DNA from: Candidatus Hydrothermarchaeum profundi
GTDB lineage: Archaea > Hydrothermarchaeota > Hydrothermarchaeia > Hydrothermarchaeales > Hydrothermarchaeaceae
Reading direction: 5' to 3'
DNA length: 64,000 bases
NCBI GenBank assembly: GCA_002011125.2
Contig: MTMF02000009.1
Coordinates: 1,128,989 to 1,192,988, forward strand
Below are positions 1 to 64,000 of the stretch, in pieces; the first letter of the stretch is position 1, and every line of letters begins with the position of its first letter. Under the pieces are notes generated by a model that did no database searches, had not been told where the DNA came from, and was given only the letters and a program-made list of their open reading frames with translations. The position numbers and the translations under genes are program-made.

Positions 1-218
1 CTACGAACCAAGACGAGTTGGAGAAAAAAATAAAGAGGCTAGAGATAGAAAGAAAGAGTGTTTTAAATCTGTTGGAAAATCTTTCTAATGAACCTAATGA
101 GGCGAAAAAGAAAGTGCTGGAGAAAACATATAAAGATAAGCTTGAGCAAATTTCTAATAATATAATGAGTCTAAAAAAAGAATTAGCATCTTCTGAGGCG
201 ACGGGAGATGAGGTTTAA
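1..218 (+). CDS. C-terminal part of a hypothetical coiled-coil protein (5' end outside the window)
   Basis: The frame is open from the window start (ACG AAC CAA GAC GAG TTG...). The K/E-rich helical sequence overlaps the start of the next gene. Confidence 0.65.
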   Translation, partial: TNQDELEKKIKRLEIERKSVLNLLENLSNEPNEAKKKVLEKTYKDKLEQISNNIMSLKKELASSEATGDEV

Positions 219-2400
219 GGAAAAAATAAGCTCATTATTCGAGGCTATTTTTCATAGGAAAAAAGATGAACAGCCTATAATGGAAGAAGTTGAAGAAGAA
301 AATAATGAAACGGAGAATGAAGACCCTGAGAATCAACTTATAATAGAAGAAGCAGCGCCTGAATATGTGCTATTAAGCGCATTTGCAAAAGAAAAGCCTG
401 AGATAGGATTCTCATATGCGCTGAATAAAATCGAAGAGCTCAAGAGGCAGATTAATTATCTTAGTAATGAAGTACAACTTCTCCAAATGAAAAACAATTC
501 TCTAGCAGAAACGAATCTTCTACTAGAGAAAGATCTAGAAAAAATCGCTGTGTTTACAGCCCAGTTAGAGGAAGTAAAGGAGGACCTCAGGGAAAAAGAA
601 AGCCTAATAATGCTCAAGGAGTCGGAGATCCAAGAGCTAAATAAAACAATAGAGATTCTCAATAGCGAGATTAATCAACTTAATAAAGACCTAGAGGAAA
701 AGGACGAGGAAATTAAAAGACATCTAGAAACTATTCAACGCCTAGAAGATGAATCTAAGATAGCCAATCTTGAGAGGGAGATAAGAGACCTTAAGGTAAA
801 ATTATCAGAACAGGAAGATATGCTCGCTGTAAAGACCTCTGAGGCAGAGCAATACATGCAGATGGCGGCTTCTCAAGATGCGGAGCTTAATTCTTTAAAG
901 GCTACTTGGTGGGAATTGAATAAGGAAGTTAAGAGTCTTAGAGCCGAGCTAGAAGAAAGAACTGCATTACTGGCTTCTAAGGAAGCCATGGTAAAAGAAC
1001 TGGTGAAGAAGTCCGCAACTATCAGAGCCGAAAACGACCGACTCAAGAAGGAACTAACAGAGAAAAACAGAATCCTTGAAGACTATAAAGATATGGAGGC
1101 GCGGGTTAAAGAACTTACTAAACAGAGAGACAAAGCAGAGTTACTACTAAGAGAGGCTAAGAAGAAAATTAGACAACTAGAAGATGATTCTAAAGTTGCT
1201 GGCTTGGAAGCTGAACTAAGAGTTCTGAGGCCGTTAGCAGAAGAAGTAAAAGTTCTCAGAAGAACTGTCGAAGAGCAGAGAGCTGCTTTAGAAAAAGCTA
1301 CAGCTGAAGCCGAAGAGTACAAAACCATTGCAGCTTCTCAAGATTCTGAGTTAGGTTCCCTAAAAAATACTTGGTGGGAATTAAATCAGCAAATAAAAGC
1401 ATTGAAAGCGCAACTCGGGGAAAAAGACGAGATCATATCGTCTAAGGATAACACAATAGCAGAGCTTACCGGTAAAACTGCCGCTTTGGGTACGCAAGTC
1501 GAGAAGCTAAGGAGGGAGTTGGAAGATAGAGAGAGAAAGATCGAGTCATACGAGAGCAGATTATCAGAACTTGAGGAAGCGAGACGTAAAATTACTGAAG
1601 AGTTTGAGAAGCAGAAAAGAACATTGTCAGAGCAAACAGCCTTGGTAGAGGAACTAAAGAAAGAACTTGAGGATAGAGAAAGGAAGATAGATTCTTATGA
1701 AAGAAGGATCACAGAACTCGAAGAGGCAAAGCGTAAACTAGTAGAAGATTTTGAGAATCAGAAAAAGATACTCGCTGAAAGATTGTCAGAAGCTGAGCAA
1801 TTTAAGATGATGGCGGCAGCCCAAGATGAAGAACTTACGACGTTGAAGAATACTTGGTTTGAACAGAATCAGCAAATAAAGAGGCTTAAAAAAGAGCTGG
1901 AAGAAAAAACAAGTATTTTAGAATCTAAAGACTCCCTTATACGTGAGTTAACTAAGACTGGTGCTGCATTAAATGCTAAGATCCAACAGCTTGAAAAGGA
2001 GTTAGCAAAGAAAGATAAAGAAATATCTGAAAAGGAGAAAGAGATTCTTTTATCTAAAACAAGGGAAGCTCAGGTTTCTATTCCCGCTTCTAAGGATGCG
2101 GAGAAATTGGCTGAATATGAGAAAAAACTTTCTGAACTTGAGACTATGATAAAGTTATTAACTCAACAAAAAACTTCTATAGAGTCCGCTCAGACAGTAG
2201 TTCCTATGGGACCAGTAGAACCTGGGGCTGGAGTGTCTCATAAAATTGCGAAAGAGCTGAAGCTTTTACAAATACAAGAGAAGTCTCTCTTACGCTCTTA
2301 CGAAAATATCAAAGATAAAAACAGTCCGAAAGCTAAAATATACAAATCTAAGATTGATCAGATCCAACAGCGCATTAGAGAACTCAAAGAACATGTTTGA
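208..2400 (+). CDS. Long coiled-coil protein with internal repeats, translationally coupled to cheR
   Basis: 730 aa with an E/K/L heptad pattern and three AA[SA]QDxELxxLKxTW[WF]E repeats. No Walker motifs, so not an SMC ATPase. Confidence 0.8.
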   Translation: MRFKEKISSLFEAIFHRKKDEQPIMEEVEEENNETENEDPENQLIIEEAAPEYVLLSAFAKEKPEIGFSYALNKIEELKRQINYLSNEVQLLQMKNNSLAETNLLLEKDLEKIAVFTAQLEEVKEDLREKESLIMLKESEIQELNKTIEILNSEINQLNKDLEEKDEEIKRHLETIQRLEDESKIANLEREIRDLKVKLSEQEDMLAVKTSEAEQYMQMAASQDAELNSLKATWWELNKEVKSLRAELEERTALLASKEAMVKELVKKSATIRAENDRLKKELTEKNRILEDYKDMEARVKELTKQRDKAELLLREAKKKIRQLEDDSKVAGLEAELRVLRPLAEEVKVLRRTVEEQRAALEKATAEAEEYKTIAASQDSELGSLKNTWWELNQQIKALKAQLGEKDEIISSKDNTIAELTGKTAALGTQVEKLRRELEDRERKIESYESRLSELEEARRKITEEFEKQKRTLSEQTALVEELKKELEDRERKIDSYERRITELEEAKRKLVEDFENQKKILAERLSEAEQFKMMAAAQDEELTTLKNTWFEQNQQIKRLKKELEEKTSILESKDSLIRELTKTGAALNAKIQQLEKELAKKDKEISEKEKEILLSKTREAQVSIPASKDAEKLAEYEKKLSELETMIKLLTQQKTSIESAQTVVPMGPVEPGAGVSHKIAKELKLLQIQEKSLLRSYENIKDKNSPKAKIYKSKIDQIQQRIRELKEHV

Positions 2401-3208
2401 TGACGATTTTTTCTTTGAAAAACTAAAGAAAAGAGTAAAAGAAAGTATCGATTTTCAAACTCAGTTTTACGGTGATAAACATCTCAAGCGGAGATTTCAA
2501 ATTAGAATGAGAGCCCTAGGCATTAAAACTTACAGAGAATACGAGCAATTACTTACTAATAACCCTGAAGAATATGATAAGCTGATAAGAGTACTAACCG
2601 TTAACGTTACTGAATGGTTTAGAAATCCAGAGGTATTTGAGGCTATTAAGAAAAAAGTCTTTCCGAGTCTATTTGAAGAAATGGAAAGAAATAATAGGAA
2701 ATACCTCCGGATATGGAGTATAGGATGCGCTGATGGCAAGGAACCATATTCTGTTGCAATCCTATTACATGAATTTCTGGGAGAGAAAATAAAGAATTTT
2801 GCTATCGTAATATTTGCCTCTGATATTGATAGAGAGGTATTAGAGAGAGCAAGAATAGGAAGATATCATGAAAGCGAAATGAGAGGCTTAAACTCGGAGC
2901 AGATTAAAAAATATTTTATCAAGGAAGATGGGACCTACACTATTATTCCCTCTATGAAAAATTTAGTAAAATTTGAGAAAAGAGATCTACTTAAGGATAG
3001 GCATCATGTTGGATTAGATTTAATTCTATGTAGAAACGTTGTAATTTATTTTACAAGAGAGCTGAAGAAGCGATTATATAAGGAGTTGTATAACTCCCTT
3101 AGAAAGGGAGGATATTTTATTTCAGGTAAAACCGAGTCTATAATGGGGGAGGCGAGAGGACTATTTTCTCCAGTTGATTTGGAAAACCGGATTTATAAGA
3201 AGGTCTAA
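2393..3208 (+). CDS. cheR: Chemotaxis protein methyltransferase CheR
   Basis: Motifs LTVNVTEWFRNP, RIWSIGCADGKEPYS, ASDID and DLILCRNVVIYF. ATG 2393 overlaps the upstream stop and is preferred over the called TTG 2354. Confidence 0.93.
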   Translation: MFDDDFFFEKLKKRVKESIDFQTQFYGDKHLKRRFQIRMRALGIKTYREYEQLLTNNPEEYDKLIRVLTVNVTEWFRNPEVFEAIKKKVFPSLFEEMERNNRKYLRIWSIGCADGKEPYSVAILLHEFLGEKIKNFAIVIFASDIDREVLERARIGRYHESEMRGLNSEQIKKYFIKEDGTYTIIPSMKNLVKFEKRDLLKDRHHVGLDLILCRNVVIYFTRELKKRLYKELYNSLRKGGYFISGKTESIMGEARGLFSPVDLENRIYKKV

Positions 3209-3246
3209 TAATAATTTTTATATTCCTTTCACCGAGTTTAAATATT

Positions 3247-3924
3247 ATGAAAGCGATTTCTCTTCTTAGTAGTGGCATAGACTCTCTGGTTGCTTTAAGA
3301 TTATCTATAGAGGAATTAGAAGTTCCTCTAGCATTAACATTCGATTATGGTCAGGTATCTAGAAAAAGAGAAGTAGAGTACTCATCAAAAATATGTGAAA
3401 TTTTAGGTTTGGATCATAAAGTAATTCGGATATCTTGGTTGAAGGAGATTACTAGGAGTGGACTTATAAAAGGGGACATACCTGAAGTGAAAGAAAGAGA
3501 TTTAGATTCTAAACTGGCGAAAGAAACTGCAAAACAGGTATGGGTTCCCAATCGGAATGGTTTATTTATAAATATCGGGGCATGCTTTGCGGAGGCTATG
3601 GGAGCGAAATATATAATTACTGGATTCGATGCAGAAGAAGCTGCAACTTTTCCTGATAATTCCATGGAGTTTGTAGAGGCAGTAAATAATTCTCTATCCT
3701 ACTCTACTTTAACAAAAGTAGAAGTTTTTGCCCCATTAGTAAAAATGAGTAAAACCGATATTGTGCTAGCAGGCATGAAATACGAAGCACCCTTAGAATG
3801 GAGCTGGAGCTGTTACTTTGGTGGGGAAAAACCATGTCTTAAGTGTGAAAGTTGTGTCAGGAGATCGAGGGCTTTTAATAATGCGGGAATAAAGGACCCC
3901 TTGTTAGAGAGGCTAGGAATATGA
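3247..3924 (+). CDS. queC: 7-cyano-7-deazaguanine synthase
   Basis: LSSGIDS PP-loop, FDYGQ, WVPNRN, SWSCY...PCLKCESC zinc motif. Confidence 0.95.
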   Translation: MKAISLLSSGIDSLVALRLSIEELEVPLALTFDYGQVSRKREVEYSSKICEILGLDHKVIRISWLKEITRSGLIKGDIPEVKERDLDSKLAKETAKQVWVPNRNGLFINIGACFAEAMGAKYIITGFDAEEAATFPDNSMEFVEAVNNSLSYSTLTKVEVFAPLVKMSKTDIVLAGMKYEAPLEWSWSCYFGGEKPCLKCESCVRRSRAFNNAGIKDPLLERLGI

Positions 3925-4472
3925 AGTGGGTCATCGTTGAAAAAATGGAGTATAATGGGAGGCAAATATTGCCTTATTGGGCTGAGAGGTATCTAGGTAT
4001 CTCAGGTGATTGTATAGTGGCGTTTAGAGGAAAATGCGATGTTGCACCAAAATACATGGTGGATATCGAGGATAAAGAAAAAGGTGAGAAAATATATTCT
4101 CCAGATATGCTTCATTTTATTGTAGAGCATTTTGATTCTTCTTCAATCGAACTAGCCTACGCTAGGCAGAGGATTTTAGTATTCATTGCTCAAGAAAAAC
4201 TCGGCGACTTAGGCTACATATGTTCTAGAGATGGTGGGGATCTCTTTTATAATGGTAAGAAGCTTTCGGTATCTATTGCCAGTGTTTCTAGAAATTCTCA
4301 AAAAATTCATTTTGGGATTAATGTTGAGAGCGATGAGTATATGAGTTTGAGTAAAATGGGAATCAAAAATCCTGAAAAAATTATGCGAGAAATATGTGTT
4401 GGGTACTGCAGTGAAATAGAGGATATCACTAAGGATATACATAAGACAAAGCCTCTGGAGGAATTAAAATGA
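3921..4472 (+). CDS. DUF366 family protein (lipoate/biotin ligase-like fold)
   Basis: IVAFRGKCDV, MLHFIVEHFD, RDGGDLF..GKKLSVSIA, HFGINV. Lies inside the que operon. Confidence 0.8.
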   Translation: MKWVIVEKMEYNGRQILPYWAERYLGISGDCIVAFRGKCDVAPKYMVDIEDKEKGEKIYSPDMLHFIVEHFDSSSIELAYARQRILVFIAQEKLGDLGYICSRDGGDLFYNGKKLSVSIASVSRNSQKIHFGINVESDEYMSLSKMGIKNPEKIMREICVGYCSEIEDITKDIHKTKPLEELK

Positions 4473-5191
4473 AAGCTCCTATTAGAGAGATATTTTGTTC
4501 AGCGCAAGGCGAGGGGCCATATATAGGAGTTAGACAAGTGTTTGTACGTTTTGAAGGTTGTAATCTTAGCTGTATATACTGTGATACACCGCAAGATAAA
4601 AAATCAGAATATTGTAGAGTGGAATCCGTGCCAGGTTCATTTGAATTCACTAATTTAAGGAACCCCTTGTCCCCAGAAGAGGTTTCAGCGACCATGAAGA
4701 GATATGCGAATGTTCACTCTATTTCATTAACTGGAGGAGAACCTTTAATATACGCAGAATTTATAAGGGAGCTTAATATTGGGGTGCCTCTCTACCTAGA
4801 GAGTAATATGTCTTTACCCGAAAAGGCCGCAAAAATAAAAGATATGGTAGACTATGTAGCAGGAGACTTTAAATTAGCTCAAGCACACAGCTCTGATCAT
4901 TATGATAGATATCTCGAGAATATGGTTGAATGTTTTAGGATTTTAGCGAAAAATAATAAGAGAGACTGTTTTTGTAAGATAGTTCTTATTGAAAATTTTG
5001 ATAAAGAGGAGATAATAAATGGGGTGTCTCTTATAGAGGACTATGTATCCGTAGTTGTTCTGCAACCTGTAACCCCCATAGGCGGGTTAAAAGCACCTTC
5101 ACCTAAGGAGGTATTGGGACTGCAAGAAGAGCTTTCCTATCTAGATGTTAGAATTATACCTCAGAGTCATGTAATTTGGGGTGCTTTATAA
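4469..5191 (+). CDS. queE: 7-carboxy-7-deazaguanine synthase (radical SAM)
   Basis: EIFCSAQGEGPYIG..QVFVRFEGCNLSCIYCDT, SLTGGEPL, RIIPQSH. Confidence 0.92.
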   Translation: MKAPIREIFCSAQGEGPYIGVRQVFVRFEGCNLSCIYCDTPQDKKSEYCRVESVPGSFEFTNLRNPLSPEEVSATMKRYANVHSISLTGGEPLIYAEFIRELNIGVPLYLESNMSLPEKAAKIKDMVDYVAGDFKLAQAHSSDHYDRYLENMVECFRILAKNNKRDCFCKIVLIENFDKEEIINGVSLIEDYVSVVVLQPVTPIGGLKAPSPKEVLGLQEELSYLDVRIIPQSHVIWGAL

Positions 5192-5520
5192 TGAAATTGG
5201 GAATAATTGAATATATCGATGCAGCTCATTGTCTGCCGCAACACAAAACGTGTGAGCCTATGCACGGGCATACCTATCGTATCGAAGTCGTTATAGAAGG
5301 CGAGAAGGGGAAGGATGGCATGGTTATGGATTTCGGTGAATTAAGGAAAGTAGTCAAGAAAATATTGAAGGAGTATGACCACAGGGTACTTAATGATCTG
5401 ATGGAAAAGCCCACATGTGAGAATTTATGCGAAGCTATCTATTCCAAGCTAGAAAAAGAAATAAAGTTTCCATTTACATTAAGAGTTTGGGAAGGAAGAG
5501 GTAAATGGGTTGAAAAATAG
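5191..5520 (+). CDS. queD: 6-carboxy-5,6,7,8-tetrahydropterin synthase
   Basis: DAAHCL..C...HGHTY, MVMDF, DHRVLN, PTCENL, VWE. ATG 5191 overlaps the queE stop. Confidence 0.92.
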   Translation: MKLGIIEYIDAAHCLPQHKTCEPMHGHTYRIEVVIEGEKGKDGMVMDFGELRKVVKKILKEYDHRVLNDLMEKPTCENLCEAIYSKLEKEIKFPFTLRVWEGRGKWVEK

Positions 5521-5530
5521 GATTGTCAAG

Positions 5531-6151
5531 TTAAATAAGGCCGCAAAATCGGTATATATCACCTATTTTATCGGAGTATTTAAGAAATAGTGAATTAAAT
5601 CTCCCGTATTTTCTCAATTCATATTTATCTAATAATTCTTCGACTTTTATGTCTAATTTCACATTATAATTGAAAAAAAATCCAAGACCATTTCTAAATC
5701 CTTTTTTATCAATAGGATTTTCAAGTAGTTCCTTGCGATGCAGATATATATGTCCTAGTTCATGGGGGAGGCTCTTCTTATTACTAAAAACTATGAAATC
5801 ATGATTTTTATAATTTTTAATTACTTTATTTAGTGTCCCATACTTCCAAGTAAAGAATAAAATAAAACCTACTATAAGTAAAAATGATGCTATAACTATC
5901 CTATTTAGTGTAAAAGGATAGAGCGCCCATAACAAAATTGGAGCCTCTACACTTATGTAGCCCCAATATTCACCTAAAATAAACGTAAAATTAGGAATAT
6001 TTTCCATTGATTTTACTGATCCCACGAAGCCACTAAAACGCTTATTTTCTATTTTTATTTTATATTTTTTTAGTTCTTTAAACTCCTCAATGTTATTTAG
6101 GATATTATAGAAATGATCCTCTAAAGTATATCCTCCTCTCCAATTTTCCAT
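5531..6151 (-). CDS. Hypothetical membrane protein with HExxH motif
   Basis: 206 aa, two central hydrophobic segments, LPHELGH. Very AT-rich. Confidence 0.6.
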   Translation of the reverse strand: MENWRGGYTLEDHFYNILNNIEEFKELKKYKIKIENKRFSGFVGSVKSMENIPNFTFILGEYWGYISVEAPILLWALYPFTLNRIVIASFLLIVGFILFFTWKYGTLNKVIKNYKNHDFIVFSNKKSLPHELGHIYLHRKELLENPIDKKGFRNGLGFFFNYNVKLDIKVEELLDKYELRKYGRFNSLFLKYSDKIGDIYRFCGLI

Positions 6152-6290
6152 AAGGATATAACATATTTTACTTTACTAAGAGGATTGTTTAAAAAACGTA
6201 GAAAATAAATAGAAAACAAGTTAATTTTTTAGCTAAGATTTTCTCCGGTATTCACTATCTACTTTAAATTTTCATTGTAAAAGTCAGGCT

Positions 6291-6974
6291 ATGAGATATT
6301 CCATAAAAATTAAAGATATGCCGGTTGATGAAAGACCTAGAGAACGATTAATGAAATACGGGCCGGACGTTTTAAGTAACGCAGAGCTTCTTGCTATAAT
6401 TCTTAGGACCGGTACCTCGAAGGAAAGTGTTTTAACTCTTTCTCAAAGATTACTCAGGTACTACAACCTCCGCCGTTTATCACAATTAAGCACTTCAATT
6501 TTAAAGTCAATATATGGTATTAGCGATGCTAAGGCATGTCAGGTCGTTGCATGTTTTGAAATTGCAAGAAGGCTTGCAAGTTTTACAGAAAGTCCACATC
6601 CCCAAATTAGATCTTCAAGAGACGTTTATAATTTAATTTCCCCAAGGTTGAAAGATATGAAAAAAGAGGCTTTTGTCGCATTATATCTCGACACCAAGAA
6701 CCATCTCATTAAAGAGGAAACTATATCGATTGGAAGTTTAAATGCAAGCATCGTCCACCCTAGAGAAGTCTTTAAATCAGCGGTTATAGAATCAGCGGCA
6801 TCTGTGATAATTATACACAACCATCCTTCGGGAGACCCAACTCCTAGTAAAGATGATGTTGAATTAACAAAGGAGATGGTAATAGCAGGGAAAATAATGG
6901 GTATAGAGGTACTTGATCATATTATTATAGGAGATTCTAGTTTTATAAGCCTTAAAGAAAAAGAATTTATCTGA
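6291..6974 (+). CDS. radC: RadC/UPF0758 family JAB-domain protein
   Basis: ERPRERL, LSNAELLAIIL, VHPREVF, HNHPSGDPTPSKDD, LDHIIIG. Confidence 0.93.
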   Translation: MRYSIKIKDMPVDERPRERLMKYGPDVLSNAELLAIILRTGTSKESVLTLSQRLLRYYNLRRLSQLSTSILKSIYGISDAKACQVVACFEIARRLASFTESPHPQIRSSRDVYNLISPRLKDMKKEAFVALYLDTKNHLIKEETISIGSLNASIVHPREVFKSAVIESAASVIIIHNHPSGDPTPSKDDVELTKEMVIAGKIMGIEVLDHIIIGDSSFISLKEKEFI

Positions 6975-7183
6975 TTTTGTAATCTACAATTTATAAAAAG
7001 ATAGGCAGCTAACTTTCTATCACCTAGAGTAAAGAACCTCTGTAAGGATTTTAAAGAAAATAGAACACTTGGCATTATAGTATATCTACTAATAAACATC
7101 AAGAAGAATAGGACAATCTAATAAAGTCTGCTGGGAGTTGGTGGAGGTTCGAATCTCAACCTTTAAAAGAAGTATAGAGCAGT

Positions 7184-9082
7184 TTAGGTATTTTTTATCT
7201 GAAATAATTTTCCGTTCTTTTCTTTAATAACTACTTTAAACAAATTTCTAAATTCCTTAACTATGTGCTCCTCGTTTTCAGCTATATTCAGAAGGCATAT
7301 CAATGAAAGACCTTCTTCTATAAAGTATTTGTAAGCTTCTGAAATAAACTTAAAAACGGAATCAAAGCTTAGATTCATTATTAAACTAGATATATTTTCA
7401 AAAATAAGAGTGCTGCCAGCGGGCATTTCTTCAAATATGGTTTTAAGGTACTCTAGATCTGTAATTGGAATTCGCACTATTTCCTTATCACCTTGCGAAT
7501 CAGACAAGGTGAGGACTATTAGTTTAACTCTATCACCAAATCTGGCTTTATATTCATTTATTCTATCCTGAGATGAAATAATATAGACATCCCTGCTGTC
7601 CAAGAGATGTTTTTGAATAGTCTCTATCATTATTTTTCTAATCTTCTTAGGTTCTTCATATTCGATTAGAAAAGACTCGCCAATAAGGGCATCAATTTCA
7701 ATTTCTTCATGAGAACTCTCAGCTAAAGCACTGGTATCGGCATTAACAGGCAAACTCGCTTTACTTTCTTTTTCAAGGTTCACAGCCACTACGTTCTCTT
7801 CGATTAAGTTAATTTTTCTTTGCCATCTTTCGTATCCTGAAGCTTCGACGATTATATCATATTCGTTAATTTCTAGTTTTTCAAAATACGCTACTCCAAG
7901 GTTATCTGATGACTTCACCGCTATGACCTGGCTGTCAGTAATGCTCTTGACTGTGACGTTAGCATTGGGAACAGGGGTTGCTTTCGATTTATCGGATATG
8001 ACAATACTCAAGTCTGAATACGGTTTGCTGAGGGTAAACACCTCACCCGAGTCCATGCTTATAAAACGCTCATATTCTTCTGGATCAAAGCCCTCAGCAT
8101 TTATTAAAACTTTATAGTGCCCCCCCTCTACGCCGGAATAATCAGCTCTGCCTTGGTTATCAGTATATTTAGTTATACTTTCTCCTGTCTCTAGATTATG
8201 TAAAGTTACTTCAGCGTTAGCAACAGGCTCAGATTTCCCGTTAGTTACAACCGCTGTAAAATGATATCCCGGTGGCTGATAATGTTCTTCTCGATAGGTT
8301 TCCTCCTCGACGTATTCATTGTGAGAAGAAACCTCTTTTTTAAACTTTATAGAAGATACTTTTCTCACGGAAATTATGTTGCGGTATAAAAATGAAAAAA
8401 ATCCTCGTAAATAAGAAAACGTAGAGGAGATAGCATTTATTAAAATCTTAAAGTTGCTTTTAATAATTGAGATATAAATTATGCCAATTAAAAGTAAAAC
8501 TCCAATAAAATAAGCTACTTCGAAGCGTTTTAAATAATAGCCTACTCCTAAGCAAATAGAGAAGAAAACGAGTCTATCCGATCTAGCTTCAATAAACTGT
8601 GAACTCTTCCTCTTCCAGGACAAGAAATCCATTACAAATATGCCGGCAGACAAAATAGCTCCGGTATAGATAAAGTACTCTCGTGTAATATTGAAAAGCA
8701 ATAAGCTCTCATAACTATACTTAAAAGCCACATATAATGTGCCCCAGAATAGTAGGAGGTCTGTATATCGATCTAGTACTATAGCGTGTCTACCATTCTT
8801 TTTGATATTTAAGAATTCTTGGAATATCTCAAAAATTAATGCGCTGAGTACCATACCTCCGATTGTTGCTGCTTCGAACCACCGGGGATTTAAATTTGTA
8901 GTAGCGAAAGCCAGATAAAATGATATGAGAGTTAAAAGAGCTGTCAAGTAAGATATGGCGATAATAGAACTTGGGGCTACCTTATATCTACTAATTACCA
9001 TAGCTATGAAATGTGCCGGTGGGGTCAAGATTTTTCGAAACATTGGATTTACCCGAGCTAAAATTTTAGTTTTTATATACAC
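7184..9082 (-). CDS. Membrane protein: degenerate CDP-alcohol phosphotransferase-like TM domain, two carboxypeptidase-regulatory-like beta domains, C-terminal DUF835-like domain
   Basis: About 6 TM segments with LDRYTD; repeats PVANAEVTL..TDNQG..YKVLINAEGF and PVPNANVTV..SDNLG..YDIIVEASGY; C-terminal LIFENISSLIM. Start may be ATG 9043. Confidence 0.7.
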   Translation of the reverse strand: MYIKTKILARVNPMFRKILTPPAHFIAMVISRYKVAPSSIIAISYLTALLTLISFYLAFATTNLNPRWFEAATIGGMVLSALIFEIFQEFLNIKKNGRHAIVLDRYTDLLLFWGTLYVAFKYSYESLLLFNITREYFIYTGAILSAGIFVMDFLSWKRKSSQFIEARSDRLVFFSICLGVGYYLKRFEVAYFIGVLLLIGIIYISIIKSNFKILINAISSTFSYLRGFFSFLYRNIISVRKVSSIKFKKEVSSHNEYVEEETYREEHYQPPGYHFTAVVTNGKSEPVANAEVTLHNLETGESITKYTDNQGRADYSGVEGGHYKVLINAEGFDPEEYERFISMDSGEVFTLSKPYSDLSIVISDKSKATPVPNANVTVKSITDSQVIAVKSSDNLGVAYFEKLEINEYDIIVEASGYERWQRKINLIEENVVAVNLEKESKASLPVNADTSALAESSHEEIEIDALIGESFLIEYEEPKKIRKIMIETIQKHLLDSRDVYIISSQDRINEYKARFGDRVKLIVLTLSDSQGDKEIVRIPITDLEYLKTIFEEMPAGSTLIFENISSLIMNLSFDSVFKFISEAYKYFIEEGLSLICLLNIAENEEHIVKEFRNLFKVVIKEKNGKLFQIKNT

Positions 9083-9466
9083 TAATAAATATCATTCGGA
9101 TAGATTTTTCTATGGATACTCTAAATAAATACAAAAAGGACCTTTGTTTTTCCTTTAAAATAACTTTGTAAATTCTCCTCTCCTTAGTCTCCATGATATT
9201 AGTTTAAACGGCTATCAAATTAAATCATAGGAGAGGCCCCTAATTAACCTCTTTCGACTTGGAAGCCAAGATCTTTTTGGACTTAATAATATAAATTATT
9301 TTTGATTTCCTGATTATATCTTCTTTAATAAAGGTAATACCAAGATGCCTATCAGTGAAGAATTTTTTTTTGTTTAAAAATAAGGAGATTATTTGTTTTT
9401 TATTGATAATTTTGGCCATGAAGAGTAAAGCTAAACTTTAAAATATATACGAGTTAATAAAAAAAC

Positions 9467-10519
9467 ATGGGAGATACCGACGGAAACCTACGTATCCTAG
9501 CGATAGATATTGGAGTTGGTACGCAGGACATTCTCGTATATGACGAAGGAAAAATTCCTGAGAATAATATTAAAATCGTATTACCTTCAATGACCCAGGT
9601 TCTTGCAAAAAAAGTTTACCATACTAAAGGAGATATCCTTTTTTATGGAGAGACCATGGGGGGAGGGCCGATAGCAAATGCTATACTTCGGCATATTAAG
9701 AAAGGTTATAAGGTATATATGACGCCTAACTCGGCTCGCACAATAAGAGATAACTTAAAAGAAGTTGAAGAGATGGGAGTCAAGATTATTGATGAAGAAG
9801 ATACTGGCAACTATGATTGTGAGAGAATCCAAACGAGGGATGTAGATTTTAATTTAATAAAAAATATTCTTGTAGGCGTTGGAGAAGACTTTAAGTTTGA
9901 TTTTATTGGCTTGGCAGTTCAAGACCATGGTTATGCTCCAAAGAAATCTGATAGAGCCTTTAGGTTCGAAAAGATAAAAGAAACAGTAGAAAGAAATCCA
10001 AAAGTAACGGGGTTTTTATATAGGGATCCACCCCCCTATTTCTCTAGAATGAGAAGCATCGTTAAGTTTGCCAAGAATTTCTGCTCAGGAGATATTGTGG
10101 TGGTTGACTCTAAAATAGCGGCAGTAGTTGGTGCAACATATGGTTTAAAAGAAAGGCCGATAGTTGCGGTTGATATTGGAAATGGGCATACTCTCGTATC
10201 TATGATTGGGGAGGATGATCGGTTCTTAGGAATATTAGAACACCATACCGGAATGCTAGATAGAAATAAACTTGAAAAATATATAATTAGATTTGCAAAT
10301 GGAGAGGTGTCTAATGAGGAAATATTTAATGACGAGGGGCATGGATGTTACATTAGAGAAAAAGTTGGTAGTAGAAATATTAAAAAATTCTTAATAACCG
10401 GTCCTAGAAGAAGACTCTTGGAAGGCTCAAAAATAAAGATAGAATTTGCCTCACCTATGGGCGATGTTATGATGACCGGAGTAGCTGGAATTATAAGCCT
10501 TATTAAGGCATCAAGGTAA
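9467..10519 (+). CDS. DUF1786 family protein (actin/ASKHA-like fold)
   Basis: ILAIDIGVGTQDIL, GETMGGGP, AVQDHG, DIGNGHT, EHHT, GHG, GDVMMTG. Confidence 0.82.
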   Translation: MGDTDGNLRILAIDIGVGTQDILVYDEGKIPENNIKIVLPSMTQVLAKKVYHTKGDILFYGETMGGGPIANAILRHIKKGYKVYMTPNSARTIRDNLKEVEEMGVKIIDEEDTGNYDCERIQTRDVDFNLIKNILVGVGEDFKFDFIGLAVQDHGYAPKKSDRAFRFEKIKETVERNPKVTGFLYRDPPPYFSRMRSIVKFAKNFCSGDIVVVDSKIAAVVGATYGLKERPIVAVDIGNGHTLVSMIGEDDRFLGILEHHTGMLDRNKLEKYIIRFANGEVSNEEIFNDEGHGCYIREKVGSRNIKKFLITGPRRRLLEGSKIKIEFASPMGDVMMTGVAGIISLIKASR

Positions 10520-11297
10520 TTCCATTTTTACCTATCGCGAATTTATAAGAACCTATTACATGTTTGGTGCCTCTCATCTTCCTTATAGATATTCGCCGTT
10601 CCTGAGTCTCAACATCTAGCTTTAAAATGATGACACCATCAAACATGAAGGTCTCAGGAGGGAACTCTGTTATACCTATACTTGCACTTTTGGCTTCTGT
10701 GATTATTAGAGAAGTAAGGTCCTGTAAAGATAATAGATTGGAAAGTCTAAGCATATTGGTTCTGGCAGTAAATTCGCTTTGGGAATAAAGATTTAGTACT
10801 GCAATAGAATCTACGACAAGACGTTTAGCATCAATTTTTCTTACCGCAGTTAATACCTGTGAGATTAATGAATCAACATCTACTCCTCCCCCAATTTTAT
10901 GTGGCTCTCTGCTATCCATTCCCAGTCTTGAGGATACTGCGTCGACTATAATTAGCTTTCTATCGGATTCTAAAGCATGGATATCCCAACCAAATGGTTT
11001 CATATTACGTCTTATTTTCTCGGGAGTTTCATCCATGGTTATATAGACTCCGGGTTCATCATTTTCTAAGGCTCCGTAATATAGATACTGCATACCGAAA
11101 ATAGACTTACCGGTTCCGGGACCTCCCATCACTAGTATAGTACTTCCCCTAGGATACCCGCCTCCTTCAAACAAATGGTCAAAGTCCCTTATGCCTGTCT
11201 TTACTATATCTATATTTATTCCCCTTCCGGTATTATGATGATGTTTATATTTAAAATTTGGGTTACATTTGTGAGTTTTTTTAGAGCAGGCTTTCAA
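10503..11297 (-). CDS. KaiC/RAD55-family single-domain ATPase (start uncertain, see findings)
   Basis: VKTGIRDFD, Walker A GGPGTGKS, RLVVDS, DGVIIL, IRKMRGT. Confidence 0.9.
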   Translation of the reverse strand: MKACSKKTHKCNPNFKYKHHHNTGRGINIDIVKTGIRDFDHLFEGGGYPRGSTILVMGGPGTGKSIFGMQYLYYGALENDEPGVYITMDETPEKIRRNMKPFGWDIHALESDRKLIIVDAVSSRLGMDSREPHKIGGGVDVDSLISQVLTAVRKIDAKRLVVDSIAVLNLYSQSEFTARTNMLRLSNLLSLQDLTSLIITEAKSASIGITEFPPETFMFDGVIILKLDVETQERRISIRKMRGTKHVIGSYKFAIGKNGITLMP

Positions 11298-12447
11298 CGA
11301 ATTTTATAAACTCCGGCGGAAGCTTTAGTAGGGAAGTACTTACTTCTTTTATATCTAACTTGCCTATCTTCATTCCTCGTAAAAATTTACCGATTTGATT
11401 CATTTGTTCATCTGACAACTTTTCTAGTACCTCTTTTACTTTTAAAGATCTCATTAGACCGGCTCCTACCTTCTCCCTCCACTCATTCTCGTATTTCATA
11501 AGAAATTCTTCTGAAAAATTTTGTGTATCAACCGCTTCTCGAATAACTTTAGCTGCGATTCTCCCACATACCATTGCGTTGTACATACCCCCTCCAGTAA
11601 GCGGGTCAACGTGCCTTGCGGCATCCCCTACAAGCAATACATTGTCTGTAACACTTTTGGTTATTGGACCTTGGACAGGCACTCCTCCTACAACCATCCC
11701 AACTTTCTTACCTTTTTTCAAGTAATCGTGAGAACTAATAAATCGATTTAAATATTCAAAAGCAGTATCTTTGCCAGTAGGCCTTATACCTAATCCTACG
11801 TTAGCTATATCTTCTCCTTTTGGAAAAACCCAAGCGTATCCCCCGGGAGCTATTTTTCTTCCTAAGTAAAATTCCATGACCTCAGGATTTTCCAATTTAA
11901 GTCCTACCATTTCGTATTGTACGTTAGAAGTCATCTGTGATAATTTTGTCCTGTTTTCTAGGCCTGTCCACTTACCAACAGTACCTTCTATTCCATCTGC
12001 TCCAACAACGATTTTACAGCTTACCTCGTAAACTTCATTAAAATGTTTAAGCTTAATCCTCAAAAACCCATTCTCTCTTTTAATTCCCATAGCGTATGTT
12101 CTTGTCCGTATATCTGCTCCCGCTTTAGCGGCATATAGAGCCAGATATTTATCAAACATTCTCCTTTCTAGAACATATCCATTAGGCTCATCTTCAACTA
12201 TCTCTAAGCGCTTTCCATCAGGTGAATAGATATATTCACCCTTTGTTTCCCACGCGATATATTTCTTATTTTTTGGTATGCCGAGCTCTTTTAGTCCCTT
12301 AATCCCTGTGCCTTCTCCGCATCTTACGGGCATGCCGATCTCTGGTCTCTTTTCAACGAGCAGCACGTCTAATCCTAGCTCTGCAGCAGTTTTAGCTGTC
12401 ATGCTTCCTCCAGGGCCAGCCCCAATTATAACTGTATCATAATCCAT
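11281..12447 (-). CDS. Digeranylgeranylglycerophospholipid (geranylgeranyl) reductase
   Basis: YDTVIIGAGPGG, PVRCGEG, GADG, PGGYAWVFPK, LVGDAA..VDPLTGGG. Start taken as ATG 12447. Confidence 0.92.
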   Translation of the reverse strand: MDYDTVIIGAGPGGSMTAKTAAELGLDVLLVEKRPEIGMPVRCGEGTGIKGLKELGIPKNKKYIAWETKGEYIYSPDGKRLEIVEDEPNGYVLERRMFDKYLALYAAKAGADIRTRTYAMGIKRENGFLRIKLKHFNEVYEVSCKIVVGADGIEGTVGKWTGLENRTKLSQMTSNVQYEMVGLKLENPEVMEFYLGRKIAPGGYAWVFPKGEDIANVGLGIRPTGKDTAFEYLNRFISSHDYLKKGKKVGMVVGGVPVQGPITKSVTDNVLLVGDAARHVDPLTGGGMYNAMVCGRIAAKVIREAVDTQNFSEEFLMKYENEWREKVGAGLMRSLKVKEVLEKLSDEQMNQIGKFLRGMKIGKLDIKEVSTSLLKLPPEFIKFVESLL

Positions 12448-12604
12448 ATATCGCACCTACAGGACAAGCTTTTACACATATTCCGCACTTTATACAAGCA
12501 TTATTATCAATTTCTACTTTCTCATTATCACTCAACTCAATTGCTTTCTCAGGGCACACATTCGAGCAAGTTCCACAATAACAGCAATATTCTTCCACTT
12601 CCAT
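12437..12604 (-). CDS. 2x[4Fe-4S] ferredoxin (55 aa, not in the ORF track)
   Basis: Manual translation MEVEEYCCYCGTCSNVCPEKAIELSDNEKVEIDNNACIKCGICVKACPVGAIYGL; overlaps the reductase start. Confidence 0.92.
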   Translation of the reverse strand: MEVEEYCCYCGTCSNVCPEKAIELSDNEKVEIDNNACIKCGICVKACPVGAIYGL

Positions 12605-12609
12605 AGCGT

Positions 12610-13833
12610 TCACTCCACGAATGAATCCAACATAGATTGAGTTCCTCTATAAAATTTTTGCTCTTTGTTTTCACCGAATATTACTCTACCATATCTCCCT
12701 CCTCCTCCTTCTTCAACTTTGAATTTACCCTCTCTGAAAGCTCTTATCAACTTAGCAAGTTCCTTATTACTTACTTTTTCAATTTCTCTAGTTGGCACAT
12801 CTATTAAAACAGAAATTTCACTTCCAAATTGAGTTACAAGTTTTTTCCAGCTCTCTTGAACTTTATCTGAATATATATTTTTAACTTTTAATGCTAGGCA
12901 GAGTATCTCAGCTAGAGGAGCTATTCTCACATATCTTGGTCTGAATGATGGGTGTCTAGGAGAGCTGCTTGTAGACAATTCTAGAACTCTATCGTAGACG
13001 CCTTTCTTTAAAAGCCCTCCACACAACTTACATCTCCAATTCAATCTAACTGCCTCTTTTAGCTCGTATAGCGTAAAGCATTTTATACAGGCGGTCCTAT
13101 GATACTTTCCAAGTCTAGGATCAAGTCCAACATTAAGAACAATTTTTTTATCGAGAATTGCGTTTTTGATGCTTTTATAGTTCAATTCAGATATTTCAAC
13201 TCGATTAAATTCTCTCCCAAGTCTATGAGGCCAGGGAGAATGCGCGTCTGAATTAGAAAGGAATACTACTCTTTTTAGTTCTCCTATAAGGTCCGCCATA
13301 TCAGTATCAGCACTTAGCCCTAGCTCTAAAAATTTTATATCACTGATGTTTTTTCCATAACAATCTCCTAAACTATCATATTCCTTATAGATACTAGTCC
13401 ATGGTACAAAAGCATGGGAAGGACCTATGATGCCTTCGCATTCTTTCACGTAATCAACCAGTTCTTCGCCGTTGAGTCTTAGATGCGGTCTTCCATCTAC
13501 GTCAATATCCGATGAAAACTTTTTTAAGGTCTCTCTAAGGCTCTCAGCAGAGCTAATTTCGGGTAAAAATATGAGATGATGAACCCGTCTATTATCCTCG
13601 ACTTCGACCGTGAGTATAAACTTGCTACCATTTATTTCATATATCCCCTCAGAATACTCTTTAAGCGATTTTATTTCGTCTAACCACTTTGGATGTAAGG
13701 CATCTCCTGTGCCGACAACATCCAACCCCTTTAATTTTCCCTGAGAAGAAATTGTATTAAAGTCCATTTTACCAGAAGTAGCTCCAGAATATCTACTATG
13801 TATATGAAAATCGCAGTCGATTTGCATATTCAA
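12610..13833 (-). CDS. Endonuclease Q family PHP-domain protein (TIGR00375-like)
   Basis: DFHIHSRYSGATS, GTGDALHP, HHLI, GPSHAFVPW, ELGLSAD, NSDAHS, GKYHRTACIKC..CKLC, GGGGRYG. Confidence 0.9.
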   Translation of the reverse strand: MNMQIDCDFHIHSRYSGATSGKMDFNTISSQGKLKGLDVVGTGDALHPKWLDEIKSLKEYSEGIYEINGSKFILTVEVEDNRRVHHLIFLPEISSAESLRETLKKFSSDIDVDGRPHLRLNGEELVDYVKECEGIIGPSHAFVPWTSIYKEYDSLGDCYGKNISDIKFLELGLSADTDMADLIGELKRVVFLSNSDAHSPWPHRLGREFNRVEISELNYKSIKNAILDKKIVLNVGLDPRLGKYHRTACIKCFTLYELKEAVRLNWRCKLCGGLLKKGVYDRVLELSTSSSPRHPSFRPRYVRIAPLAEILCLALKVKNIYSDKVQESWKKLVTQFGSEISVLIDVPTREIEKVSNKELAKLIRAFREGKFKVEEGGGGRYGRVIFGENKEQKFYRGTQSMLDSFVE

Positions 13834-13877
13834 CCATCTCTAGGAAAATACTTAAAGGTATCTTGATAGGTGAATTT

Positions 13878-14384
13878 ATGGATTTCCAGAAAGCTATAGA
13901 ATTTCATGGGCATAAATGCTTTGGTCTCGCTATAGGTTATAGGGTTTCTATTCTGGCTTTAGATATCTTAGGGGTAAGCAGGGCGAAAGGTGAAGAGTTA
14001 GTAGCTATAGTTGAGAATAAATCCTGTGCAATTGATGCAGTACAGATAATTACAGGATGTACTCTTGGCAGAGGAAATCTTCTTATTCGTGATTACGGGA
14101 AGCATGTTTATACCTTTGCTAAAAGACCCTCTGGTGAAGCCGTCAGGATTGCATTAAAATATGAAGCGTTTTCGACTATAAAAGATAAAAAAGCTAGAAT
14201 AAATAAGGTACTCAATGATATGGCTGAGGATTTATTTACTATAGAACTAAAAAAAATAGAGTTACCCTCAGAAGCAAGAACCTACCCCTCTATAAAATGC
14301 TCTTTATGCGGCGAGCCGGTTATGGAAACTAAAACTGTAAAGGTGGGAAATAAAATATTATGTATCCCCTGTGCTAAAGGATAA
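13878..14384 (+). CDS. FmdE family protein with C-terminal C4 zinc finger
   Basis: FHGHKCFGLAIG, ENKSCAIDAVQ..TGCTLG, CSLCGE...CIPC. AGGTGA SD precedes ATG 13878. Confidence 0.88.
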   Translation: MDFQKAIEFHGHKCFGLAIGYRVSILALDILGVSRAKGEELVAIVENKSCAIDAVQIITGCTLGRGNLLIRDYGKHVYTFAKRPSGEAVRIALKYEAFSTIKDKKARINKVLNDMAEDLFTIELKKIELPSEARTYPSIKCSLCGEPVMETKTVKVGNKILCIPCAKG

Positions 14385-14385
14385 T

Positions 14386-15171
14386 TCAACCTATATATCT
14401 CATCTCTTCATCTGAGGGTGGTCTTCTCTGTATCATGCCCATCTCTTCCATAATCTTCCTTTCCATCCTTTGGGCTTCTGCAACTCTCTTCTCCGCCTCT
14501 TTTGCTTTCTTTACTAATCTCGTCAAGTCCACCTCTATATTCAATAACCGCGTTAGAACTTCAAGGACAATTCTCGCAGCATTTGAATCAAGATAAAACC
14601 CAGAAGTCTCGCCCATCAAGCATGTTCCAGGTATCCCCCGTACTTTTGCTAGTCCTAATAATAACCCAGAAACCCCGACTATCTGTCCTAGACCCTCTCT
14701 TTTTACTATGACGTTAAGCTCCTCAAGTTTTGGTATCAAATCTTTATCAGTAACCGCTCCAAAAACTTTTGGTTTCTCTACGGTTCTCCCTACTCCTAAT
14801 CCGCCAAGAGTGTATACCCTGCTTATGTTTTGGCTTTCTACGACTTCTAATATTTTCTTGCTTAGTAGATATTGCCCTTCTGAAGTAGAGCTTTGAGTAT
14901 TCCCATCTACTATTATCAGGTCTTTTTGATCGCTCTCTTCAGCTTCCCAATAATAGAATTCATTTTTCATAGTTTCTATCAAACCACTTCTCCTAACGAG
15001 CACCTGCGGCGGGAAGAGGTCTGAATGTAATATAGCAAATTTTTTGGCTCTGAGTTCTACTATCAAATGTCTGGCTGCTATCTTCCCTACGTACCCTATA
15101 CCCGGTAGACCCTCTATTAATACAGGCCGATCCAGTTTTGGTTCATTGGTAATCTTAATCTCAAAACTCAT
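14386..15171 (-). CDS. Proteasome assembly chaperone (PAC2 family)
   Basis: LIEGLPGIGYVGKIA, FPPQV, TLGG, IVGVSGLL, CLMGET. Conserved position after nop10. Confidence 0.9.
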   Translation of the reverse strand: MSFEIKITNEPKLDRPVLIEGLPGIGYVGKIAARHLIVELRAKKFAILHSDLFPPQVLVRRSGLIETMKNEFYYWEAEESDQKDLIIVDGNTQSSTSEGQYLLSKKILEVVESQNISRVYTLGGLGVGRTVEKPKVFGAVTDKDLIPKLEELNVIVKREGLGQIVGVSGLLLGLAKVRGIPGTCLMGETSGFYLDSNAARIVLEVLTRLLNIEVDLTRLVKKAKEAEKRVAEAQRMERKIMEEMGMIQRRPPSDEEMRYIG

Positions 15172-15326
15172 TTTTCTGCCTCCAATTTGAGTTTTCTTCT
15201 ATATTTCCCATATGGGTCAAGCGGGGAAAATTTAGGCGGATGAGCACTAGAAGTTGCATTGCCACATTTCTTACAATTTTCTTGTAACGTATAAATCTTG
15301 CAATTTTTGCAATATTTTATTTTCAT
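15168..15326 (-). CDS. nop10: H/ACA RNP protein Nop10 (52 aa, not in the ORF track)
   Basis: Manual translation MKIKYCKNCKIYTLQENCKKCGNATSSAHPPKFSPLDPYGKYRRKLKLEAEK; ATGA overlaps at both ends. Confidence 0.95.
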   Translation of the reverse strand: MKIKYCKNCKIYTLQENCKKCGNATSSAHPPKFSPLDPYGKYRRKLKLEAEK

Positions 15327-16117
15327 TTTTGTTCCCTTAAAAACTTCCCCATTCCACCGAGTTTTTGTATCTCTGATATCGCTCTTTCAGCACATTTTCT
15401 AAGGGCCTCTTCAGCCGATTTGTAGTCAGGCGAAGTTACATTTATACTGAATCGTGGAGATTTTATGTACTTCACTTCGATCTTGGAATTTCCATAATTT
15501 TCATTCTTTGCAGTAATTAGGGCTTTTTTAATACGATCCACTCCATCTGGCTTATAGCATCTGAGATCCAAGTACCCTGTTATATTAACTGAGGGTAATA
15601 CTATATTTTCTTTGGCTACCGCAGTTACGATTTTTTTCCATTCTTCAGGAATTTTAAGACCCTTCAAAGCTTCTTCACCAGCAATTATGATCTCCTCAAG
15701 ACCAGTATAGACTTCGCCAAATCTATCTTCAAGCTTAAAACCCACCGCCTCGTAAGCTTCGTCTAGAGTCTTACCAATCTTTTTTGCAGCTATTTCTAAG
15801 AGTTTTTCTGCTTTTTGAGCCCTTTTCCATTCCATCATTTTATTCTTTCTCTGGGCATCACTAACCCTCCGCACAGATAAGTCGATATGGCCCTTCTTGG
15901 GGTCTACGCTTAAGACCTTGGCCACAGTCTTTTGACCTTCTCTAACAAAGTCACGGATATTTTTAATCCAGGTCGAAGCTACTTCAGAGATGTGGATAAA
16001 GCCCTCTTTCCCTTGATATTCATCTAGCTTTGCGAAGGCTCCATGAGAAAATACCTTGGAGATCGTACAGATTACCAAATCATTCTCACTTGGAAATGGG
16101 CTCTTTTTCTTAACCAA
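15323..16117 (-). CDS. eif2a: Translation initiation factor 2 subunit alpha
   Basis: S1 domain GAFAKLDEY..KEGFIHISEV, KGHIDLS; canonical operon context. Confidence 0.96.
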   Translation of the reverse strand: MVKKKSPFPSENDLVICTISKVFSHGAFAKLDEYQGKEGFIHISEVASTWIKNIRDFVREGQKTVAKVLSVDPKKGHIDLSVRRVSDAQRKNKMMEWKRAQKAEKLLEIAAKKIGKTLDEAYEAVGFKLEDRFGEVYTGLEEIIIAGEEALKGLKIPEEWKKIVTAVAKENIVLPSVNITGYLDLRCYKPDGVDRIKKALITAKNENYGNSKIEVKYIKSPRFSINVTSPDYKSAEEALRKCAERAISEIQKLGGMGKFLREQK

Positions 16118-16121
16118 GTTA

Positions 16122-16310
16122 TCACTCCAGTACTGAAACTATTTTTGTCATTATACGTGCTTTGCCCCCAAGAGGTTCCGCTAATGTCTTCCCACAAATT
16201 AAGCATTTTACTTTACTTGCAGCTGATCCGAAAATAACCTGCTCATTGCCACAGTCAGAGCACTTGACTCTTAAGAATCTACTTCGGGGTTGAGATATTA
16301 ATTCCTCCAT
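16122..16310 (-). CDS. rps27e: 30S ribosomal protein S27e
   Basis: [20 protein letters not shown]...[14 protein letters not shown]. Confidence 0.96.
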
Positions 16311-16311
16311 A

Positions 16312-16593
16312 TCACGCCTCCTCTATTTCTAGTTTCTTTATCCGGAAACCTTCGACGCTATGAGATTTCTTACATTCTTTGCATCTCAATATTAAACTGA
16401 CTTTTTTAGTGGGTTTACCAGCACCTTTTAGCTGGGGGCGTGGAAATCCTCCATATCCTTTCATAACCCGTCTAAATTGTCTCTGTCCTGCTTTAAGTTC
16501 ACTAGCTTTTCTTTTTTTAACTCTCAGAACCTCATGGATAGTATGGGCCTTACATGAAGGGCAATAGGTCCTTTTTTCTCTTGGCATCTTCAT
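16312..16593 (-). CDS. rpl44e: 50S ribosomal protein L44e
   Basis: [32 protein letters not shown]. Confidence 0.96.
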
Positions 16594-16656
16594 AGTAAAA
16601 ACCTCAATTCACTTGCGTTGTATAACTAATATAAATATTATGGTAGTTCTACTTCG

Positions 16657-17661
16657 CTATCTCCTTGATAAGAGGGCCCCAATTGCTCCTATAGCTGTGC
16701 ATGTTTCCAAAGGAACCCCTTTGCCGGTGATTTCAAGATGTCTGCGTGCACTAGCGAGAATATGTTTTGGTAGCCCCTGTCCTCCAAGTCCTATTAAAAT
16801 GCAAAGGACATTGTTGTCTTGTACGATTTCGGTTAGACTCGTACTCTTCTTTTGATCTGGGTTAGAAGTGGTTGCGACTATCTCTCCTAAATGAGGTGGT
16901 ATGCTTTTTAGATCTTTTATTATAAATAATCTACCCTCTTCTTTAAGTCTCCTAATGAAACTCTCTCCTTCCCCGATTTTACTTTCTGCTTCTACTATTG
17001 AGATAACTTCTCCTGTATTCGATGCTGGAAATCCTATGAGACATAGATTTAAATCAAAAGCGTAGCATACAGGAGCCGCTCTCGCAATAGCTCTAATTAG
17101 GGGATCTCTAAGTTTTTTGCCTTTATAAGTGTTAAATAAAGCCAGCGTAATTTTTTTAGCTTTTCCAGTTTTAGGATAATAAATTAGGTCTTTACTCTTT
17201 TTAAAGCTATCCTCTGAATAATTTTCCTTAATCTTATTGGATATATCTGGTATTTTAATACCAAGCAATGTAAGCCTTCTTGAAATTGTTTTTAAAATTT
17301 TTTGTTTTTGTTTAGGGTCGTTTATTGTTAATATTTTATCAATCGGTTTACTATAATCCTTCTCTCCAGCTTTAGACATCTCTATTATTATATGTTCTAG
17401 AATCTCGGCACGTCTCCATTCTTGTGGAACTTCTTCGGCAGCTTCTAATGCCATAGAAAAAATATTAGAGCTTTTCAGGTTTACATCCGCCATTCTTCTA
17501 GCTATCCATGAGAGAGCCTGAGCTTTATAGTATGGCTCAGCAATGTCAGAAGCCTTAATAATTAAAGGCTCGAAATTTTTTGCAGGACCTGTTATTTTTT
17601 TTGCGGTTCTTTTTAGAGAGCGAGCATATGATGGCCAATGTGGCAATTTCTTTCTTCTCAT
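16657..17661 (-). CDS. DUF531-like (SPOUT-like) protein with N-terminal helical-repeat extension
   Basis: C-terminal half TLALFNTY..RAIARAAPVCYAFD, VATTSNPD, IGLGGQGLP, LEITGKGVPLETCTAIG. Confidence 0.75.
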   Translation of the reverse strand: MRRKKLPHWPSYARSLKRTAKKITGPAKNFEPLIIKASDIAEPYYKAQALSWIARRMADVNLKSSNIFSMALEAAEEVPQEWRRAEILEHIIIEMSKAGEKDYSKPIDKILTINDPKQKQKILKTISRRLTLLGIKIPDISNKIKENYSEDSFKKSKDLIYYPKTGKAKKITLALFNTYKGKKLRDPLIRAIARAAPVCYAFDLNLCLIGFPASNTGEVISIVEAESKIGEGESFIRRLKEEGRLFIIKDLKSIPPHLGEIVATTSNPDQKKSTSLTEIVQDNNVLCILIGLGGQGLPKHILASARRHLEITGKGVPLETCTAIGAIGALLSRR

Positions 17662-17688
17662 TTTTTAGAACTCACATAAACACTTTTG

Positions 17689-18705
17689 TTATGAATCAAA
17701 ATAGGGATACCCCCTTATAGGAATTATAGTACCACATCTTGGACATTTATTCCCCTCCAGATGCCACTCGACTATCCCATAGCCTTCTCTCCTTATTAAC
17801 AACTTCTTACATTTTTCGCAATACGTATTCTTTCCTGGATGTGAAAAGATATTTTCTAGATACACATATTTTAGCCCTTTACTATATGCTAGATTTAATG
17901 CCTTCTCCATAATTTTTTCAGAAGGCGAATCAATTTTGTCCATTTTATAGCTTGGAAAGAATCTCAACAAGATCAGTGGAGAGTCAGCTTTTTTACTTAA
18001 ATGTATAGCTTCAGAAAGATTTTTTTCGTCATCATTAAAGCCGGGTATTATAACATAAACCAGCTCCAAATGCGTATTTTTACTTTTAAAAATATCTATT
18101 AAACGTAATAAATGAGTGTTATTAAATTTAAATCCACATACTTTAGAATAGAACTCTTGGTTACCCTTCACAGTCAAGGCAACCGCGTCTATATACTCAC
18201 AGATGGTTTTCAAGCCTTCAGGGGATATCAGTCCGTTAGTGGCAAATACGTTTAGGAGCCCATTTCCTTTAGCAAGCTCCATTATCTTAGCGTAGTATTC
18301 TATATTAAGAGTAGGCTCTGAATGGGTATATACTACACCTCTGCACTTCAGTTGTTTAGATGCTTCAACTATTTTATCGGCTTTAATATACTCCGCTCTA
18401 AATTCTTCCGGTTCTACTTGTGTTATACTCCAGGTTAAACAAAAAGCACATTTTAAGTTGCAACCAAAACTTCCTACAGTGATAAATCTGTGGTTAGGGT
18501 AAAAATGGTATAAAGGAGTTTTTTCAATGTAATCTGTGCTGAAACTTGAAAGCTTCTCATAGATTGTATTGTAAAGTTTTCCTTTTACATTAATTCTAAC
18601 CTTACAGAATCCTCTCTCACCCTCTTTTAAAAAACAATAGTGAGTACATAGCCGACAGTTTACTATGTTGTTTTTAAAAGAGCGATAACAGCAAGCTTCT
18701 TCCAT
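17689..18705 (-). CDS. AmmeMemoRadiSam-type (PflA-like) radical SAM enzyme
   Basis: N-terminal CRLCTHYC..GFCKVR, IEKTPLYHFYP, GCNLKCAFC, SEPT, IPGFND, C-terminal CEKC..IRREGY..CPRC. Confidence 0.85.
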   Translation of the reverse strand: MEEACCYRSFKNNIVNCRLCTHYCFLKEGERGFCKVRINVKGKLYNTIYEKLSSFSTDYIEKTPLYHFYPNHRFITVGSFGCNLKCAFCLTWSITQVEPEEFRAEYIKADKIVEASKQLKCRGVVYTHSEPTLNIEYYAKIMELAKGNGLLNVFATNGLISPEGLKTICEYIDAVALTVKGNQEFYSKVCGFKFNNTHLLRLIDIFKSKNTHLELVYVIIPGFNDDEKNLSEAIHLSKKADSPLILLRFFPSYKMDKIDSPSEKIMEKALNLAYSKGLKYVYLENIFSHPGKNTYCEKCKKLLIRREGYGIVEWHLEGNKCPRCGTIIPIRGYPYFDS

Positions 18706-18737
18706 AGATTAAGACATCTATTTAACTTTAAGAAACT

Positions 18738-19937
18738 TCACATTAATTTGCTTAAGAAATAGCTAATAAGTTTCTCAGGTTTTTCTTGATCGGCTTCTAT
18801 GGTCAAGAAAGGTATGTCCACTCGAGATTTAATCTCACGATATGCATTGTAGACAGCTGAAGTCCCAAAGGGGCATTGCTTATTATATATTACTGCATCG
18901 ATCTCGTGGTATTTTATAAGATCTAGAAAGTCCCTTGCGGTTTCCTTGATTGTACCCATTCCAGAATGTCCTGCGTACCATTTAGCGAGAGCTCTGAGAG
19001 GGTCAGAATCGTCTTTTATTAGCTTTCTATGAGAAGTAAATCTCTGGTAGGGCCATCCCGCCGTAACAATACCCTTACTCTCCTCTATCGCATAGAGGAA
19101 CTCATTTCTAAAGCCTCCTGCGAGTAGGATTTTTTTACCCTCATATCCAATTCCTTGTTCTACCCTCTCTTTAAGTTCATTTTTAAGGATATAGCACGCC
19201 CCGAGTAATTCCTGCGTTATGCCTCCGATATAGTCTGTACATATTACCTTCAAGTTGTAGATGTCAAAACTTTTAAGTGGATGGGGCTCTTGTTTTACTA
19301 GATTATCGATTTCCTGAAACACTCGTGTGACATCGTTTGTAAGTTCAATGCTCTGCTGAAGGCTTTCATCTGTTATTTCTGTGCCGGCTAGTTTCTCTAA
19401 TTTATCTTTTAAATAGCACAGTTTATCATATATGGCTCTTTCCCTCTCCTTCCTTGTGAGACCTTCCTCAATTTCTATAAAATCAAATTCCCATTCCTGG
19501 CCAATTTTACGTAGCAGTATATTCCACTCTGGGATCTTCGGCACGAAATCTGTTATCACTAGATCATACCCGGGGCATGCACCTAAAATGGGGGACCCAG
19601 CAGCACCGCTAACATATCTACATACGCATTCTCCGATTCCAAAATGATAAATCCACTTGCTGAGTTTATAATCTCCTTTTATAATCGTTCTATTTAAGTC
19701 CTCTCTCCTCTTGTATATTATTGAAAAAACGTTAGCTGCTCTCAATACCTCTATTGGAGGATTAGCGAGGGTACCTACAACTTTTCCGCCTTTTTTAATA
19801 TGTTTTGCCCAGTTGTCCCACACACTGGCATTATGCTGGTAAATTAGTCTTATTCCCTCTAATTCTCTGATATCGCTGTAGAGAGGTAGAGCTTTTTCAT
19901 CTACTGAAAGAGCAGTTCTTGAGTACATGTAAGACAA
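18738..19937 (-). CDS. 2-hydroxyacyl-CoA dehydratase (HgdB/FldB/BcrC-like) family subunit, divergent
   Basis: KVVG..PPIEVLRAA, CVCRYV, LEKLAGTEITDESLQQSIELTN, IDAVIY..QC, DIPFLTIEAD. Confidence 0.72.
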   Translation of the reverse strand: MSYMYSRTALSVDEKALPLYSDIRELEGIRLIYQHNASVWDNWAKHIKKGGKVVGTLANPPIEVLRAANVFSIIYKRREDLNRTIIKGDYKLSKWIYHFGIGECVCRYVSGAAGSPILGACPGYDLVITDFVPKIPEWNILLRKIGQEWEFDFIEIEEGLTRKERERAIYDKLCYLKDKLEKLAGTEITDESLQQSIELTNDVTRVFQEIDNLVKQEPHPLKSFDIYNLKVICTDYIGGITQELLGACYILKNELKERVEQGIGYEGKKILLAGGFRNEFLYAIEESKGIVTAGWPYQRFTSHRKLIKDDSDPLRALAKWYAGHSGMGTIKETARDFLDLIKYHEIDAVIYNKQCPFGTSAVYNAYREIKSRVDIPFLTIEADQEKPEKLISYFLSKLM

Positions 19938-19987
19938 CCCTATTAACCTCTCCTCTACGTCTATCTATCTAGCTATTTCTTGGATGA

Positions 19988-20980
19988 TTATTGTATAAAA
20001 GATTTTTGGACCTTTAATATCCCCTGCCGGAATTCTACTTTATCGTATATATCGTAGTAGAAGGTCATCTCTCTTTTTTCAATTTGCTTCATTCCTTTTT
20101 TGCCTAGTGTTATTTCTATACATGTTGAATTGAAATTGGGATCATATTGTGGTCTCCATAGAGCTATCTCCCAGAGGTCTTGTGGATAGAAATCTTCTTT
20201 ATATCTTGAGGTAATTGGCTCAAGGATTATCATAGTGCCTCCTTTTTTCACAACTCTACAAGCGTCAGCTAGAACTTCCTGAGGGTTGGAGACATATTCT
20301 AGGAGAGCATCACATACCACAAGATCAAAAGCTTCTTCCTTGAACGGAAAGCCAACCTCAGCATCATAAGCGATGAAACTAGCCGAGCTACTCCGTAGCC
20401 ATTCTTTAGTTCTTTTAAGGATTTCCATAGATATATTAAGGCATGTTAGACTACCCTTTTTGTCGTAGTATCTCAAGTATTCTTTAATTCCGGTAGATGC
20501 ATCTAAGACTAATAGTTCCCTAGTGGTTTTTCCCAATTCTAGGAAATTCTTAATCCTTTCTTCCCTTAGCTCAAAAGGCTCTGAGATATTGCCTTTTCCA
20601 AGAGGCATTTGCTCATATAAGTTGTAAAATTTTTTTCTTGGTATAAACTCTATTAAATATCCTCTATTCTTTGTAAGATTTCTAGCTCTCCCTCGGTTAT
20701 CTAAAAATACTTCATATTTCTCTTTATTTTTTTCAAATACCGCTATTATGGTCCTATCAGATTTCTCTAAATATGATAACGTAAAGGGACTTCCAGAGCC
20801 TAGGTATGGTCTAATCACGACCCAGCAGAAGCCTTCTCTCAACTCATTACTTGTGTGTAACTTGCAGAGGATACCCTCACTAAAGAGCTTTTTTATTTCA
20901 TAACCGTAATTAGTTTTTCTGCATTGTCCAAAAGTATGTATAGCTCTTTTCCTGCCTTTTCTAAGACCTATCCTCTGCAT
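19988..20980 (-). CDS. Class I SAM-dependent methyltransferase with N-terminal extension
   Basis: C-terminal VLDASTG, DAEVGFPFKEEAFDLVVC, LEYV, RVVKKGG. Confidence 0.75.
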   Translation of the reverse strand: MQRIGLRKGRKRAIHTFGQCRKTNYGYEIKKLFSEGILCKLHTSNELREGFCWVVIRPYLGSGSPFTLSYLEKSDRTIIAVFEKNKEKYEVFLDNRGRARNLTKNRGYLIEFIPRKKFYNLYEQMPLGKGNISEPFELREERIKNFLELGKTTRELLVLDASTGIKEYLRYYDKKGSLTCLNISMEILKRTKEWLRSSSASFIAYDAEVGFPFKEEAFDLVVCDALLEYVSNPQEVLADACRVVKKGGTMIILEPITSRYKEDFYPQDLWEIALWRPQYDPNFNSTCIEITLGKKGMKQIEKREMTFYYDIYDKVEFRQGILKVQKSFIQ

Positions 20981-21010
20981 AAGAATGATTAGAATAGTAA
21001 TTCTGGGATA

Positions 21011-21781
21011 TTATAATTTTCTAATTTTAAAAATTCCTGCACATGTTTTGCAGAGAACTTCACTGTTCCTTGTTATAGTTCTGGAACTCTCCACGTATTC
21101 TCCGCAGTCATCGCAGTTAATAGGGTTTGTTATATACTGTTGATCTAGAGGATATTGCAATTTTTTTGGGTCGACCTTTACGCTGGTGACAATGAATAGT
21201 TCGTCGTCATCCATTTTGTGCCACTTTCTTATTAACTTGGCTTCCTCTTCATCTAATTTTGCTCTTGCATTACGTGCTTCTTCTAGAGTTCTGTCTTTCA
21301 GTTTTAAATAAAATTCATTAAGTTTTTTTCCATACTCGATATGTTCTTTATCTACTTCTGGTCTGAGGGATACTCTAACAGCTTTACCTGTTCTACGATT
21401 ACAGAAAATAGAGGAGAACTTTCCATGATCTAGAAATACCAGTCTACCGCTCCCAAAGCTACATGTTGTTGCACTTGCAATGCCATCAGCAGCGCATGTA
21501 AGAATTTCCACTGCGGCACAAAGATCTTTCTTTCTCTCTAAATCTAGATAAGTAACAGCAAGTAAAGCCATTCTCGCCCCAAGATAAGAAGCCGTACAAA
21601 CATGGCCATGGATCTTTGGAACAATTTTGAGAGTTTCTTTTAGTGAAGGGAACTCTACTCTACCTTTTCTTTTTTTCTCTAAAAAAGGCTCAATATCAAA
21701 TTCTGGAATAGCCATAATTGGAATTTCAAATGAAGTTAGTGATAAAATTATCTGAGTGAAAATTTTATAAAAAGGAGCCAT
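21011..21781 (-). CDS. FmdE family protein with C4 zinc finger
   Basis: IHGHVCTASYLGARM, EILTCAADGI..TTCSFG, CDDCGE...CKTC. True start is probably the internal Met (MAIPEF). Confidence 0.85.
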   Translation of the reverse strand: MAPFYKIFTQIILSLTSFEIPIMAIPEFDIEPFLEKKRKGRVEFPSLKETLKIVPKIHGHVCTASYLGARMALLAVTYLDLERKKDLCAAVEILTCAADGIASATTCSFGSGRLVFLDHGKFSSIFCNRRTGKAVRVSLRPEVDKEHIEYGKKLNEFYLKLKDRTLEEARNARAKLDEEEAKLIRKWHKMDDDELFIVTSVKVDPKKLQYPLDQQYITNPINCDDCGEYVESSRTITRNSEVLCKTCAGIFKIRKL

Positions 21782-21802
21782 TCGAGGTGTAGATAGCGCT
21801 TT

Positions 21803-23137
21803 TCATGTAGCATGTAATGCAATGCTTCTGAAAGATTTCCTCTCCAGGCCCTCACTAATCTTAGTGACCATAGGCTTCTCTTCTAATACCTCTATATCAG
21901 GTAGTGTAGTGTTCATTATTCTTGTAATAGAATCGAAGAGCATTCTCCTCAAGTCGCTATTAGAAAAGTTCTGGGTTTCTATAACTGGATTGAGATGATG
22001 ATACTCACGCCATTGGCGAGTAAGAATCTTTATTCCGATATTCTCGGCTTTCCTGTAGAGATAACTTCCTGGGTAGGGAGTCTGAACTGCGAAAGTAACT
22101 TCTCCTCCTAGTTTTTTGATTTTTAAGGCTAATTTTAAAGTAGCTTTAAATTCCTTTTCAGTCTCAGTAGGATGTCCTATCATGAATCCACATACTGGTG
22201 TGATGCCTTCTTGGACAAAGTTTTTTACAATTCTTAGAACTTCTCTTATTCGAATACCTTTATTTATCAAGTCCACAAGTCTTTGAGAGCCGCTCTCTAT
22301 CCCAAACCGCCCTACTTTACAGCCTGCCTTGGCCATTGCCGTGATGACTTCACTGTCGACATGATCCAATCGTAGTTCAGTGAGCCATTCCATATCCAGT
22401 TTTTTAACAGAGTTGCAGATTTCTAATACTCTTCTTTTATCAAATGCGAAATTAGGGTCTATAATGAAAAAAGAATCAAACCCTAGACTTTGGATGTATA
22501 TTAACTCGTCAACGACTTTTTCAGCTTTTCTAAGCCTAAGACGGCCGGCAATACTTCTAGCACAACAATATCTACAGTAATACGCACATCCCCTGCTGGT
22601 AGCAACTGCGCCGGGGTATGTGTATTTCCACAAATCCAATAGATGACGTGCTGGTAGAGGTAAAGAATCAAGATCTTTAACTCTGTGGCTTCCGTTTTTT
22701 CGAATTTTGTTATTTTCTTTATACACCAGACCCTTTATTGTTGGTGTGGTCCCTTTTTCAAGAGCTTTAAGTAGCTCACCTATTACTAGTTCACCTTCAC
22801 CTACCACTACAAAGTCGAATCCGTCATCTAAAACCTCATCCGGCAAAGCAGTCGCGTGAGGCCCCCCTATTATAACTTTCTTTTTTTGCTTTTTAGCTAA
22901 ATAAAGTATCTTGAGAGCTTCGTGATAGTTATTGGTGTAGCAAGAGACTCCTATTAGTTTTGCTTTTTTTATTTTTCTTTCAAGTTTTTCATTTGTGACG
23001 TTTAAGTCGATTATACCGGTTTTAAAGCCTCCTTGTTCAGCTAAAGCGGCAATATAAGCGACTCCAAGTGGAGGAACAGTTATATCTGCTTCTGAAATAC
23101 TTCTAGACTGCCTAACTTCTACTAATAATAAATCCAT
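21803..23137 (-). CDS. Cobalamin-dependent radical SAM protein (class B methyltransferase-like)
   Basis: PPLGVAYIAA, IGGPHAT, VVGEGE, TSRGCAYYCRYC, FGIESGSQ, FMIGHPTET, TPYPGS. Confidence 0.92.
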   Translation of the reverse strand: MDLLLVEVRQSRSISEADITVPPLGVAYIAALAEQGGFKTGIIDLNVTNEKLERKIKKAKLIGVSCYTNNYHEALKILYLAKKQKKKVIIGGPHATALPDEVLDDGFDFVVVGEGELVIGELLKALEKGTTPTIKGLVYKENNKIRKNGSHRVKDLDSLPLPARHLLDLWKYTYPGAVATSRGCAYYCRYCCARSIAGRLRLRKAEKVVDELIYIQSLGFDSFFIIDPNFAFDKRRVLEICNSVKKLDMEWLTELRLDHVDSEVITAMAKAGCKVGRFGIESGSQRLVDLINKGIRIREVLRIVKNFVQEGITPVCGFMIGHPTETEKEFKATLKLALKIKKLGGEVTFAVQTPYPGSYLYRKAENIGIKILTRQWREYHHLNPVIETQNFSNSDLRRMLFDSITRIMNTTLPDIEVLEEKPMVTKISEGLERKSFRSIALHAT

Positions 23138-23138
23138 C

Positions 23139-23399
23139 TCAAATCTCCACTAGTCCTAAAGTTTTTAGTTTCTCAATAAAATCCGCAATTTCTTTTTCGG
23201 TAGCCGCCCTAAATTTTCTTTTATATAACTCAACTATTCCTGTTTCATCAACTTCCCCTATCAATTTCCATATAAAAGTAGCTTTTTTATTGAGTATGTA
23301 AAGACCCTTATTAGTTGCAATATATGTCTTTTCTCTTTCTTCTTTCCATAATACCTTGGCTTTAATAGGGACTGCATTATTTAATTTTATAGAAGACAT
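23139..23399 (-). CDS. PqqD-family protein (RiPP recognition element-like)
   Basis: 86 aa; LYILNKKATFIWKLI and DFIEKLKTLGLV fit the PqqD pattern. Ends 1 nt before the B12 radical SAM start. Confidence 0.75.
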   Translation of the reverse strand: MSSIKLNNAVPIKAKVLWKEEREKTYIATNKGLYILNKKATFIWKLIGEVDETGIVELYKRKFRAATEKEIADFIEKLKTLGLVEI

Positions 23400-23509
23400 A
23401 TTTCTTTCCCAGTTTAGTTACATCGTATTTGTGAATTGTAAAGAATACATAAGGTAATCTATGTATAGAAGTAAATTGAGCCAGAAAATTTCCTGCATTA
23501 TTTCCATTC

Positions 23510-24274
23510 TTAGAACGAGATACTTTGTATCTCTCTCTTCCATCGTGTTAGTCTCCTCTCTACTCTAACCATGATTTCATTAAAGAAAAATCCAATAAAG
23601 CCGATAGTGAATATCCCTGCGAACATTTTATCAGTTTTAAAAGTGTACTCTGCTTCTATTATCATTAAACCTAAGCCAGATCTAGCTCCTATCATTTCAG
23701 TCACGATCAGCAGAATCAGAGATACTGCCAAACTTAATCTAAGGCCCGTCATTATCGAGGGGAAGGCAGAAGGTAGTACTATTTTAGTTAAAGTTTGAAG
23801 CCTATTAGCTCCAAAAAGTTTAGCAACTTTCAGGAGGTTAACATCTACCTGTCTTACTCCCGATATAGTGTTCAATATGATAGGAAAATAGCAAGCGAAA
23901 GCTATAATCATTATCTTCGATAAGTTACCTATACCGAACCACAATATTGCAACCGGAATTAAAGCAACCGCGGGTATCGGCCTGAAAAGTTCAACTAGAG
24001 GGTTCGTCAAATCTTCGACTGTATTAAACCATGCTATAAGAATACCATGAGGTACTGCTATAATTGCCGCCAATAAGAAACCTAAAATAGCTCTATAAAG
24101 GCTTATGGTAGTATGTGTTATTAGTTCGCCACTTTGAAGTAATTTTATGATAGTGAGAAATATCTTACTTGGAGCAGGTAGAAAAATTGGGTTCACTAAT
24201 CCAAAATAGCAAATCCCTTCCCACACTAGGAAAAATCCCACAAGCGAGAAGGTCTTTCGTACTTTTCTATTCAT
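23510..24274 (-). CDS. NitT/TauT-family ABC transporter permease
   Basis: FLPAPS, RPIPAVALIP..ILWFGIG, EAA-loop region AKLFGA, LPSAFPSIMTGLR, EMIGARSGLG. Confidence 0.92.
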   Translation of the reverse strand: MNRKVRKTFSLVGFFLVWEGICYFGLVNPIFLPAPSKIFLTIIKLLQSGELITHTTISLYRAILGFLLAAIIAVPHGILIAWFNTVEDLTNPLVELFRPIPAVALIPVAILWFGIGNLSKIMIIAFACYFPIILNTISGVRQVDVNLLKVAKLFGANRLQTLTKIVLPSAFPSIMTGLRLSLAVSLILLIVTEMIGARSGLGLMIIEAEYTFKTDKMFAGIFTIGFIGFFFNEIMVRVERRLTRWKREIQSISF

Positions 24275-25227
24275 AGGAATCTATAGTCAATAAATTCATT
24301 TACAGTAACGTTTCTTCCAAGTGATTCAGGATCATATTTTTTAATTGCATCGATAATTTTTTTGAATGATTCATCGCTTACACGGCCAGAGGGATTAAAT
24401 TCTGGCCAAGGTATCTTCTTAGTTACTTCTATAGGAAGTCCCGTATCCATGGCTGCTATCTCCGGTACTTTATCTGGATTATCTATTGCCCACTGCAATC
24501 CCCTAAGATAGGCTTTAATGAAACTTTTTACCTTATCTGGATGGTTTTGTATGAAATCTTCGGTAAAGAATACCATTCCAAAGGGAACTCCCTCAGGGAA
24601 GACATCAGCTGGAGTGAAAACAACGTTTACTTTGTCTTCTAATTGAGGCATGGCCATCGGGAATACGAAAGCAGCATCTACTTCCCCATTTAAAAGAGCT
24701 TGAGGCATATTTGGGATTTTTACCTGCGTTATAGTAACTTCTGTATTGGGGTCTATCCCATTTTGCTCTAATCCTACTCTTAAGGTTAAATCAAGGAGGG
24801 TGCCTAATCGATGTACTGCTATTGTCTTTCCTTTTAGATCCGCCATATCCTCTATACCTGACGACTTTAAAACAACGAGATAGTCCCCGGGTTTTTCTTT
24901 AGTTCCTACTTCGCCTACTGCAACCACCTTAATTGGTACATCTTTTGACACCGCTCTAATTATCGCAGGAGTGGAGCCTATGACTCCTCCATCAAGTTCC
25001 CCTGCGATAACTGCTTCAATTACAGACGATCCTCCTCTAAAGCTTATCCATGAAATGTTCAATCCCTCCTCTTCATAAAATCCGTTATACATAGCGTAGA
25101 CTTCTGGTTGTGCAACGCCACCTAAGTATCCGATCCGAATAGTTGGTTCCTCTTTTTCTATGGGGCTAGAGGTAATACAACCTATAGTAACTATAAATAA
25201 TAGAATTCCTATAAGAAATCTCATCAA
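24271..25227 (-). CDS. NitT/TauT (SsuA/TauA-like) ABC substrate-binding protein, probable lipoprotein
   Basis: Signal peptide with TIGC lipobox; IRIGYL, GFYEEEGL, DLKGKTIAV, ALLNGEVDA. Confidence 0.88.
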   Translation of the reverse strand: MMRFLIGILLFIVTIGCITSSPIEKEEPTIRIGYLGGVAQPEVYAMYNGFYEEEGLNISWISFRGGSSVIEAVIAGELDGGVIGSTPAIIRAVSKDVPIKVVAVGEVGTKEKPGDYLVVLKSSGIEDMADLKGKTIAVHRLGTLLDLTLRVGLEQNGIDPNTEVTITQVKIPNMPQALLNGEVDAAFVFPMAMPQLEDKVNVVFTPADVFPEGVPFGMVFFTEDFIQNHPDKVKSFIKAYLRGLQWAIDNPDKVPEIAAMDTGLPIEVTKKIPWPEFNPSGRVSDESFKKIIDAIKKYDPESLGRNVTVNEFIDYRFL

Positions 25228-25317
25228 ACCACCTTTTTATTTTTTAATAATATTATATGTAAATATTTTTTTTAATATAAAATAAATATATAAATACTTT
25301 ACGGAGAGTAATAAAGT
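25228..25317. promoter_or_regulatory. Divergent AT-rich promoter region between the transporter/PqqD operon and the radical SAM-Lrp operon
   Basis: Nearly pure A/T 90-bp gap with several TATA-like boxes and the palindrome ATAATATTAT; adjacent to an Lrp regulator gene. Confidence 0.55.
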
Positions 25318-26370
25318 ATGGATATTGCTAATTTAAAAATGGAGTTGCAGGCGAAAGGGGTTAAAATTGACTATTCTTTAGAAGAGAAAATAGTTAAAAA
25401 ATTTCCAACAGCGACGAGCGACTATATGTCTTTTCTTATAGGAGATGTACCCGTAGCCATGTTGAATGGATACTACACTGATTCGTCACCTTTCGAAATA
25501 AAAATGAGGGGAAATAAATTCAGCATTTTTAAAAATGGAGATTTTTTGACGGATGTAGAGTTTCTTCAGCGGCCACGATTTTTTGATATATCTACGTCGG
25601 ATGGAGTTAGTATGGAAAAACTTGGCAAACTTGTTGCTCCTGGCTTCTTGATTGTCTACATGACAACTGGATGTATCTATTGGGGGGAGGCTCAATGTAA
25701 ATTTTGTGTAACAGGGTATATAGATACTTTGAAAATCAAAAAAGCTAGTTGGATAGCGGAATTAGCAGAAAAAGGGGCGAAGGAAATAAAGTCTCATATT
25801 GCCTTAACATCAGGGGCATTACCCAAGGATAGGGGAAGCAAATTACTCGCCGAGACTGTTAATTCTATAAAAGAAAGGGTAAATATACCTGTTTCGGTAA
25901 ATTTAGAGCCGCCACGGAATATGGGATGGTTAGACAAACTCTCGAATGCTGACTCCATATACATAAATTTGGAAGTATATGACGAAAAAGCTAGAGCACT
26001 ATTTTTACCCGGAAAAAGCGAATTTAAGCTTGAGTATTATGATAGAATATTTAAACGTTGTTTAGAAGTATTTGAGGAGAATCAGGTTGGTTCGGTATTG
26101 CTCGCTGGGTTAGAAGGCGAGAATACGTACCTAGAGGGTGTTGAGCATTTAGCGAGTTTAGGAGTCATGCCGGTAGTTATCCCTTTTTATCCCACATCTT
26201 TATCAAAGTTAAATTCCTTAAAACCACCTAGTGCAACTAAAATGAAGGAGATTTATCTTAACTCTATTGACATTATAAAGAGTTATGGATTAGATCCTTT
26301 TAAAACGAAAGCAGGATTTATGAGGGGTGGAGCATTGACTGCTATAAAGGAAGTGATGCGTGGTGTATAA
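25318..26370 (+). CDS. Radical SAM protein, MSMEG_0568-like with Cx7Cx2C motif
   Basis: ELQAKGV, PRFFDISTSDGVSM, GCIYWGEAQCKFC, LTSG, VNLEPP, PGKS, NQVGSVLLAGL, VIPFYP. Confidence 0.75.
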   Translation: MDIANLKMELQAKGVKIDYSLEEKIVKKFPTATSDYMSFLIGDVPVAMLNGYYTDSSPFEIKMRGNKFSIFKNGDFLTDVEFLQRPRFFDISTSDGVSMEKLGKLVAPGFLIVYMTTGCIYWGEAQCKFCVTGYIDTLKIKKASWIAELAEKGAKEIKSHIALTSGALPKDRGSKLLAETVNSIKERVNIPVSVNLEPPRNMGWLDKLSNADSIYINLEVYDEKARALFLPGKSEFKLEYYDRIFKRCLEVFEENQVGSVLLAGLEGENTYLEGVEHLASLGVMPVVIPFYPTSLSKLNSLKPPSATKMKEIYLNSIDIIKSYGLDPFKTKAGFMRGGALTAIKEVMRGV

Positions 26371-26830
26371 GCTCGATGAGATTAATAAAGAGTTACTGAG
26401 ACTTCTAGGGAGGAATTCTAGGGCACAGTTTAGCGAGTTAAAGGAAGAGTTAGCTAAGAAAGGTTATGAACTTACAAGAGAGGCTGTAGAGTACAGGGTT
26501 AAAAAAATGATGAAAGAGGGGATAATAAAGGACTTTGCTATGTTTACTGATCCGGAGAAAATAGGCTATCAGCTCTGTTGTCATATAGAGATTCACGTAA
26601 AAGACCCTAGGAAAAGAGATGAAGTAGGTGAGATGTTGGCTGAACTACCCAATACCTCTTTAGTGCATGCAGGAACCACTATCTTTGATATAGCATGCAA
26701 GATATTTTTTACAGACCCTAAGGACATGTTTCAGTTTCTGGATATCTTAGAGAATGATAATAGAGTCAAGGATTTCAATGTCGATATAATAAGGAAAACA
26801 TACAAGGCAGGTCCAATAACTCCGTTATAG
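26360..26830 (+). CDS. Lrp/AsnC family transcriptional regulator
   Basis: KLDEINKELLRLL..NSR, AVEYRVKKM..EGIIK, DPEKIG. Confidence 0.88.
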   Translation: MVYKLDEINKELLRLLGRNSRAQFSELKEELAKKGYELTREAVEYRVKKMMKEGIIKDFAMFTDPEKIGYQLCCHIEIHVKDPRKRDEVGEMLAELPNTSLVHAGTTIFDIACKIFFTDPKDMFQFLDILENDNRVKDFNVDIIRKTYKAGPITPL

Positions 26831-26848
26831 GTTAGTTCAAAAAGTACT

Positions 26849-27736
26849 TTAGAATAAATAGCAATGATCGCATTCAGCCTCGTAAGTTTCGTTATATTTT
26901 TTCATTATCTCTGGCGAGAGGTATGGAGGTATTCTCCTAAGAGCTTCTTCAAAGTGCCGGGCCTCTAAACTGTCAAATTCCTCACCCTTTTCACGGATAG
27001 CTATTATTTTAGCTTCCCTCACTACTCCTTCGATATCTGCTCCCACGTAGAATTCAGTTTTCTCTGCCAGATCTTCTAGTGAGACATCCTTTGATAAGGG
27101 GGTTCCTTTTAGATGAATCCTAAATATTTCTATACGTCCTTCATAGTCGGGAGCAGGAACATATATTTTCTTTTCTAATCTCCCTTTCCTTAATAACTGA
27201 GGATCAACCACGTCAGGACGATATGTACCCCCAATGGTTATTACGTCCTTACGACTGCTCATCCTATCAAGTTGTTCGTATAAGATCTTCGTAGTTTCTG
27301 TCGGAGCTAATCTTAGTGGAGCATCCCTAGTATGACTAATGGACCAAGGCAACTGCTGCTTCCTATTTGGTGCCAATGCATCTATTTCGTTAATAAATAC
27401 CACAGTTGGTGCTAACTCCAAAGCGGTGTCATACATCCTTTCTATTTCCTCGGGTTCGCTAATTATCTCTATGGCTTTTACTGTGATGTAACTGGCGTCA
27501 GCAGACTTTGCAGCTGCCTCAGACAATATAGTTTTTCCTCCGCCTGGAGGCCCCCATAGGAAAATACCGCTTGGTGGTTTTAATTCTACTTTGGCAAAAA
27601 TATCTGGCAATTTGAGAGGTAGAGATACCATCTCTCTTAAACGTTCTTTTGCATCGGTTAATCCACCAATCTCCTCCCAGCTCCATTTAGGTTCTTTTAT
27701 TCTGAAGTAGTCTCCCTGTCCGTTAACCTTTTTCAT
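26849..27736 (-). CDS. Single-domain Cdc48-like AAA+ ATPase, paralog 1
   Basis: WEEIGGL, GPPGGGKT, FINEID, RPDVVDPQLLRKGRLEKKIYVPAPD, YVGADIE. Confidence 0.9.
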   Translation of the reverse strand: MKKVNGQGDYFRIKEPKWSWEEIGGLTDAKERLREMVSLPLKLPDIFAKVELKPPSGIFLWGPPGGGKTILSEAAAKSADASYITVKAIEIISEPEEIERMYDTALELAPTVVFINEIDALAPNRKQQLPWSISHTRDAPLRLAPTETTKILYEQLDRMSSRKDVITIGGTYRPDVVDPQLLRKGRLEKKIYVPAPDYEGRIEIFRIHLKGTPLSKDVSLEDLAEKTEFYVGADIEGVVREAKIIAIREKGEEFDSLEARHFEEALRRIPPYLSPEIMKKYNETYEAECDHCYLF

Positions 27737-27786
27737 TATAGTATGTTGGATTGCTCACAAAAATATAAAATTAATGGAAGTATCAT

Positions 27787-28215
27787 ATGATATCCATGGA
27801 TTGCGAGTTTTGTGGAAATAAAATCATCCAGTATGGACTTTTTCCAAGGAGTTATAGACTTTATATTTATTTCTGCAAGCGTTGTCTAAGAGCTTTTTTG
27901 GCTCATCACTTTGATCTCAACCTAGAGATTTATCGAATTCAGGATCTGGATGTCAAAAAGAATGGCGAACTATTTTTCTTTTCAGGCCTCAAAGTTGAGC
28001 CAAGGGTTTTTGATTTTAAGGTAGATAGGAGTATAGATGCAGTAATCGTCGCATATAAAAATGATGTTCTAGGTGAACTTGCTAAGACGGATGGCTACAT
28101 ATATGCTCCTTATTCTAGGAAAGCGTTAAACACATTATGTAGATACCTAAAAGAAAAATGCGATATTGGTATAGTAACAAAAAAAGTTGCAGAGTTGTGG
28201 GAGCGAGCTGAATGA
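27787..28215 (+). CDS. Hypothetical protein with N-terminal CxxC-x20-CxxC zinc ribbon
   Basis: CEFCG...FCKRC; overlaps the next ORF by ATGA. Confidence 0.65.
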   Translation: MISMDCEFCGNKIIQYGLFPRSYRLYIYFCKRCLRAFLAHHFDLNLEIYRIQDLDVKKNGELFFFSGLKVEPRVFDFKVDRSIDAVIVAYKNDVLGELAKTDGYIYAPYSRKALNTLCRYLKEKCDIGIVTKKVAELWERAE

Positions 28216-28484
28216 TAGAAGAAATCGAAAAATATGTAGCTAGGATATTTGAGAACTTAAGTCCTTCCCAAAAAGCAACTTTAAAAGCTCTCATGTTTTC
28301 TGGATTTAAAGGGGAACGAGACCATATATTGCTCGAGCTTCTAAAAGAAATGGGAGAGGATAAAATATCTCATAGTGAACTCACTGAGTCTTTTACTTGT
28401 TCATTCGAGGGGGTACTTGTTAATTATTCGAGGATAAAGCCGGAATATTATAGAGCTGTTAGAAAGTTGCTCATGAAAAGTTAG
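28212..28484 (+). CDS. Hypothetical protein
   Basis: 90-aa ORF translationally coupled to the upstream gene; no recognised motif. Confidence 0.55.
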   Translation: MIEEIEKYVARIFENLSPSQKATLKALMFSGFKGERDHILLELLKEMGEDKISHSELTESFTCSFEGVLVNYSRIKPEYYRAVRKLLMKS

Positions 28485-29055
28485 AATAGCAAGGTATGCA
28501 AAGTAGTTTTCCATTTTTAACCTTAACATAATCTTTAAGAACAACCTCGCCGCACCTTTGGCATATCTCATGTTTTAGTGATGGTTCTTCAGCTGGTTTA
28601 AAAAGCGGAGCTTCGGAGAAAGAAAATAGCTTTTCATCGGGGAGCTTATTAAGTTCTTCTACAATCTCTGCGCCGGATTTAAAATGTTCTCTTGCTTCTT
28701 CTTCCCTATTCGAAGGCGGAAGCTTCTTAACTTCTTGTCCTTTTAATCCAAATTCCAAGACTTTTTCTAGGATGTCTCGTTTTACACTTATCCTAACAGA
28801 CCTACTATTAGCTAGATCATAGAAAGATGCAGCGAATTTTCCATAATCTAAGCAATAAAGATTATTTTTACCATATGTAGTTCCACAGACGTATTGTAAG
28901 CCATCTGAAAGACAGTTTTTGTATTCTACCACTGCTATAAGCTTTACACCGTTCTCTCTGGGTCTTCCAAGCACTTCAAGCGCCTTTTTACCCATTCTTA
29001 TGCCGAGAGCATACATCGGACACATGTGTCCGTGAAACCATCGAGGATCCTCCAT
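28471..29055 (-). CDS. FmdE family protein with C4 zinc finger
   Basis: FHGHMCPMYALGIRMG, EYKNCLSDGLQ..CGTTYGK, CQRCGE...CIPC. Confidence 0.88.
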   Translation of the reverse strand: MEDPRWFHGHMCPMYALGIRMGKKALEVLGRPRENGVKLIAVVEYKNCLSDGLQYVCGTTYGKNNLYCLDYGKFAASFYDLANSRSVRISVKRDILEKVLEFGLKGQEVKKLPPSNREEEAREHFKSGAEIVEELNKLPDEKLFSFSEAPLFKPAEEPSLKHEICQRCGEVVLKDYVKVKNGKLLCIPCYSNFS

Positions 29056-29092
29056 GATATCTTTTTTAATACCTTATTATAAAGAATTTGTG

Positions 29093-29818
29093 ATGAAGAA
29101 AAAAATACAGGAATACTACTCCCGGAGGGCTGAGACCTATAGTGATTTAGATGCCCCAGCGACAATAGTCTCCGCAGTTAGATTTAGAGGGGTATTGGAT
29201 CATTTAAAAATAATATCTCCAAAAGAGAATGAAAGGATACTCGACATAGGGTGTGGTACTGGAAGATTTCTACAACCATTTTCTAAGGCAAAGGTTTGTG
29301 GTGTTGATCTCACTCTTAATATGCTTAATAAAGCAAAAGGACATGCTCCTCTAGTAAGGGCGGACGCGGAACATCTCCCTTTTAAAGATGCATCTTTTGA
29401 CATCGCTCATTCAGCAGGGTTATTAGGCATCTATCGTTCGTCAAAAGTTCTAGAGGAGGCGGCGAGAGTCGTTAAGGAAAATGGTAAAATCTATATCAGT
29501 TTTCCAGCTGCAACCAGCGTGAGTGGGATAGTTTCATTAATATTTCAAAAATTATTCCGGTATAATCCTTCGCTATTTGACTATTGGTATACCAAAAAAG
29601 ACATACGGAGAATGTTTCCTCCAGAAGTCGAGCTAGTTAAAATTTATAGGTTGGGATGGGAGCCTCCTTTCCAAAGGTGGTTTAAAGAATTGGAATCTAG
29701 GAAGCTTGTTAAACTCTTCTTATTTCTTGAGAATATTTTGAAAAACAAGCCTTTTTTTAAATATTTTTGTGCGAGATTTTTAGCGGTAGGCGTAGTTGGA
29801 GCTAGTAGAAGCTCTTAA
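29093..29818 (+). CDS. Class I SAM-dependent methyltransferase
   Basis: ILDIGCGTG, GVDLT, ADAEHLPFKDASFD, RVVKENG. ATG 29093 preferred over 29054, which overlaps the divergent gene. Confidence 0.9.
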   Translation: MKKKIQEYYSRRAETYSDLDAPATIVSAVRFRGVLDHLKIISPKENERILDIGCGTGRFLQPFSKAKVCGVDLTLNMLNKAKGHAPLVRADAEHLPFKDASFDIAHSAGLLGIYRSSKVLEEAARVVKENGKIYISFPAATSVSGIVSLIFQKLFRYNPSLFDYWYTKKDIRRMFPPEVELVKIYRLGWEPPFQRWFKELESRKLVKLFLFLENILKNKPFFKYFCARFLAVGVVGASRSS

Positions 29819-29925
29819 ATAAGGCGGCATCTGTGTTATTATCTTATAGGATAGAATTTTAAAAAAATTAATATAATTTGACCGATTTTTCTCTATTTGA
29901 TTAGATTATTGGAGGTGAAAATCTA

Positions 29926-30342
29926 ATGTCTTTGCCGGAGGATTTCCATGAGATATTTAGCAATTATTGTGCTTCTGGCAGACCTATAGTATGGGTCTCT
30001 ACGATTGATGACGGAACACCGCATCTTGTTCCCGTATGTTTTGTTAAGGTTTTAGGGGAAGATAAGATTCTAATCGCTAATGTCTTTATTAAAAAGACGG
30101 TTAGGAACATAGAGAAAGGCTCTAAAATAGCAGTCGGGGCAGTTGTAAAAGAAGACGGTTTTAAGGGGTACATGATTAAAGGTAGAGCAGAAAACCTAAA
30201 AGAAGGAAAGCTTTTTGAGGACTTCGCTAAAGAGGTTTCAGATAAAAGTGGCGGTAGAAGGAAGCCAAAATCTGCAGTACTAGTAACGATAGAAGAAGTT
30301 TATTCTTTAAAACCATATGAAGGGCGTAAGAGGATTATTTAA
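29926..30342 (+). CDS. Pyridoxamine 5'-phosphate oxidase-like FMN-binding protein
   Basis: VSTIDDGTPH, KKTVRNI, GYMIKGRAE, EEVYSL. Strong SD GGAGGTGA at 29911. Confidence 0.85.
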   Translation: MSLPEDFHEIFSNYCASGRPIVWVSTIDDGTPHLVPVCFVKVLGEDKILIANVFIKKTVRNIEKGSKIAVGAVVKEDGFKGYMIKGRAENLKEGKLFEDFAKEVSDKSGGRRKPKSAVLVTIEEVYSLKPYEGRKRII

Positions 30343-30344
30343 TA

Positions 30345-30740
30345 TCACCATAACTCTTTTATCTTACCTAGGATGTATTTTTCAATCCCGAACTCTGCGT
30401 CTTTATTCGGGATCATAACCAGAGCCTTCCATGGAATTCCTAAGTCCCAGACAGCTCTCGCCCTTCTATGACCGTCGATCAGTATATCTTTATCAGGCTT
30501 TCTGAGAATGATTATAGGACAGGCATAGCCATGTTCTATTGCCTTCTTTATTTCCACAACTTTTTTAGCAAAGGTAACGCGGTTCTCTTCTCCCGGAAAG
30601 GTGTAGTGGACATCTCCTAGCTTACTTTTATCTATTATCTCCTCTTTTTCCTCAAATTTCAATTCTTCATGGACAGCTTCATAAGACCTTATTACATCCT
30701 TAAACAGGATCTTCTCCTCATATTCCTGAATCAATGTCAT
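30345..30740 (-). CDS. Stand-alone ParB/sulfiredoxin-like domain protein
   Basis: AIEHGYACPIII..ILIDGHRRARA. ATG 30740 preferred because the called start overlaps the upstream AAA gene. Confidence 0.72.
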   Translation of the reverse strand: MTLIQEYEEKILFKDVIRSYEAVHEELKFEEKEEIIDKSKLGDVHYTFPGEENRVTFAKKVVEIKKAIEHGYACPIIILRKPDKDILIDGHRRARAVWDLGIPWKALVMIPNKDAEFGIEKYILGKIKELW

Positions 30741-30774
30741 GTTAATCCAATATATTTCTTCATTTTTAAAGCTT

Positions 30775-31653
30775 TCAAAAATTGTATTTATGGATGCAAT
30801 CTTCTGAGATGATTTTGTTGTAGTCCTCTGCCATCGCATGTGATAACCAGGGTTTTATTTTTTCTTTTGCTTCTAGCATATCCCTCATGGTGACATAGGA
30901 TGAGTTGTTGCCTGACCTTTCTAGCGTGTTTAGAATCGCTTTCCTACATAGAGCTTCTAAGTCCCATCCCACATAATATTCTGTGATTTCAGCGATTTTT
31001 TTTAAGTTCACATCATTAGCTAGTTTAGCATTTCTCAGATAATATTTCAAAATTTTTAATCTATCGCTTTTATTTGGCATTGGAACGTATATTTTTCTAC
31101 CTAACATGTTGGTTCTGGTAAAAGCCTGATCTAGAACGTCTATTCGATATGAAGATGCCGCTACTATTATGCTATCGACAGAGGCGACTCTCTCTACTTC
31201 TTTATAGACAGTTTGATGAACTTGGGGAGTTCCAAATTTATCAGGCTTGCCTGTTGTCGTGCCATCCTTCCACCTATAATCTGCACCTTCTCTAGGACAA
31301 AGCCAATCTATATCCATTAAGTGGACTACGCAGGGGGCATTCTTTAATGCTAACTGGAATCCCTTTTTTATGACTTCTGGCTTGTCTGTGCATTCTCTCC
31401 CCCTTATTAAAATATAATTAGTTCCAGCCTCCTTTGCTGCAGCCTCTATCAAATGTCCTTTTCCAGTACCTAGCGGTCCCCATACTATCACTCCGGTTGG
31501 CGGAGTTAATGAAGCTTTTTTTAATTCTTCACGATATTTTAGAGGAACTACGATCATCTCTCTAAATTTTTCTTTAACATTTTCGTAACCAGCTATTTGT
31601 TCAAAACTAAACCTCGGTTCTCTCATATCTATGTATATCTGGTCGTAGTCCAT
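30775..31653 (-). CDS. Single-domain Cdc48-like AAA+ ATPase, paralog 2 (degenerate)
   Basis: FEQIAGY, GPLGTGKG, HLMDID, RIDVLDQAFTR..MLGRKIYVPMP, YVGWDLE. ATG 31653. Confidence 0.88.
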   Translation of the reverse strand: MDYDQIYIDMREPRFSFEQIAGYENVKEKFREMIVVPLKYREELKKASLTPPTGVIVWGPLGTGKGHLIEAAAKEAGTNYILIRGRECTDKPEVIKKGFQLALKNAPCVVHLMDIDWLCPREGADYRWKDGTTTGKPDKFGTPQVHQTVYKEVERVASVDSIIVAASSYRIDVLDQAFTRTNMLGRKIYVPMPNKSDRLKILKYYLRNAKLANDVNLKKIAEITEYYVGWDLEALCRKAILNTLERSGNNSSYVTMRDMLEAKEKIKPWLSHAMAEDYNKIISEDCIHKYNF

Positions 31654-31666
31654 AGGAGTCCCCCTT

Positions 31667-32539
31667 TTAGTACATGTATCTGTGCTTACACTCTTCTTTG
31701 TAAATCTCTTCATATCTGCTTATAAGTTCTGGTGAAAGTGAGGGAGGTATCCTTTTCATCGCTTCCTTAAAGTGTCGTAGTGATACTTTTTCGAACGTCT
31801 TGCCATTCTCCTTTATTGCGATTAAGGTGGCTTCTCGTGGGAGAGATATTAAATCCGAACTAGAATAGTTTTCAGTAATTTCAGATATTACCTCAGGCGA
31901 TGCATCTTCTGCGAGAGGAATTTTTTTAAGGGACAGCCTTAGAATTTCTAATCTATCATAGTAGTCTGGCGCGGGAACGTATATTTTTCTATCTAATCTT
32001 CCATTACGGAGTAAGGCAGGGTCGATTATATCTGGGCGGTTGCTTCCTCCAATCGTAATAACTTTATCATTTTTTGCAGATTTATCGATTTCACGTAAGA
32101 ATCTCCTAGTAGTGTTAGGAGGAGCTATTTTACGTGGGGGTTCTAAAAGACCCGATTGAGCTTCTCGCCTTGGGGCTAATACTTCGATTTCATTAATGAA
32201 AATAACACATGGGGCAATCTTAGTTGCATCTTTGTACAGGTGTGTTATCTGATGTTCGTTTTCAATTATCCTAGAAGCTTCTACGGAGATATACATAGCA
32301 TTGGCATCTGAAGCAGCCGCTTCGGCTAAAGTACGCATGCTTGTTTTTGGGGGACCCCACATTAGTATTCCATTTCTTGGTCTTAGGTCAGCTTTTTTAA
32401 AAGCCTCTGGATATTTTAAGGGTAAGGATACCATTTCTTCTAATCTTTTTTTTACCTCTGTAAAGCCTCCAATATCTTCAAATTTGATTACCGCTTCCCT
32501 TATTTTATAGCACTGACCGGGATCGAGTATCTCGCACAT
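31667..32539 (-). CDS. Single-domain Cdc48-like AAA+ ATPase, paralog 3 (Walker A degenerate)
   Basis: FEDIGGF, GPPKTSMRT, FINEIE, NRPDIIDPALLRNGRLDRKIYVPAPD. Confidence 0.88.
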   Translation of the reverse strand: MCEILDPGQCYKIREAVIKFEDIGGFTEVKKRLEEMVSLPLKYPEAFKKADLRPRNGILMWGPPKTSMRTLAEAAASDANAMYISVEASRIIENEHQITHLYKDATKIAPCVIFINEIEVLAPRREAQSGLLEPPRKIAPPNTTRRFLREIDKSAKNDKVITIGGSNRPDIIDPALLRNGRLDRKIYVPAPDYYDRLEILRLSLKKIPLAEDASPEVISEITENYSSSDLISLPREATLIAIKENGKTFEKVSLRHFKEAMKRIPPSLSPELISRYEEIYKEECKHRYMY

Positions 32540-32541
32540 AG

Positions 32542-33603
32542 TTAGGCCTTCCCAAATTTTCTTGAAGCATTTACCATTGCATAAAGGTTTTTAAAAGGAG
32601 TCTGCGAGTGGAGACCACAACTACTAGAGACTATATAACTATACTTCCCAGCTTTATTGATGCAGTTTTTGACGTTCTCTTCAACATCTCGTTCAGACCC
32701 CTTGTGGAGAGTGCCCACAGAGACGTTTCCGAAAAGAGCGACTTTATTTCCAACTTCTTTCATTGCTTTATTAAGATCTACTGACTCATCTACACTCAAG
32801 CAAACTGCCCCAGTCTTTGCGAGGTCTTTGAGTATAGGGGAAGTGTCTCCACATATGTGTATAATAACTTCCCCCCCGTACTTCCTTAGAGCGCTACAAA
32901 CTTTTTTTTCATAAGGATATGCGAACTCCCTATAATGTTTTGGTGAGATAACTTGCGATGCTGCAGAAGGATCTTCGATCATGATTCCGTGAGTACCTAT
33001 ATCTATTTGCTTCTTCCCGATCTCTATAGCAGCCTCAGCCATGAAATTTAAGAGCTTGTGAACTTCATTTTTTCTTATACTCATATCCAGCATGAAGTTT
33101 TCCATACCTCGAATCCATTCAGCGGCATAATGAAATGGTGCAGGCACTTTACTGCAGATATATACCTCCCCCTTAGTTATCTTAAGTAGTTCTTGCAGGG
33201 GCTCCCACCTTTCTTCATTATCTGTGTCGGGCATTTTTAATTCGTCTAGCTGTGAATAGTCACTTATAGCAGGTTCCCTCACAGCAGGTCCTCCATTAAG
33301 AGGTATCTTAAGCTTAGTTCCCCACTCAGTTGGCAATACCGCATATCCATCAATTATTTTTAAGCTCTTACGTTCCTCTTTGGTAATTCCTTGTATTGGC
33401 TGATGATTGAATATCCAGTCGTATCCGTACTTCCTCTGTGCTTTTAACTGTCCTTTTACGTAGAGTTCATTATTAGTAACGTATTCCCAAGGCTTTACTC
33501 CTAAAACTTTAGAGGCATGAGGGACATTGACCATTGGGGCTACCGGTAGATAATCTAGTGAATCTCCTTCTAACGCAGCTCTGAATCTTTCAACAGATTT
33601 CAT
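32542..33603 (-). CDS. MtaA/CmuA (UroD-fold) methylcobamide:thiol methyltransferase
   Basis: ERFRAAL, PVAP, IRGMENFMLDM, EDPSA..VISP, zinc ligands IHICG and SSSCG, GNV. Confidence 0.88.
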   Translation of the reverse strand: MKSVERFRAALEGDSLDYLPVAPMVNVPHASKVLGVKPWEYVTNNELYVKGQLKAQRKYGYDWIFNHQPIQGITKEERKSLKIIDGYAVLPTEWGTKLKIPLNGGPAVREPAISDYSQLDELKMPDTDNEERWEPLQELLKITKGEVYICSKVPAPFHYAAEWIRGMENFMLDMSIRKNEVHKLLNFMAEAAIEIGKKQIDIGTHGIMIEDPSAASQVISPKHYREFAYPYEKKVCSALRKYGGEVIIHICGDTSPILKDLAKTGAVCLSVDESVDLNKAMKEVGNKVALFGNVSVGTLHKGSERDVEENVKNCINKAGKYSYIVSSSCGLHSQTPFKNLYAMVNASRKFGKA

Positions 33604-34226
33604 TTCTTCTCCCTCATGATCCTCTCGCAGAGAAGTACTGCTTTTCTAGCGTCACTGCCATAACCTTGGACACCAAGCTCTTTTGCATACTCTTCAGTAG
33701 CGGCAGCTCCCCCAATAATAAAAGCATATTTTTCCCTTAAACCATGTTTTTCGAATTCTTCTATTACCCTTTTCATCCCCTCAATAGTGGTGGTCATCAT
33801 TGCGGATAATCCTACAATATCCGCCCTGAACTCTTTTGCCTTCTCTACGAAGTCTATGGCAGGTATATCTCTTCCAATATTGTACACCTTAAAGCCTGCT
33901 CCTTCTAAGAACATTGCTACGAGGTTCTTTCCTATATCATGAACATCGCCTTCGACACTTCCTATTACTATTCTTCCTGTGGCCTCTGATTTTTCATAGT
34001 CTAATAGAGGCTTAAGGATATCAAGGCCTCTCTGCATAGCATAAGCAGATAATAATGTTTCAGGAACATAGTACTCTTTTTTCTCAAATTTTTCTCCTAC
34101 TATCTCCATGCCTGAGATCATTTCTCTGAGGATTTCCTCAGGTTTAAGGCCATTATCAAGAGAGTTTCTAATGAGAGTTTCTATGTTATCTATATCCCCA
34201 TTAATGACGGCTTCTTTAATGGACAT
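33600..34226 (-). CDS. Methyltransferase corrinoid protein (MtaC/MtbC-like)
   Basis: Cap domain GMEIVGEKFE..YYVPE; EGDVHDIGKNLV, GLSAMMTTT, IIGGA. Confidence 0.95.
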   Translation of the reverse strand: MSIKEAVINGDIDNIETLIRNSLDNGLKPEEILREMISGMEIVGEKFEKKEYYVPETLLSAYAMQRGLDILKPLLDYEKSEATGRIVIGSVEGDVHDIGKNLVAMFLEGAGFKVYNIGRDIPAIDFVEKAKEFRADIVGLSAMMTTTIEGMKRVIEEFEKHGLREKYAFIIGGAAATEEYAKELGVQGYGSDARKAVLLCERIMREKK

Positions 34227-34341
34227 TCTACACCTGAATTCTACTTATTATTAACAATGGAAAAAGCTGCTATTGGTCTCTCTCCTTCCATTCTTATATA
34301 CTTTTTATATTTTCCCGTTAATATGTAAATTTATAAGATTA

Positions 34342-35358
34342 TTAGCGTCTTGTATTGTAGGAGACTTTCACCATCTCTGTTATATTTTCTTCTCTAGCAC
34401 TTCGTGGGACTACGCATCCAGAACTTAGGACTACCCTTTCCTGTAGTTCCACGACTTTCTCAGAGATTTTTCTAATTTCTGATGGAGTGCCTCTAAAGAG
34501 TAGATTGGAAGGTACATTTCCCCATGCAGGTATTTTTTCCCAGACTAATTTTATGTCAGTCATTTCATCGAAACTCAAGCAACTCGCTCCGGTTCTACTC
34601 ACATCGTCTAGTATTTTACTGATATCTCCGCATATATGGAGTATTACTGGTACATCCTTTGTTATTTCTTTTATAAGTCTGCGTTCATATTTGAAGACAA
34701 ATTTTCGGTAATCTTCAGGGGAAATTAGTGATGAAGAAGCTGATGAATCTGGTATAAAAATCGCATGTGCTCCTACTTCAATCTGAGCTTTGGCGATTTC
34801 TAGGCAGCGATCAAGTGAAAAATCGAGTAGTTTTAAGATAAAATCTCTATCTTTTTTCATCTCTACCAAAAATTTTTCAAGAGGATATAAGAAGGTTGAA
34901 GCAAAAGTAAATGGAGCTCTAGTTGTACCGCAAACAAAATCTTCTTTTTCAAGCATATATCTTAGCGGCGCCGTCCTTTCTTTTGAGAATTGATCTGGGA
35001 TATTAATTTTGTCAAGCTCTTCCTTGCTTTTTAACGCAGGCTCTAAAGTTTGAGGCGACCCATGGGAAGATAGCAGTATCTTAGTTCCTAACTCTAACTG
35101 TAGAATAACTCTATCGTCTTGGTAAATTACATTTTTCCTCTCCCACTTGGTGATTCCTTGAAACGGTTGATGAGCCCAGACCCAATCATACCCATGATGA
35201 CGTTTACATGCAATCTGGGCTTCTGCATATTTTTTATTATCCAACACATACTCTTGGGGACTAATACCATATATTTTTGAAGCATAACCAGAGGTTATTA
35301 GAGGCGCAACCGGGACTCTCTCAACTTTCTTGCCTGTGAGGGTTTCTAGTATATTCAT
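34342..35358 (-). CDS. Second MtaA/CmuA (UroD-fold) methyltransferase
   Basis: RVPVAP, APFT, PDSSAS..LISP, LHICG, WGNV, LSSGC. Confidence 0.86.
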   Translation of the reverse strand: MNILETLTGKKVERVPVAPLITSGYASKIYGISPQEYVLDNKKYAEAQIACKRHHGYDWVWAHQPFQGITKWERKNVIYQDDRVILQLELGTKILLSSHGSPQTLEPALKSKEELDKINIPDQFSKERTAPLRYMLEKEDFVCGTTRAPFTFASTFLYPLEKFLVEMKKDRDFILKLLDFSLDRCLEIAKAQIEVGAHAIFIPDSSASSSLISPEDYRKFVFKYERRLIKEITKDVPVILHICGDISKILDDVSRTGASCLSFDEMTDIKLVWEKIPAWGNVPSNLLFRGTPSEIRKISEKVVELQERVVLSSGCVVPRSAREENITEMVKVSYNTRR

Positions 35359-35418
35359 TCTAACTGGAATTTGCTACAAAATTATTTAAACATTTATCAG
35401 CGCAATTATTTCGGAGAA

Positions 35419-36336
35419 ATGATAGAAGTAAGTAAGGTTTCAAAAAGCTTTGGTGGTTATAGTGCAGTAAAAGATGTTAGCTTTAATGTTGAGGAGGGGG
35501 AGATATTTGGGATTTTAGGTCCTAATGGTGCAGGTAAAACCACTCTGATATCAATGCTTTCTACTGCTATAATACCTGACTCAGGGGAAATTACAATATT
35601 CGGCCTAGATGTATCTACTCATGCAAAGGAGATTAGAAGATCTATCGGGGTTATTTTTCAGAATTCAAGTCTAGATGATAAACTAACATGCAGAGAAAAT
35701 CTTTGGATAAGCGCATCTCTTTATGGAGTATCTAGAGTGGAAAGGCTAAAGAGAATACAAGAAAAGCTGGAGTTAGTCGGTCTTGACGAGTGGGAGAATA
35801 CCCTCGTAAAGAAGTTGTCTTGGGGAATGAAAAGACGTCTTGAGATAGCTAGAGCCTTGATCTCGAACCCTAAAGTTCTTCTGATGGATGAGCCTACCTT
35901 AGGTCTTGATCCAAAGGCGAGATTTGATTTATGGGAGCATTTAGAGAATCTTGGGGTAACTGTTGTTTTGTCTACTAATTATATGGAAGAGGCAGATAGG
36001 CTTTGTAATAAAATTGCTTTAATGGATGCGGGAAGATTAGTTGCTATAGATACGCCACAGGATCTTAAAAACACTATTAAGGGCGATGCTATAACCTTGA
36101 GAGTGAGAGACTATAAAAAGATAGCTTCAAAATTAAAGGAAGAATATGCTAGTCTAAAAGTGGTTGGGGAAAAAATAATCATATATACTGGTGGGGGAGA
36201 GGGGGAAGTTTCTAGGCTGGTTAGGAGGATAGGGGAAGACTTAGTATCTATAGAGATGAGGCAGCCAAATCTTAACGATGTATTCCTTGAGTATACTGGA
36301 AAAGAGCTTAGGAGTCCAGAGTTGAATGAACATTGA
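35419..36336 (+). CDS. ABC-2 (DrrA-like) exporter ATP-binding protein
   Basis: GPNGAGKTT, LSWGMKRR, LLMDEPT. ATG 35419 follows GGAG. Confidence 0.92.
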   Translation: MIEVSKVSKSFGGYSAVKDVSFNVEEGEIFGILGPNGAGKTTLISMLSTAIIPDSGEITIFGLDVSTHAKEIRRSIGVIFQNSSLDDKLTCRENLWISASLYGVSRVERLKRIQEKLELVGLDEWENTLVKKLSWGMKRRLEIARALISNPKVLLMDEPTLGLDPKARFDLWEHLENLGVTVVLSTNYMEEADRLCNKIALMDAGRLVAIDTPQDLKNTIKGDAITLRVRDYKKIASKLKEEYASLKVVGEKIIIYTGGGEGEVSRLVRRIGEDLVSIEMRQPNLNDVFLEYTGKELRSPELNEH

Positions 36337-37084
36337 AATTATAAGTACAATATGGATTAGGGAACTTAAGCGGTATTTTCGCGAGCGAGGGCAATTTTTG
36401 AGTACTATCTTTATATCTTTGCTCTGGCTCCTAATCTTCGGGATTGGGATAGGTTCGATGAGAGTAGGTCGATTGTCAAATTATCAGTCCTTTATTTATC
36501 CAGGAGTTATAGGTATGGCATTATTGGTGACTTCGATTAGGTCTGGTATAACAATAATAAGGGATAAGGAACTCGGATTTATCAATTTTCTTCTTATAGC
36601 CCCTGTATCAAGGAGTACTATCCTCATTGGCAAGACAATGGGGGCTATAACTATCACGTTGATCCAAGGTTTAATACTACTTGGGCTATCTTTTGTGGTA
36701 AATGTTGGTCTAAGTCTTTCAGCTGTGGCGTCTTCGATAGTTATTATGGCTCTAATGAGTATAGGGCTTGTTAGTATAGGGCAGGTGATAGCTTCTAGAA
36801 TGGAATCATTTGAAGGGTTCAATATGTTCATGAGTCTTTTAATAATGCCTATGTTTTTTTTAAGCGGGGCTTTATTTCCTATTAAGGGCCTCCCCGAGTG
36901 GCTGAGGATACTTAGTTATCTGAATCCCCTTACCTACGGTGTTGACGCTTTAAGAATAGTACTGATAGGTTCAGATTTCGCAGTTTTAGATTTGGTGGGA
37001 GATGTAATAATACTATTTTTCTTTTCTTTGATTATGCAGTTCTTTGCTTTAGTAGCTTTTAAAAAAATGGATATATTACCATAA
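36326..37084 (+). CDS. ABC-2 exporter permease
   Basis: RELKRYFR, FIYPGVI, PMFFLSGALFP, NPLTYGVDALR. Confidence 0.92.
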   Translation: MNIEIISTIWIRELKRYFRERGQFLSTIFISLLWLLIFGIGIGSMRVGRLSNYQSFIYPGVIGMALLVTSIRSGITIIRDKELGFINFLLIAPVSRSTILIGKTMGAITITLIQGLILLGLSFVVNVGLSLSAVASSIVIMALMSIGLVSIGQVIASRMESFEGFNMFMSLLIMPMFFLSGALFPIKGLPEWLRILSYLNPLTYGVDALRIVLIGSDFAVLDLVGDVIILFFFSLIMQFFALVAFKKMDILP

Positions 37085-37085
37085 G

Positions 37086-39038
37086 TTACTTAGAGAGATT
37101 AGATTCTCTCGTAACTCCCGGTAATGTAAAAGTTCCTTCCTTATATGCTAGCCTAGCAAATAAGTTGGGGTCAGGTACTTTCTCCAGATGCCACAGGAAA
37201 ATGTTATCATACAATAGATCGCTTGCAAGATCATGAACTACTTGAGCCTTGGAAGGTAACATCCCCATTCCTTGTAGCTTCATCATCATAGGGATCCTAT
37301 TCAGCGACCTTCCTCTATACTGGCTTCTTCTAGCTTCTAGGTATTCATCTGCAGAAAGACCCCTCGCCGCCCTCGCATATGCTTCCAACCATAACTTCTT
37401 CTCGGAAAATCCTCCGCTAAGTTTTTTGGCTTCCTCGACAGATGTAAGCTTTTCTAGATTATCCAGCAAAATAAAGCCTCGTATGTAGGTCCCCGTTAAC
37501 TCTTTAAGAGTCATAAAGTCCGGTTTTTGGATTAGTGATTTTTCAAGCTCTTGTCCTTTAACTACATTTTCTGTTAGATTAGTTAAGAAAATATCAAGAG
37601 GGGGGGTTGTAGCCTTTTCAGCCTCTTCTTTAATAATATCGACATCCACATCCAAGTAAAGTGGTCTATCTTTTATCATGTCTGAAAGAAATCTTGTTTT
37701 CTGAAGTTGGAATGCTTTCCTCTGACTACCTACCAATCTAAAATTCACTCCATCCACTAGGAATATGTGTCCCGTAGGGGTCCCATCTTCAATAATATCG
37801 AAGATATAGTTTGGTTCTCCATCATAATAATAAGGACCTCTTACGATTATTCCTTCGCCTTCTAATAGGAGGGGATATCCCTTCAAGACATCTCTAGCGG
37901 TCTCCAAGTCGATACCACCTGCTTTTATCGTTATGTCTACCGTATCTACATTTTTTATCTTATGGGATATCAGTTCCATTGGAGAGGGTACACGGAATTC
38001 ATCCGACGAGGCATAAGATTGAGAAGTAAATCCCAGAGTTATTGCTCCGATCACAAGTAGGGCTATAATAAACATTGGCCGTCTCCTCGTTAATATCAGC
38101 ACCGATATAGCCAATAGGATAATGATAGTAGGGCCACATACGGCTTTTCCACTTTCAGCTACTTTTTGAACACCAAGGCGTTTTTTTGCATTTTCAATTT
38201 CAGGAAGATAGTCATATGATAGAATATCTTTCCTTAAAGATATCTCACTATCTAGTATTTTCGCATTCTCTCCTACAAGCTCTACTTCCCTTAGAATACT
38301 CTCTTTAGTAACTACTATATCCCACTTCTCCCTAATAGTAGTACCTGGAGGATACTCTTCTAATTCCCCCGTGAACACCTTTAAATCTAGTCCCAGTTGT
38401 AAGTAATCCGAGAATACTTTGTCATATGCTTCAATTAGTTTTTGAAATCCTTCATATGAGTACTTACCTGTTGCTGAGGATTCATGGATTTCTATTAAGA
38501 GGTTAGGGGGCGTTCTGCTGTACCTGAAGGTGTAAGAATCTTCAGGATAAAGTATAGAGTTGGTAATTCTACTTACTTCGGCAATATCTTCTGCGAGTTT
38601 CTCATAGTCTGTCAGGAAAGTTTCTAATTGTACTCTCTCCTCGTCTGTTAAGGTTGAAAAACTGGCGAAGTTTCTCACATTTTGTGTTTCATATTTTGCT
38701 GCAAGAGGTATCTTTGTATAATCTCCTATAGCATAGAATAACGGATCCCAGAGAGTCAGAGTTTTAAGGTCTCTTGTTGCGAACACTTTTCGCATGACTT
38801 CTGCATCGGTAACGAACTGTGATTTTAATTCATCATAAACTAACGACCCCTTCTTCTCCCCCATTAGCATATAATCAGCTATGAAATAGGGGTTGTTATC
38901 AACGTAAAACGGTCCCTCTATTAAAATAGCCTCTCCATTAGAGTATTTAGTTGCGGATTCTCTTACTTCGTTTGGTGATGCATATACGGGAGATATCAGT
39001 AAAATAACAGCCAATAATGTACAAAGTACTTTCATCAT
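37086..39038 (-). CDS. Secreted/surface protein with two related domains and an internal CGP-CTERM-like segment
   Basis: N-terminal signal peptide (..SPVYA); central VCGPTIIILLAISVLILTRRR followed by a second hydrophobic segment. Confidence 0.75.
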   Translation of the reverse strand: MMKVLCTLLAVILLISPVYASPNEVRESATKYSNGEAILIEGPFYVDNNPYFIADYMLMGEKKGSLVYDELKSQFVTDAEVMRKVFATRDLKTLTLWDPLFYAIGDYTKIPLAAKYETQNVRNFASFSTLTDEERVQLETFLTDYEKLAEDIAEVSRITNSILYPEDSYTFRYSRTPPNLLIEIHESSATGKYSYEGFQKLIEAYDKVFSDYLQLGLDLKVFTGELEEYPPGTTIREKWDIVVTKESILREVELVGENAKILDSEISLRKDILSYDYLPEIENAKKRLGVQKVAESGKAVCGPTIIILLAISVLILTRRRPMFIIALLVIGAITLGFTSQSYASSDEFRVPSPMELISHKIKNVDTVDITIKAGGIDLETARDVLKGYPLLLEGEGIIVRGPYYYDGEPNYIFDIIEDGTPTGHIFLVDGVNFRLVGSQRKAFQLQKTRFLSDMIKDRPLYLDVDVDIIKEEAEKATTPPLDIFLTNLTENVVKGQELEKSLIQKPDFMTLKELTGTYIRGFILLDNLEKLTSVEEAKKLSGGFSEKKLWLEAYARAARGLSADEYLEARRSQYRGRSLNRIPMMMKLQGMGMLPSKAQVVHDLASDLLYDNIFLWHLEKVPDPNLFARLAYKEGTFTLPGVTRESNLSK

Positions 39039-39092
39039 CTTTCAATTTTAAAAATTATATTTAAATAAGTTTGTGGAAAAGTATATAATATA

Positions 39093-41174
39093 ATGAAAGA
39101 AACAAGCCGTCCCCCTCTCTTAGAGGGCGATGAGAATTTCTCGAACATTGACTATTTTAATGCACTCATATCCAACATGGCAGACGGAATTATGCTTATT
39201 AATAAAAATTATATCATAACAGAGGCTAACCCCGCAGCTTGTAGGTTATTGAGGCTTAATAGGAAGGATGTAATAGGAAAGAATTGTTACACTGTATCTC
39301 ACAAAAGGACGAGACGTTGTTTTCCTACTAGAAATTGTCCTGTGAAAAAAGTCTTTGAAAGTTCTAAGCCCTGTAGAGTTGTTCACAAACATTTTGATGC
39401 TGCAGGGAATCCCTTTATTGTAGAGTTAACAGCGTCTCCTCTCTTCGGTAAAAACGGGGAAGTTATTCAAGTATTGGAAATTTCGAGGGATATTACGGAG
39501 AGAATGAAAATTGAACAGAAACTTGAGAAGTATAGTAAAGAGCTTGAAAAAAGGGTAGTAGAGAGGACGAAAATTATACAAAAACATGCAGAAGAGCTGG
39601 CTTTACTTCAGAAAGTGAATAATGCAATTAATAGAGCACTACCCCTAGAAAAAGTCCTTCAAATAGTCGTTGATGGGTTAACGTCTTCTTTTGAATACGA
39701 TGCCAGTGGCATTACCCTTCTCGATAAGAATAAAAGATATTTATATTCAATTGCAGTTTCATCTAGCTTGGATCTAATTAGGAAAGTAGAAGACTTTACC
39801 GGCATGACTCTTAAAGATTACAGGACTCCTCTTTTTGAAGGTAGCATATATAAAAAGCTAGTAGAGTATAAAGAGCCTCTTTTCACAGAGAACATAGTTA
39901 AAGTTTTTGAGCATTTTACGGATAATAAAGATCTTAGAGTCCTCGCTGAGGGTATAGCTGAGATAACAGGATTCAAGTCTGCTATCGGGGTCCCTCTAAC
40001 TGCGGGCGATAAGGTTATAGGTATACTTGGAGTAGCAAGTTCAAAAAAGCTTACTGAAGAAGATGTTGAAAGACTTAAGAGAATTGCTTCTCAGTCGGGT
40101 ATAGCGATTGAGAAGGCCAAACTTGAAAATGAGATAAGGGAATCTGAAAAAAAATTCCATAGTATTTTTGAGTTTGCATATGATGGGATTTTCTTAATCA
40201 ATGAGGAGGGGGCTTTTACTATGGTTAATAAGAAAGCATGCCAGATGACGGGTTTTTCAAAGGAAGAGCTGCTTAAAATGGATATAAGAGAGCTTATCAT
40301 GGAGGAAGATTTCAATACTTTTAATTTTAATAAAGGGGAAGATTTCGTAAATGAAACAAAAATTAGGAGAAAGAATGGAGAATTCATTTTCGTAGAGCAA
40401 AGCATAGCACCAATTGTAATAGGAGGTAAAAAATACTATCAGATTATTGCAAGGGACATTACTGAAAAGAAAAAGTTAGAAAAAGAAAAAGAGAAGCTAG
40501 TAAGGCAATTATACCAAGCTGATAAACTTGCTTCTATTGGTCTACTAGCTGCGGGGGTTGCCCATAGCATTAACAATCCTTTAACTTCTATATCTCTGAA
40601 TGCTGAAATTCTAAAAAGAAAAATTAAAGATAGGGATATAAAAAAGAAAATAGAGACAATTGAAGAGCAAGTAAATATAGTTGCTTCAATTACAAAGAGT
40701 CTCTTAGATTTTTCTATGGAAATAAGATCGGAAGATAAAATGGTAGATTTAAATGAAATTATTAAAAAAGACCTTGAAACATTATCTTTTTCATTAAAAG
40801 AAATATATGTATACAAAGACCTTGGAAAAATACCTAAAATAAAGGGGAATGCAAGTAAGCTACATCAGCTATTCATGAACTTATTCATGAATTCAATTCA
40901 TGCGATGCCTACTGGTGGGAACTTAAAAGTTTCAACTGTAAAAGAGGGGGTTAATGTTATAGTCACAGTATCAGATACTGGGCAGGGTATACCCAAGGAA
41001 TATTTGTCTAAGATCTTTGATCCCTTCTTCACTACAAAGGAAGTTGGAGAGGGTACTGGACTAGGGCTGAGCATATGTCATGGAATTGTTAAAGAGCATG
41101 GTGGAGTGATAGATGTTGAAAGCGAGTTGGGAAAAGGCACGACTTTCAAAATAAGGTTTCCTGTAAGGAGCTAA
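39093..41174 (+). CDS. Cytoplasmic PAS-GAF-PAS sensor histidine kinase
   Basis: Two PAS domains ending RDITE, a GAF domain (IGVPL..IGIL), H-box AHSINNPL, N-box NSIHA, DTGQGI, FDPFFTTK..GTGLGL. Confidence 0.95.
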   Translation: MKETSRPPLLEGDENFSNIDYFNALISNMADGIMLINKNYIITEANPAACRLLRLNRKDVIGKNCYTVSHKRTRRCFPTRNCPVKKVFESSKPCRVVHKHFDAAGNPFIVELTASPLFGKNGEVIQVLEISRDITERMKIEQKLEKYSKELEKRVVERTKIIQKHAEELALLQKVNNAINRALPLEKVLQIVVDGLTSSFEYDASGITLLDKNKRYLYSIAVSSSLDLIRKVEDFTGMTLKDYRTPLFEGSIYKKLVEYKEPLFTENIVKVFEHFTDNKDLRVLAEGIAEITGFKSAIGVPLTAGDKVIGILGVASSKKLTEEDVERLKRIASQSGIAIEKAKLENEIRESEKKFHSIFEFAYDGIFLINEEGAFTMVNKKACQMTGFSKEELLKMDIRELIMEEDFNTFNFNKGEDFVNETKIRRKNGEFIFVEQSIAPIVIGGKKYYQIIARDITEKKKLEKEKEKLVRQLYQADKLASIGLLAAGVAHSINNPLTSISLNAEILKRKIKDRDIKKKIETIEEQVNIVASITKSLLDFSMEIRSEDKMVDLNEIIKKDLETLSFSLKEIYVYKDLGKIPKIKGNASKLHQLFMNLFMNSIHAMPTGGNLKVSTVKEGVNVIVTVSDTGQGIPKEYLSKIFDPFFTTKEVGEGTGLGLSICHGIVKEHGGVIDVESELGKGTTFKIRFPVRS

Positions 41175-41179
41175 ATTAG

Positions 41180-41854
41180 ATGGCTAGAATATTAATAATT
41201 GACGACGACCCTAATATCTGTGAGTCGCTCTCTGAAATACTTAAAGATGAAGGGCATGAAGTTGTTACAGCACTTTCTCCTGAAGCCGGTTTAAAAGAAC
41301 TTACTAAAAGCGAGTTTCAGCTAGCTTTGGTTGATTTAGTCATGCCGAAACTGAGCGGTATAGAAGTACTAAGTTATATCAAAAGGACTAGTCCGAAAGT
41401 TCAGGTGATTATGATCACAGCGTTTGGTACAATCGAGAATGCCGTTGAGGCGATGAAAAGAGGAGCAAGCGACTATATTTCAAAGCCCTTCAAAGTAAAT
41501 GAGATACAGACAAGCATAAACCGTGCATTGGAAGAAGCTAAGTTTAGTGATCTAGAAAAAAAGATTGAAGTAAAAAAACTTAATGAAATCTCGATTGAGG
41601 ATGCGGGGGAACTATTGGATGCACTAGCAAATCCGATACGAAGAAGTGTAGTAGAATTGTTAGGAAAATCTGGAAGGGCAAGTTTTACGAGAATACGCAC
41701 TAACCTTAAAATCGATGATCCTACAAAATTGAGCTTCCACCTAAGAAAACTGAAAAAAAGTGGGATAGTAGAGCAAGATGAAGATAAAATATACTCCTTG
41801 AGTATTACCGGAGAGAAAGTCTTGAATATTCTGAGAAAATTGATGGTAGATTAG
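41180..41854 (+). CDS. Response regulator, REC plus C-terminal ArsR-like winged helix
   Basis: IIDDD, VDLVMP, ITAF, KPF; C-terminal ALANPIRR...LSFHLRKLKKSGIV...YSLS. Confidence 0.92.
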   Translation: MARILIIDDDPNICESLSEILKDEGHEVVTALSPEAGLKELTKSEFQLALVDLVMPKLSGIEVLSYIKRTSPKVQVIMITAFGTIENAVEAMKRGASDYISKPFKVNEIQTSINRALEEAKFSDLEKKIEVKKLNEISIEDAGELLDALANPIRRSVVELLGKSGRASFTRIRTNLKIDDPTKLSFHLRKLKKSGIVEQDEDKIYSLSITGEKVLNILRKLMVD

Positions 41855-41967
41855 GAAGATTGATGTATTCAAAAAATATAGAAGATGTTGAAAGAATATT
41901 TTTCTTGTTTATTATCAAATTTTACGTTCCTGAAAGCTTTTTATAGGTATTTGGCGGATTTTCAATT

Positions 41968-42615
41968 ATGCAACTTAAGCAGAGATTTGTTTTGGATACG
42001 ACCGCATTAACTTCAGTCGAACTCAGGGAAGGAAAAACATTGTGCGAGACGATAGAAAAAATTTTAAATCTTATAGCTGAAGCTAGGATAAAACTGAATA
42101 TATCATGTCACATTCCTTATCCAACGGTCTATAATGAGCTGGTCGGTTTCATGAAGAGGTACAATTGTCCTGAAGAACTCTTTGTTGAAGTTGATACTTG
42201 GCTGGTTAAAAAGACTCCAGATAGATATGAGGTAAAGATCCCTGCAGCAGTATTTTATGAGTATATAAAAGATATGAGAGAAAGGATGAACAAAGGAATG
42301 AAGGTTGCCGAGGGGGGTATTTGGTTATCTTCAGAAGAAGCGCTTAAGCAAAGAGATAAGAAAAAAACTGGTGAAGAAGATTCTACCGGAGCGATTATAA
42401 AGGACTTCCGAGCTAAGTATAGAAATGCCTTAAGATACGGTACTTTGGATTCTGCACCGGATCTTGACGTTCTCCTGCTTGCCAAAGAAATGGATGCTGG
42501 TGTGGTTGCGAGCGATGAGGGTATTAAGAAATGGGCAGAGAGTCTAGGCCTCAGATACGTAGAAGGACATACTTTCCCTAAAATGCTTGAAGAGTACTTG
42601 AAGCATATGAGGTAA
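41968..42615 (+). CDS. RNA-free ribonuclease P (HARP, Aq880-like)
   Basis: [61 protein letters not shown]. Confidence 0.9.
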
Positions 42616-42619
42616 CCCT

Positions 42620-43906
42620 ATGGAATTTTCGAGACCTAGAGGTACTAGAGATTTTTTGCCGGAGGAGACTTCTAAGAGAAGGTGGGTTGAAAATATAATT
42701 AGAGATACATTTGAGAGATATGGTTATAAAGAAGTCCAGACTCCTACTTTTGAGCACTTAGAGCTAATAACAGCCAAATCTGGAGATGAGATAAGGGCGC
42801 ACTTATATCACTTCAAAGATAAATCTAATCGGGATATTGCATTAAGGCCGGAATTTACTGCGCCTGTGATGAGATTATACGTTAATGAATTACAGTCTAG
42901 ACCTAAGCCATTGAAATTATACTATTTTGGCAACTGTTTTAGATATGAAAGACCTCAGTCAGGCAGATTTAGAGAATTTTGGCAGGCAGGAGTAGAGTTG
43001 ATAGGTTCAGGGTATCCTGAAGCAGAAGCAGAGGTTATCGCTCTGACGGTTGAAACCTTGAAAAAGCTTGGATTGCAAGAGTTTGAAACTCATATAGGTC
43101 ACATAGGAGTACTGCGGAAGGTGCTTAAAAAAAGTGGAGTCGAAGAAAATGATCAAAATCTTGTTCTGGGCCTTATAGATAAGGGTGAGATAGAGGAATT
43201 GAAGAACGTTCTTGATGAACTGAGACTAAAAGAAAAGGATAAGCAACTTATTTTTAATCTGCTTAATTTGGTGGGGAGGAACGAGGTAATTTTGAAAGCT
43301 GAAACTCTTCTTAGAGGTAATATTGATGCGTTGAAAGAGCTGGAAAGGCTTAGAGAAGTTCTGAGATGGCTGAAAGAATTTGGTGTAAGTGATTATCATG
43401 TTAATTTTGGGATTGCTAGAGGATTAGATTATTATACTGGTGTAGTCTTTGAGATATACTCAAAGAAGCTAAAAGCCCAAAAACAAATTTGCGGTGGAGG
43501 CAGCTATTCTCTGGCGGAGGTATTTGGTGGCGAAAAAGTAGCTACATGTGGATTTGCGTTTGGTTTCGATAGAGTCGTTCTGGCACTAGAGGCGGAGGGG
43601 GTAGATCTGGGTGCAAAAGCAAAAAAAGAGTTCCTAGTAGTAATGACGGGAGAGAGTCTTCTTCCTAAAGCGATTGAAATAGCTAGCATGATACGCAATA
43701 GGTTTCCCTGCCATGTTGATTTAATGCGGCGGCGGCTTGGTAAGGCTTTAGCTTATGCCAATAGCATCGGCATACCTTTCGTAGTTATCGTAGGTGAGGA
43801 AGAGTTGAAAGAAGATAAAGTCATACTCAGAGACATGAAGACAGGATCTCAAAAAGAAGTTTCTATTAAAAACATAGAAAAAGATATTTTGAAAGTGATA
43901 GAATGA
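42620..43906 (+). CDS. hisS: Histidine--tRNA ligase
   Basis: PRGTRDFLP, LRPEFT, FRYERPQSGRFREFWQ, RGLDYYTG, GGGSY. Confidence 0.97.
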   Translation: MEFSRPRGTRDFLPEETSKRRWVENIIRDTFERYGYKEVQTPTFEHLELITAKSGDEIRAHLYHFKDKSNRDIALRPEFTAPVMRLYVNELQSRPKPLKLYYFGNCFRYERPQSGRFREFWQAGVELIGSGYPEAEAEVIALTVETLKKLGLQEFETHIGHIGVLRKVLKKSGVEENDQNLVLGLIDKGEIEELKNVLDELRLKEKDKQLIFNLLNLVGRNEVILKAETLLRGNIDALKELERLREVLRWLKEFGVSDYHVNFGIARGLDYYTGVVFEIYSKKLKAQKQICGGGSYSLAEVFGGEKVATCGFAFGFDRVVLALEAEGVDLGAKAKKEFLVVMTGESLLPKAIEIASMIRNRFPCHVDLMRRRLGKALAYANSIGIPFVVIVGEEELKEDKVILRDMKTGSQKEVSIKNIEKDILKVIE

Positions 43907-44295
43907 AAAATATTATTGAAGAAGTAAATTTTAGGATAAAGCGAGACGGGGAGGACTTGGCTATAGCTGTTGCACAAGATTTTAAGACCAATGAAGTTCT
44001 TATGGTGGCGTTCATTAATGCTGAGGCATTAGAAAAAACATTGAGAACCGGAAAAATGCATTATTTCAGTACTTCTAGGAAAAAAATCTGGTTAAAAGGT
44101 GAAAGTTCGAGACATTATCAACTGGTAAGGGAGATATTGATCGACTGCGATGGCGATGCCTTACTTTTTAAGGTTGATCAACAAGATGCTGCATGCCACG
44201 AGGGATACTACTCTTGTTTTTTTAGGAAAATCGAAAATGGTCAGATTAAGGTGGTTGGAAAGAGAATTTTTGACCCAAAAGATGTTTACGGATAA
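43903..44295 (+). CDS. hisI: Phosphoribosyl-AMP cyclohydrolase
   Basis: SRKKIWLKGESS, DCDGDALL, ACHEGYYSCFF. Confidence 0.96.
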   Translation: MKNIIEEVNFRIKRDGEDLAIAVAQDFKTNEVLMVAFINAEALEKTLRTGKMHYFSTSRKKIWLKGESSRHYQLVREILIDCDGDALLFKVDQQDAACHEGYYSCFFRKIENGQIKVVGKRIFDPKDVYG

Positions 44296-44331
44296 AAATA
44301 TTTAGTATACTTTAGAAAAAAATATTCGGGG

Positions 44332-46134
44332 ATGTTGAATAATATGAAAATAATTATACCAGACACTTCGGTGATAATAGATGGAAGGATCACTCAATTA
44401 GTTAAAAGGAAAGAATACAGGGGATGTAAGGTTTTAATTTCTGAGGCAGTAGTAGCCGAATTAGAGAATCAAGCAAATAAGGGAAAAGAGAGCGGGTTTA
44501 AGGGATTAGAGGAGCTTGTAAGGCTGAGGGATTACTCTAAGGAGGGTATTATTGAACTAGAACACGTAGGGAGGAGACCAAGGATTTCAGAGTTCAAAGA
44601 CATAGACGACATCATAAGAAATACGGCTAAGGAGGCAGATGGTCTATTAGTCACAAGTGATAGAATCCAGGCCAGAGTTAGCGAGACTAAAGGGATTAAT
44701 GTTCTTTATCTTAGGAAAAAAAGGGTAAAAAAGGAACTTCGTATATTAAAATACTTCGATCACGACACTATGTCAGTTCATCTGCGTGATAAAGTAGTGC
44801 CTATGGCAAAAAGAGGTAAGCCAGGGAATATAAAACTGGTAAAGCTGTCTGATAAGCCCTTAAAAGAAAGGGAGCTAGTAAAAATCGCGAGAGAGATTAT
44901 TGAGTATGCTAGAGTTGACCCTGACAGTTTTATTGAAATAGAAAGGAAAGGCGCAACCGTAGTACAGCTTAAGCAGATTAGGATCGCTATAGCTAGACCT
45001 CCTTTCGCTGATGGCTTTGAGATCACTGCCGTTAGACCTATTGCAGATGTCAAGTTAGATGACTATAAACTCTCTGAGAGACTTTTAAATAGACTTAAAG
45101 AAAGCGCAGAAGGAATATTTGTAGCAGGTCCTCCCGGTGCTGGAAAGTCAACTTTCTCGCAGGCATTAGCTGAGTTCTACAAGAATCAAGGTAAAATAGT
45201 GAAAACAATGGAGTCGCCTAGAGATTTAGTGGTATCGGATGAAATTACCCAATACGGTCCATTGGAAGGGGAGATGGAGAAAACAGCAGATATCCTCTTG
45301 CTAGTTAGACCGGACTACACAATCTACGATGAGGTAAGAAAAACCAATGACTTCCGGATTTTTGCAGATATGCGATTAGCTGGGGTTGGCATGGTAGGAG
45401 TAACCCATGCAAATAAGGGCATAGACGCAATACAAAGGCTAATAGGTAGAGTAGAACTTGGAATGATACCCCAGATAGTAGATACGGTTATCTTCATCAA
45501 AGACGGCAGGATAGAAAAAGTGTATAAAGTAATGTTCACAGTTAAAGTTCCAGCGGGAATGATGGAGGCAGATCTAGCAAGACCCGTAATAGAAGTTAGA
45601 GATTTTGAAACAGACATAGCTGAATATGAAATATACACATTTGGCGAAGAGACCGTGGTTATGCCTGTTGGAAAGGAGGAGAGGACTGTTACAGAAAAAC
45701 TCGCCGCTGAGAGGGTTTATCAAGAGATCAAGAAGTATGCTCGGAATGCGCGTATAGACGTAGAGGTAACAGGATCAAGTGCAATTGTTTGGATAGATGA
45801 TAAATATATCCCTAAAATTATTGGTAGGCAGGGGAAAAAAATTGAGAAGATAGAAAGGGCTTTAGGCATTGGCATAGATATACGGCCTCTTGAAAATAAA
45901 TCCGAAAGGGAAGAAGTAATCAAAATAACGTTAGAAGAGACAGATAAGTATGTGCACCTGATTGCCGGACCTGAATATGCTGGAAAAATGGTTGAGATTT
46001 ATAAAGATGGAGAATACCTTTTTACTGCTACAATAGGTAGAAAAGGCGAGTTAAAGGTAGCCAAAAATTCTGATTTTGGTAGAGAGCTAATAGATGCTAG
46101 GGAGATCACTGCGAAATCAATTCGAAAGGTTTAA
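44332..46134 (+). CDS. PINA: PIN domain-ATPase-KH protein (Holliday junction branch migration)
   Basis: PDTSVIIDG, TMSVHL, GPPGAGKSTF, MESPRDL, RPDYTIYDEVR, KH motif IIGRQGK. Confidence 0.93.
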   Translation: MLNNMKIIIPDTSVIIDGRITQLVKRKEYRGCKVLISEAVVAELENQANKGKESGFKGLEELVRLRDYSKEGIIELEHVGRRPRISEFKDIDDIIRNTAKEADGLLVTSDRIQARVSETKGINVLYLRKKRVKKELRILKYFDHDTMSVHLRDKVVPMAKRGKPGNIKLVKLSDKPLKERELVKIAREIIEYARVDPDSFIEIERKGATVVQLKQIRIAIARPPFADGFEITAVRPIADVKLDDYKLSERLLNRLKESAEGIFVAGPPGAGKSTFSQALAEFYKNQGKIVKTMESPRDLVVSDEITQYGPLEGEMEKTADILLLVRPDYTIYDEVRKTNDFRIFADMRLAGVGMVGVTHANKGIDAIQRLIGRVELGMIPQIVDTVIFIKDGRIEKVYKVMFTVKVPAGMMEADLARPVIEVRDFETDIAEYEIYTFGEETVVMPVGKEERTVTEKLAAERVYQEIKKYARNARIDVEVTGSSAIVWIDDKYIPKIIGRQGKKIEKIERALGIGIDIRPLENKSEREEVIKITLEETDKYVHLIAGPEYAGKMVEIYKDGEYLFTATIGRKGELKVAKNSDFGRELIDAREITAKSIRKV

Positions 46135-46147
46135 TAGTAGGGAATAG

Positions 46148-46234
46148 AATAAGGCACCAGGAGGCCTGAGCGAGGAGGTAGGAGATTGTTTTTTAGAAAT
46201 AGGGAGGTGATCTCAAACCTCCTAGTGCCTCATT
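46148..46234 (-). ncRNA. Candidate structured small RNA: 23-bp stem with an anti-SD-containing 41-nt loop
   Basis: 46148-46170 pairs with 46212-46234; all four DNA mismatches are G.U pairs on the minus strand. TATA-like TTTAAG lies about 25 nt upstream. Confidence 0.6.
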
Positions 46235-46276
46235 TCCGTAAAAAAGGAATAACGACTTAAATGATTTGTGCATAAA

Positions 46277-47536
46277 TTAAGCACAACTGCTTTTGGGGGT
46301 ATTAGTACGCAATTCTCTTACTAGGGGCTTGCTTATATGGCGCATTGCTCTTGGAGGGACTTGGTAAATCCTTTCCTCTAGTTCTCGGGGATATTTTACT
46401 CTCACTTTATCGCCTTTAAATGTCTTACAAATTCTGCATCGAAATCCTTGATTCTTACCCGCTGATTCCATACGTCTTCCACATTCGCATAGGGGATTCT
46501 CTTCCCTATACATCTCAGCTAGCTTCATAACATGGATCTTTTCGAGATTAATAGTTTTTTTAGGATCAGATCTTACGCCACCGTATACTCTCACTTTATC
46601 GCCTGGAACAAGTTTCTTGACTATATGCCTAAACTCTTTTGTTGGCTCGTATGCAGCGCATTCAATGGAATCACTTCCGTCAGTTACTGTGAATATTACG
46701 TGTCCTCCTTTTATGACTCTTGGGAGGGAGTTAACTTCCCCCTCTAGGATGACAGAGGAGTAGGGCTTGATATCACTGATTCTTTTGACGTTTATTAAAT
46801 GCGCGTCTGTCCCCTGATTTGTTTCATAGATTATTTTTCTTTCTATTCGCTCTCCAAGTTTAATCATGTTAAAAGCTCTTTTAAGAGTTTCAGGATCTTC
46901 TCCACGAATACCGAAAAGTACGGGGCAGGGTGAGTGTGGCGCTATTAATATGCGTTCATTATCTACGTTATTAAAGGTTAGGGGGAAGGTTCTCTCATTC
47001 ATTTTGAATACTGATTTTTTATCGATTTTTCTTTCTTTTCCCCAATTTTTCTTTTCTCGGTAGGCTATTAGCTCATAAGTTTTATCTTTAAAAATACTTC
47101 CGATAGATGCAAGAGCACCGATGATCCCTCTACCTTTTTTAAATTTACATATTTCTGCTCCATAGCTTATGGCGAGATTTTCAGCTTCATCTATAGTAAC
47201 GACTTCATGAAGACATTTTTCATAAAATCTAGAAAATTCTTCTGGAACTTTATCTCCCTGATAAAATACTACCCCTGGATGGGTGTTACTGTCGTCTATT
47301 TCTGCATATTCCTCTACCGTTTCGAGTACTAAGTTTTCCACTCCTTTAGGCTTCTTTCTCATCTCCAGGCAAATTCCGGCGTTTCCTCTAGTCTTCCACC
47401 TAATATTTGGGTTAAGTCTTACTAGTTTTGGTTTAATTGATGTGTACCGCGACAATTCATCCGCAAGGAGAGCCCCTAAATATGTAGTGCACATTCCCTT
47501 TTTGGAGTCCGTGTCATCTATCCCTACGTAGAACAT
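46277..47536 (-). CDS. tiaS: tRNA(Ile2) agmatinylcytidine synthetase
   Basis: VGIDDTDS..GMCTT, LVRLNPNIRWKTRGN, GRGIIGALA, TNQGTDAH, YEPT, zinc ribbon, RHISKP. Confidence 0.96.
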   Translation of the reverse strand: MFYVGIDDTDSKKGMCTTYLGALLADELSRYTSIKPKLVRLNPNIRWKTRGNAGICLEMRKKPKGVENLVLETVEEYAEIDDSNTHPGVVFYQGDKVPEEFSRFYEKCLHEVVTIDEAENLAISYGAEICKFKKGRGIIGALASIGSIFKDKTYELIAYREKKNWGKERKIDKKSVFKMNERTFPLTFNNVDNERILIAPHSPCPVLFGIRGEDPETLKRAFNMIKLGERIERKIIYETNQGTDAHLINVKRISDIKPYSSVILEGEVNSLPRVIKGGHVIFTVTDGSDSIECAAYEPTKEFRHIVKKLVPGDKVRVYGGVRSDPKKTINLEKIHVMKLAEMYREENPLCECGRRMESAGKNQGFRCRICKTFKGDKVRVKYPRELEERIYQVPPRAMRHISKPLVRELRTNTPKSSCA

Positions 47537-47537
47537 G

Positions 47538-48143
47538 TTATGATTTCAGTATTATAACGTCGTTGCTTGTTTCTATGTCTTCTTCTCTAAAAACCTTCTT
47601 TTTGGATCCCCTACTAGCAGTAAATTCTAAAACTTTTCCTTCACTATCCACATTAACATTATCTACTTTCCCGAGGTAAATTCCTTTTTTTGTATATACT
47701 TCCTTCCCTATGAACTCATGCCTTCTCTCGTGTTCAACCGGCTCTTCTTCTTTAACGATTACGACATCATCTACGGCAATGACCTCATCCTTATCTAATA
47801 TCTTATCCTCAATCTCAAATTTTTCTACTTCGCCTTCCTCTATTTCGACTCCTTTAAGCATTCCGATGTACTTTCCAGATTCCGAGAAAACCTTTATCTC
47901 TGGAACTCTCTCCATCTTTTTTCCAAGTGCGAAAAGGGCTCCTCCATTCAAAAAGAGTATGATAGACGGGAAAAGCATAAAGAAAGTTAGAGTCCTCACA
48001 GCACCAATATCGAAAGGCGGGGAAACCTCCGGGGTAAAAAGTTTCATAGAAATAGAGTAGAATTTAAGGGGAACGATAAGCCATATGACTCCAAGAATTC
48101 CGTTTATTACTCCAACAACCTGAATAGACCTCATCTCAATCAA
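47538..48143 (-). CDS. Membrane-anchored protein with two PRC-barrel domains
   Basis: Two N-terminal TM segments; KVFSESGKYIG and GKEVYTKKGIYLGKV PRC motifs, each ending in DVVIV/DVIIL. Confidence 0.78.
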   Translation of the reverse strand: MIEMRSIQVVGVINGILGVIWLIVPLKFYSISMKLFTPEVSPPFDIGAVRTLTFFMLFPSIILFLNGGALFALGKKMERVPEIKVFSESGKYIGMLKGVEIEEGEVEKFEIEDKILDKDEVIAVDDVVIVKEEEPVEHERRHEFIGKEVYTKKGIYLGKVDNVNVDSEGKVLEFTASRGSKKKVFREEDIETSNDVIILKS

Positions 48144-48198
48144 TTTTTTAAAAATACTAAAATATATAAACTTTGTGAGCTTTTTTGAGCAAATTTAT

Positions 48199-48948
48199 CT
48201 AAACCTTCATCCTTTTAAAAGCTTGCGTCCCGATACCTATCATAAACGCCGTAAATGAAGATAAGACGGCAAGATCAACAAGAAATGGGAATCTCTGGGT
48301 ACCGAGCATCGTCCCCCTAAGGGCATCGACTCCGTAGGTTAATGGGTCGAGTAACACTAATGAGGAGAGCCATGATGGAAGGTCCTCAGTTGGGAATAAT
48401 GCCCCACTTAGGAAAAAGAGAGGATAAATTACAAAACTAACTACCATACCAAATCCTTCTGGAGACTCCATCTGAGACCCTATGATTAGTCCGAGGCTAA
48501 CTAGTCCGGCAGCCATTATCAGTATCACGAGATACGCTTTAAGAATAACGATTATTGTATAATGCACACCGAATAAAGGCCCCAGTAATAGGAGGATACT
48601 CCCTTGTATTAGAGAATCAGTCATCCCTCCTAAAACCTTTCCGATGAATATGGTTGACCGTCGTAGTGGTGCAACCAAAACTTCCTTTAAAAAGTCTATT
48701 TTCCGATCCCACACTATGTAAACTCCAAAAAAGACTGACGTGAAAAGCACGCTCATAGAAACAACGCCAGGGTATATGAATGTCTGGTAATTAACTCCTT
48801 TAATGATGATGCTTGAGCCTAGGCCTCCACCAAAAACAACTAGCCATAGGAGTGGAGTGAATATGGATGAAACAACTCTTGAATGCTCCCTAGTAAAAAC
48901 CTTGAACTCCCTCAGCCAAAGGGCAGCAATGCCATTTACTTCACTCAT
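48199..48948 (-). CDS. ABC-2 exporter permease
   Basis: LREFKVF, FIYPG, EVLVAP, FFLSGALFP, DPLTYGVDALR. Confidence 0.93.
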   Translation of the reverse strand: MSEVNGIAALWLREFKVFTREHSRVVSSIFTPLLWLVVFGGGLGSSIIIKGVNYQTFIYPGVVSMSVLFTSVFFGVYIVWDRKIDFLKEVLVAPLRRSTIFIGKVLGGMTDSLIQGSILLLLGPLFGVHYTIIVILKAYLVILIMAAGLVSLGLIIGSQMESPEGFGMVVSFVIYPLFFLSGALFPTEDLPSWLSSLVLLDPLTYGVDALRGTMLGTQRFPFLVDLAVLSSFTAFMIGIGTQAFKRMKV

Positions 48949-49928
48949 CTTTTTTTCACCTGTCTCATTATTCTCTGCATATACCCTCCTTCAGCAGTGC
49001 CTCCCTCCCTTATACTTCTCCCTGTATATTTCAAAAAAACATCATTTAAAGTAGGATGCACTATTTCTACTTTCTCAAAGGTTGGGAAGGTCTCTAAAAT
49101 TCTCTTTAGCCTCATGCTAGCATCGTCAACACAGAGTTCTATTCGGTCATTTTCCTTAGTATAACCCGTTAAGAATGGTAGGGAATCTGTAGTATTAGGG
49201 ACTTCTTTAACCCCCATTAAGATTATCTTCTCTCCGATCTCGCTTTTAAGGGCTGAGGGCTTGTCCATAACCTTGATTTTCCCATAATCTATAATTGCAA
49301 CTCTATCACAGAGATGGTCTGCCTCTTCCATATAATGGCTTGTTATTACTACGGTAACATTTTCAACTTCCACAAGCTCCCTTATATACTCCCAAACATG
49401 CTCTCGGGACTGAGGATCGAGTCCTAAAGTAGGTTCATCTAAAAAGAGAACGTTAGGCTTATGTAGCAGTCCTCTCGCTAACTCTAATCTCCTCCTCATT
49501 CCTCCAGAGTAGTTTCGAACTCTATCATGTGCTCTTGATTCTAGTTCTACAAGACGTAGAACTTCTCTTATTCTACTTTTCCATTCAGCCCTTGGAACGC
49601 CATACATCATCGCATGGAGCATGAGGTTTTCATATCCTGTGAGGATATCGTCTGAACTGGGTTCCTGAAAGACTATTCCTATGCTTCTCCTAACTTTTCC
49701 TGGCTCTCGTATAATGTCATAGCCATTTACCGTTGCTGTACCGTAGGTTGGCTTAATAAGAGTTGCAAGCATATGTAGTAGCGTAGTCTTCCCTGCACCA
49801 TTTGGTCCTAGTAACCCAAAAACCTCGCCTTCTTCTATCTCAAAATTTAGATGGTCTACCGCTGTTATTTTCTCATATACCTTTGTAATTTCCTTAACTT
49901 CTATTATCCCCATTAGCTTTGACCTCAA
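48945..49928 (-). CDS. ABC-2 (DrrA-like) exporter ATP-binding protein
   Basis: GPNGAGKTT, YSGGMRRR, FLDEPT, TSHYMEEA. Start may be ATG 49913. Confidence 0.94.
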   Translation of the reverse strand: MRSKLMGIIEVKEITKVYEKITAVDHLNFEIEEGEVFGLLGPNGAGKTTLLHMLATLIKPTYGTATVNGYDIIREPGKVRRSIGIVFQEPSSDDILTGYENLMLHAMMYGVPRAEWKSRIREVLRLVELESRAHDRVRNYSGGMRRRLELARGLLHKPNVLFLDEPTLGLDPQSREHVWEYIRELVEVENVTVVITSHYMEEADHLCDRVAIIDYGKIKVMDKPSALKSEIGEKIILMGVKEVPNTTDSLPFLTGYTKENDRIELCVDDASMRLKRILETFPTFEKVEIVHPTLNDVFLKYTGRSIREGGTAEGGYMQRIMRQVKKR

Positions 49929-49981
49929 TAAAAAGCAATTGTACCGTTATATTATTAATGTTATAATAAGTGGGTTAATAT

Positions 49982-51064
49982 ATGAGTACGGTTTATTTCT
50001 CTAGTTCTCGGGTCCCGGAATTCAGAAGATGGTGGGTGCCAGAGAGTAGTCTACTTAGAAAAATGGAAAAGGTCTTTTATTCTGCAGGGTTAGATAAAGT
50101 AGTTAGTGGCACAGTGGGAATAAAGGTTCATATGGGGGAACCCGGTGATGTTCACTATTTGAGGCCTATATATGTTTCAAAGATTGTAGACCTCATAAGA
50201 GACCTAGATGGTGAACTCATTGTAGTAGAAACGAGTGGATTAGGATGGATTCCCGGAAGAACTTCAGCTGAGAAACACCTAGAGGCAGCTCGAAGGAATG
50301 GCTTCTGTGAAGAGACGATTGGAGCACCAGTTCGAATGCTAGATGGGGCTTATGGAATAGAAAGTATAAAAGGAAGTATCGTGGCGAGAGGGATTCAGGA
50401 GTTAGACTCACTGATAGTCTTATCCCATGTTACTGGACATATTCAAGCAGGGTTTGGAGGTGCAATAAAAAACCTAGGATTAGGGTGTGTAACAAAGACA
50501 GGTAAATATAGGGTGCACTATGATGGTCCACCAGAGTTAAATAAGAGATGTGATTTATGTGGGGAATGTGTAGCAGTCTGTCCAGTTGGGGCTATAGAAG
50601 ATGGGCGTATAAATCCTGATAAATGTATATGCTGTAATGCTTGCCTTGATGTGTGCAGTAAGGATGCCGTGTCTGTTAGAGAAGTATCCAATAATGAACT
50701 CGCGGCTAGGATAGCCGAGAATGCGTATAAAGTACTTCAAAATTTGGGTAAAGTAGGGTATATTAATTTCCTAGTGGATATACTACCGCACTGTGATTGT
50801 CATCCACATTCAGACATACCCATAGTGCCAGATATCGGATTGCTATCCTCCCTTGATCCAGTAGCCTGTGATAGAGCCTCGATTGACCTAGTAAATAGTA
50901 GCCCAGGAGTATTAACAAGTGAAGCCGAGAATTGTAACGCCTTAGCCTCCGGTGCTGATAAATTTAAACTAATTAATCCAGAGACAAATTGGAAAGTCCA
51001 ACTATCTACAGCCGAAAAACTTGGTATAGGGACGCAGGAATATATTTTAGAAAAAGTAGAATAA
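49982..51064 (+). CDS. DUF362-domain Fe-S protein with ferredoxin insert
   Basis: IKVHMGE, SHVTGH..GFGGAIKNLGLG, CDLCGECVAVCP, CICCNACLDVC, CDC, DPVACDRA. Confidence 0.88.
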   Translation: MSTVYFSSSRVPEFRRWWVPESSLLRKMEKVFYSAGLDKVVSGTVGIKVHMGEPGDVHYLRPIYVSKIVDLIRDLDGELIVVETSGLGWIPGRTSAEKHLEAARRNGFCEETIGAPVRMLDGAYGIESIKGSIVARGIQELDSLIVLSHVTGHIQAGFGGAIKNLGLGCVTKTGKYRVHYDGPPELNKRCDLCGECVAVCPVGAIEDGRINPDKCICCNACLDVCSKDAVSVREVSNNELAARIAENAYKVLQNLGKVGYINFLVDILPHCDCHPHSDIPIVPDIGLLSSLDPVACDRASIDLVNSSPGVLTSEAENCNALASGADKFKLINPETNWKVQLSTAEKLGIGTQEYILEKVE

Positions 51065-52141
51065 TTACGAGAAATCAGCAAGTGAAGTCTGGTTTTCTCC
51101 GATTTTTAAGAGTCCTGAGACACGCACTCCTAGTAATCTAATCTTTTTCTCCTTGTCAAGAAACTCTCTACTAAGGTCTCTAACAATACTTGATAATGTA
51201 GTTAAGTTAGAAGTATGATGCTCCAATGTTCTAGACCTAGTGTATGTAGTAAAGTCCTCGAGCCGTACCTTTAAAGTAATAGTTCTGTATAGATACCTCT
51301 TCCGCTGAATATCTTCAGAAACCTTTTTAGTGAGTTCGTCTAGAGTATTGTATATTTCCGAAGGTTCTAAAGTATCATGCTCAAAGGTCGTTTCCCTACC
51401 AATGGATTTTTGATCTTTTCTTTCTCTAACCTCTCTCTCGTCAATTCCCAGTGCAAGTCTATGCAACTCGTAGCCCCACCTACCAAACTCAGAGATGAGT
51501 AGCTGCCCGTCCATTTCTGCCAGCTGGCCTATTGTTTTAATACCCTTATCTTTCAATATAGCTTCAGTTTTAGGCCCTACTCCAGGTATGCATCGAACTG
51601 GTAGAGGCGACAGAAACTGAGATACTTCTTCTGGCTTTACAATGGTTAAGCCGTTAGGCTTATTAACGTCACTGGCTATCTTAGCTACTAATTTATTAGG
51701 CCCGATTCCTATAGAGCATGTTAGTTTTTCCTTTCTTTTTATCTCAGCCTTAATCTTTTTAGCTAGCTTCTCAGCTTCCTTGTAGTCTTTAACCTTCCCT
51801 GTGACATCTAAATATGCCTCATCAATACTAACCTGCTGAAACTTGTAGGCGTATTTCTGCAGAATCGCCATAATATTCTGTGAGACTCTTCTGTAAAACT
51901 CGTAATTTACAGGTAGGAAAACAGCATGTGGTATAAGGCGATATGCTTTTGAGATAGGCATACCGCTTCTCACTCCATGTCTTCTTGCCTCATAAGAGCA
52001 GGTGCTGACTACACCTCTACCTTTGCCGCCTTTCGGGTCTGCTCCAACGATTACAGGTTTACCAGCGTATTCAGGGTTCTCTCTGACTTCTATTGACGAA
52101 AAGAAACTGTCCATATCGACGTGTAATATTATCCTCATCAT
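51065..52141 (-). CDS. dinB: DNA polymerase IV (Y family)
   Basis: ILHVDMDSFF, STCSYEAR, SIDEAYLD, NKLVAKIAS..KPNG, IPGVG. Confidence 0.96.
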   Translation of the reverse strand: MMRIILHVDMDSFFSSIEVRENPEYAGKPVIVGADPKGGKGRGVVSTCSYEARRHGVRSGMPISKAYRLIPHAVFLPVNYEFYRRVSQNIMAILQKYAYKFQQVSIDEAYLDVTGKVKDYKEAEKLAKKIKAEIKRKEKLTCSIGIGPNKLVAKIASDVNKPNGLTIVKPEEVSQFLSPLPVRCIPGVGPKTEAILKDKGIKTIGQLAEMDGQLLISEFGRWGYELHRLALGIDEREVRERKDQKSIGRETTFEHDTLEPSEIYNTLDELTKKVSEDIQRKRYLYRTITLKVRLEDFTTYTRSRTLEHHTSNLTTLSSIVRDLSREFLDKEKKIRLLGVRVSGLLKIGENQTSLADFS

Positions 52142-52404
52142 ACTAATAATAAAAAACTGGCAAATGAAAAACAACAAAATACTGTAATGTTATAGCGTAT
52201 TATATCAAGGGTTGGGTAATAATTTATGTTTGCCTGCAATGCGTCTTGATATTCTAATTTTAGTGGGGAAATAAGTATCGAGGAGCACATAAAGACCTAC
52301 ATTTGGAACGTGAGAGCTATTATTGCATAAAGGTTCTTAATACATGCCCCTTAATTTGTGGGTTACTGTAGAATGTTTAAACGTTCAATTAAAGTCGTGG
52401 GTCT

Positions 52405-53001
52405 TTGGTTAAGAAATACACAGAAAAGGACGAAAAACCGATCCCACAGGTTGCAGGGATGTTCCGAGGGCTCTCTTCACCACCCTTTATTATGTCCATC
52501 ATTCAGAAGTTGATGGATGCTCGCGGACAACGGCATCTTGCTTATATGCTTCAATTTATGGGTCCACGTTCGACAGAAAAGTACTGGGAGCTGGTTGAGG
52601 CCCGCACAGAGTACCGGGCAAATTTTCATCATTTGCTGGATGAGGGAGGCTTTGACGCTATTATCTGTCCACCAGTGGCACTTCCGGCTCTTACTCACGG
52701 AAGCAGTGAACACCTTTTCCCGGCTCTTAGTTACGCATTTATGTATAATGTGATCGGAGCACCGGCGGGGGTGGTGGCTGTTACTCGGGTGCGTCCCGGA
52801 GAAGAAAGTGATCGGGTAGTCAGCAAAGACATGGCAGACATTACTGCGCAAGCCGTGGAGCGGGGTAGTACCGGCCTGCCTGTGGGAGTACAAGTTGTTG
52901 CCCGGCATTGGCAGGAAGACATTGTCCTGGCAGTGATGGCAGCCATAGAAGATGTTGTAAAGAAAAAACCAGATTACCCTAAGACCCCAACGATGTGTTG
53001 A
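52405..53001 (+). pseudogene. 5'-truncated amidase-signature family fragment
   Basis: Only C-terminal motifs are present (FDAIICP, YNVIGAPAG, GLPVGVQVV, EDIVLAVMAAIE); the GGSSGG signature is absent. Visibly more GC-rich than flanking DNA. Confidence 0.75.
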
Positions 53002-53094
53002 TTAAATTGTACTTTGAGAAAAGGGAGGATACTTGGCACATAGATATTTAGGCCGTATTTGCTTAAAATAAGCATGTGCTTTGATAAAGGATTT

Positions 53095-53111
53095 TAATGA
53101 GCGTCGGGGAC
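53095..53111 (+). repeat. 17-bp direct repeat, att-like copy of the tRNA-Ser 3' end
   Basis: TAATGAGCGTCGGGGAC is identical to 55018-55034. Confidence 0.85.
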
Positions 53112-53425
53112 TAGGTAATACTCAGGTCTGAACTCATAACCCCTTCATCATTCGTCAAATCTATGGTCTTCTCTAAGTCTTGAACTTTTTATTAGTCTTA
53201 GTTCTTTTCTTGCTTAAAGAAAAGCATTTTGAGTTAATTCTGAGGTGAAAACGTAACAAAATAAAAGAATCAAAACCGATAATTGTGGAAAGAGTTGCTT
53301 GGCCATTCTCTCGATTCTCCAGCCCTCGGCCTAGACCTTCAGTTCTATAGATGGGACGGAGAGAATTAAGAAAAAAGGGGAAAAATGTGTTTATCTGGAG
53401 AAGTCATAATTCGTAAGTCTTAAAG

Positions 53426-54451
53426 TTAAGCATTCATCTTCAGCTTTACGAATTCCTTGAAGATATTCTGTATCTCTGGAAAAGTCCTCACCTCTCTCTT
53501 CATTATTTTCTTATGAATCTCCTCTAATATGGCGCTGTGCTGCTCAAGATACACCTCATACAGGAGATCCATTATGGGCTTATAGTTCTCCTTGTTTCCC
53601 TCTGCAACAGCGTCGAGATATCTCTCTCTGTGCTCCAGCCCTAGATAAAGCGCGGGATACCCATGCTTCTCAAGCACAAAATTGTTCAGAGCCCTTGCAA
53701 TTCTCCCATTTCCATCCACAAAAGGATGTATCGTCACAAATTTTGTATGCAGCAGGACTGCAAGTTCGAAGGGGTGCATCCTCCTCCTATTCTCCCTGTA
53801 CCACCTTATTAATTTCTTCATGAGTTCTGGCACCTCAAAGGCAGGGGGCGGTTCGTGCTCAGCCTTCTCAATCAATACCTGAATCTTCCTGTACTCCCCA
53901 GGCGCATCAAGCAGGTTCCCCATGATGATCCCATGGATCTTCTTTATCAGTTTCTCCGAGACATCTCCCTTATACCTGCTGAGGAACCCTCTAAGGCTCC
54001 TGAAGTTTACAATCTCATAAACTTCTCTGAGAGACTTCCCTGGCGGGGTGACATCGTGCTCTAAAAGCTCTTCAGCCTGCCTCAGAGTTAGGGTGTTACC
54101 CTCTATGGCCGTAGTACCTTGAACGTAGCGGGCAAAGGAGGACTGCTCGTACCTCCTTAGCTCATCAGGGTAATGCCTCCCAAAGAGCTGGTAGCTGTAA
54201 TGGAGAGCCTCAATGTCGAGGGTTTTCCTATCGTCAAGATATTTTCGTTGCTTTTTAAGCCAGAAGTCTGTGAAGGTTTTTAACCTGATTATCTGATATT
54301 TTGTGAGTTTATCAAAAAAGCGTCTTGGAGTTGTTTTCTCCAATCTACCAATATAAAAGGATATTACTTTGCTTTTATCGTTAACCTTCACTTTATCTTT
54401 GATATAGATGTATTTTTTATCTTTAATCCTCTTTATCTCAAGTTTTAACAT
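53426..54451 (-). CDS. Fic-domain protein (class II, N-terminal inhibitory helix)
   Basis: HPFVDGNGRIAR catalytic motif, TTAIEGN inhibitory motif, PGEYR. Confidence 0.93.
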   Translation of the reverse strand: MLKLEIKRIKDKKYIYIKDKVKVNDKSKVISFYIGRLEKTTPRRFFDKLTKYQIIRLKTFTDFWLKKQRKYLDDRKTLDIEALHYSYQLFGRHYPDELRRYEQSSFARYVQGTTAIEGNTLTLRQAEELLEHDVTPPGKSLREVYEIVNFRSLRGFLSRYKGDVSEKLIKKIHGIIMGNLLDAPGEYRKIQVLIEKAEHEPPPAFEVPELMKKLIRWYRENRRRMHPFELAVLLHTKFVTIHPFVDGNGRIARALNNFVLEKHGYPALYLGLEHRERYLDAVAEGNKENYKPIMDLLYEVYLEQHSAILEEIHKKIMKREVRTFPEIQNIFKEFVKLKMNA

Positions 54452-54610
54452 ATAATCTATAAATTAATTTAACTTTGAAAAAAATAGATAAATCTGGTTA
54501 ACTAACAGCTTCGCAACTATCACGTCGCCGTTGAGGTCGAGCTGAGACCCCGGCAAGAGGATACTTCGAGAAGACCATTTAGGACTCTATTCACCTCCTG
54601 GAAACTCTTC

Positions 54611-54991
54611 TTAGCAACCTTCCCAGTAACGTTTCAAGTATTCACTATTCACCGTTCCTTGGGTATCAGCGACGATTAAATCATCACTCTCACGATCATG
54701 CAGGTATTTCAGAGTATCCACAAAGGGGGCATCAAAAAGCTCGGCATCCCCGCCATCCTCTAGCCTGATGTTACGCTCCAGACTTGGCCTCACATAACTA
54801 TTGCAGTGTAGGCGGTGTAGAAGCTGCGAAGCCTCCTCTATTCTTCCATTAATCGCTACAGGGAGCAACAGGCGTTTTTCACCTCCGCTAATATTGAGGT
54901 AAACTGCTGATAAAATTATGTTCTCTAGGGCCTCCTCAACTCGAGTTTGGAATTCTATTGCGGTTTCCTTCAGCCTTCTCTTTCTAGTTAA
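54611..54991 (-). pseudogene. Probable gene fragment of unknown family
   Basis: The called 85-aa ORF frame stays open about 40 codons further upstream (LTRKRRLKETAIEFQTRVEEALENI...) to a TAA, with no start codon in that stretch. Confidence 0.4.
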
Positions 54992-55017
54992 TTAAAGGGT
55001 AAGGCTTTGTTTGCAGC

Positions 55018-55034
55018 TAATGAGCGTCGGGGAC
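55018..55034 (+). repeat. 17-bp direct repeat overlapping the tRNA-Ser 3' end
   Basis: 10 nt of the tRNA 3' end plus 7 nt of trailer; identical to 53095-53111. Confidence 0.85.
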
Positions 55035-55109
55035 GGGATTTGAACCCGTGCGGACCTAAGGTCCATCAGCTTAGCAGGCTGACGCCATACCTGGCTTGGC
55101 TACCCCGAC
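55025..55109 (-). tRNA. tRNA-Ser(GCT)
   Basis: Acceptor stem GTCGGGG/CCCCGAC plus G discriminator, anticodon arm TCAGC-CTGCTAA-GCTGA, long variable arm GGACC-TTA-GGTCC, T-arm GGTTCAAATCC. CCA not encoded. Confidence 0.97.
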
Positions 55110-55113
55110 ATTT

Positions 55114-55425
55114 GCGGGCACGTCCAGAGGTGAGCCTCTCTCCCTTAGGCCAGTTGTCCAAGCCCTAACTCGGTCCCGCGACCCTACAAGCATCAGCTGT
55201 CCCGTCTACCGTTGCTCCCTTCCGGGCCTAGCGGGTTCGACGGGTTAAACCGCTTCTCCTCAGCCTTCCAGCTGGTTAAAGCGGCACCGCTGATCCTGTA
55301 GGACGAGACTTCAACGCTCGGGCTTGGGCTGACCAAAGGTCAAGAAAACCGCCCTCTGGACTTCGACCCCTGCATATCGACGATTTCAGGTTACAGGGGA
55401 CGCCGAACCCCCCGGTCTAGCCCGC
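55114..55425 (-). ncRNA. ffs: Archaeal signal recognition particle (7S) RNA
   Basis: About 312 nt, GC-rich. 5' Alu domain GCGGGCTAGACCGGGGGGTTCGGCGTCCCCTGTAACC; helix 8 AGGCCCGGAAGGGAGCA; complementary ends GCGGGC/GCCCGC. Confidence 0.95.
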
Positions 55426-55447
55426 TTATTAAAAAGAGAATGTTAAC

Positions 55448-55466
55448 CATTTTAACTTTTTCGGCG
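55448..55466 (-). promoter_or_regulatory. BRE/TATA promoter of the SRP RNA-tRNA-Ser unit
   Basis: Minus-strand CCGAAAAAG-TTAAAAA about 25-30 nt upstream of the SRP RNA 5' end. Confidence 0.6.
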
Positions 55467-55495
55467 TTACAGCTATTTTTCAGCGTGACTTATAA

Positions 55496-57124
55496 TTAAT
55501 CTGTGAAGAGCTCTATGATGTTAAATTTTTCCACATCAAATAGTCCTCTATCAGTAATCTTTATTTCCGGAATCACGGTTAAACTCATAAAGGATAAGGT
55601 TATAAACGGCGAACTTAAACTTGATCCGAGTGAATGTGCTAGGCGCTTTAATTCTCTATAAATTTGGGCTGTAGCTCTGTGGTCTCTATTACTCATAAGT
55701 CCTCCTACTGGCAGTGATAAAACCAATTCTTTTTCTTTTGATACCACGCACAGACCTCCTTTAGAGCGAATAACTAAATTAATTGCACGGGAAATATCTT
55801 CGTCAGTGACTCCAACAGCTATTATATTATGGGAATCATGACTTATGCTTGTTGCGATAGCTCCTTCTTTAAGGCCAAAATTTTTAATAAAACCAATTCC
55901 CATGCTCTTTTTCCCGTATCGATTTAAAACTGCTATCTTGAGAATATCTCTTTCAATGTCAGATATCACTAGTCCATTTTTAACCGTAGGAGTTGTGATT
56001 AGTCTGCGTGTTAGTAATTGGCCATTCTGAGCTTCGATTACATTGATTTTGTCTCCTGCATATTCTAATCGAAGATTTGTAGTTTCTACTTTTTCAGCTT
56101 TGAAGTTGTTTATAGTCTGACAGAAGCGCCAAGGGATAAGAGTCTTCCCTTTTTTACTTACAATTTCACCGTTAATATAAGTCTCTAATACATTAAATTC
56201 CTCATCTACTACAACAAAATCAGCGCAATCATTTATTTGAAGCAATCCCACATCGAGGTTGTAGTGTTTTATAGGGCATACACTAGCAGAATATAGGACT
56301 TTTAGGGGGTCTATTCCATATTCTATTGCTTTTTTAACCATTTCATTTACATGTCCTTTTATTAAGTCGTCAGGGTGAATATCATCAGTGCAGAACATAC
56401 AACTTTTATAGTATTTATCGACCAACGATATCAGTTCATCTAGATTTCGTGAAGCAGAGCCCTCTCTTATCTGAATTTTTACTCCAAGCTTTATTTTCTC
56501 TAACGCTTCATCTTTATCTACTACTTCATGATCCGTAGATATCCCCGCGGCTGCGTATTCCCTTAATAGCCTACCCCTTAGTCCTGGAGCATGTCCATCT
56601 ATAGGCTTACTATTTCTTCTTGCAGCATTTATTTTTGCAATAATTTCAGGGTTCCCTTCTAGCACTCCAGGAAAATCCATAACTTCTCCTAGAAATTTTA
56701 TCTCGTCTAATTTGAGAAGGCCATCTACCTCAACACTATTTAGAGTCGCTCCACTACTTTCAAATGGCGATGCAGGGACGCATGATGGTGCACCAAAATA
56801 GAATTTGAAAGGAGTAAGAGAGGCATTTTCAATCATATATCTAACTCCTCTCACCCCAAGGACATTTGCAATCTCATGAGGGTCTGATAATGCAACTATA
56901 GTACCATGGGTCACAGCTAATCTCGCAAACTCTAATGGAAGAAGCATTGAACTCTCTATATGTACATGGGAGTCTACAAACCCGGGTATTATGTAATTTT
57001 TATATGTACCGCTAGTTTCTCGGATGTCTTTTATTTTACCATTCGAGATCTTTATTTTACCCGGATATATCTCTAAGTTTAGAACATCTATAATATTGCC
57101 TGAAATTATCTTAGTGTTCTCCAT
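55496..57124 (-). CDS. ade: Adenine deaminase
   Basis: PGFVDSHVHIESS, DPHEIANVLG, DGHAP, TDHE, REGSA, CTDD, HDSHN, VIPEIKITDRGL. Confidence 0.95.
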   Translation of the reverse strand: MENTKIISGNIIDVLNLEIYPGKIKISNGKIKDIRETSGTYKNYIIPGFVDSHVHIESSMLLPLEFARLAVTHGTIVALSDPHEIANVLGVRGVRYMIENASLTPFKFYFGAPSCVPASPFESSGATLNSVEVDGLLKLDEIKFLGEVMDFPGVLEGNPEIIAKINAARRNSKPIDGHAPGLRGRLLREYAAAGISTDHEVVDKDEALEKIKLGVKIQIREGSASRNLDELISLVDKYYKSCMFCTDDIHPDDLIKGHVNEMVKKAIEYGIDPLKVLYSASVCPIKHYNLDVGLLQINDCADFVVVDEEFNVLETYINGEIVSKKGKTLIPWRFCQTINNFKAEKVETTNLRLEYAGDKINVIEAQNGQLLTRRLITTPTVKNGLVISDIERDILKIAVLNRYGKKSMGIGFIKNFGLKEGAIATSISHDSHNIIAVGVTDEDISRAINLVIRSKGGLCVVSKEKELVLSLPVGGLMSNRDHRATAQIYRELKRLAHSLGSSLSSPFITLSFMSLTVIPEIKITDRGLFDVEKFNIIELFTD

Positions 57125-57141
57125 AATAATAGGAAGGAGTT

Positions 57142-57687
57142 CTAAATTTTATTATATCTAGGTGAAGTGAGATTTAAAGCGGAGATTGTTACACAAAACA
57201 CAGATAACGGAGTAGTTAACAGAAATCCAAAGGTTGTATAGCTTCCAATAGCTCCTAACATCCATACCACAATAGCTAATATTATGGTGAATGACAGATT
57301 AGAGGTCCCTAAGATGTAACTTTTCTTCAGCGAATCTATTGCACTAAGTCGCTCGTTTACGGCAATAGGTATTGCGTATATAAATAGAGCAGCTATTAGT
57401 AATCCGGGCAATATTAGAAAAACAAGCCCTACTGCTATTGCTAGGATTGCAAGGATGCTCATAATCCAGCTTGTTCCAAAGAAGTCAAAACCCCTGAATA
57501 TATGTGCGACCTGTATTTCCTCTCCTCTTATTGCCTTCACTGCCATAATATAGATGCCGAATAGAAGAGGAGGCGCGGTAATTATTAGAAGAGATCCTAT
57601 AGCAAATACCATTGTTGCAAGGATCATAGAGACCCAAGTTCTCTTCAATACTTCAAATGACTCTTTTAAAACGTCTTCTATCTTCAT
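57142..57687 (-). CDS. Hypothetical integral membrane protein
   Basis: 181 aa, mostly hydrophobic, LILPGL and AIDSLKKS. Confidence 0.75.
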   Translation of the reverse strand: MKIEDVLKESFEVLKRTWVSMILATMVFAIGSLLIITAPPLLFGIYIMAVKAIRGEEIQVAHIFRGFDFFGTSWIMSILAILAIAVGLVFLILPGLLIAALFIYAIPIAVNERLSAIDSLKKSYILGTSNLSFTIILAIVVWMLGAIGSYTTFGFLLTTPLSVFCVTISALNLTSPRYNKI

Positions 57688-57722
57688 TTTAGCTTTTATT
57701 TCCGCAATTGGGGTTTTCTATA

Positions 57723-59294
57723 TCAAGAGATATCTGCCTCTATTGTGATAAATACTGGCCCTCTAATATCGATTTTCTTATTTTTGCCTTGTATGTAGCG
57801 GAGTGCCAAGGGATCTAATGATAAATTTATATCGCTTAGGCTTTTTACGATAGGTACGCGAACTTTGACTCCTAAGGTGCCAGATGATAGCCCTTTTTCT
57901 ATTTTATATGCTGCCAAGAGAGCAATTGAGTCAAGGTATCTTATATTGCAGTTAATGCCTTTAGACCTCAGTTCTATTTTTTTCTCTGGGGGGATTCCAT
58001 AAATGTTTCCTTCATTTACATAAATCTCATTCAACGCAGCCGGTCCTAGTAATCTTTTGCCTTCTTCATTTTCAATGATTCTAACTCTAATGTGTTTTCC
58101 ATTTATTTTGCCTGAAAATACTTCAAATTTACAAGGCCCTACCGCATTGCCGTATTTCTCTCCCCCTTCTATAATTCTCCTCGCTATTTCTTTGCCAATC
58201 TCTGTTTTAGGTTGTCTATCGATTTTAATCATAGAGGCAATCTCCTCATCTTTAAGCTTAAGGTCTAAGTAGAATTGTGGATACACCAGCTCTCTGATAT
58301 CCCTATACCCTTCAAGCACCATAGCTAGTCTCTCTACACCTAGACCGAGATTCATGACAGGATATTCGATACCATATTTTGAGAGAGCTACAGGGCTATA
58401 CATACCAAAGGTGGCGACTTCTACCCATCCTGTTCGCTCGTTATATGCATAGACTTCTGTTTGAGTATTCGGAGCATAATATTTTGACCGTTTTTCATCA
58501 AGCTTAAATTTGAGATCAGTAAACTCGAATTGTTTAAGAAGAGCCTCGGCTACGCCCTTACCGTCTTCAACTCCGATATCTTCTCCCATCACCACACATG
58601 ATGCGGAATGATGAGTGCGTAGGTGGGTTTCATCTTCTTTTTGCTCTCTCCTAAAGCATCTATCAACCGAGAACAGTCTTAAAGGCAGAGGTTTTTTGCC
58701 TACCAGTTTACTAAGCGTTAAAAACCAGCCGCTGGTCATATGAGACCTCAATGTTATCCTCGTTGCTTCTGGCTTGAGGTCTTTGAACTCCGAAAATACC
58801 TCGTCTAAAATCCTAGCGGCAGTAGAGTCGCTAACTTTAAGACTCTCTGCTAACCGATAAATTAAGTCATCTCCAGATATCTCTCCCTTTTTGTAATAGT
58901 GCAATATACCCTGCAGTTTATCTCTCTCGACTTTACCTCCCATCTCTTTTATTTTTTCAATCTTTTCCTCGCTTAAGCCAATATCTGGCCGGGGTAGTCC
59001 GCCTATATAATAGCATCTATCAAGGATAGCATTTGCTTCTGGACCGAACTGCCTTTTTATCTCCTTATCTTCTATGAATAGTGGATTGACTACCTCTTCA
59101 AAACCCATCCTAAGATAGGCTTCCCTAAGCTTTTGAATTGTATTGAAAATAGCATGAGATTTCCCGACAGGTTTATCTGCGGCAGAGTATCTTGAAGAGT
59201 CCCCTTTCCCTAAGAGTTTACTAGTTTCGAGCCATGCTTTTTCAAAGTTTTTCTTAGATTCATCAACAATCTTTTTGCTGTGCCATCTCCCCAT
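57723..59294 (-). CDS. sepS: O-phosphoserine--tRNA(Cys) ligase
   Basis: QFGPEANAILDRCYY, LRSHMTSGWF, FSVDRCFRREQ, HHSASC, EVATFG, MNLGLGVERLAM, IDIRGPVF. Confidence 0.97.
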   Translation of the reverse strand: MGRWHSKKIVDESKKNFEKAWLETSKLLGKGDSSRYSAADKPVGKSHAIFNTIQKLREAYLRMGFEEVVNPLFIEDKEIKRQFGPEANAILDRCYYIGGLPRPDIGLSEEKIEKIKEMGGKVERDKLQGILHYYKKGEISGDDLIYRLAESLKVSDSTAARILDEVFSEFKDLKPEATRITLRSHMTSGWFLTLSKLVGKKPLPLRLFSVDRCFRREQKEDETHLRTHHSASCVVMGEDIGVEDGKGVAEALLKQFEFTDLKFKLDEKRSKYYAPNTQTEVYAYNERTGWVEVATFGMYSPVALSKYGIEYPVMNLGLGVERLAMVLEGYRDIRELVYPQFYLDLKLKDEEIASMIKIDRQPKTEIGKEIARRIIEGGEKYGNAVGPCKFEVFSGKINGKHIRVRIIENEEGKRLLGPAALNEIYVNEGNIYGIPPEKKIELRSKGINCNIRYLDSIALLAAYKIEKGLSSGTLGVKVRVPIVKSLSDINLSLDPLALRYIQGKNKKIDIRGPVFITIEADIS

Positions 59295-59884
59295 CAGTCA
59301 TTCTCCAGTTCCTTAATTAGCTTTGTCTGTTTTAAAGCTATGGTCACATCTCCGCGTGTCTTTTCGAGGAGAATCCTCATCATATCCTGCTTTCTCCGTA
59401 TGGGTAGGATAGCAGCAGGATAGTCTAGTGCCATAACACCGTGATAAATTTCATCCATTAAGTCTAAGAAGTAATCTATATCCTCAAATCTATCTCGTCG
59501 AATACAATCTAAGATGTAACGTCTAATTTCTCCAATTGAGTCAGCCATACCGAGTACGTAAGCATTTGAAGGTATTCCTAGGTCAGTAGGGCTTGGGACT
59601 TCTTTTTTATTCAAAAAAGAATAGACCAAGATAGCCTCGCTATACTCTTGAAAAGCCTCTTGAAGAAAGCTGAATTCAAAGTCGGTAGGTTGCAGTTTAC
59701 TTACCATGTTTTTTGCTTTACTAATTAACTCATCTGCTTTTTCATAGTTTTCTTTATGGATCTCCCTGATCGCCTTCGTTGAAAGCCTCCGTATTTCTCT
59801 AGCTTCTTTAAACACGTTTTCTCTCCTTTTGTCTCTAATATCGAGTTCTTCTTTTATTGAACTAATAATACCGTTTAAGTCCAT
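59294..59884 (-). CDS. Translin/TRAX family protein
   Basis: DKRRE..REIRRLS, QEYSEA, YVLGMADSIGEIRR, RRKQD. Confidence 0.88.
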   Translation of the reverse strand: MDLNGIISSIKEELDIRDKRRENVFKEAREIRRLSTKAIREIHKENYEKADELISKAKNMVSKLQPTDFEFSFLQEAFQEYSEAILVYSFLNKKEVPSPTDLGIPSNAYVLGMADSIGEIRRYILDCIRRDRFEDIDYFLDLMDEIYHGVMALDYPAAILPIRRKQDMMRILLEKTRGDVTIALKQTKLIKELEND

Positions 59885-59945
59885 CTCTTACACCTTTTTG
59901 AATTCTCAAAAATAATAATGTTTTGGGCATTAATAAAAATGAGGG

Positions 59946-60350
59946 CTACCTAATTATCTTTCCGATGTACATCTCTTTCGTTATATTCACCGGCTCTACG
60001 TGAGGTATGGCGTCTCCTTTTACAACCAAAGAGCCATCTTCATTGATGGCCACAATTCTCCTTACCAGTAACAGTCCCCTGCCTCCCGAGAAAAGAATTA
60101 CATCTCCAACCTCTAAACTTTCAAATGGCACCTCTTTATAAGTCCACGTAGAATCTTGCATCATAGTGGGCTCCATGCCTTGGTCCACTATTCTTACAAT
60201 CTTTTCGTCACCTTTTATTACATGCAGAAGCCTCAAGATATTAAGGCCCTCACTTTCAGTTGTGATAGCATTTACCACTAAAGCGCTAACAATTAATACG
60301 CCTGCCGCAAGAAATATTGGCTTCTTACTCATTTTTTCACCTTTTTCCAT
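59946..60350 (-). CDS. Signal peptidase I (Sec11/S26)-like protein, catalytic residues substituted
   Basis: TM segment, then QGMEPTM, LEVGDVILF, LVRRIV, VKGDA, IGKII. Confidence 0.7.
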   Translation of the reverse strand: MEKGEKMSKKPIFLAAGVLIVSALVVNAITTESEGLNILRLLHVIKGDEKIVRIVDQGMEPTMMQDSTWTYKEVPFESLEVGDVILFSGGRGLLLVRRIVAINEDGSLVVKGDAIPHVEPVNITKEMYIGKIIR

Positions 60351-60359
60351 AACCCTATA

Positions 60360-61163
60360 TTACCGTGATAAAAGAAGATTATTTCTTCTAATACTTTTCT
60401 GTTTACTTATCCATCCGAGGAATTCGTCTAAGAATTCAAGATTTTCTGGAGAATTAGCTGCATTTATATGGATTGAAAGCCTAAAAATTCCTCTAGTTTT
60501 TTGGTAATCTATTTTCGCCTTTTTTATTCCCCCCATATTTGAATTGTACCATGTATATTCGTGGGTTTGGTAGGGAAGAGTACCGTTTGGTAAATCAATG
60601 AAAAAAGCATAATACACGAAATCGAACTCTTCTCTTAAGAGCGTAGATACTTCAGGGCTAGTATACCATCCTGGAGGGGCAAAATATCTTGGCTCTTTTA
60701 GACCTGAAGTATTAAACTCTTTTTTTGCCCTCTCCACCAGCAATTGAGCACTTTTAGAGCTTGTAAAAAACTCTGGGTTAGCAAAGGATATTTTATGCGT
60801 ATACCCATGGGCACCTATAATAAATCCCTTATTTGAGAGTTCCTGTAACGTTAAAGTAAAATCTTTATAATCACTTAATAGGGCGTTCCCCCCATGATTA
60901 GGGATTACAAAGAGCACCACCTTATCGACAGAATTAGAATGCTCCTCTATTATACTTGTTATCTCCATAAGCTTATCAACTCCATAACAAGGGGAGACAT
61001 CATGGATCTCAATCCATAGTTGCGGAGGAGAATCCTCAAATTCTATCCTGCTGAGACCATGAATAAGCGTATGGGCAAATACACTAAATTCATCAACAAA
61101 TACTATTGCTAAGAAACCTATCACTATTCCTAGGAGTACTAATGTAGTTTTTTTCGTAGCCAT
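60360..61163 (-). CDS. Membrane-anchored polysaccharide deacetylase-like (DUF2334) protein
   Basis: EIHDVSP, LFVIP, GAHGYTH, FAPPGW, RLSIH. Confidence 0.8.
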   Translation of the reverse strand: MATKKTTLVLLGIVIGFLAIVFVDEFSVFAHTLIHGLSRIEFEDSPPQLWIEIHDVSPCYGVDKLMEITSIIEEHSNSVDKVVLFVIPNHGGNALLSDYKDFTLTLQELSNKGFIIGAHGYTHKISFANPEFFTSSKSAQLLVERAKKEFNTSGLKEPRYFAPPGWYTSPEVSTLLREEFDFVYYAFFIDLPNGTLPYQTHEYTWYNSNMGGIKKAKIDYQKTRGIFRLSIHINAANSPENLEFLDEFLGWISKQKSIRRNNLLLSR

Positions 61164-61246
61164 CGCTCAGACCTTCAATGAAACAACATATCTAGAGAGG
61201 CGGCAGTTACATCTCCTTAGCAATATACCCTGAATATCCAGTAAAA

Positions 61247-62143
61247 TTATTTTGTAAGCAAAAAAACTTTACTTGCTCTTGAGAAATTCTTTATCTCATA
61301 TCCAGTAGCTTCACTTAAAGCTTTGGAAAAAGCCTCAACTTCTTCAAAGGAGGGCATGTCTTCTCTTTTAAGCCTTTTACGAGAGTATCCCACATGAACG
61401 TACCCCTTAGGTTCAATAAAATCTGGGTCTGCCCTAGAGATTAAATCAGCAAATTTCTCAGGATGCTCTAGATTGTATCCCCTTACTAATGTAATCCTCA
61501 CGACTTTCCTGATTTTTCTTCCACCAATAATATCGATGCTTTCATTAAGCTTTTCCCACCCGTCTGGTAATTGTGGGTTATTGATTTTCTTATATAATTC
61601 CTTATCATATGCTATAAGTGAGAGGTAAAGCTGAGTAGGCGCTACCTTGTACAGAGCCTCAGGGTTTTGTCCATTGGTAACCAAGTAGGTAGTAAAGTTC
61701 CTCCTATGGAATTCATCTATTAGCTCGTCTATATAGGGATAAGTAGTTGGCTCTCCTGCAAGGGAAATTGCAGCATGCCTAGGATTGTATGCTTCTTTCA
61801 CTTCTTCTCTTAAAACTCTCTTTTCTCCCCAGTACCCGCTAAGAAGCTTCCTTTGATTTTCAATGGACTTCTCTACTATATATGAAGGTTCATCAGCTGG
61901 AAAATCAAATTTTGTTCCAAGGGTATGTTCTATCGGGCGCCAGCAGAAAATACACCTATGCTGGCACCATGAGACACTAGGTGTCATTTGAAGGCATCTG
62001 TGACTCTCAATTCCATAGAATTTAGATTTGTAGCATGATCTTTTTCTAAGCAGTCTCTCTCTAGTCCAGTGGCAAACTTTAACAGCGGAATGTTTTCCTA
62101 CCATCCTATATCCTTGCTTTTCAAGAAGACTAGTTACTTTCAT
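61247..62143 (-). CDS. taw1: 4-demethylwyosine synthase (radical SAM)
   Basis: HSAVKVCHW, CYKSKFYGIESHRCLQMTP, CQHRCIFCWR, AISLAGEPT, EPKGY. Confidence 0.96.
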   Translation of the reverse strand: MKVTSLLEKQGYRMVGKHSAVKVCHWTRERLLRKRSCYKSKFYGIESHRCLQMTPSVSWCQHRCIFCWRPIEHTLGTKFDFPADEPSYIVEKSIENQRKLLSGYWGEKRVLREEVKEAYNPRHAAISLAGEPTTYPYIDELIDEFHRRNFTTYLVTNGQNPEALYKVAPTQLYLSLIAYDKELYKKINNPQLPDGWEKLNESIDIIGGRKIRKVVRITLVRGYNLEHPEKFADLISRADPDFIEPKGYVHVGYSRKRLKREDMPSFEEVEAFSKALSEATGYEIKNFSRASKVFLLTK

Positions 62144-62248
62144 CTTTTCACTCAGAGGAGGTCCCTTTCTTTTAGAGGGGCAGTTTACTTCATCATTTTA
62201 AAATTCACATCAATAAGCTTTGCTTCCAGGTCTAAGAAACATCGTGTT

Positions 62249-62671
62249 TTATTGGCCTCCCGCTGCGTTTAGGAATTCCCAAGCTTTTTTAAGAGTTTCT
62301 TTAGCATTTTTATAGGTCAATTTCTTTATTGCGTCCTGATAATTAAGCCATACGTAATCCCTGTGCTCGTATGAGAGGCTCACAGTATCCGTTGTTGTTT
62401 CAGCTAGGTAGAAGGTTACTTCTTTGTAGATGGTTTTTCCTTCTCTTTTGTAGAAGTAGCTTATCTTATTTTCAAACCCTTCTATAATTTTTATATTCTT
62501 TAAACTGGTCTCTTCTCTTATCTCCCTAATCGCAGTTTCTCTTTTATCTTCTCCTTTTTCAACGTTACCTTTGGGGAAATCCCAGTGGCCTGACTCATAA
62601 TTTAATAAGAGAAACTTTATATCTTTATTTCTCTTAAAAACCACAGCCCCAGCTGATATCTCTCTCGCCAT
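62249..62671 (-). CDS. Nudix hydrolase (Ap4A hydrolase-like)
   Basis: SAGAVV, HWDFPKG, Nudix box GNVEKGEDKRETAIREIREET, LSYEH. Confidence 0.9.
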   Translation of the reverse strand: MAREISAGAVVFKRNKDIKFLLLNYESGHWDFPKGNVEKGEDKRETAIREIREETSLKNIKIIEGFENKISYFYKREGKTIYKEVTFYLAETTTDTVSLSYEHRDYVWLNYQDAIKKLTYKNAKETLKKAWEFLNAAGGQ

Positions 62672-62688
62672 ATAACTATCGGTACAAT

Positions 62689-63672
62689 TTAACTTTTAGT
62701 TCCATTTTTTAATAACATGCTAACCTGCCTTATGCACTCCTCTAATATTTCTTCTACGCTACCAGCACCCTTAGCTCCAGCTGCACCGGGATGTCCTCCT
62801 CCTCCCCCTCCGATTGATGTTCCTATCCCCTGCATTAAATCGCTTCCAAGGTGTATTCCCGTAGACCTTTGGAAATCGGGTGAAGCTCTCACCGATAAAG
62901 TTATTTTTCCATTATTTTCAGAACCTACAAAGGCACAATCCGCACCTAGTTTAACTAAAGCACTCGCGGAACTAGCTTCGAAAGATCCTACATGGGAGGC
63001 TACTATTATCCATCCATCCATTTTAATTATCTTCATTCTCTGTGCTGCTTTTAACTGTGCGATTTTCTGGGATTTATCTTTAGGAGTTTCCAAAAGCTCC
63101 ACGGCACTTGCGAAGTCTATCCCAGAATCTAATATACTTGCAATCGTCTTAAGAGTATCTGAGGTAGCATATCTAAGATGCCCGGTATCGCTTATTATGC
63201 CTAGGAGGAGAGCTAGTCCAATTTTTTTACCTACTGGAACCTCCATTTCCAGTATTAGTTTATATACCACTTCTGCTACAGAGGAGAATTCTTCAACTAT
63301 ATAAAAGTCCGCGATTCCCCTTGTTTCTTCATGAGGGCTATGATGATCTATTACGGCTATTTTGGATGCTTTTTTAATATTTTCAGATATGGGGGATAAC
63401 TGCCTCAAAGTTGAAGTATCCAGCAGGATTACCAGATCCGTATCAAGATTAGGATTAACAATGAAATTATCCCCTAATTCTTCGGCTATCCTCTTAGATA
63501 CTTTTGAGGTTCCATTAGCAACGCCAATATCGACGGTCGCCCTAGAGTTATATGTAGTTATAGCTTCTTTTAAGGCTATGGAACTTGCGATTGCATCAAC
63601 ATCGGCATTTTGATGAGATAGAATAACTACTTTCCCAGACAGCTTTTTAAGGTAATTTAGAAAGTCTTTCAC
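62689..63672 (-). CDS. DHH/DHHA1 family phosphoesterase
   Basis: HQNADVDA, LLDT, IDHH, GIISDTG, GGGHPGAAG. Confidence 0.92.
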   Translation of the reverse strand: MKDFLNYLKKLSGKVVILSHQNADVDAIASSIALKEAITTYNSRATVDIGVANGTSKVSKRIAEELGDNFIVNPNLDTDLVILLDTSTLRQLSPISENIKKASKIAVIDHHSPHEETRGIADFYIVEEFSSVAEVVYKLILEMEVPVGKKIGLALLLGIISDTGHLRYATSDTLKTIASILDSGIDFASAVELLETPKDKSQKIAQLKAAQRMKIIKMDGWIIVASHVGSFEASSASALVKLGADCAFVGSENNGKITLSVRASPDFQRSTGIHLGSDLMQGIGTSIGGGGGGHPGAAGAKGAGSVEEILEECIRQVSMLLKNGTKS

Positions 63673-64000
63673 TACCCCGCCCTCTGCTGGTAACCTTTAA
63701 GAGTTTCTTGAATCTTAGCTTGCATTTCTTTTAAGCGTGTCTGGAGCTTCTCTTCTTGTTTTTTAAGGGTTTTCACTCTCAACGCTAACGTTTCTTTCTT
63801 ATCCGAAAGTTCTTCCTGTATCTTGTTCTTATCCCCTTTAACTAGAAGAGCTCCAATACTCTTATAAACTTCTGCTTCGTCTTCAAGCTTTCCAAGTTCT
63901 TCTAGAGCTCTCTCAACTTCTTTCATTTGCAGTTCAAGTTGAACCCTCTGATTCGTCGTCGTTTGAAGTTGTTGTTGTAGACCTTGAAACTGTGCTAACT
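63672..64000 (-). CDS. pfdB: Prefoldin subunit beta (5' end outside the window)
   Basis: Frame open to the window edge (LAQFQGLQQQLQ...); ALEEL..EVYKSIGALLV. Confidence 0.93.
   Translation of the reverse strand, partial: LAQFQGLQQQLQTTTNQRVQLELQMKEVERALEELGKLEDEAEVYKSIGALLVKGDKNKIQEELSDKKETLALRVKTLKKQEEKLQTRLKEMQAKIQETLKGYQQRAG

Follow-up and report, generated by a model that had tools for sequence, protein, structure and literature searches.

To our knowledge, archaeal regulatory RNAs of known mechanism are very few and come from cultured methanogens and haloarchaea. In Methanosarcina mazei, the intergenic sRNAs sRNA154 (through its loop 2) and sRNA41 are described as trans-acting RNAs whose exposed anti-RBS loop masks the ribosome-binding site (RBS) of the target (PMC5867862). 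The hairpin described here lies between a converging PINA-like gene and tiaS, in a 64,000-nt stretch of DNA that was analysed as a whole (the window). It resembles the two M. mazei RNAs in its exposed anti-RBS loop and in a putative masking of ribosome-binding sites. It has no sequence or Rfam relationship to them, and it is built from one very long clamp helix that holds a single large, three-motif loop. Experimental work exists on the M. mazei RNAs, whereas the PINA-tiaS hairpin is described here from its sequence.

The cuckoo RNAs of Alphaproteobacteria (CcsR, or alpha-r14) are characterized as multi-copy siblings with variable stems and CCUCCUCCC in every hairpin loop (PMC4615179). The likeness is that several sibling hairpin units occur in one genome and carry pyrimidine motifs in their loops. 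Cuckoo RNAs are bacterial, with two to four adjacent hairpins per RNA and short loops, whereas the units reported below are archaeal, have one hairpin each and loops of 35–60 nt, and conserve the outer stem rather than the loop. By sequence, the PINA-tiaS hairpin is a member of neither the M. mazei sRNA group nor the cuckoo RNA group. In Firmicutes, sRNAs with C-rich or UCCC loops (RsaE/RoxS and the hairpins of RNAIII) use exposed C-rich loops to pair with the G-rich Shine-Dalgarno (SD) sequences of many mRNAs; these bacterial RNAs are experimentally documented and have short loops and intrinsic terminators. The PINA-tiaS hairpin shares the exposed C-rich loop motifs with them and differs from their short loops and terminators. 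Likeness of another kind is found in REP and MITE elements, short intergenic repeats that form hairpins, keep their ends conserved and are frequent where genes converge; here, in contrast, the units have unrelated interiors, compensatory changes in their stems and promoters at a fixed distance outside the repeat.

Structure and surroundings of the hairpin

Read on the minus strand from 46234 to 46148, the hairpin (m1 in the numbering used below) consists of an uninterrupted 23-bp helix and a 41-nt loop (Table 1). The preliminary description of this DNA had drawn attention to the helix, and folding agrees with it, placing the arms at 46148–46170 and 46212–46234. The minus-strand sequence gives 19 Watson-Crick pairs and four G.U pairs. 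The latter (46151/46231, 46158/46224, 46165/46217 and 46166/46216) are A.C mismatches on the plus strand, and the earlier statement that every non-Watson-Crick position is a G.U pair on the minus strand holds at all four. The loop begins with AUCACCUCC at its 5′ end, continues with an A6 spacer and closes with CUCCUACCUCCUCG at its 3′ end, and both AUCACCUCC and CUCCUACCUCCUCG are unpaired in the minimum free energy (MFE) structure as well as in the centroid structure. The three CU-rich motifs that had been announced for the loop are indeed there, as three motifs of the CCUCC type. Over 46130–46280 (151 nt), the minus strand folds with an MFE of −39.5 kcal/mol (z −5.0), and none of 200 dinucleotide shuffles folded as well; the plus strand of the locus takes a different, less exceptional fold (−38.5 kcal/mol, z −2.4).

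Table 1. Coordinates of the features of the PINA-tiaS locus and of the sibling hairpins (window positions, or contig and position for the siblings).
Feature	Position	Strand	Basis or remark
Converging PINA-like gene	44332..46134	+	PIN, T2SSE-type ATPase and KH domains
3′ arm CUCAGGCCUCCUGGUGCCUUAUU	46148..46170	−	Sequence and fold
Core matching the sibling covariance model	46152..46230	−	25.0 bits; model built without the PINA-tiaS hairpin
Loop, 41 nt, 1 G and 16 C	46171..46211	−	Sequence and fold
Double CU motif UCUCCUACCUCCUCG	46171..46185	−	X4 relative: no listed difference from the window
T6 within the loop	46189..46194	+	Possible oligo-T terminator of PINA; not conserved in X4
GAUCACCUCC, 10-nt copy of the genome's own 16S rRNA 3′ end	46203..46212	−	Sequence identity
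5′ arm AAUGAGGCACUAGGAGGUUUGAG	46212..46234	−	Holds one SD-like AGGAGG
U6 between tiaS stop and hairpin	46240..46245	−	Possible (leaky) tiaS terminator
Weak promoter-like block CACAAATCATTTAAGTC	46254..46270	−	Ends 19 nt before the hairpin; 8/12 BRE/TATA positions
tiaS (tRNA-Ile2 agmatidine synthetase)	46277..47536	−	Four TiaS domains
m2, sibling hairpin	C9:495266-495337	−	
m3, sibling hairpin	C9:1348397-1348475	+	
m4, sibling hairpin	C9:1348603-1348682	+	
m5, sibling hairpin	C9:1487836-1487923	−	
m6, sibling hairpin	C8:105493-105566	−	
m7, sibling hairpin	C9:193103-193163	+	

How unusual is a helix of this length? We listed all uninterrupted stems in the 2.19-Mb genome on both strands, allowing G.U pairs and loops of at most 80 nt. 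With the minimum length set at 14, 18 and 20 bp, this census returned 402, 12 and 3 stems, and a single stem had 23 bp. The latter is the PINA-tiaS hairpin, the longest uninterrupted stem in the genome, and the next longest measures 20 bp. When the genome was shuffled in 500-nt blocks, the longest stems of six such genomes were 19–22 bp, and 23 bp was reached in none of the six; by arithmetic, about 0.01 stems of 23 bp with at most four G.U pairs are expected per genome. Thus, the census, the shuffled genomes and the arithmetic expectation together exclude that the helix is a chance product, and the structure of the PINA-tiaS hairpin is real and non-random.

The hairpin begins 42 nt downstream of the stop codon of tiaS, which is encoded on the same strand as the hairpin RNA, and lies 14 nt from the stop codon of PINA. 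On neither strand does a stem followed by a T-run occur: U6 stands 5′ of the stem on the minus strand, T6 sits inside the loop on the plus strand, and within 25 nt behind the stem no T-run of at least five was found on either strand. A terminator scan at the locus marked only a 6-bp alternative hairpin. As for U6, it could stop read-through from tiaS. Of the 12 positions of the promoter template, the hairpin matches 8 (background P 0.44), and the block concerned, CACAAATCATTTAAGTC, resembles by eye the block upstream of m3. With neither a strong promoter nor a terminator of its own, the hairpin may ride on read-through from tiaS, and since its promoter is weak and no T-run follows, it could also be an element of the tiaS 3′ UTR. 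A palindrome, TTGTGC-N9-GCACAA (46266..46286, minus strand), overlaps the stop codon of tiaS, and a partly similar stretch is present in m6.

Relatives of the locus

Known RNA families were searched with Rfam 15. At gathering thresholds, the whole window yielded just the SRP RNA and a tRNA; at the hairpin locus, with E values up to 10 admitted, the best match scored 16.9 bits against a threshold of 47, and the sibling loci gave no match except a neighbouring tRNA fragment. The Rfam comparison suggested in the preliminary description has thereby been made, and neither the hairpin nor its siblings matched a family. Guide RNAs have recognizable marks: an ACA 3′ of the stem, a pocket and a K-turn in the H/ACA class, and boxes in the right order in the C/D class. 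In the PINA-tiaS hairpin, the helix is uninterrupted, the 3′ flank reads CUAUUCCC, and no snoRNA-type Rfam match rises above noise; the hairpin has the marks of neither class.

Sequence searches were carried out at several distances. BLAST of 46140–46270 against its own genome returned itself and chance words of 14–39 nt only, and against 40 related genomes only chance matches (best E 0.06). PINA and tiaS both occur in 28 genomes of the order, and in none of these do they share a contig. A comparable hairpin follows PINA in none of 20 relatives and tiaS in none of 14, the longest stem being 14 bp in both cases. In public genome contigs, a TiaS query found nothing, and a PINA query found proteins of other phyla that are 46–57% identical, with no hairpin element. 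A pattern scan of public metagenome contigs retrieved 19 loci, each of which matched only the 28–33 nt pattern, and scans of public viral contigs gave one chance match in a GC-rich coding region and otherwise nothing. Judged by these searches, the PINA-tiaS hairpin is confined to a narrow lineage.

The sequencing runs listed for the locus include no RNA run, and closer relatives were sought in contigs of four DNA runs (X1–X4). This assembly probably derives from two of them, X1 and X2; the other two are metagenome runs with close relatives. X3 contains a strain about 95% identical, with contigs that cover both arms but not 46195–46216. X4 derives from a different, more abundant organism. One of its contigs aligns to 46005–46074, at the 3′ end of PINA, with nine differences, and again to 46121–46230 with 12 substitutions and seven gap positions; the 46 nt between the aligned pieces are replaced by 75 other letters, and past 46230 similarity falls below the threshold. 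The differences were listed completely for 46152–46199, the right arm (46200–46230) lying outside that range. Within it, several features of the X4 sequence emerged: (i) the CU motif at 46171–46185 has zero differences; (ii) in the A-rich spacer at 46186–46196, 7 of the 11 positions are changed or deleted; and (iii) in the stem, C>T at 46166 turns a G.U into an A-U pair and G>A at 46170 turns a G-C into a G.U pair, both of which keep the minus-strand pairing if the partner is unchanged, while A>G at 46152 would break an outer pair. On the sequence evidence, this pattern of kept motifs and a freely changing spacer is the best sign that the PINA-tiaS hairpin may have a function.

Sibling hairpin units in the same genome

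Does the genome contain other hairpins of this build? Candidates were taken from CACCTCC sites that are neither SD sites nor genic, and from a list of strong intergenic hairpins drawn up without bias, which contains 60 loci whose stems measure 12 bp or more. About six to eight units of like build emerged, each with a clamp helix of the GGCAAAGG type and a CU-rich loop. The outer stem common to m2–m7 is (A)GGCAAAGG / CCTTTGCC(T); their inner stems vary in sequence and keep their pairing, and their C-rich loops measure 35–60 nt. Two further units, m8 and m10, have other stems and an identical layout. Sibling loops hold 4–8 G and 13–20 C, compared with 1 G and 16 C in the loop of the PINA-tiaS hairpin. 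CACCUCC occurs in the loops of the PINA-tiaS hairpin, m3 and m7, several siblings have, in their loops, C-rich motifs that do not copy the 16S tail, and the m5 and m6 loops share an identical 15-mer in opposite orientation.

Promoters were scored with a 12-position BRE/TATA template ending 16–30 nt before the stem, and tRNAs served as positive control. On the strand with the CU loop, m2, m5, m6, m7, m8 and m10 score 11 of 12 and m3 and m4 score 9 of 12; most siblings have a near-consensus BRE/TATA that ends 22–27 nt upstream of the stem. A score of 11 of 12 is found for 0.9% of intergenic sites chosen at random and for 13% of 45 tRNA upstream regions. When the hairpins were not chosen beforehand, 8 of 260 intergenic hairpin entries reached it, five of them sibling units. 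A promoter matrix trained by EM on the tRNA upstream regions proved A-rich and uninformative, and it was set aside. A T-run of at least five within 25 nt behind the stem is present on the CU strand of 5 of 9 units and on the other strand of 1 of 9 (background 11%). Because promoters and T-runs are found there, the siblings look like small RNA genes read from the CU-loop strand. Two more candidates, m9 and m11, were rejected as family members for want of a promoter match.

Eight rows were aligned (alignment A3). In this alignment 97.3% of the cells are paired, and 9 of 14 pairs have changed on both sides. None of 500 shuffles equalled this pairing and slid controls paired in 41–56% of the cells, although these pairing statistics are inflated because the siblings had been chosen as hairpins. 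Wobble cells, counted by hand, favour the CU strand in 11 cases and the other strand in 2, and five clamp positions are invariant across the siblings (G3-C103, C4-G102, A5-U101, G9-C97 and G13-C93). The preliminary description had regarded identification as a multi-copy repeat or MITE as grounds for giving up its reading. Sibling units do exist; from their promoters, T-runs and stems, they look like small RNA genes, not transposon copies.

Is the PINA-tiaS hairpin one of them? We built a covariance model (R1) from the six siblings m2–m7, leaving the PINA-tiaS hairpin out. The score that R1 gave to this hairpin was 25.0 bits for the minus strand, in the register that had been predicted, and 10.1 bits for the plus strand. 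That selection acts on the minus-strand RNA, as had been proposed earlier, is supported by these scores together with the G.U pairs and the z values of the two strands. In 34 genomes of the order, R1 found nothing convincing, with two weak hits. A signature scan (GCA...G...G / C...C...TGC, 11 of 11 paired, span 40–120 nt) picked six loci in the genome, m1–m6, all outside a crude gene map; about 1.3 chance hits are expected by arithmetic, and the signature had been refined on an alignment that included the PINA-tiaS hairpin. Relative to the sibling consensus, the hairpin shows compensatory changes at three stem positions, and it has the CU-rich, G-poor loop and the bias of G.U pairs (four on one strand) that are typical of siblings. 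It has neither the sibling promoter 22–27 nt upstream, with its score of 8 of 12, nor the sibling T-run. No pair found by BLAST among the units involves it, and in a leave-one-out nhmmer search with a profile of promoter plus 5′ arm, the PINA-tiaS hairpin and m6 were not recovered at E values up to 10, while m2 was found at E 0.3 and m3 at E 1.2. A further R1 hit, m12 (27.1 bits), lies antisense inside a real 257-aa kinase-like ORF and was treated as a false positive; a score of about 25 bits can thus arise by chance. On balance, membership of the PINA-tiaS hairpin in the sibling set appears reasonably likely, and a kinship of the hairpin with a small, so far uncatalogued family of hairpin RNA genes is probable.

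Ribosome-binding sites and possible functions

The 3′ end of the genome's own 16S rRNA, ...GCGGTTGGATCACCTCCT, lies near position 1917115 on the minus strand, at the end of contig C9 (genome G000), where the longer stretch reads ...GGATCACCTCCT; contig C8 has only the 5′ half of the 16S gene. The exact match to the 16S tail that had been reported for the loop is confirmed with this 3′ end. Of the 10-nt copy, GAUCACCUCC, only the initial G is paired, as the innermost base of the 5′ arm; the remaining nine bases open the loop. The idea that the locus is a mini-16S remnant, consisting of the 16S 3′ end and a processing stem, was discarded: beyond the 10-mer it has no similarity to the real 16S 3′ flank.

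Is the complement of these motifs in use? The example given in the preliminary description is correct: GGAGGTGA at 29911–29918 stands 7 nt upstream of the ATG of a 138-aa ORF. Genome-wide, 48 of 106 GGAGGTGA sites have a start codon 0–10 nt downstream that opens an ORF of at least 60 aa, compared with 1 of 106 sites for the reverse complement under the same criterion. GGAGGTGA is a working ribosome-binding site in this genome, and both AUCACCUCC and CUCCUACCUCCUCG are complementary to it. Of 37 intergenic CACCTCC sites outside SD positions, 12 are enclosed by a stem of 9 bp or more, against 25% of random intergenic sites; CACCTCC is weakly enriched inside stems, about 1.3- to 2-fold over the random intergenic control. 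In a duplex scan of the loop against 2,086 start regions, 503 hits reached −15 kcal/mol or lower, compared with 534 for the reversed loop and 393–525 for three shuffled loops. Over these start regions, the loop therefore did no better than its reversed or shuffled versions, and no specific target was picked out. The leaders at C9:457869-459011 and C9:745167-751202 carry 12-nt stretches that are identical, as read by eye, to the plus strand of the loop region.

What might the hairpin do? Probably it is an RNA of the minus strand with a function; of the readings considered, that of an RNA which would mask translation suits the sequence data best and is plausible. In its full form, this reading makes the hairpin a divergent member of the sibling family, an RNA of about 90–100 nt whose loop pairs with ribosome-binding sites and lowers translation; we put this forward tentatively, as possible though short of probable. 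The PINA-tiaS copy would be transcribed by read-through from tiaS past U6, or from the weak promoter CACAAATCATTTAAGTC. The 23-bp clamp helix would keep the 41-nt, almost G-free loop single-stranded and would offer its three CCUCC-type motifs, the first of which continues into the 16S-tail copy, to GGAGG(UGA). The open loop could then pair with ribosome-binding sites of the GGAGGUGA type and their flanks, and a site paired in this way would be hidden from the 30S subunit, so that its translation would be lowered. The RBS-masking sRNA of the preliminary description stands in part: loops resembling the anti-SD recur in siblings that bear promoters and are kept in X4, but the element was not found in the 40 related genomes searched. 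A wider version, which we regard as unlikely, is that co-regulated siblings with G-free loops mimicking the 16S tail compete with ribosomes for SD sites and tune the SD-led proteome, m1 being the long-stem version behind tiaS.

Other readings share part of this evidence. The hairpin could be a cis-acting 3′-end element of the converging genes, in the tiaS 3′ UTR or between the two units, with no targets in trans; it would shield an mRNA 3′ end from exonucleases, or limit read-through or antisense transcription into PINA. A role of this kind would suit a hairpin that follows the tiaS stop by 42 nt, on the strand of that gene, and the PINA stop by 14 nt; in keeping with it are the weakness of its own promoter, the oligo-T near both genes (U6 at 46240–46245 on the minus strand and T6 at 46189–46194 on the plus strand) and the X4 element, which still adjoins the 3′ end of PINA. 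Yet the T-runs precede the stem or sit in the loop, never behind the stem, and protection would not call for a 41-nt loop free of G in which CCUCC motifs are conserved. Moreover, the siblings stand alone with promoters of their own, and such a hairpin is absent after PINA (0/20) and after tiaS (0/14) in relatives. We consider a purely cis-acting role unlikely. Alternatively, the CU-rich loop might bind a protein or another RNA instead of ribosome-binding sites, for instance as a sponge for purine-rich RNAs, or for a factor that recognizes the 16S tail or tracts of pyrimidines. Points in its favour are the 10-nt match to the 16S tail, the invariant clamp positions of the siblings, which could be a protein-binding site, the lack of a specific mRNA in the target prediction, and the 15-mer that the m5 and m6 loops share in opposite orientation. 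Several sibling loops, however, have C-rich motifs unlike the 16S tail, the analysis turned up no candidate protein partner, and the abundant GGAGG of SD sites is the simplest partner for CCUCC; we regard a binding partner of another kind as quite improbable.

Two readings dispense with a minus-strand RNA. A selfish or relic palindromic DNA repeat of the REP/MITE sort would have no RNA function, and its helix would be an inverted repeat at the DNA level, preserved by the way in which the repeat is copied. This would account for a small, lineage-confined multi-copy set with conserved stem ends (AGGCAAAGG / CCTTTGCCT) and for a PINA-tiaS junction unique to this genome (on one contig in 0/28 relatives with both genes), but where the copies can be aligned at all they agree at about 60% of positions, and their inner stems have diverged without losing their pairing. 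Target-site duplications were not seen in the flanks of the units, and in the genome, 97.65% complete, no match to a Y1 transposase (IS200/RAYT-type, PF01797) was found, for which the controls were positive in 6 of 14 genomes. The wobble cells of alignment A3 (11 against 2 for the CU strand) and the one-stranded promoters and T-runs also speak for RNA, and we give a DNA repeat little credence. Finally, the plus strand could encode a 24-residue peptide from a TTG ORF (46186–46260) with GGAGGT 7 nt upstream, an alternative raised in the preliminary description. The ORF and its SD spacing are present as described. Against this reading, X4 has a 2-base deletion at 46186 that takes away the TTG start, and the 10 nt that follow are heavily changed. 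The peptide lacks hydrophobic character and is too small for a sequence search, T6 at codons 2–3 is a likely transcription stop, and the helix bias favours the minus strand. We regard a peptide as very improbable.

If one of these rivals holds, the hairpin is merely a local 3′-end structure or a palindromic repeat, of little wider interest. If the sibling set is what it appears to be, it would add an RNA family absent from Rfam. And if the masking reading is true, lineage-specific hairpin RNAs that are driven by promoters and mirror the mRNA-docking sequence of the ribosome would offer a concrete case in which RBS masking can be put to the test in an archaeon that has not been cultured.

Hairpin units with CU-rich loops elsewhere in the genome

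Outside the window, we found that the genome of Candidatus Hydrothermarchaeum profundi carries eight intergenic hairpin units, apparently promoter-driven and with CU-rich loops, most of them followed by a T-run (see table). A clamp helix of the GGCAAAGG type is common to six of the eight, and a search of Rfam returned no match for any of them.

CU-loop hairpin units of the genome (C8 and C9 are contigs of the assembly)
Feature	Location	Strand	Label
CU-loop hairpin unit	C9:495266-495337	-	
CU-loop hairpin unit	C9:1348397-1348475	+	
CU-loop hairpin unit	C9:1348603-1348682	+	
CU-loop hairpin unit	C9:1487836-1487923	-	m5
CU-loop hairpin unit	C9:193103-193163	+	
CU-loop hairpin unit	C8:105493-105566	-	m6
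CU-loop hairpin unit	C8:95791-95871	-	
CU-loop hairpin unit	C9:1579892-1579952	+	

The loops of m5 and m6 share the 15-mer GGCTATCTGCAGAAG, which lies in opposite orientations relative to their own promoters. This could reflect an inversion of the loop between the arms of the stem, or a capacity of these two RNAs to pair with each other. Also outside the window, an 11-bp hairpin at C9:704569-704609(+) is located 23 nt downstream of a 12/12 BRE/TATA match, and its stem is followed by a C-rich tail, CCCCTCCCCCTCCAC, and a T-run; it represents another candidate small RNA, with the C-rich strand exposed.

Surroundings of PINA and tiaS

Within the order, the convergent arrangement of PINA and tiaS (window 44332-47536) is unique to this genome: among 28 relatives that each have both genes, the two were found on one contig in none (0/28). 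In the nearest family-level relative (genome G002, contig C18), the 60 nt directly downstream of the PINA stop carry, on the sense strand, a bulged hairpin and a T6, a layout unlike the hairpin element of the window. The tiaS coding region itself contains an exact 19-nt direct repeat, TACTCTCACTTTATCGCCT, at window 46397-46415 and 46586-46604, 189 nt apart.

Other RNA genes, a CRISPR-like array and TAG codons

At window 55025-55427(-), an archaeal SRP RNA (244.9 bits) adjoins a tRNA (63 bits), both above the Rfam thresholds. The 16S rRNA gene is split across two contig ends, with its 5' part at C8:134282-134981(+) and its 3' end, followed by tRNA-Ala, at C9 ~1917055-1917514(-). Thus, C8 and C9 are probably joined through the rRNA operon. 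On contig C1, a CRISPR-like array (~1954-2164) has repeats ending in ...GAATCCTGAAAATGGATATTGAAAG, and one of its spacers includes ATCACCTCC, which is probably antisense to a ribosome-binding site of a virus.

At C9:1321583(-), ARAGORN predicts a tRNA whose anticodon is CUA ('tRNA-Pyl'), and the tiaS matches of three relatives (G018, G028 and G031) each contain one in-frame TAG. Members of this order may translate TAG as an amino acid.
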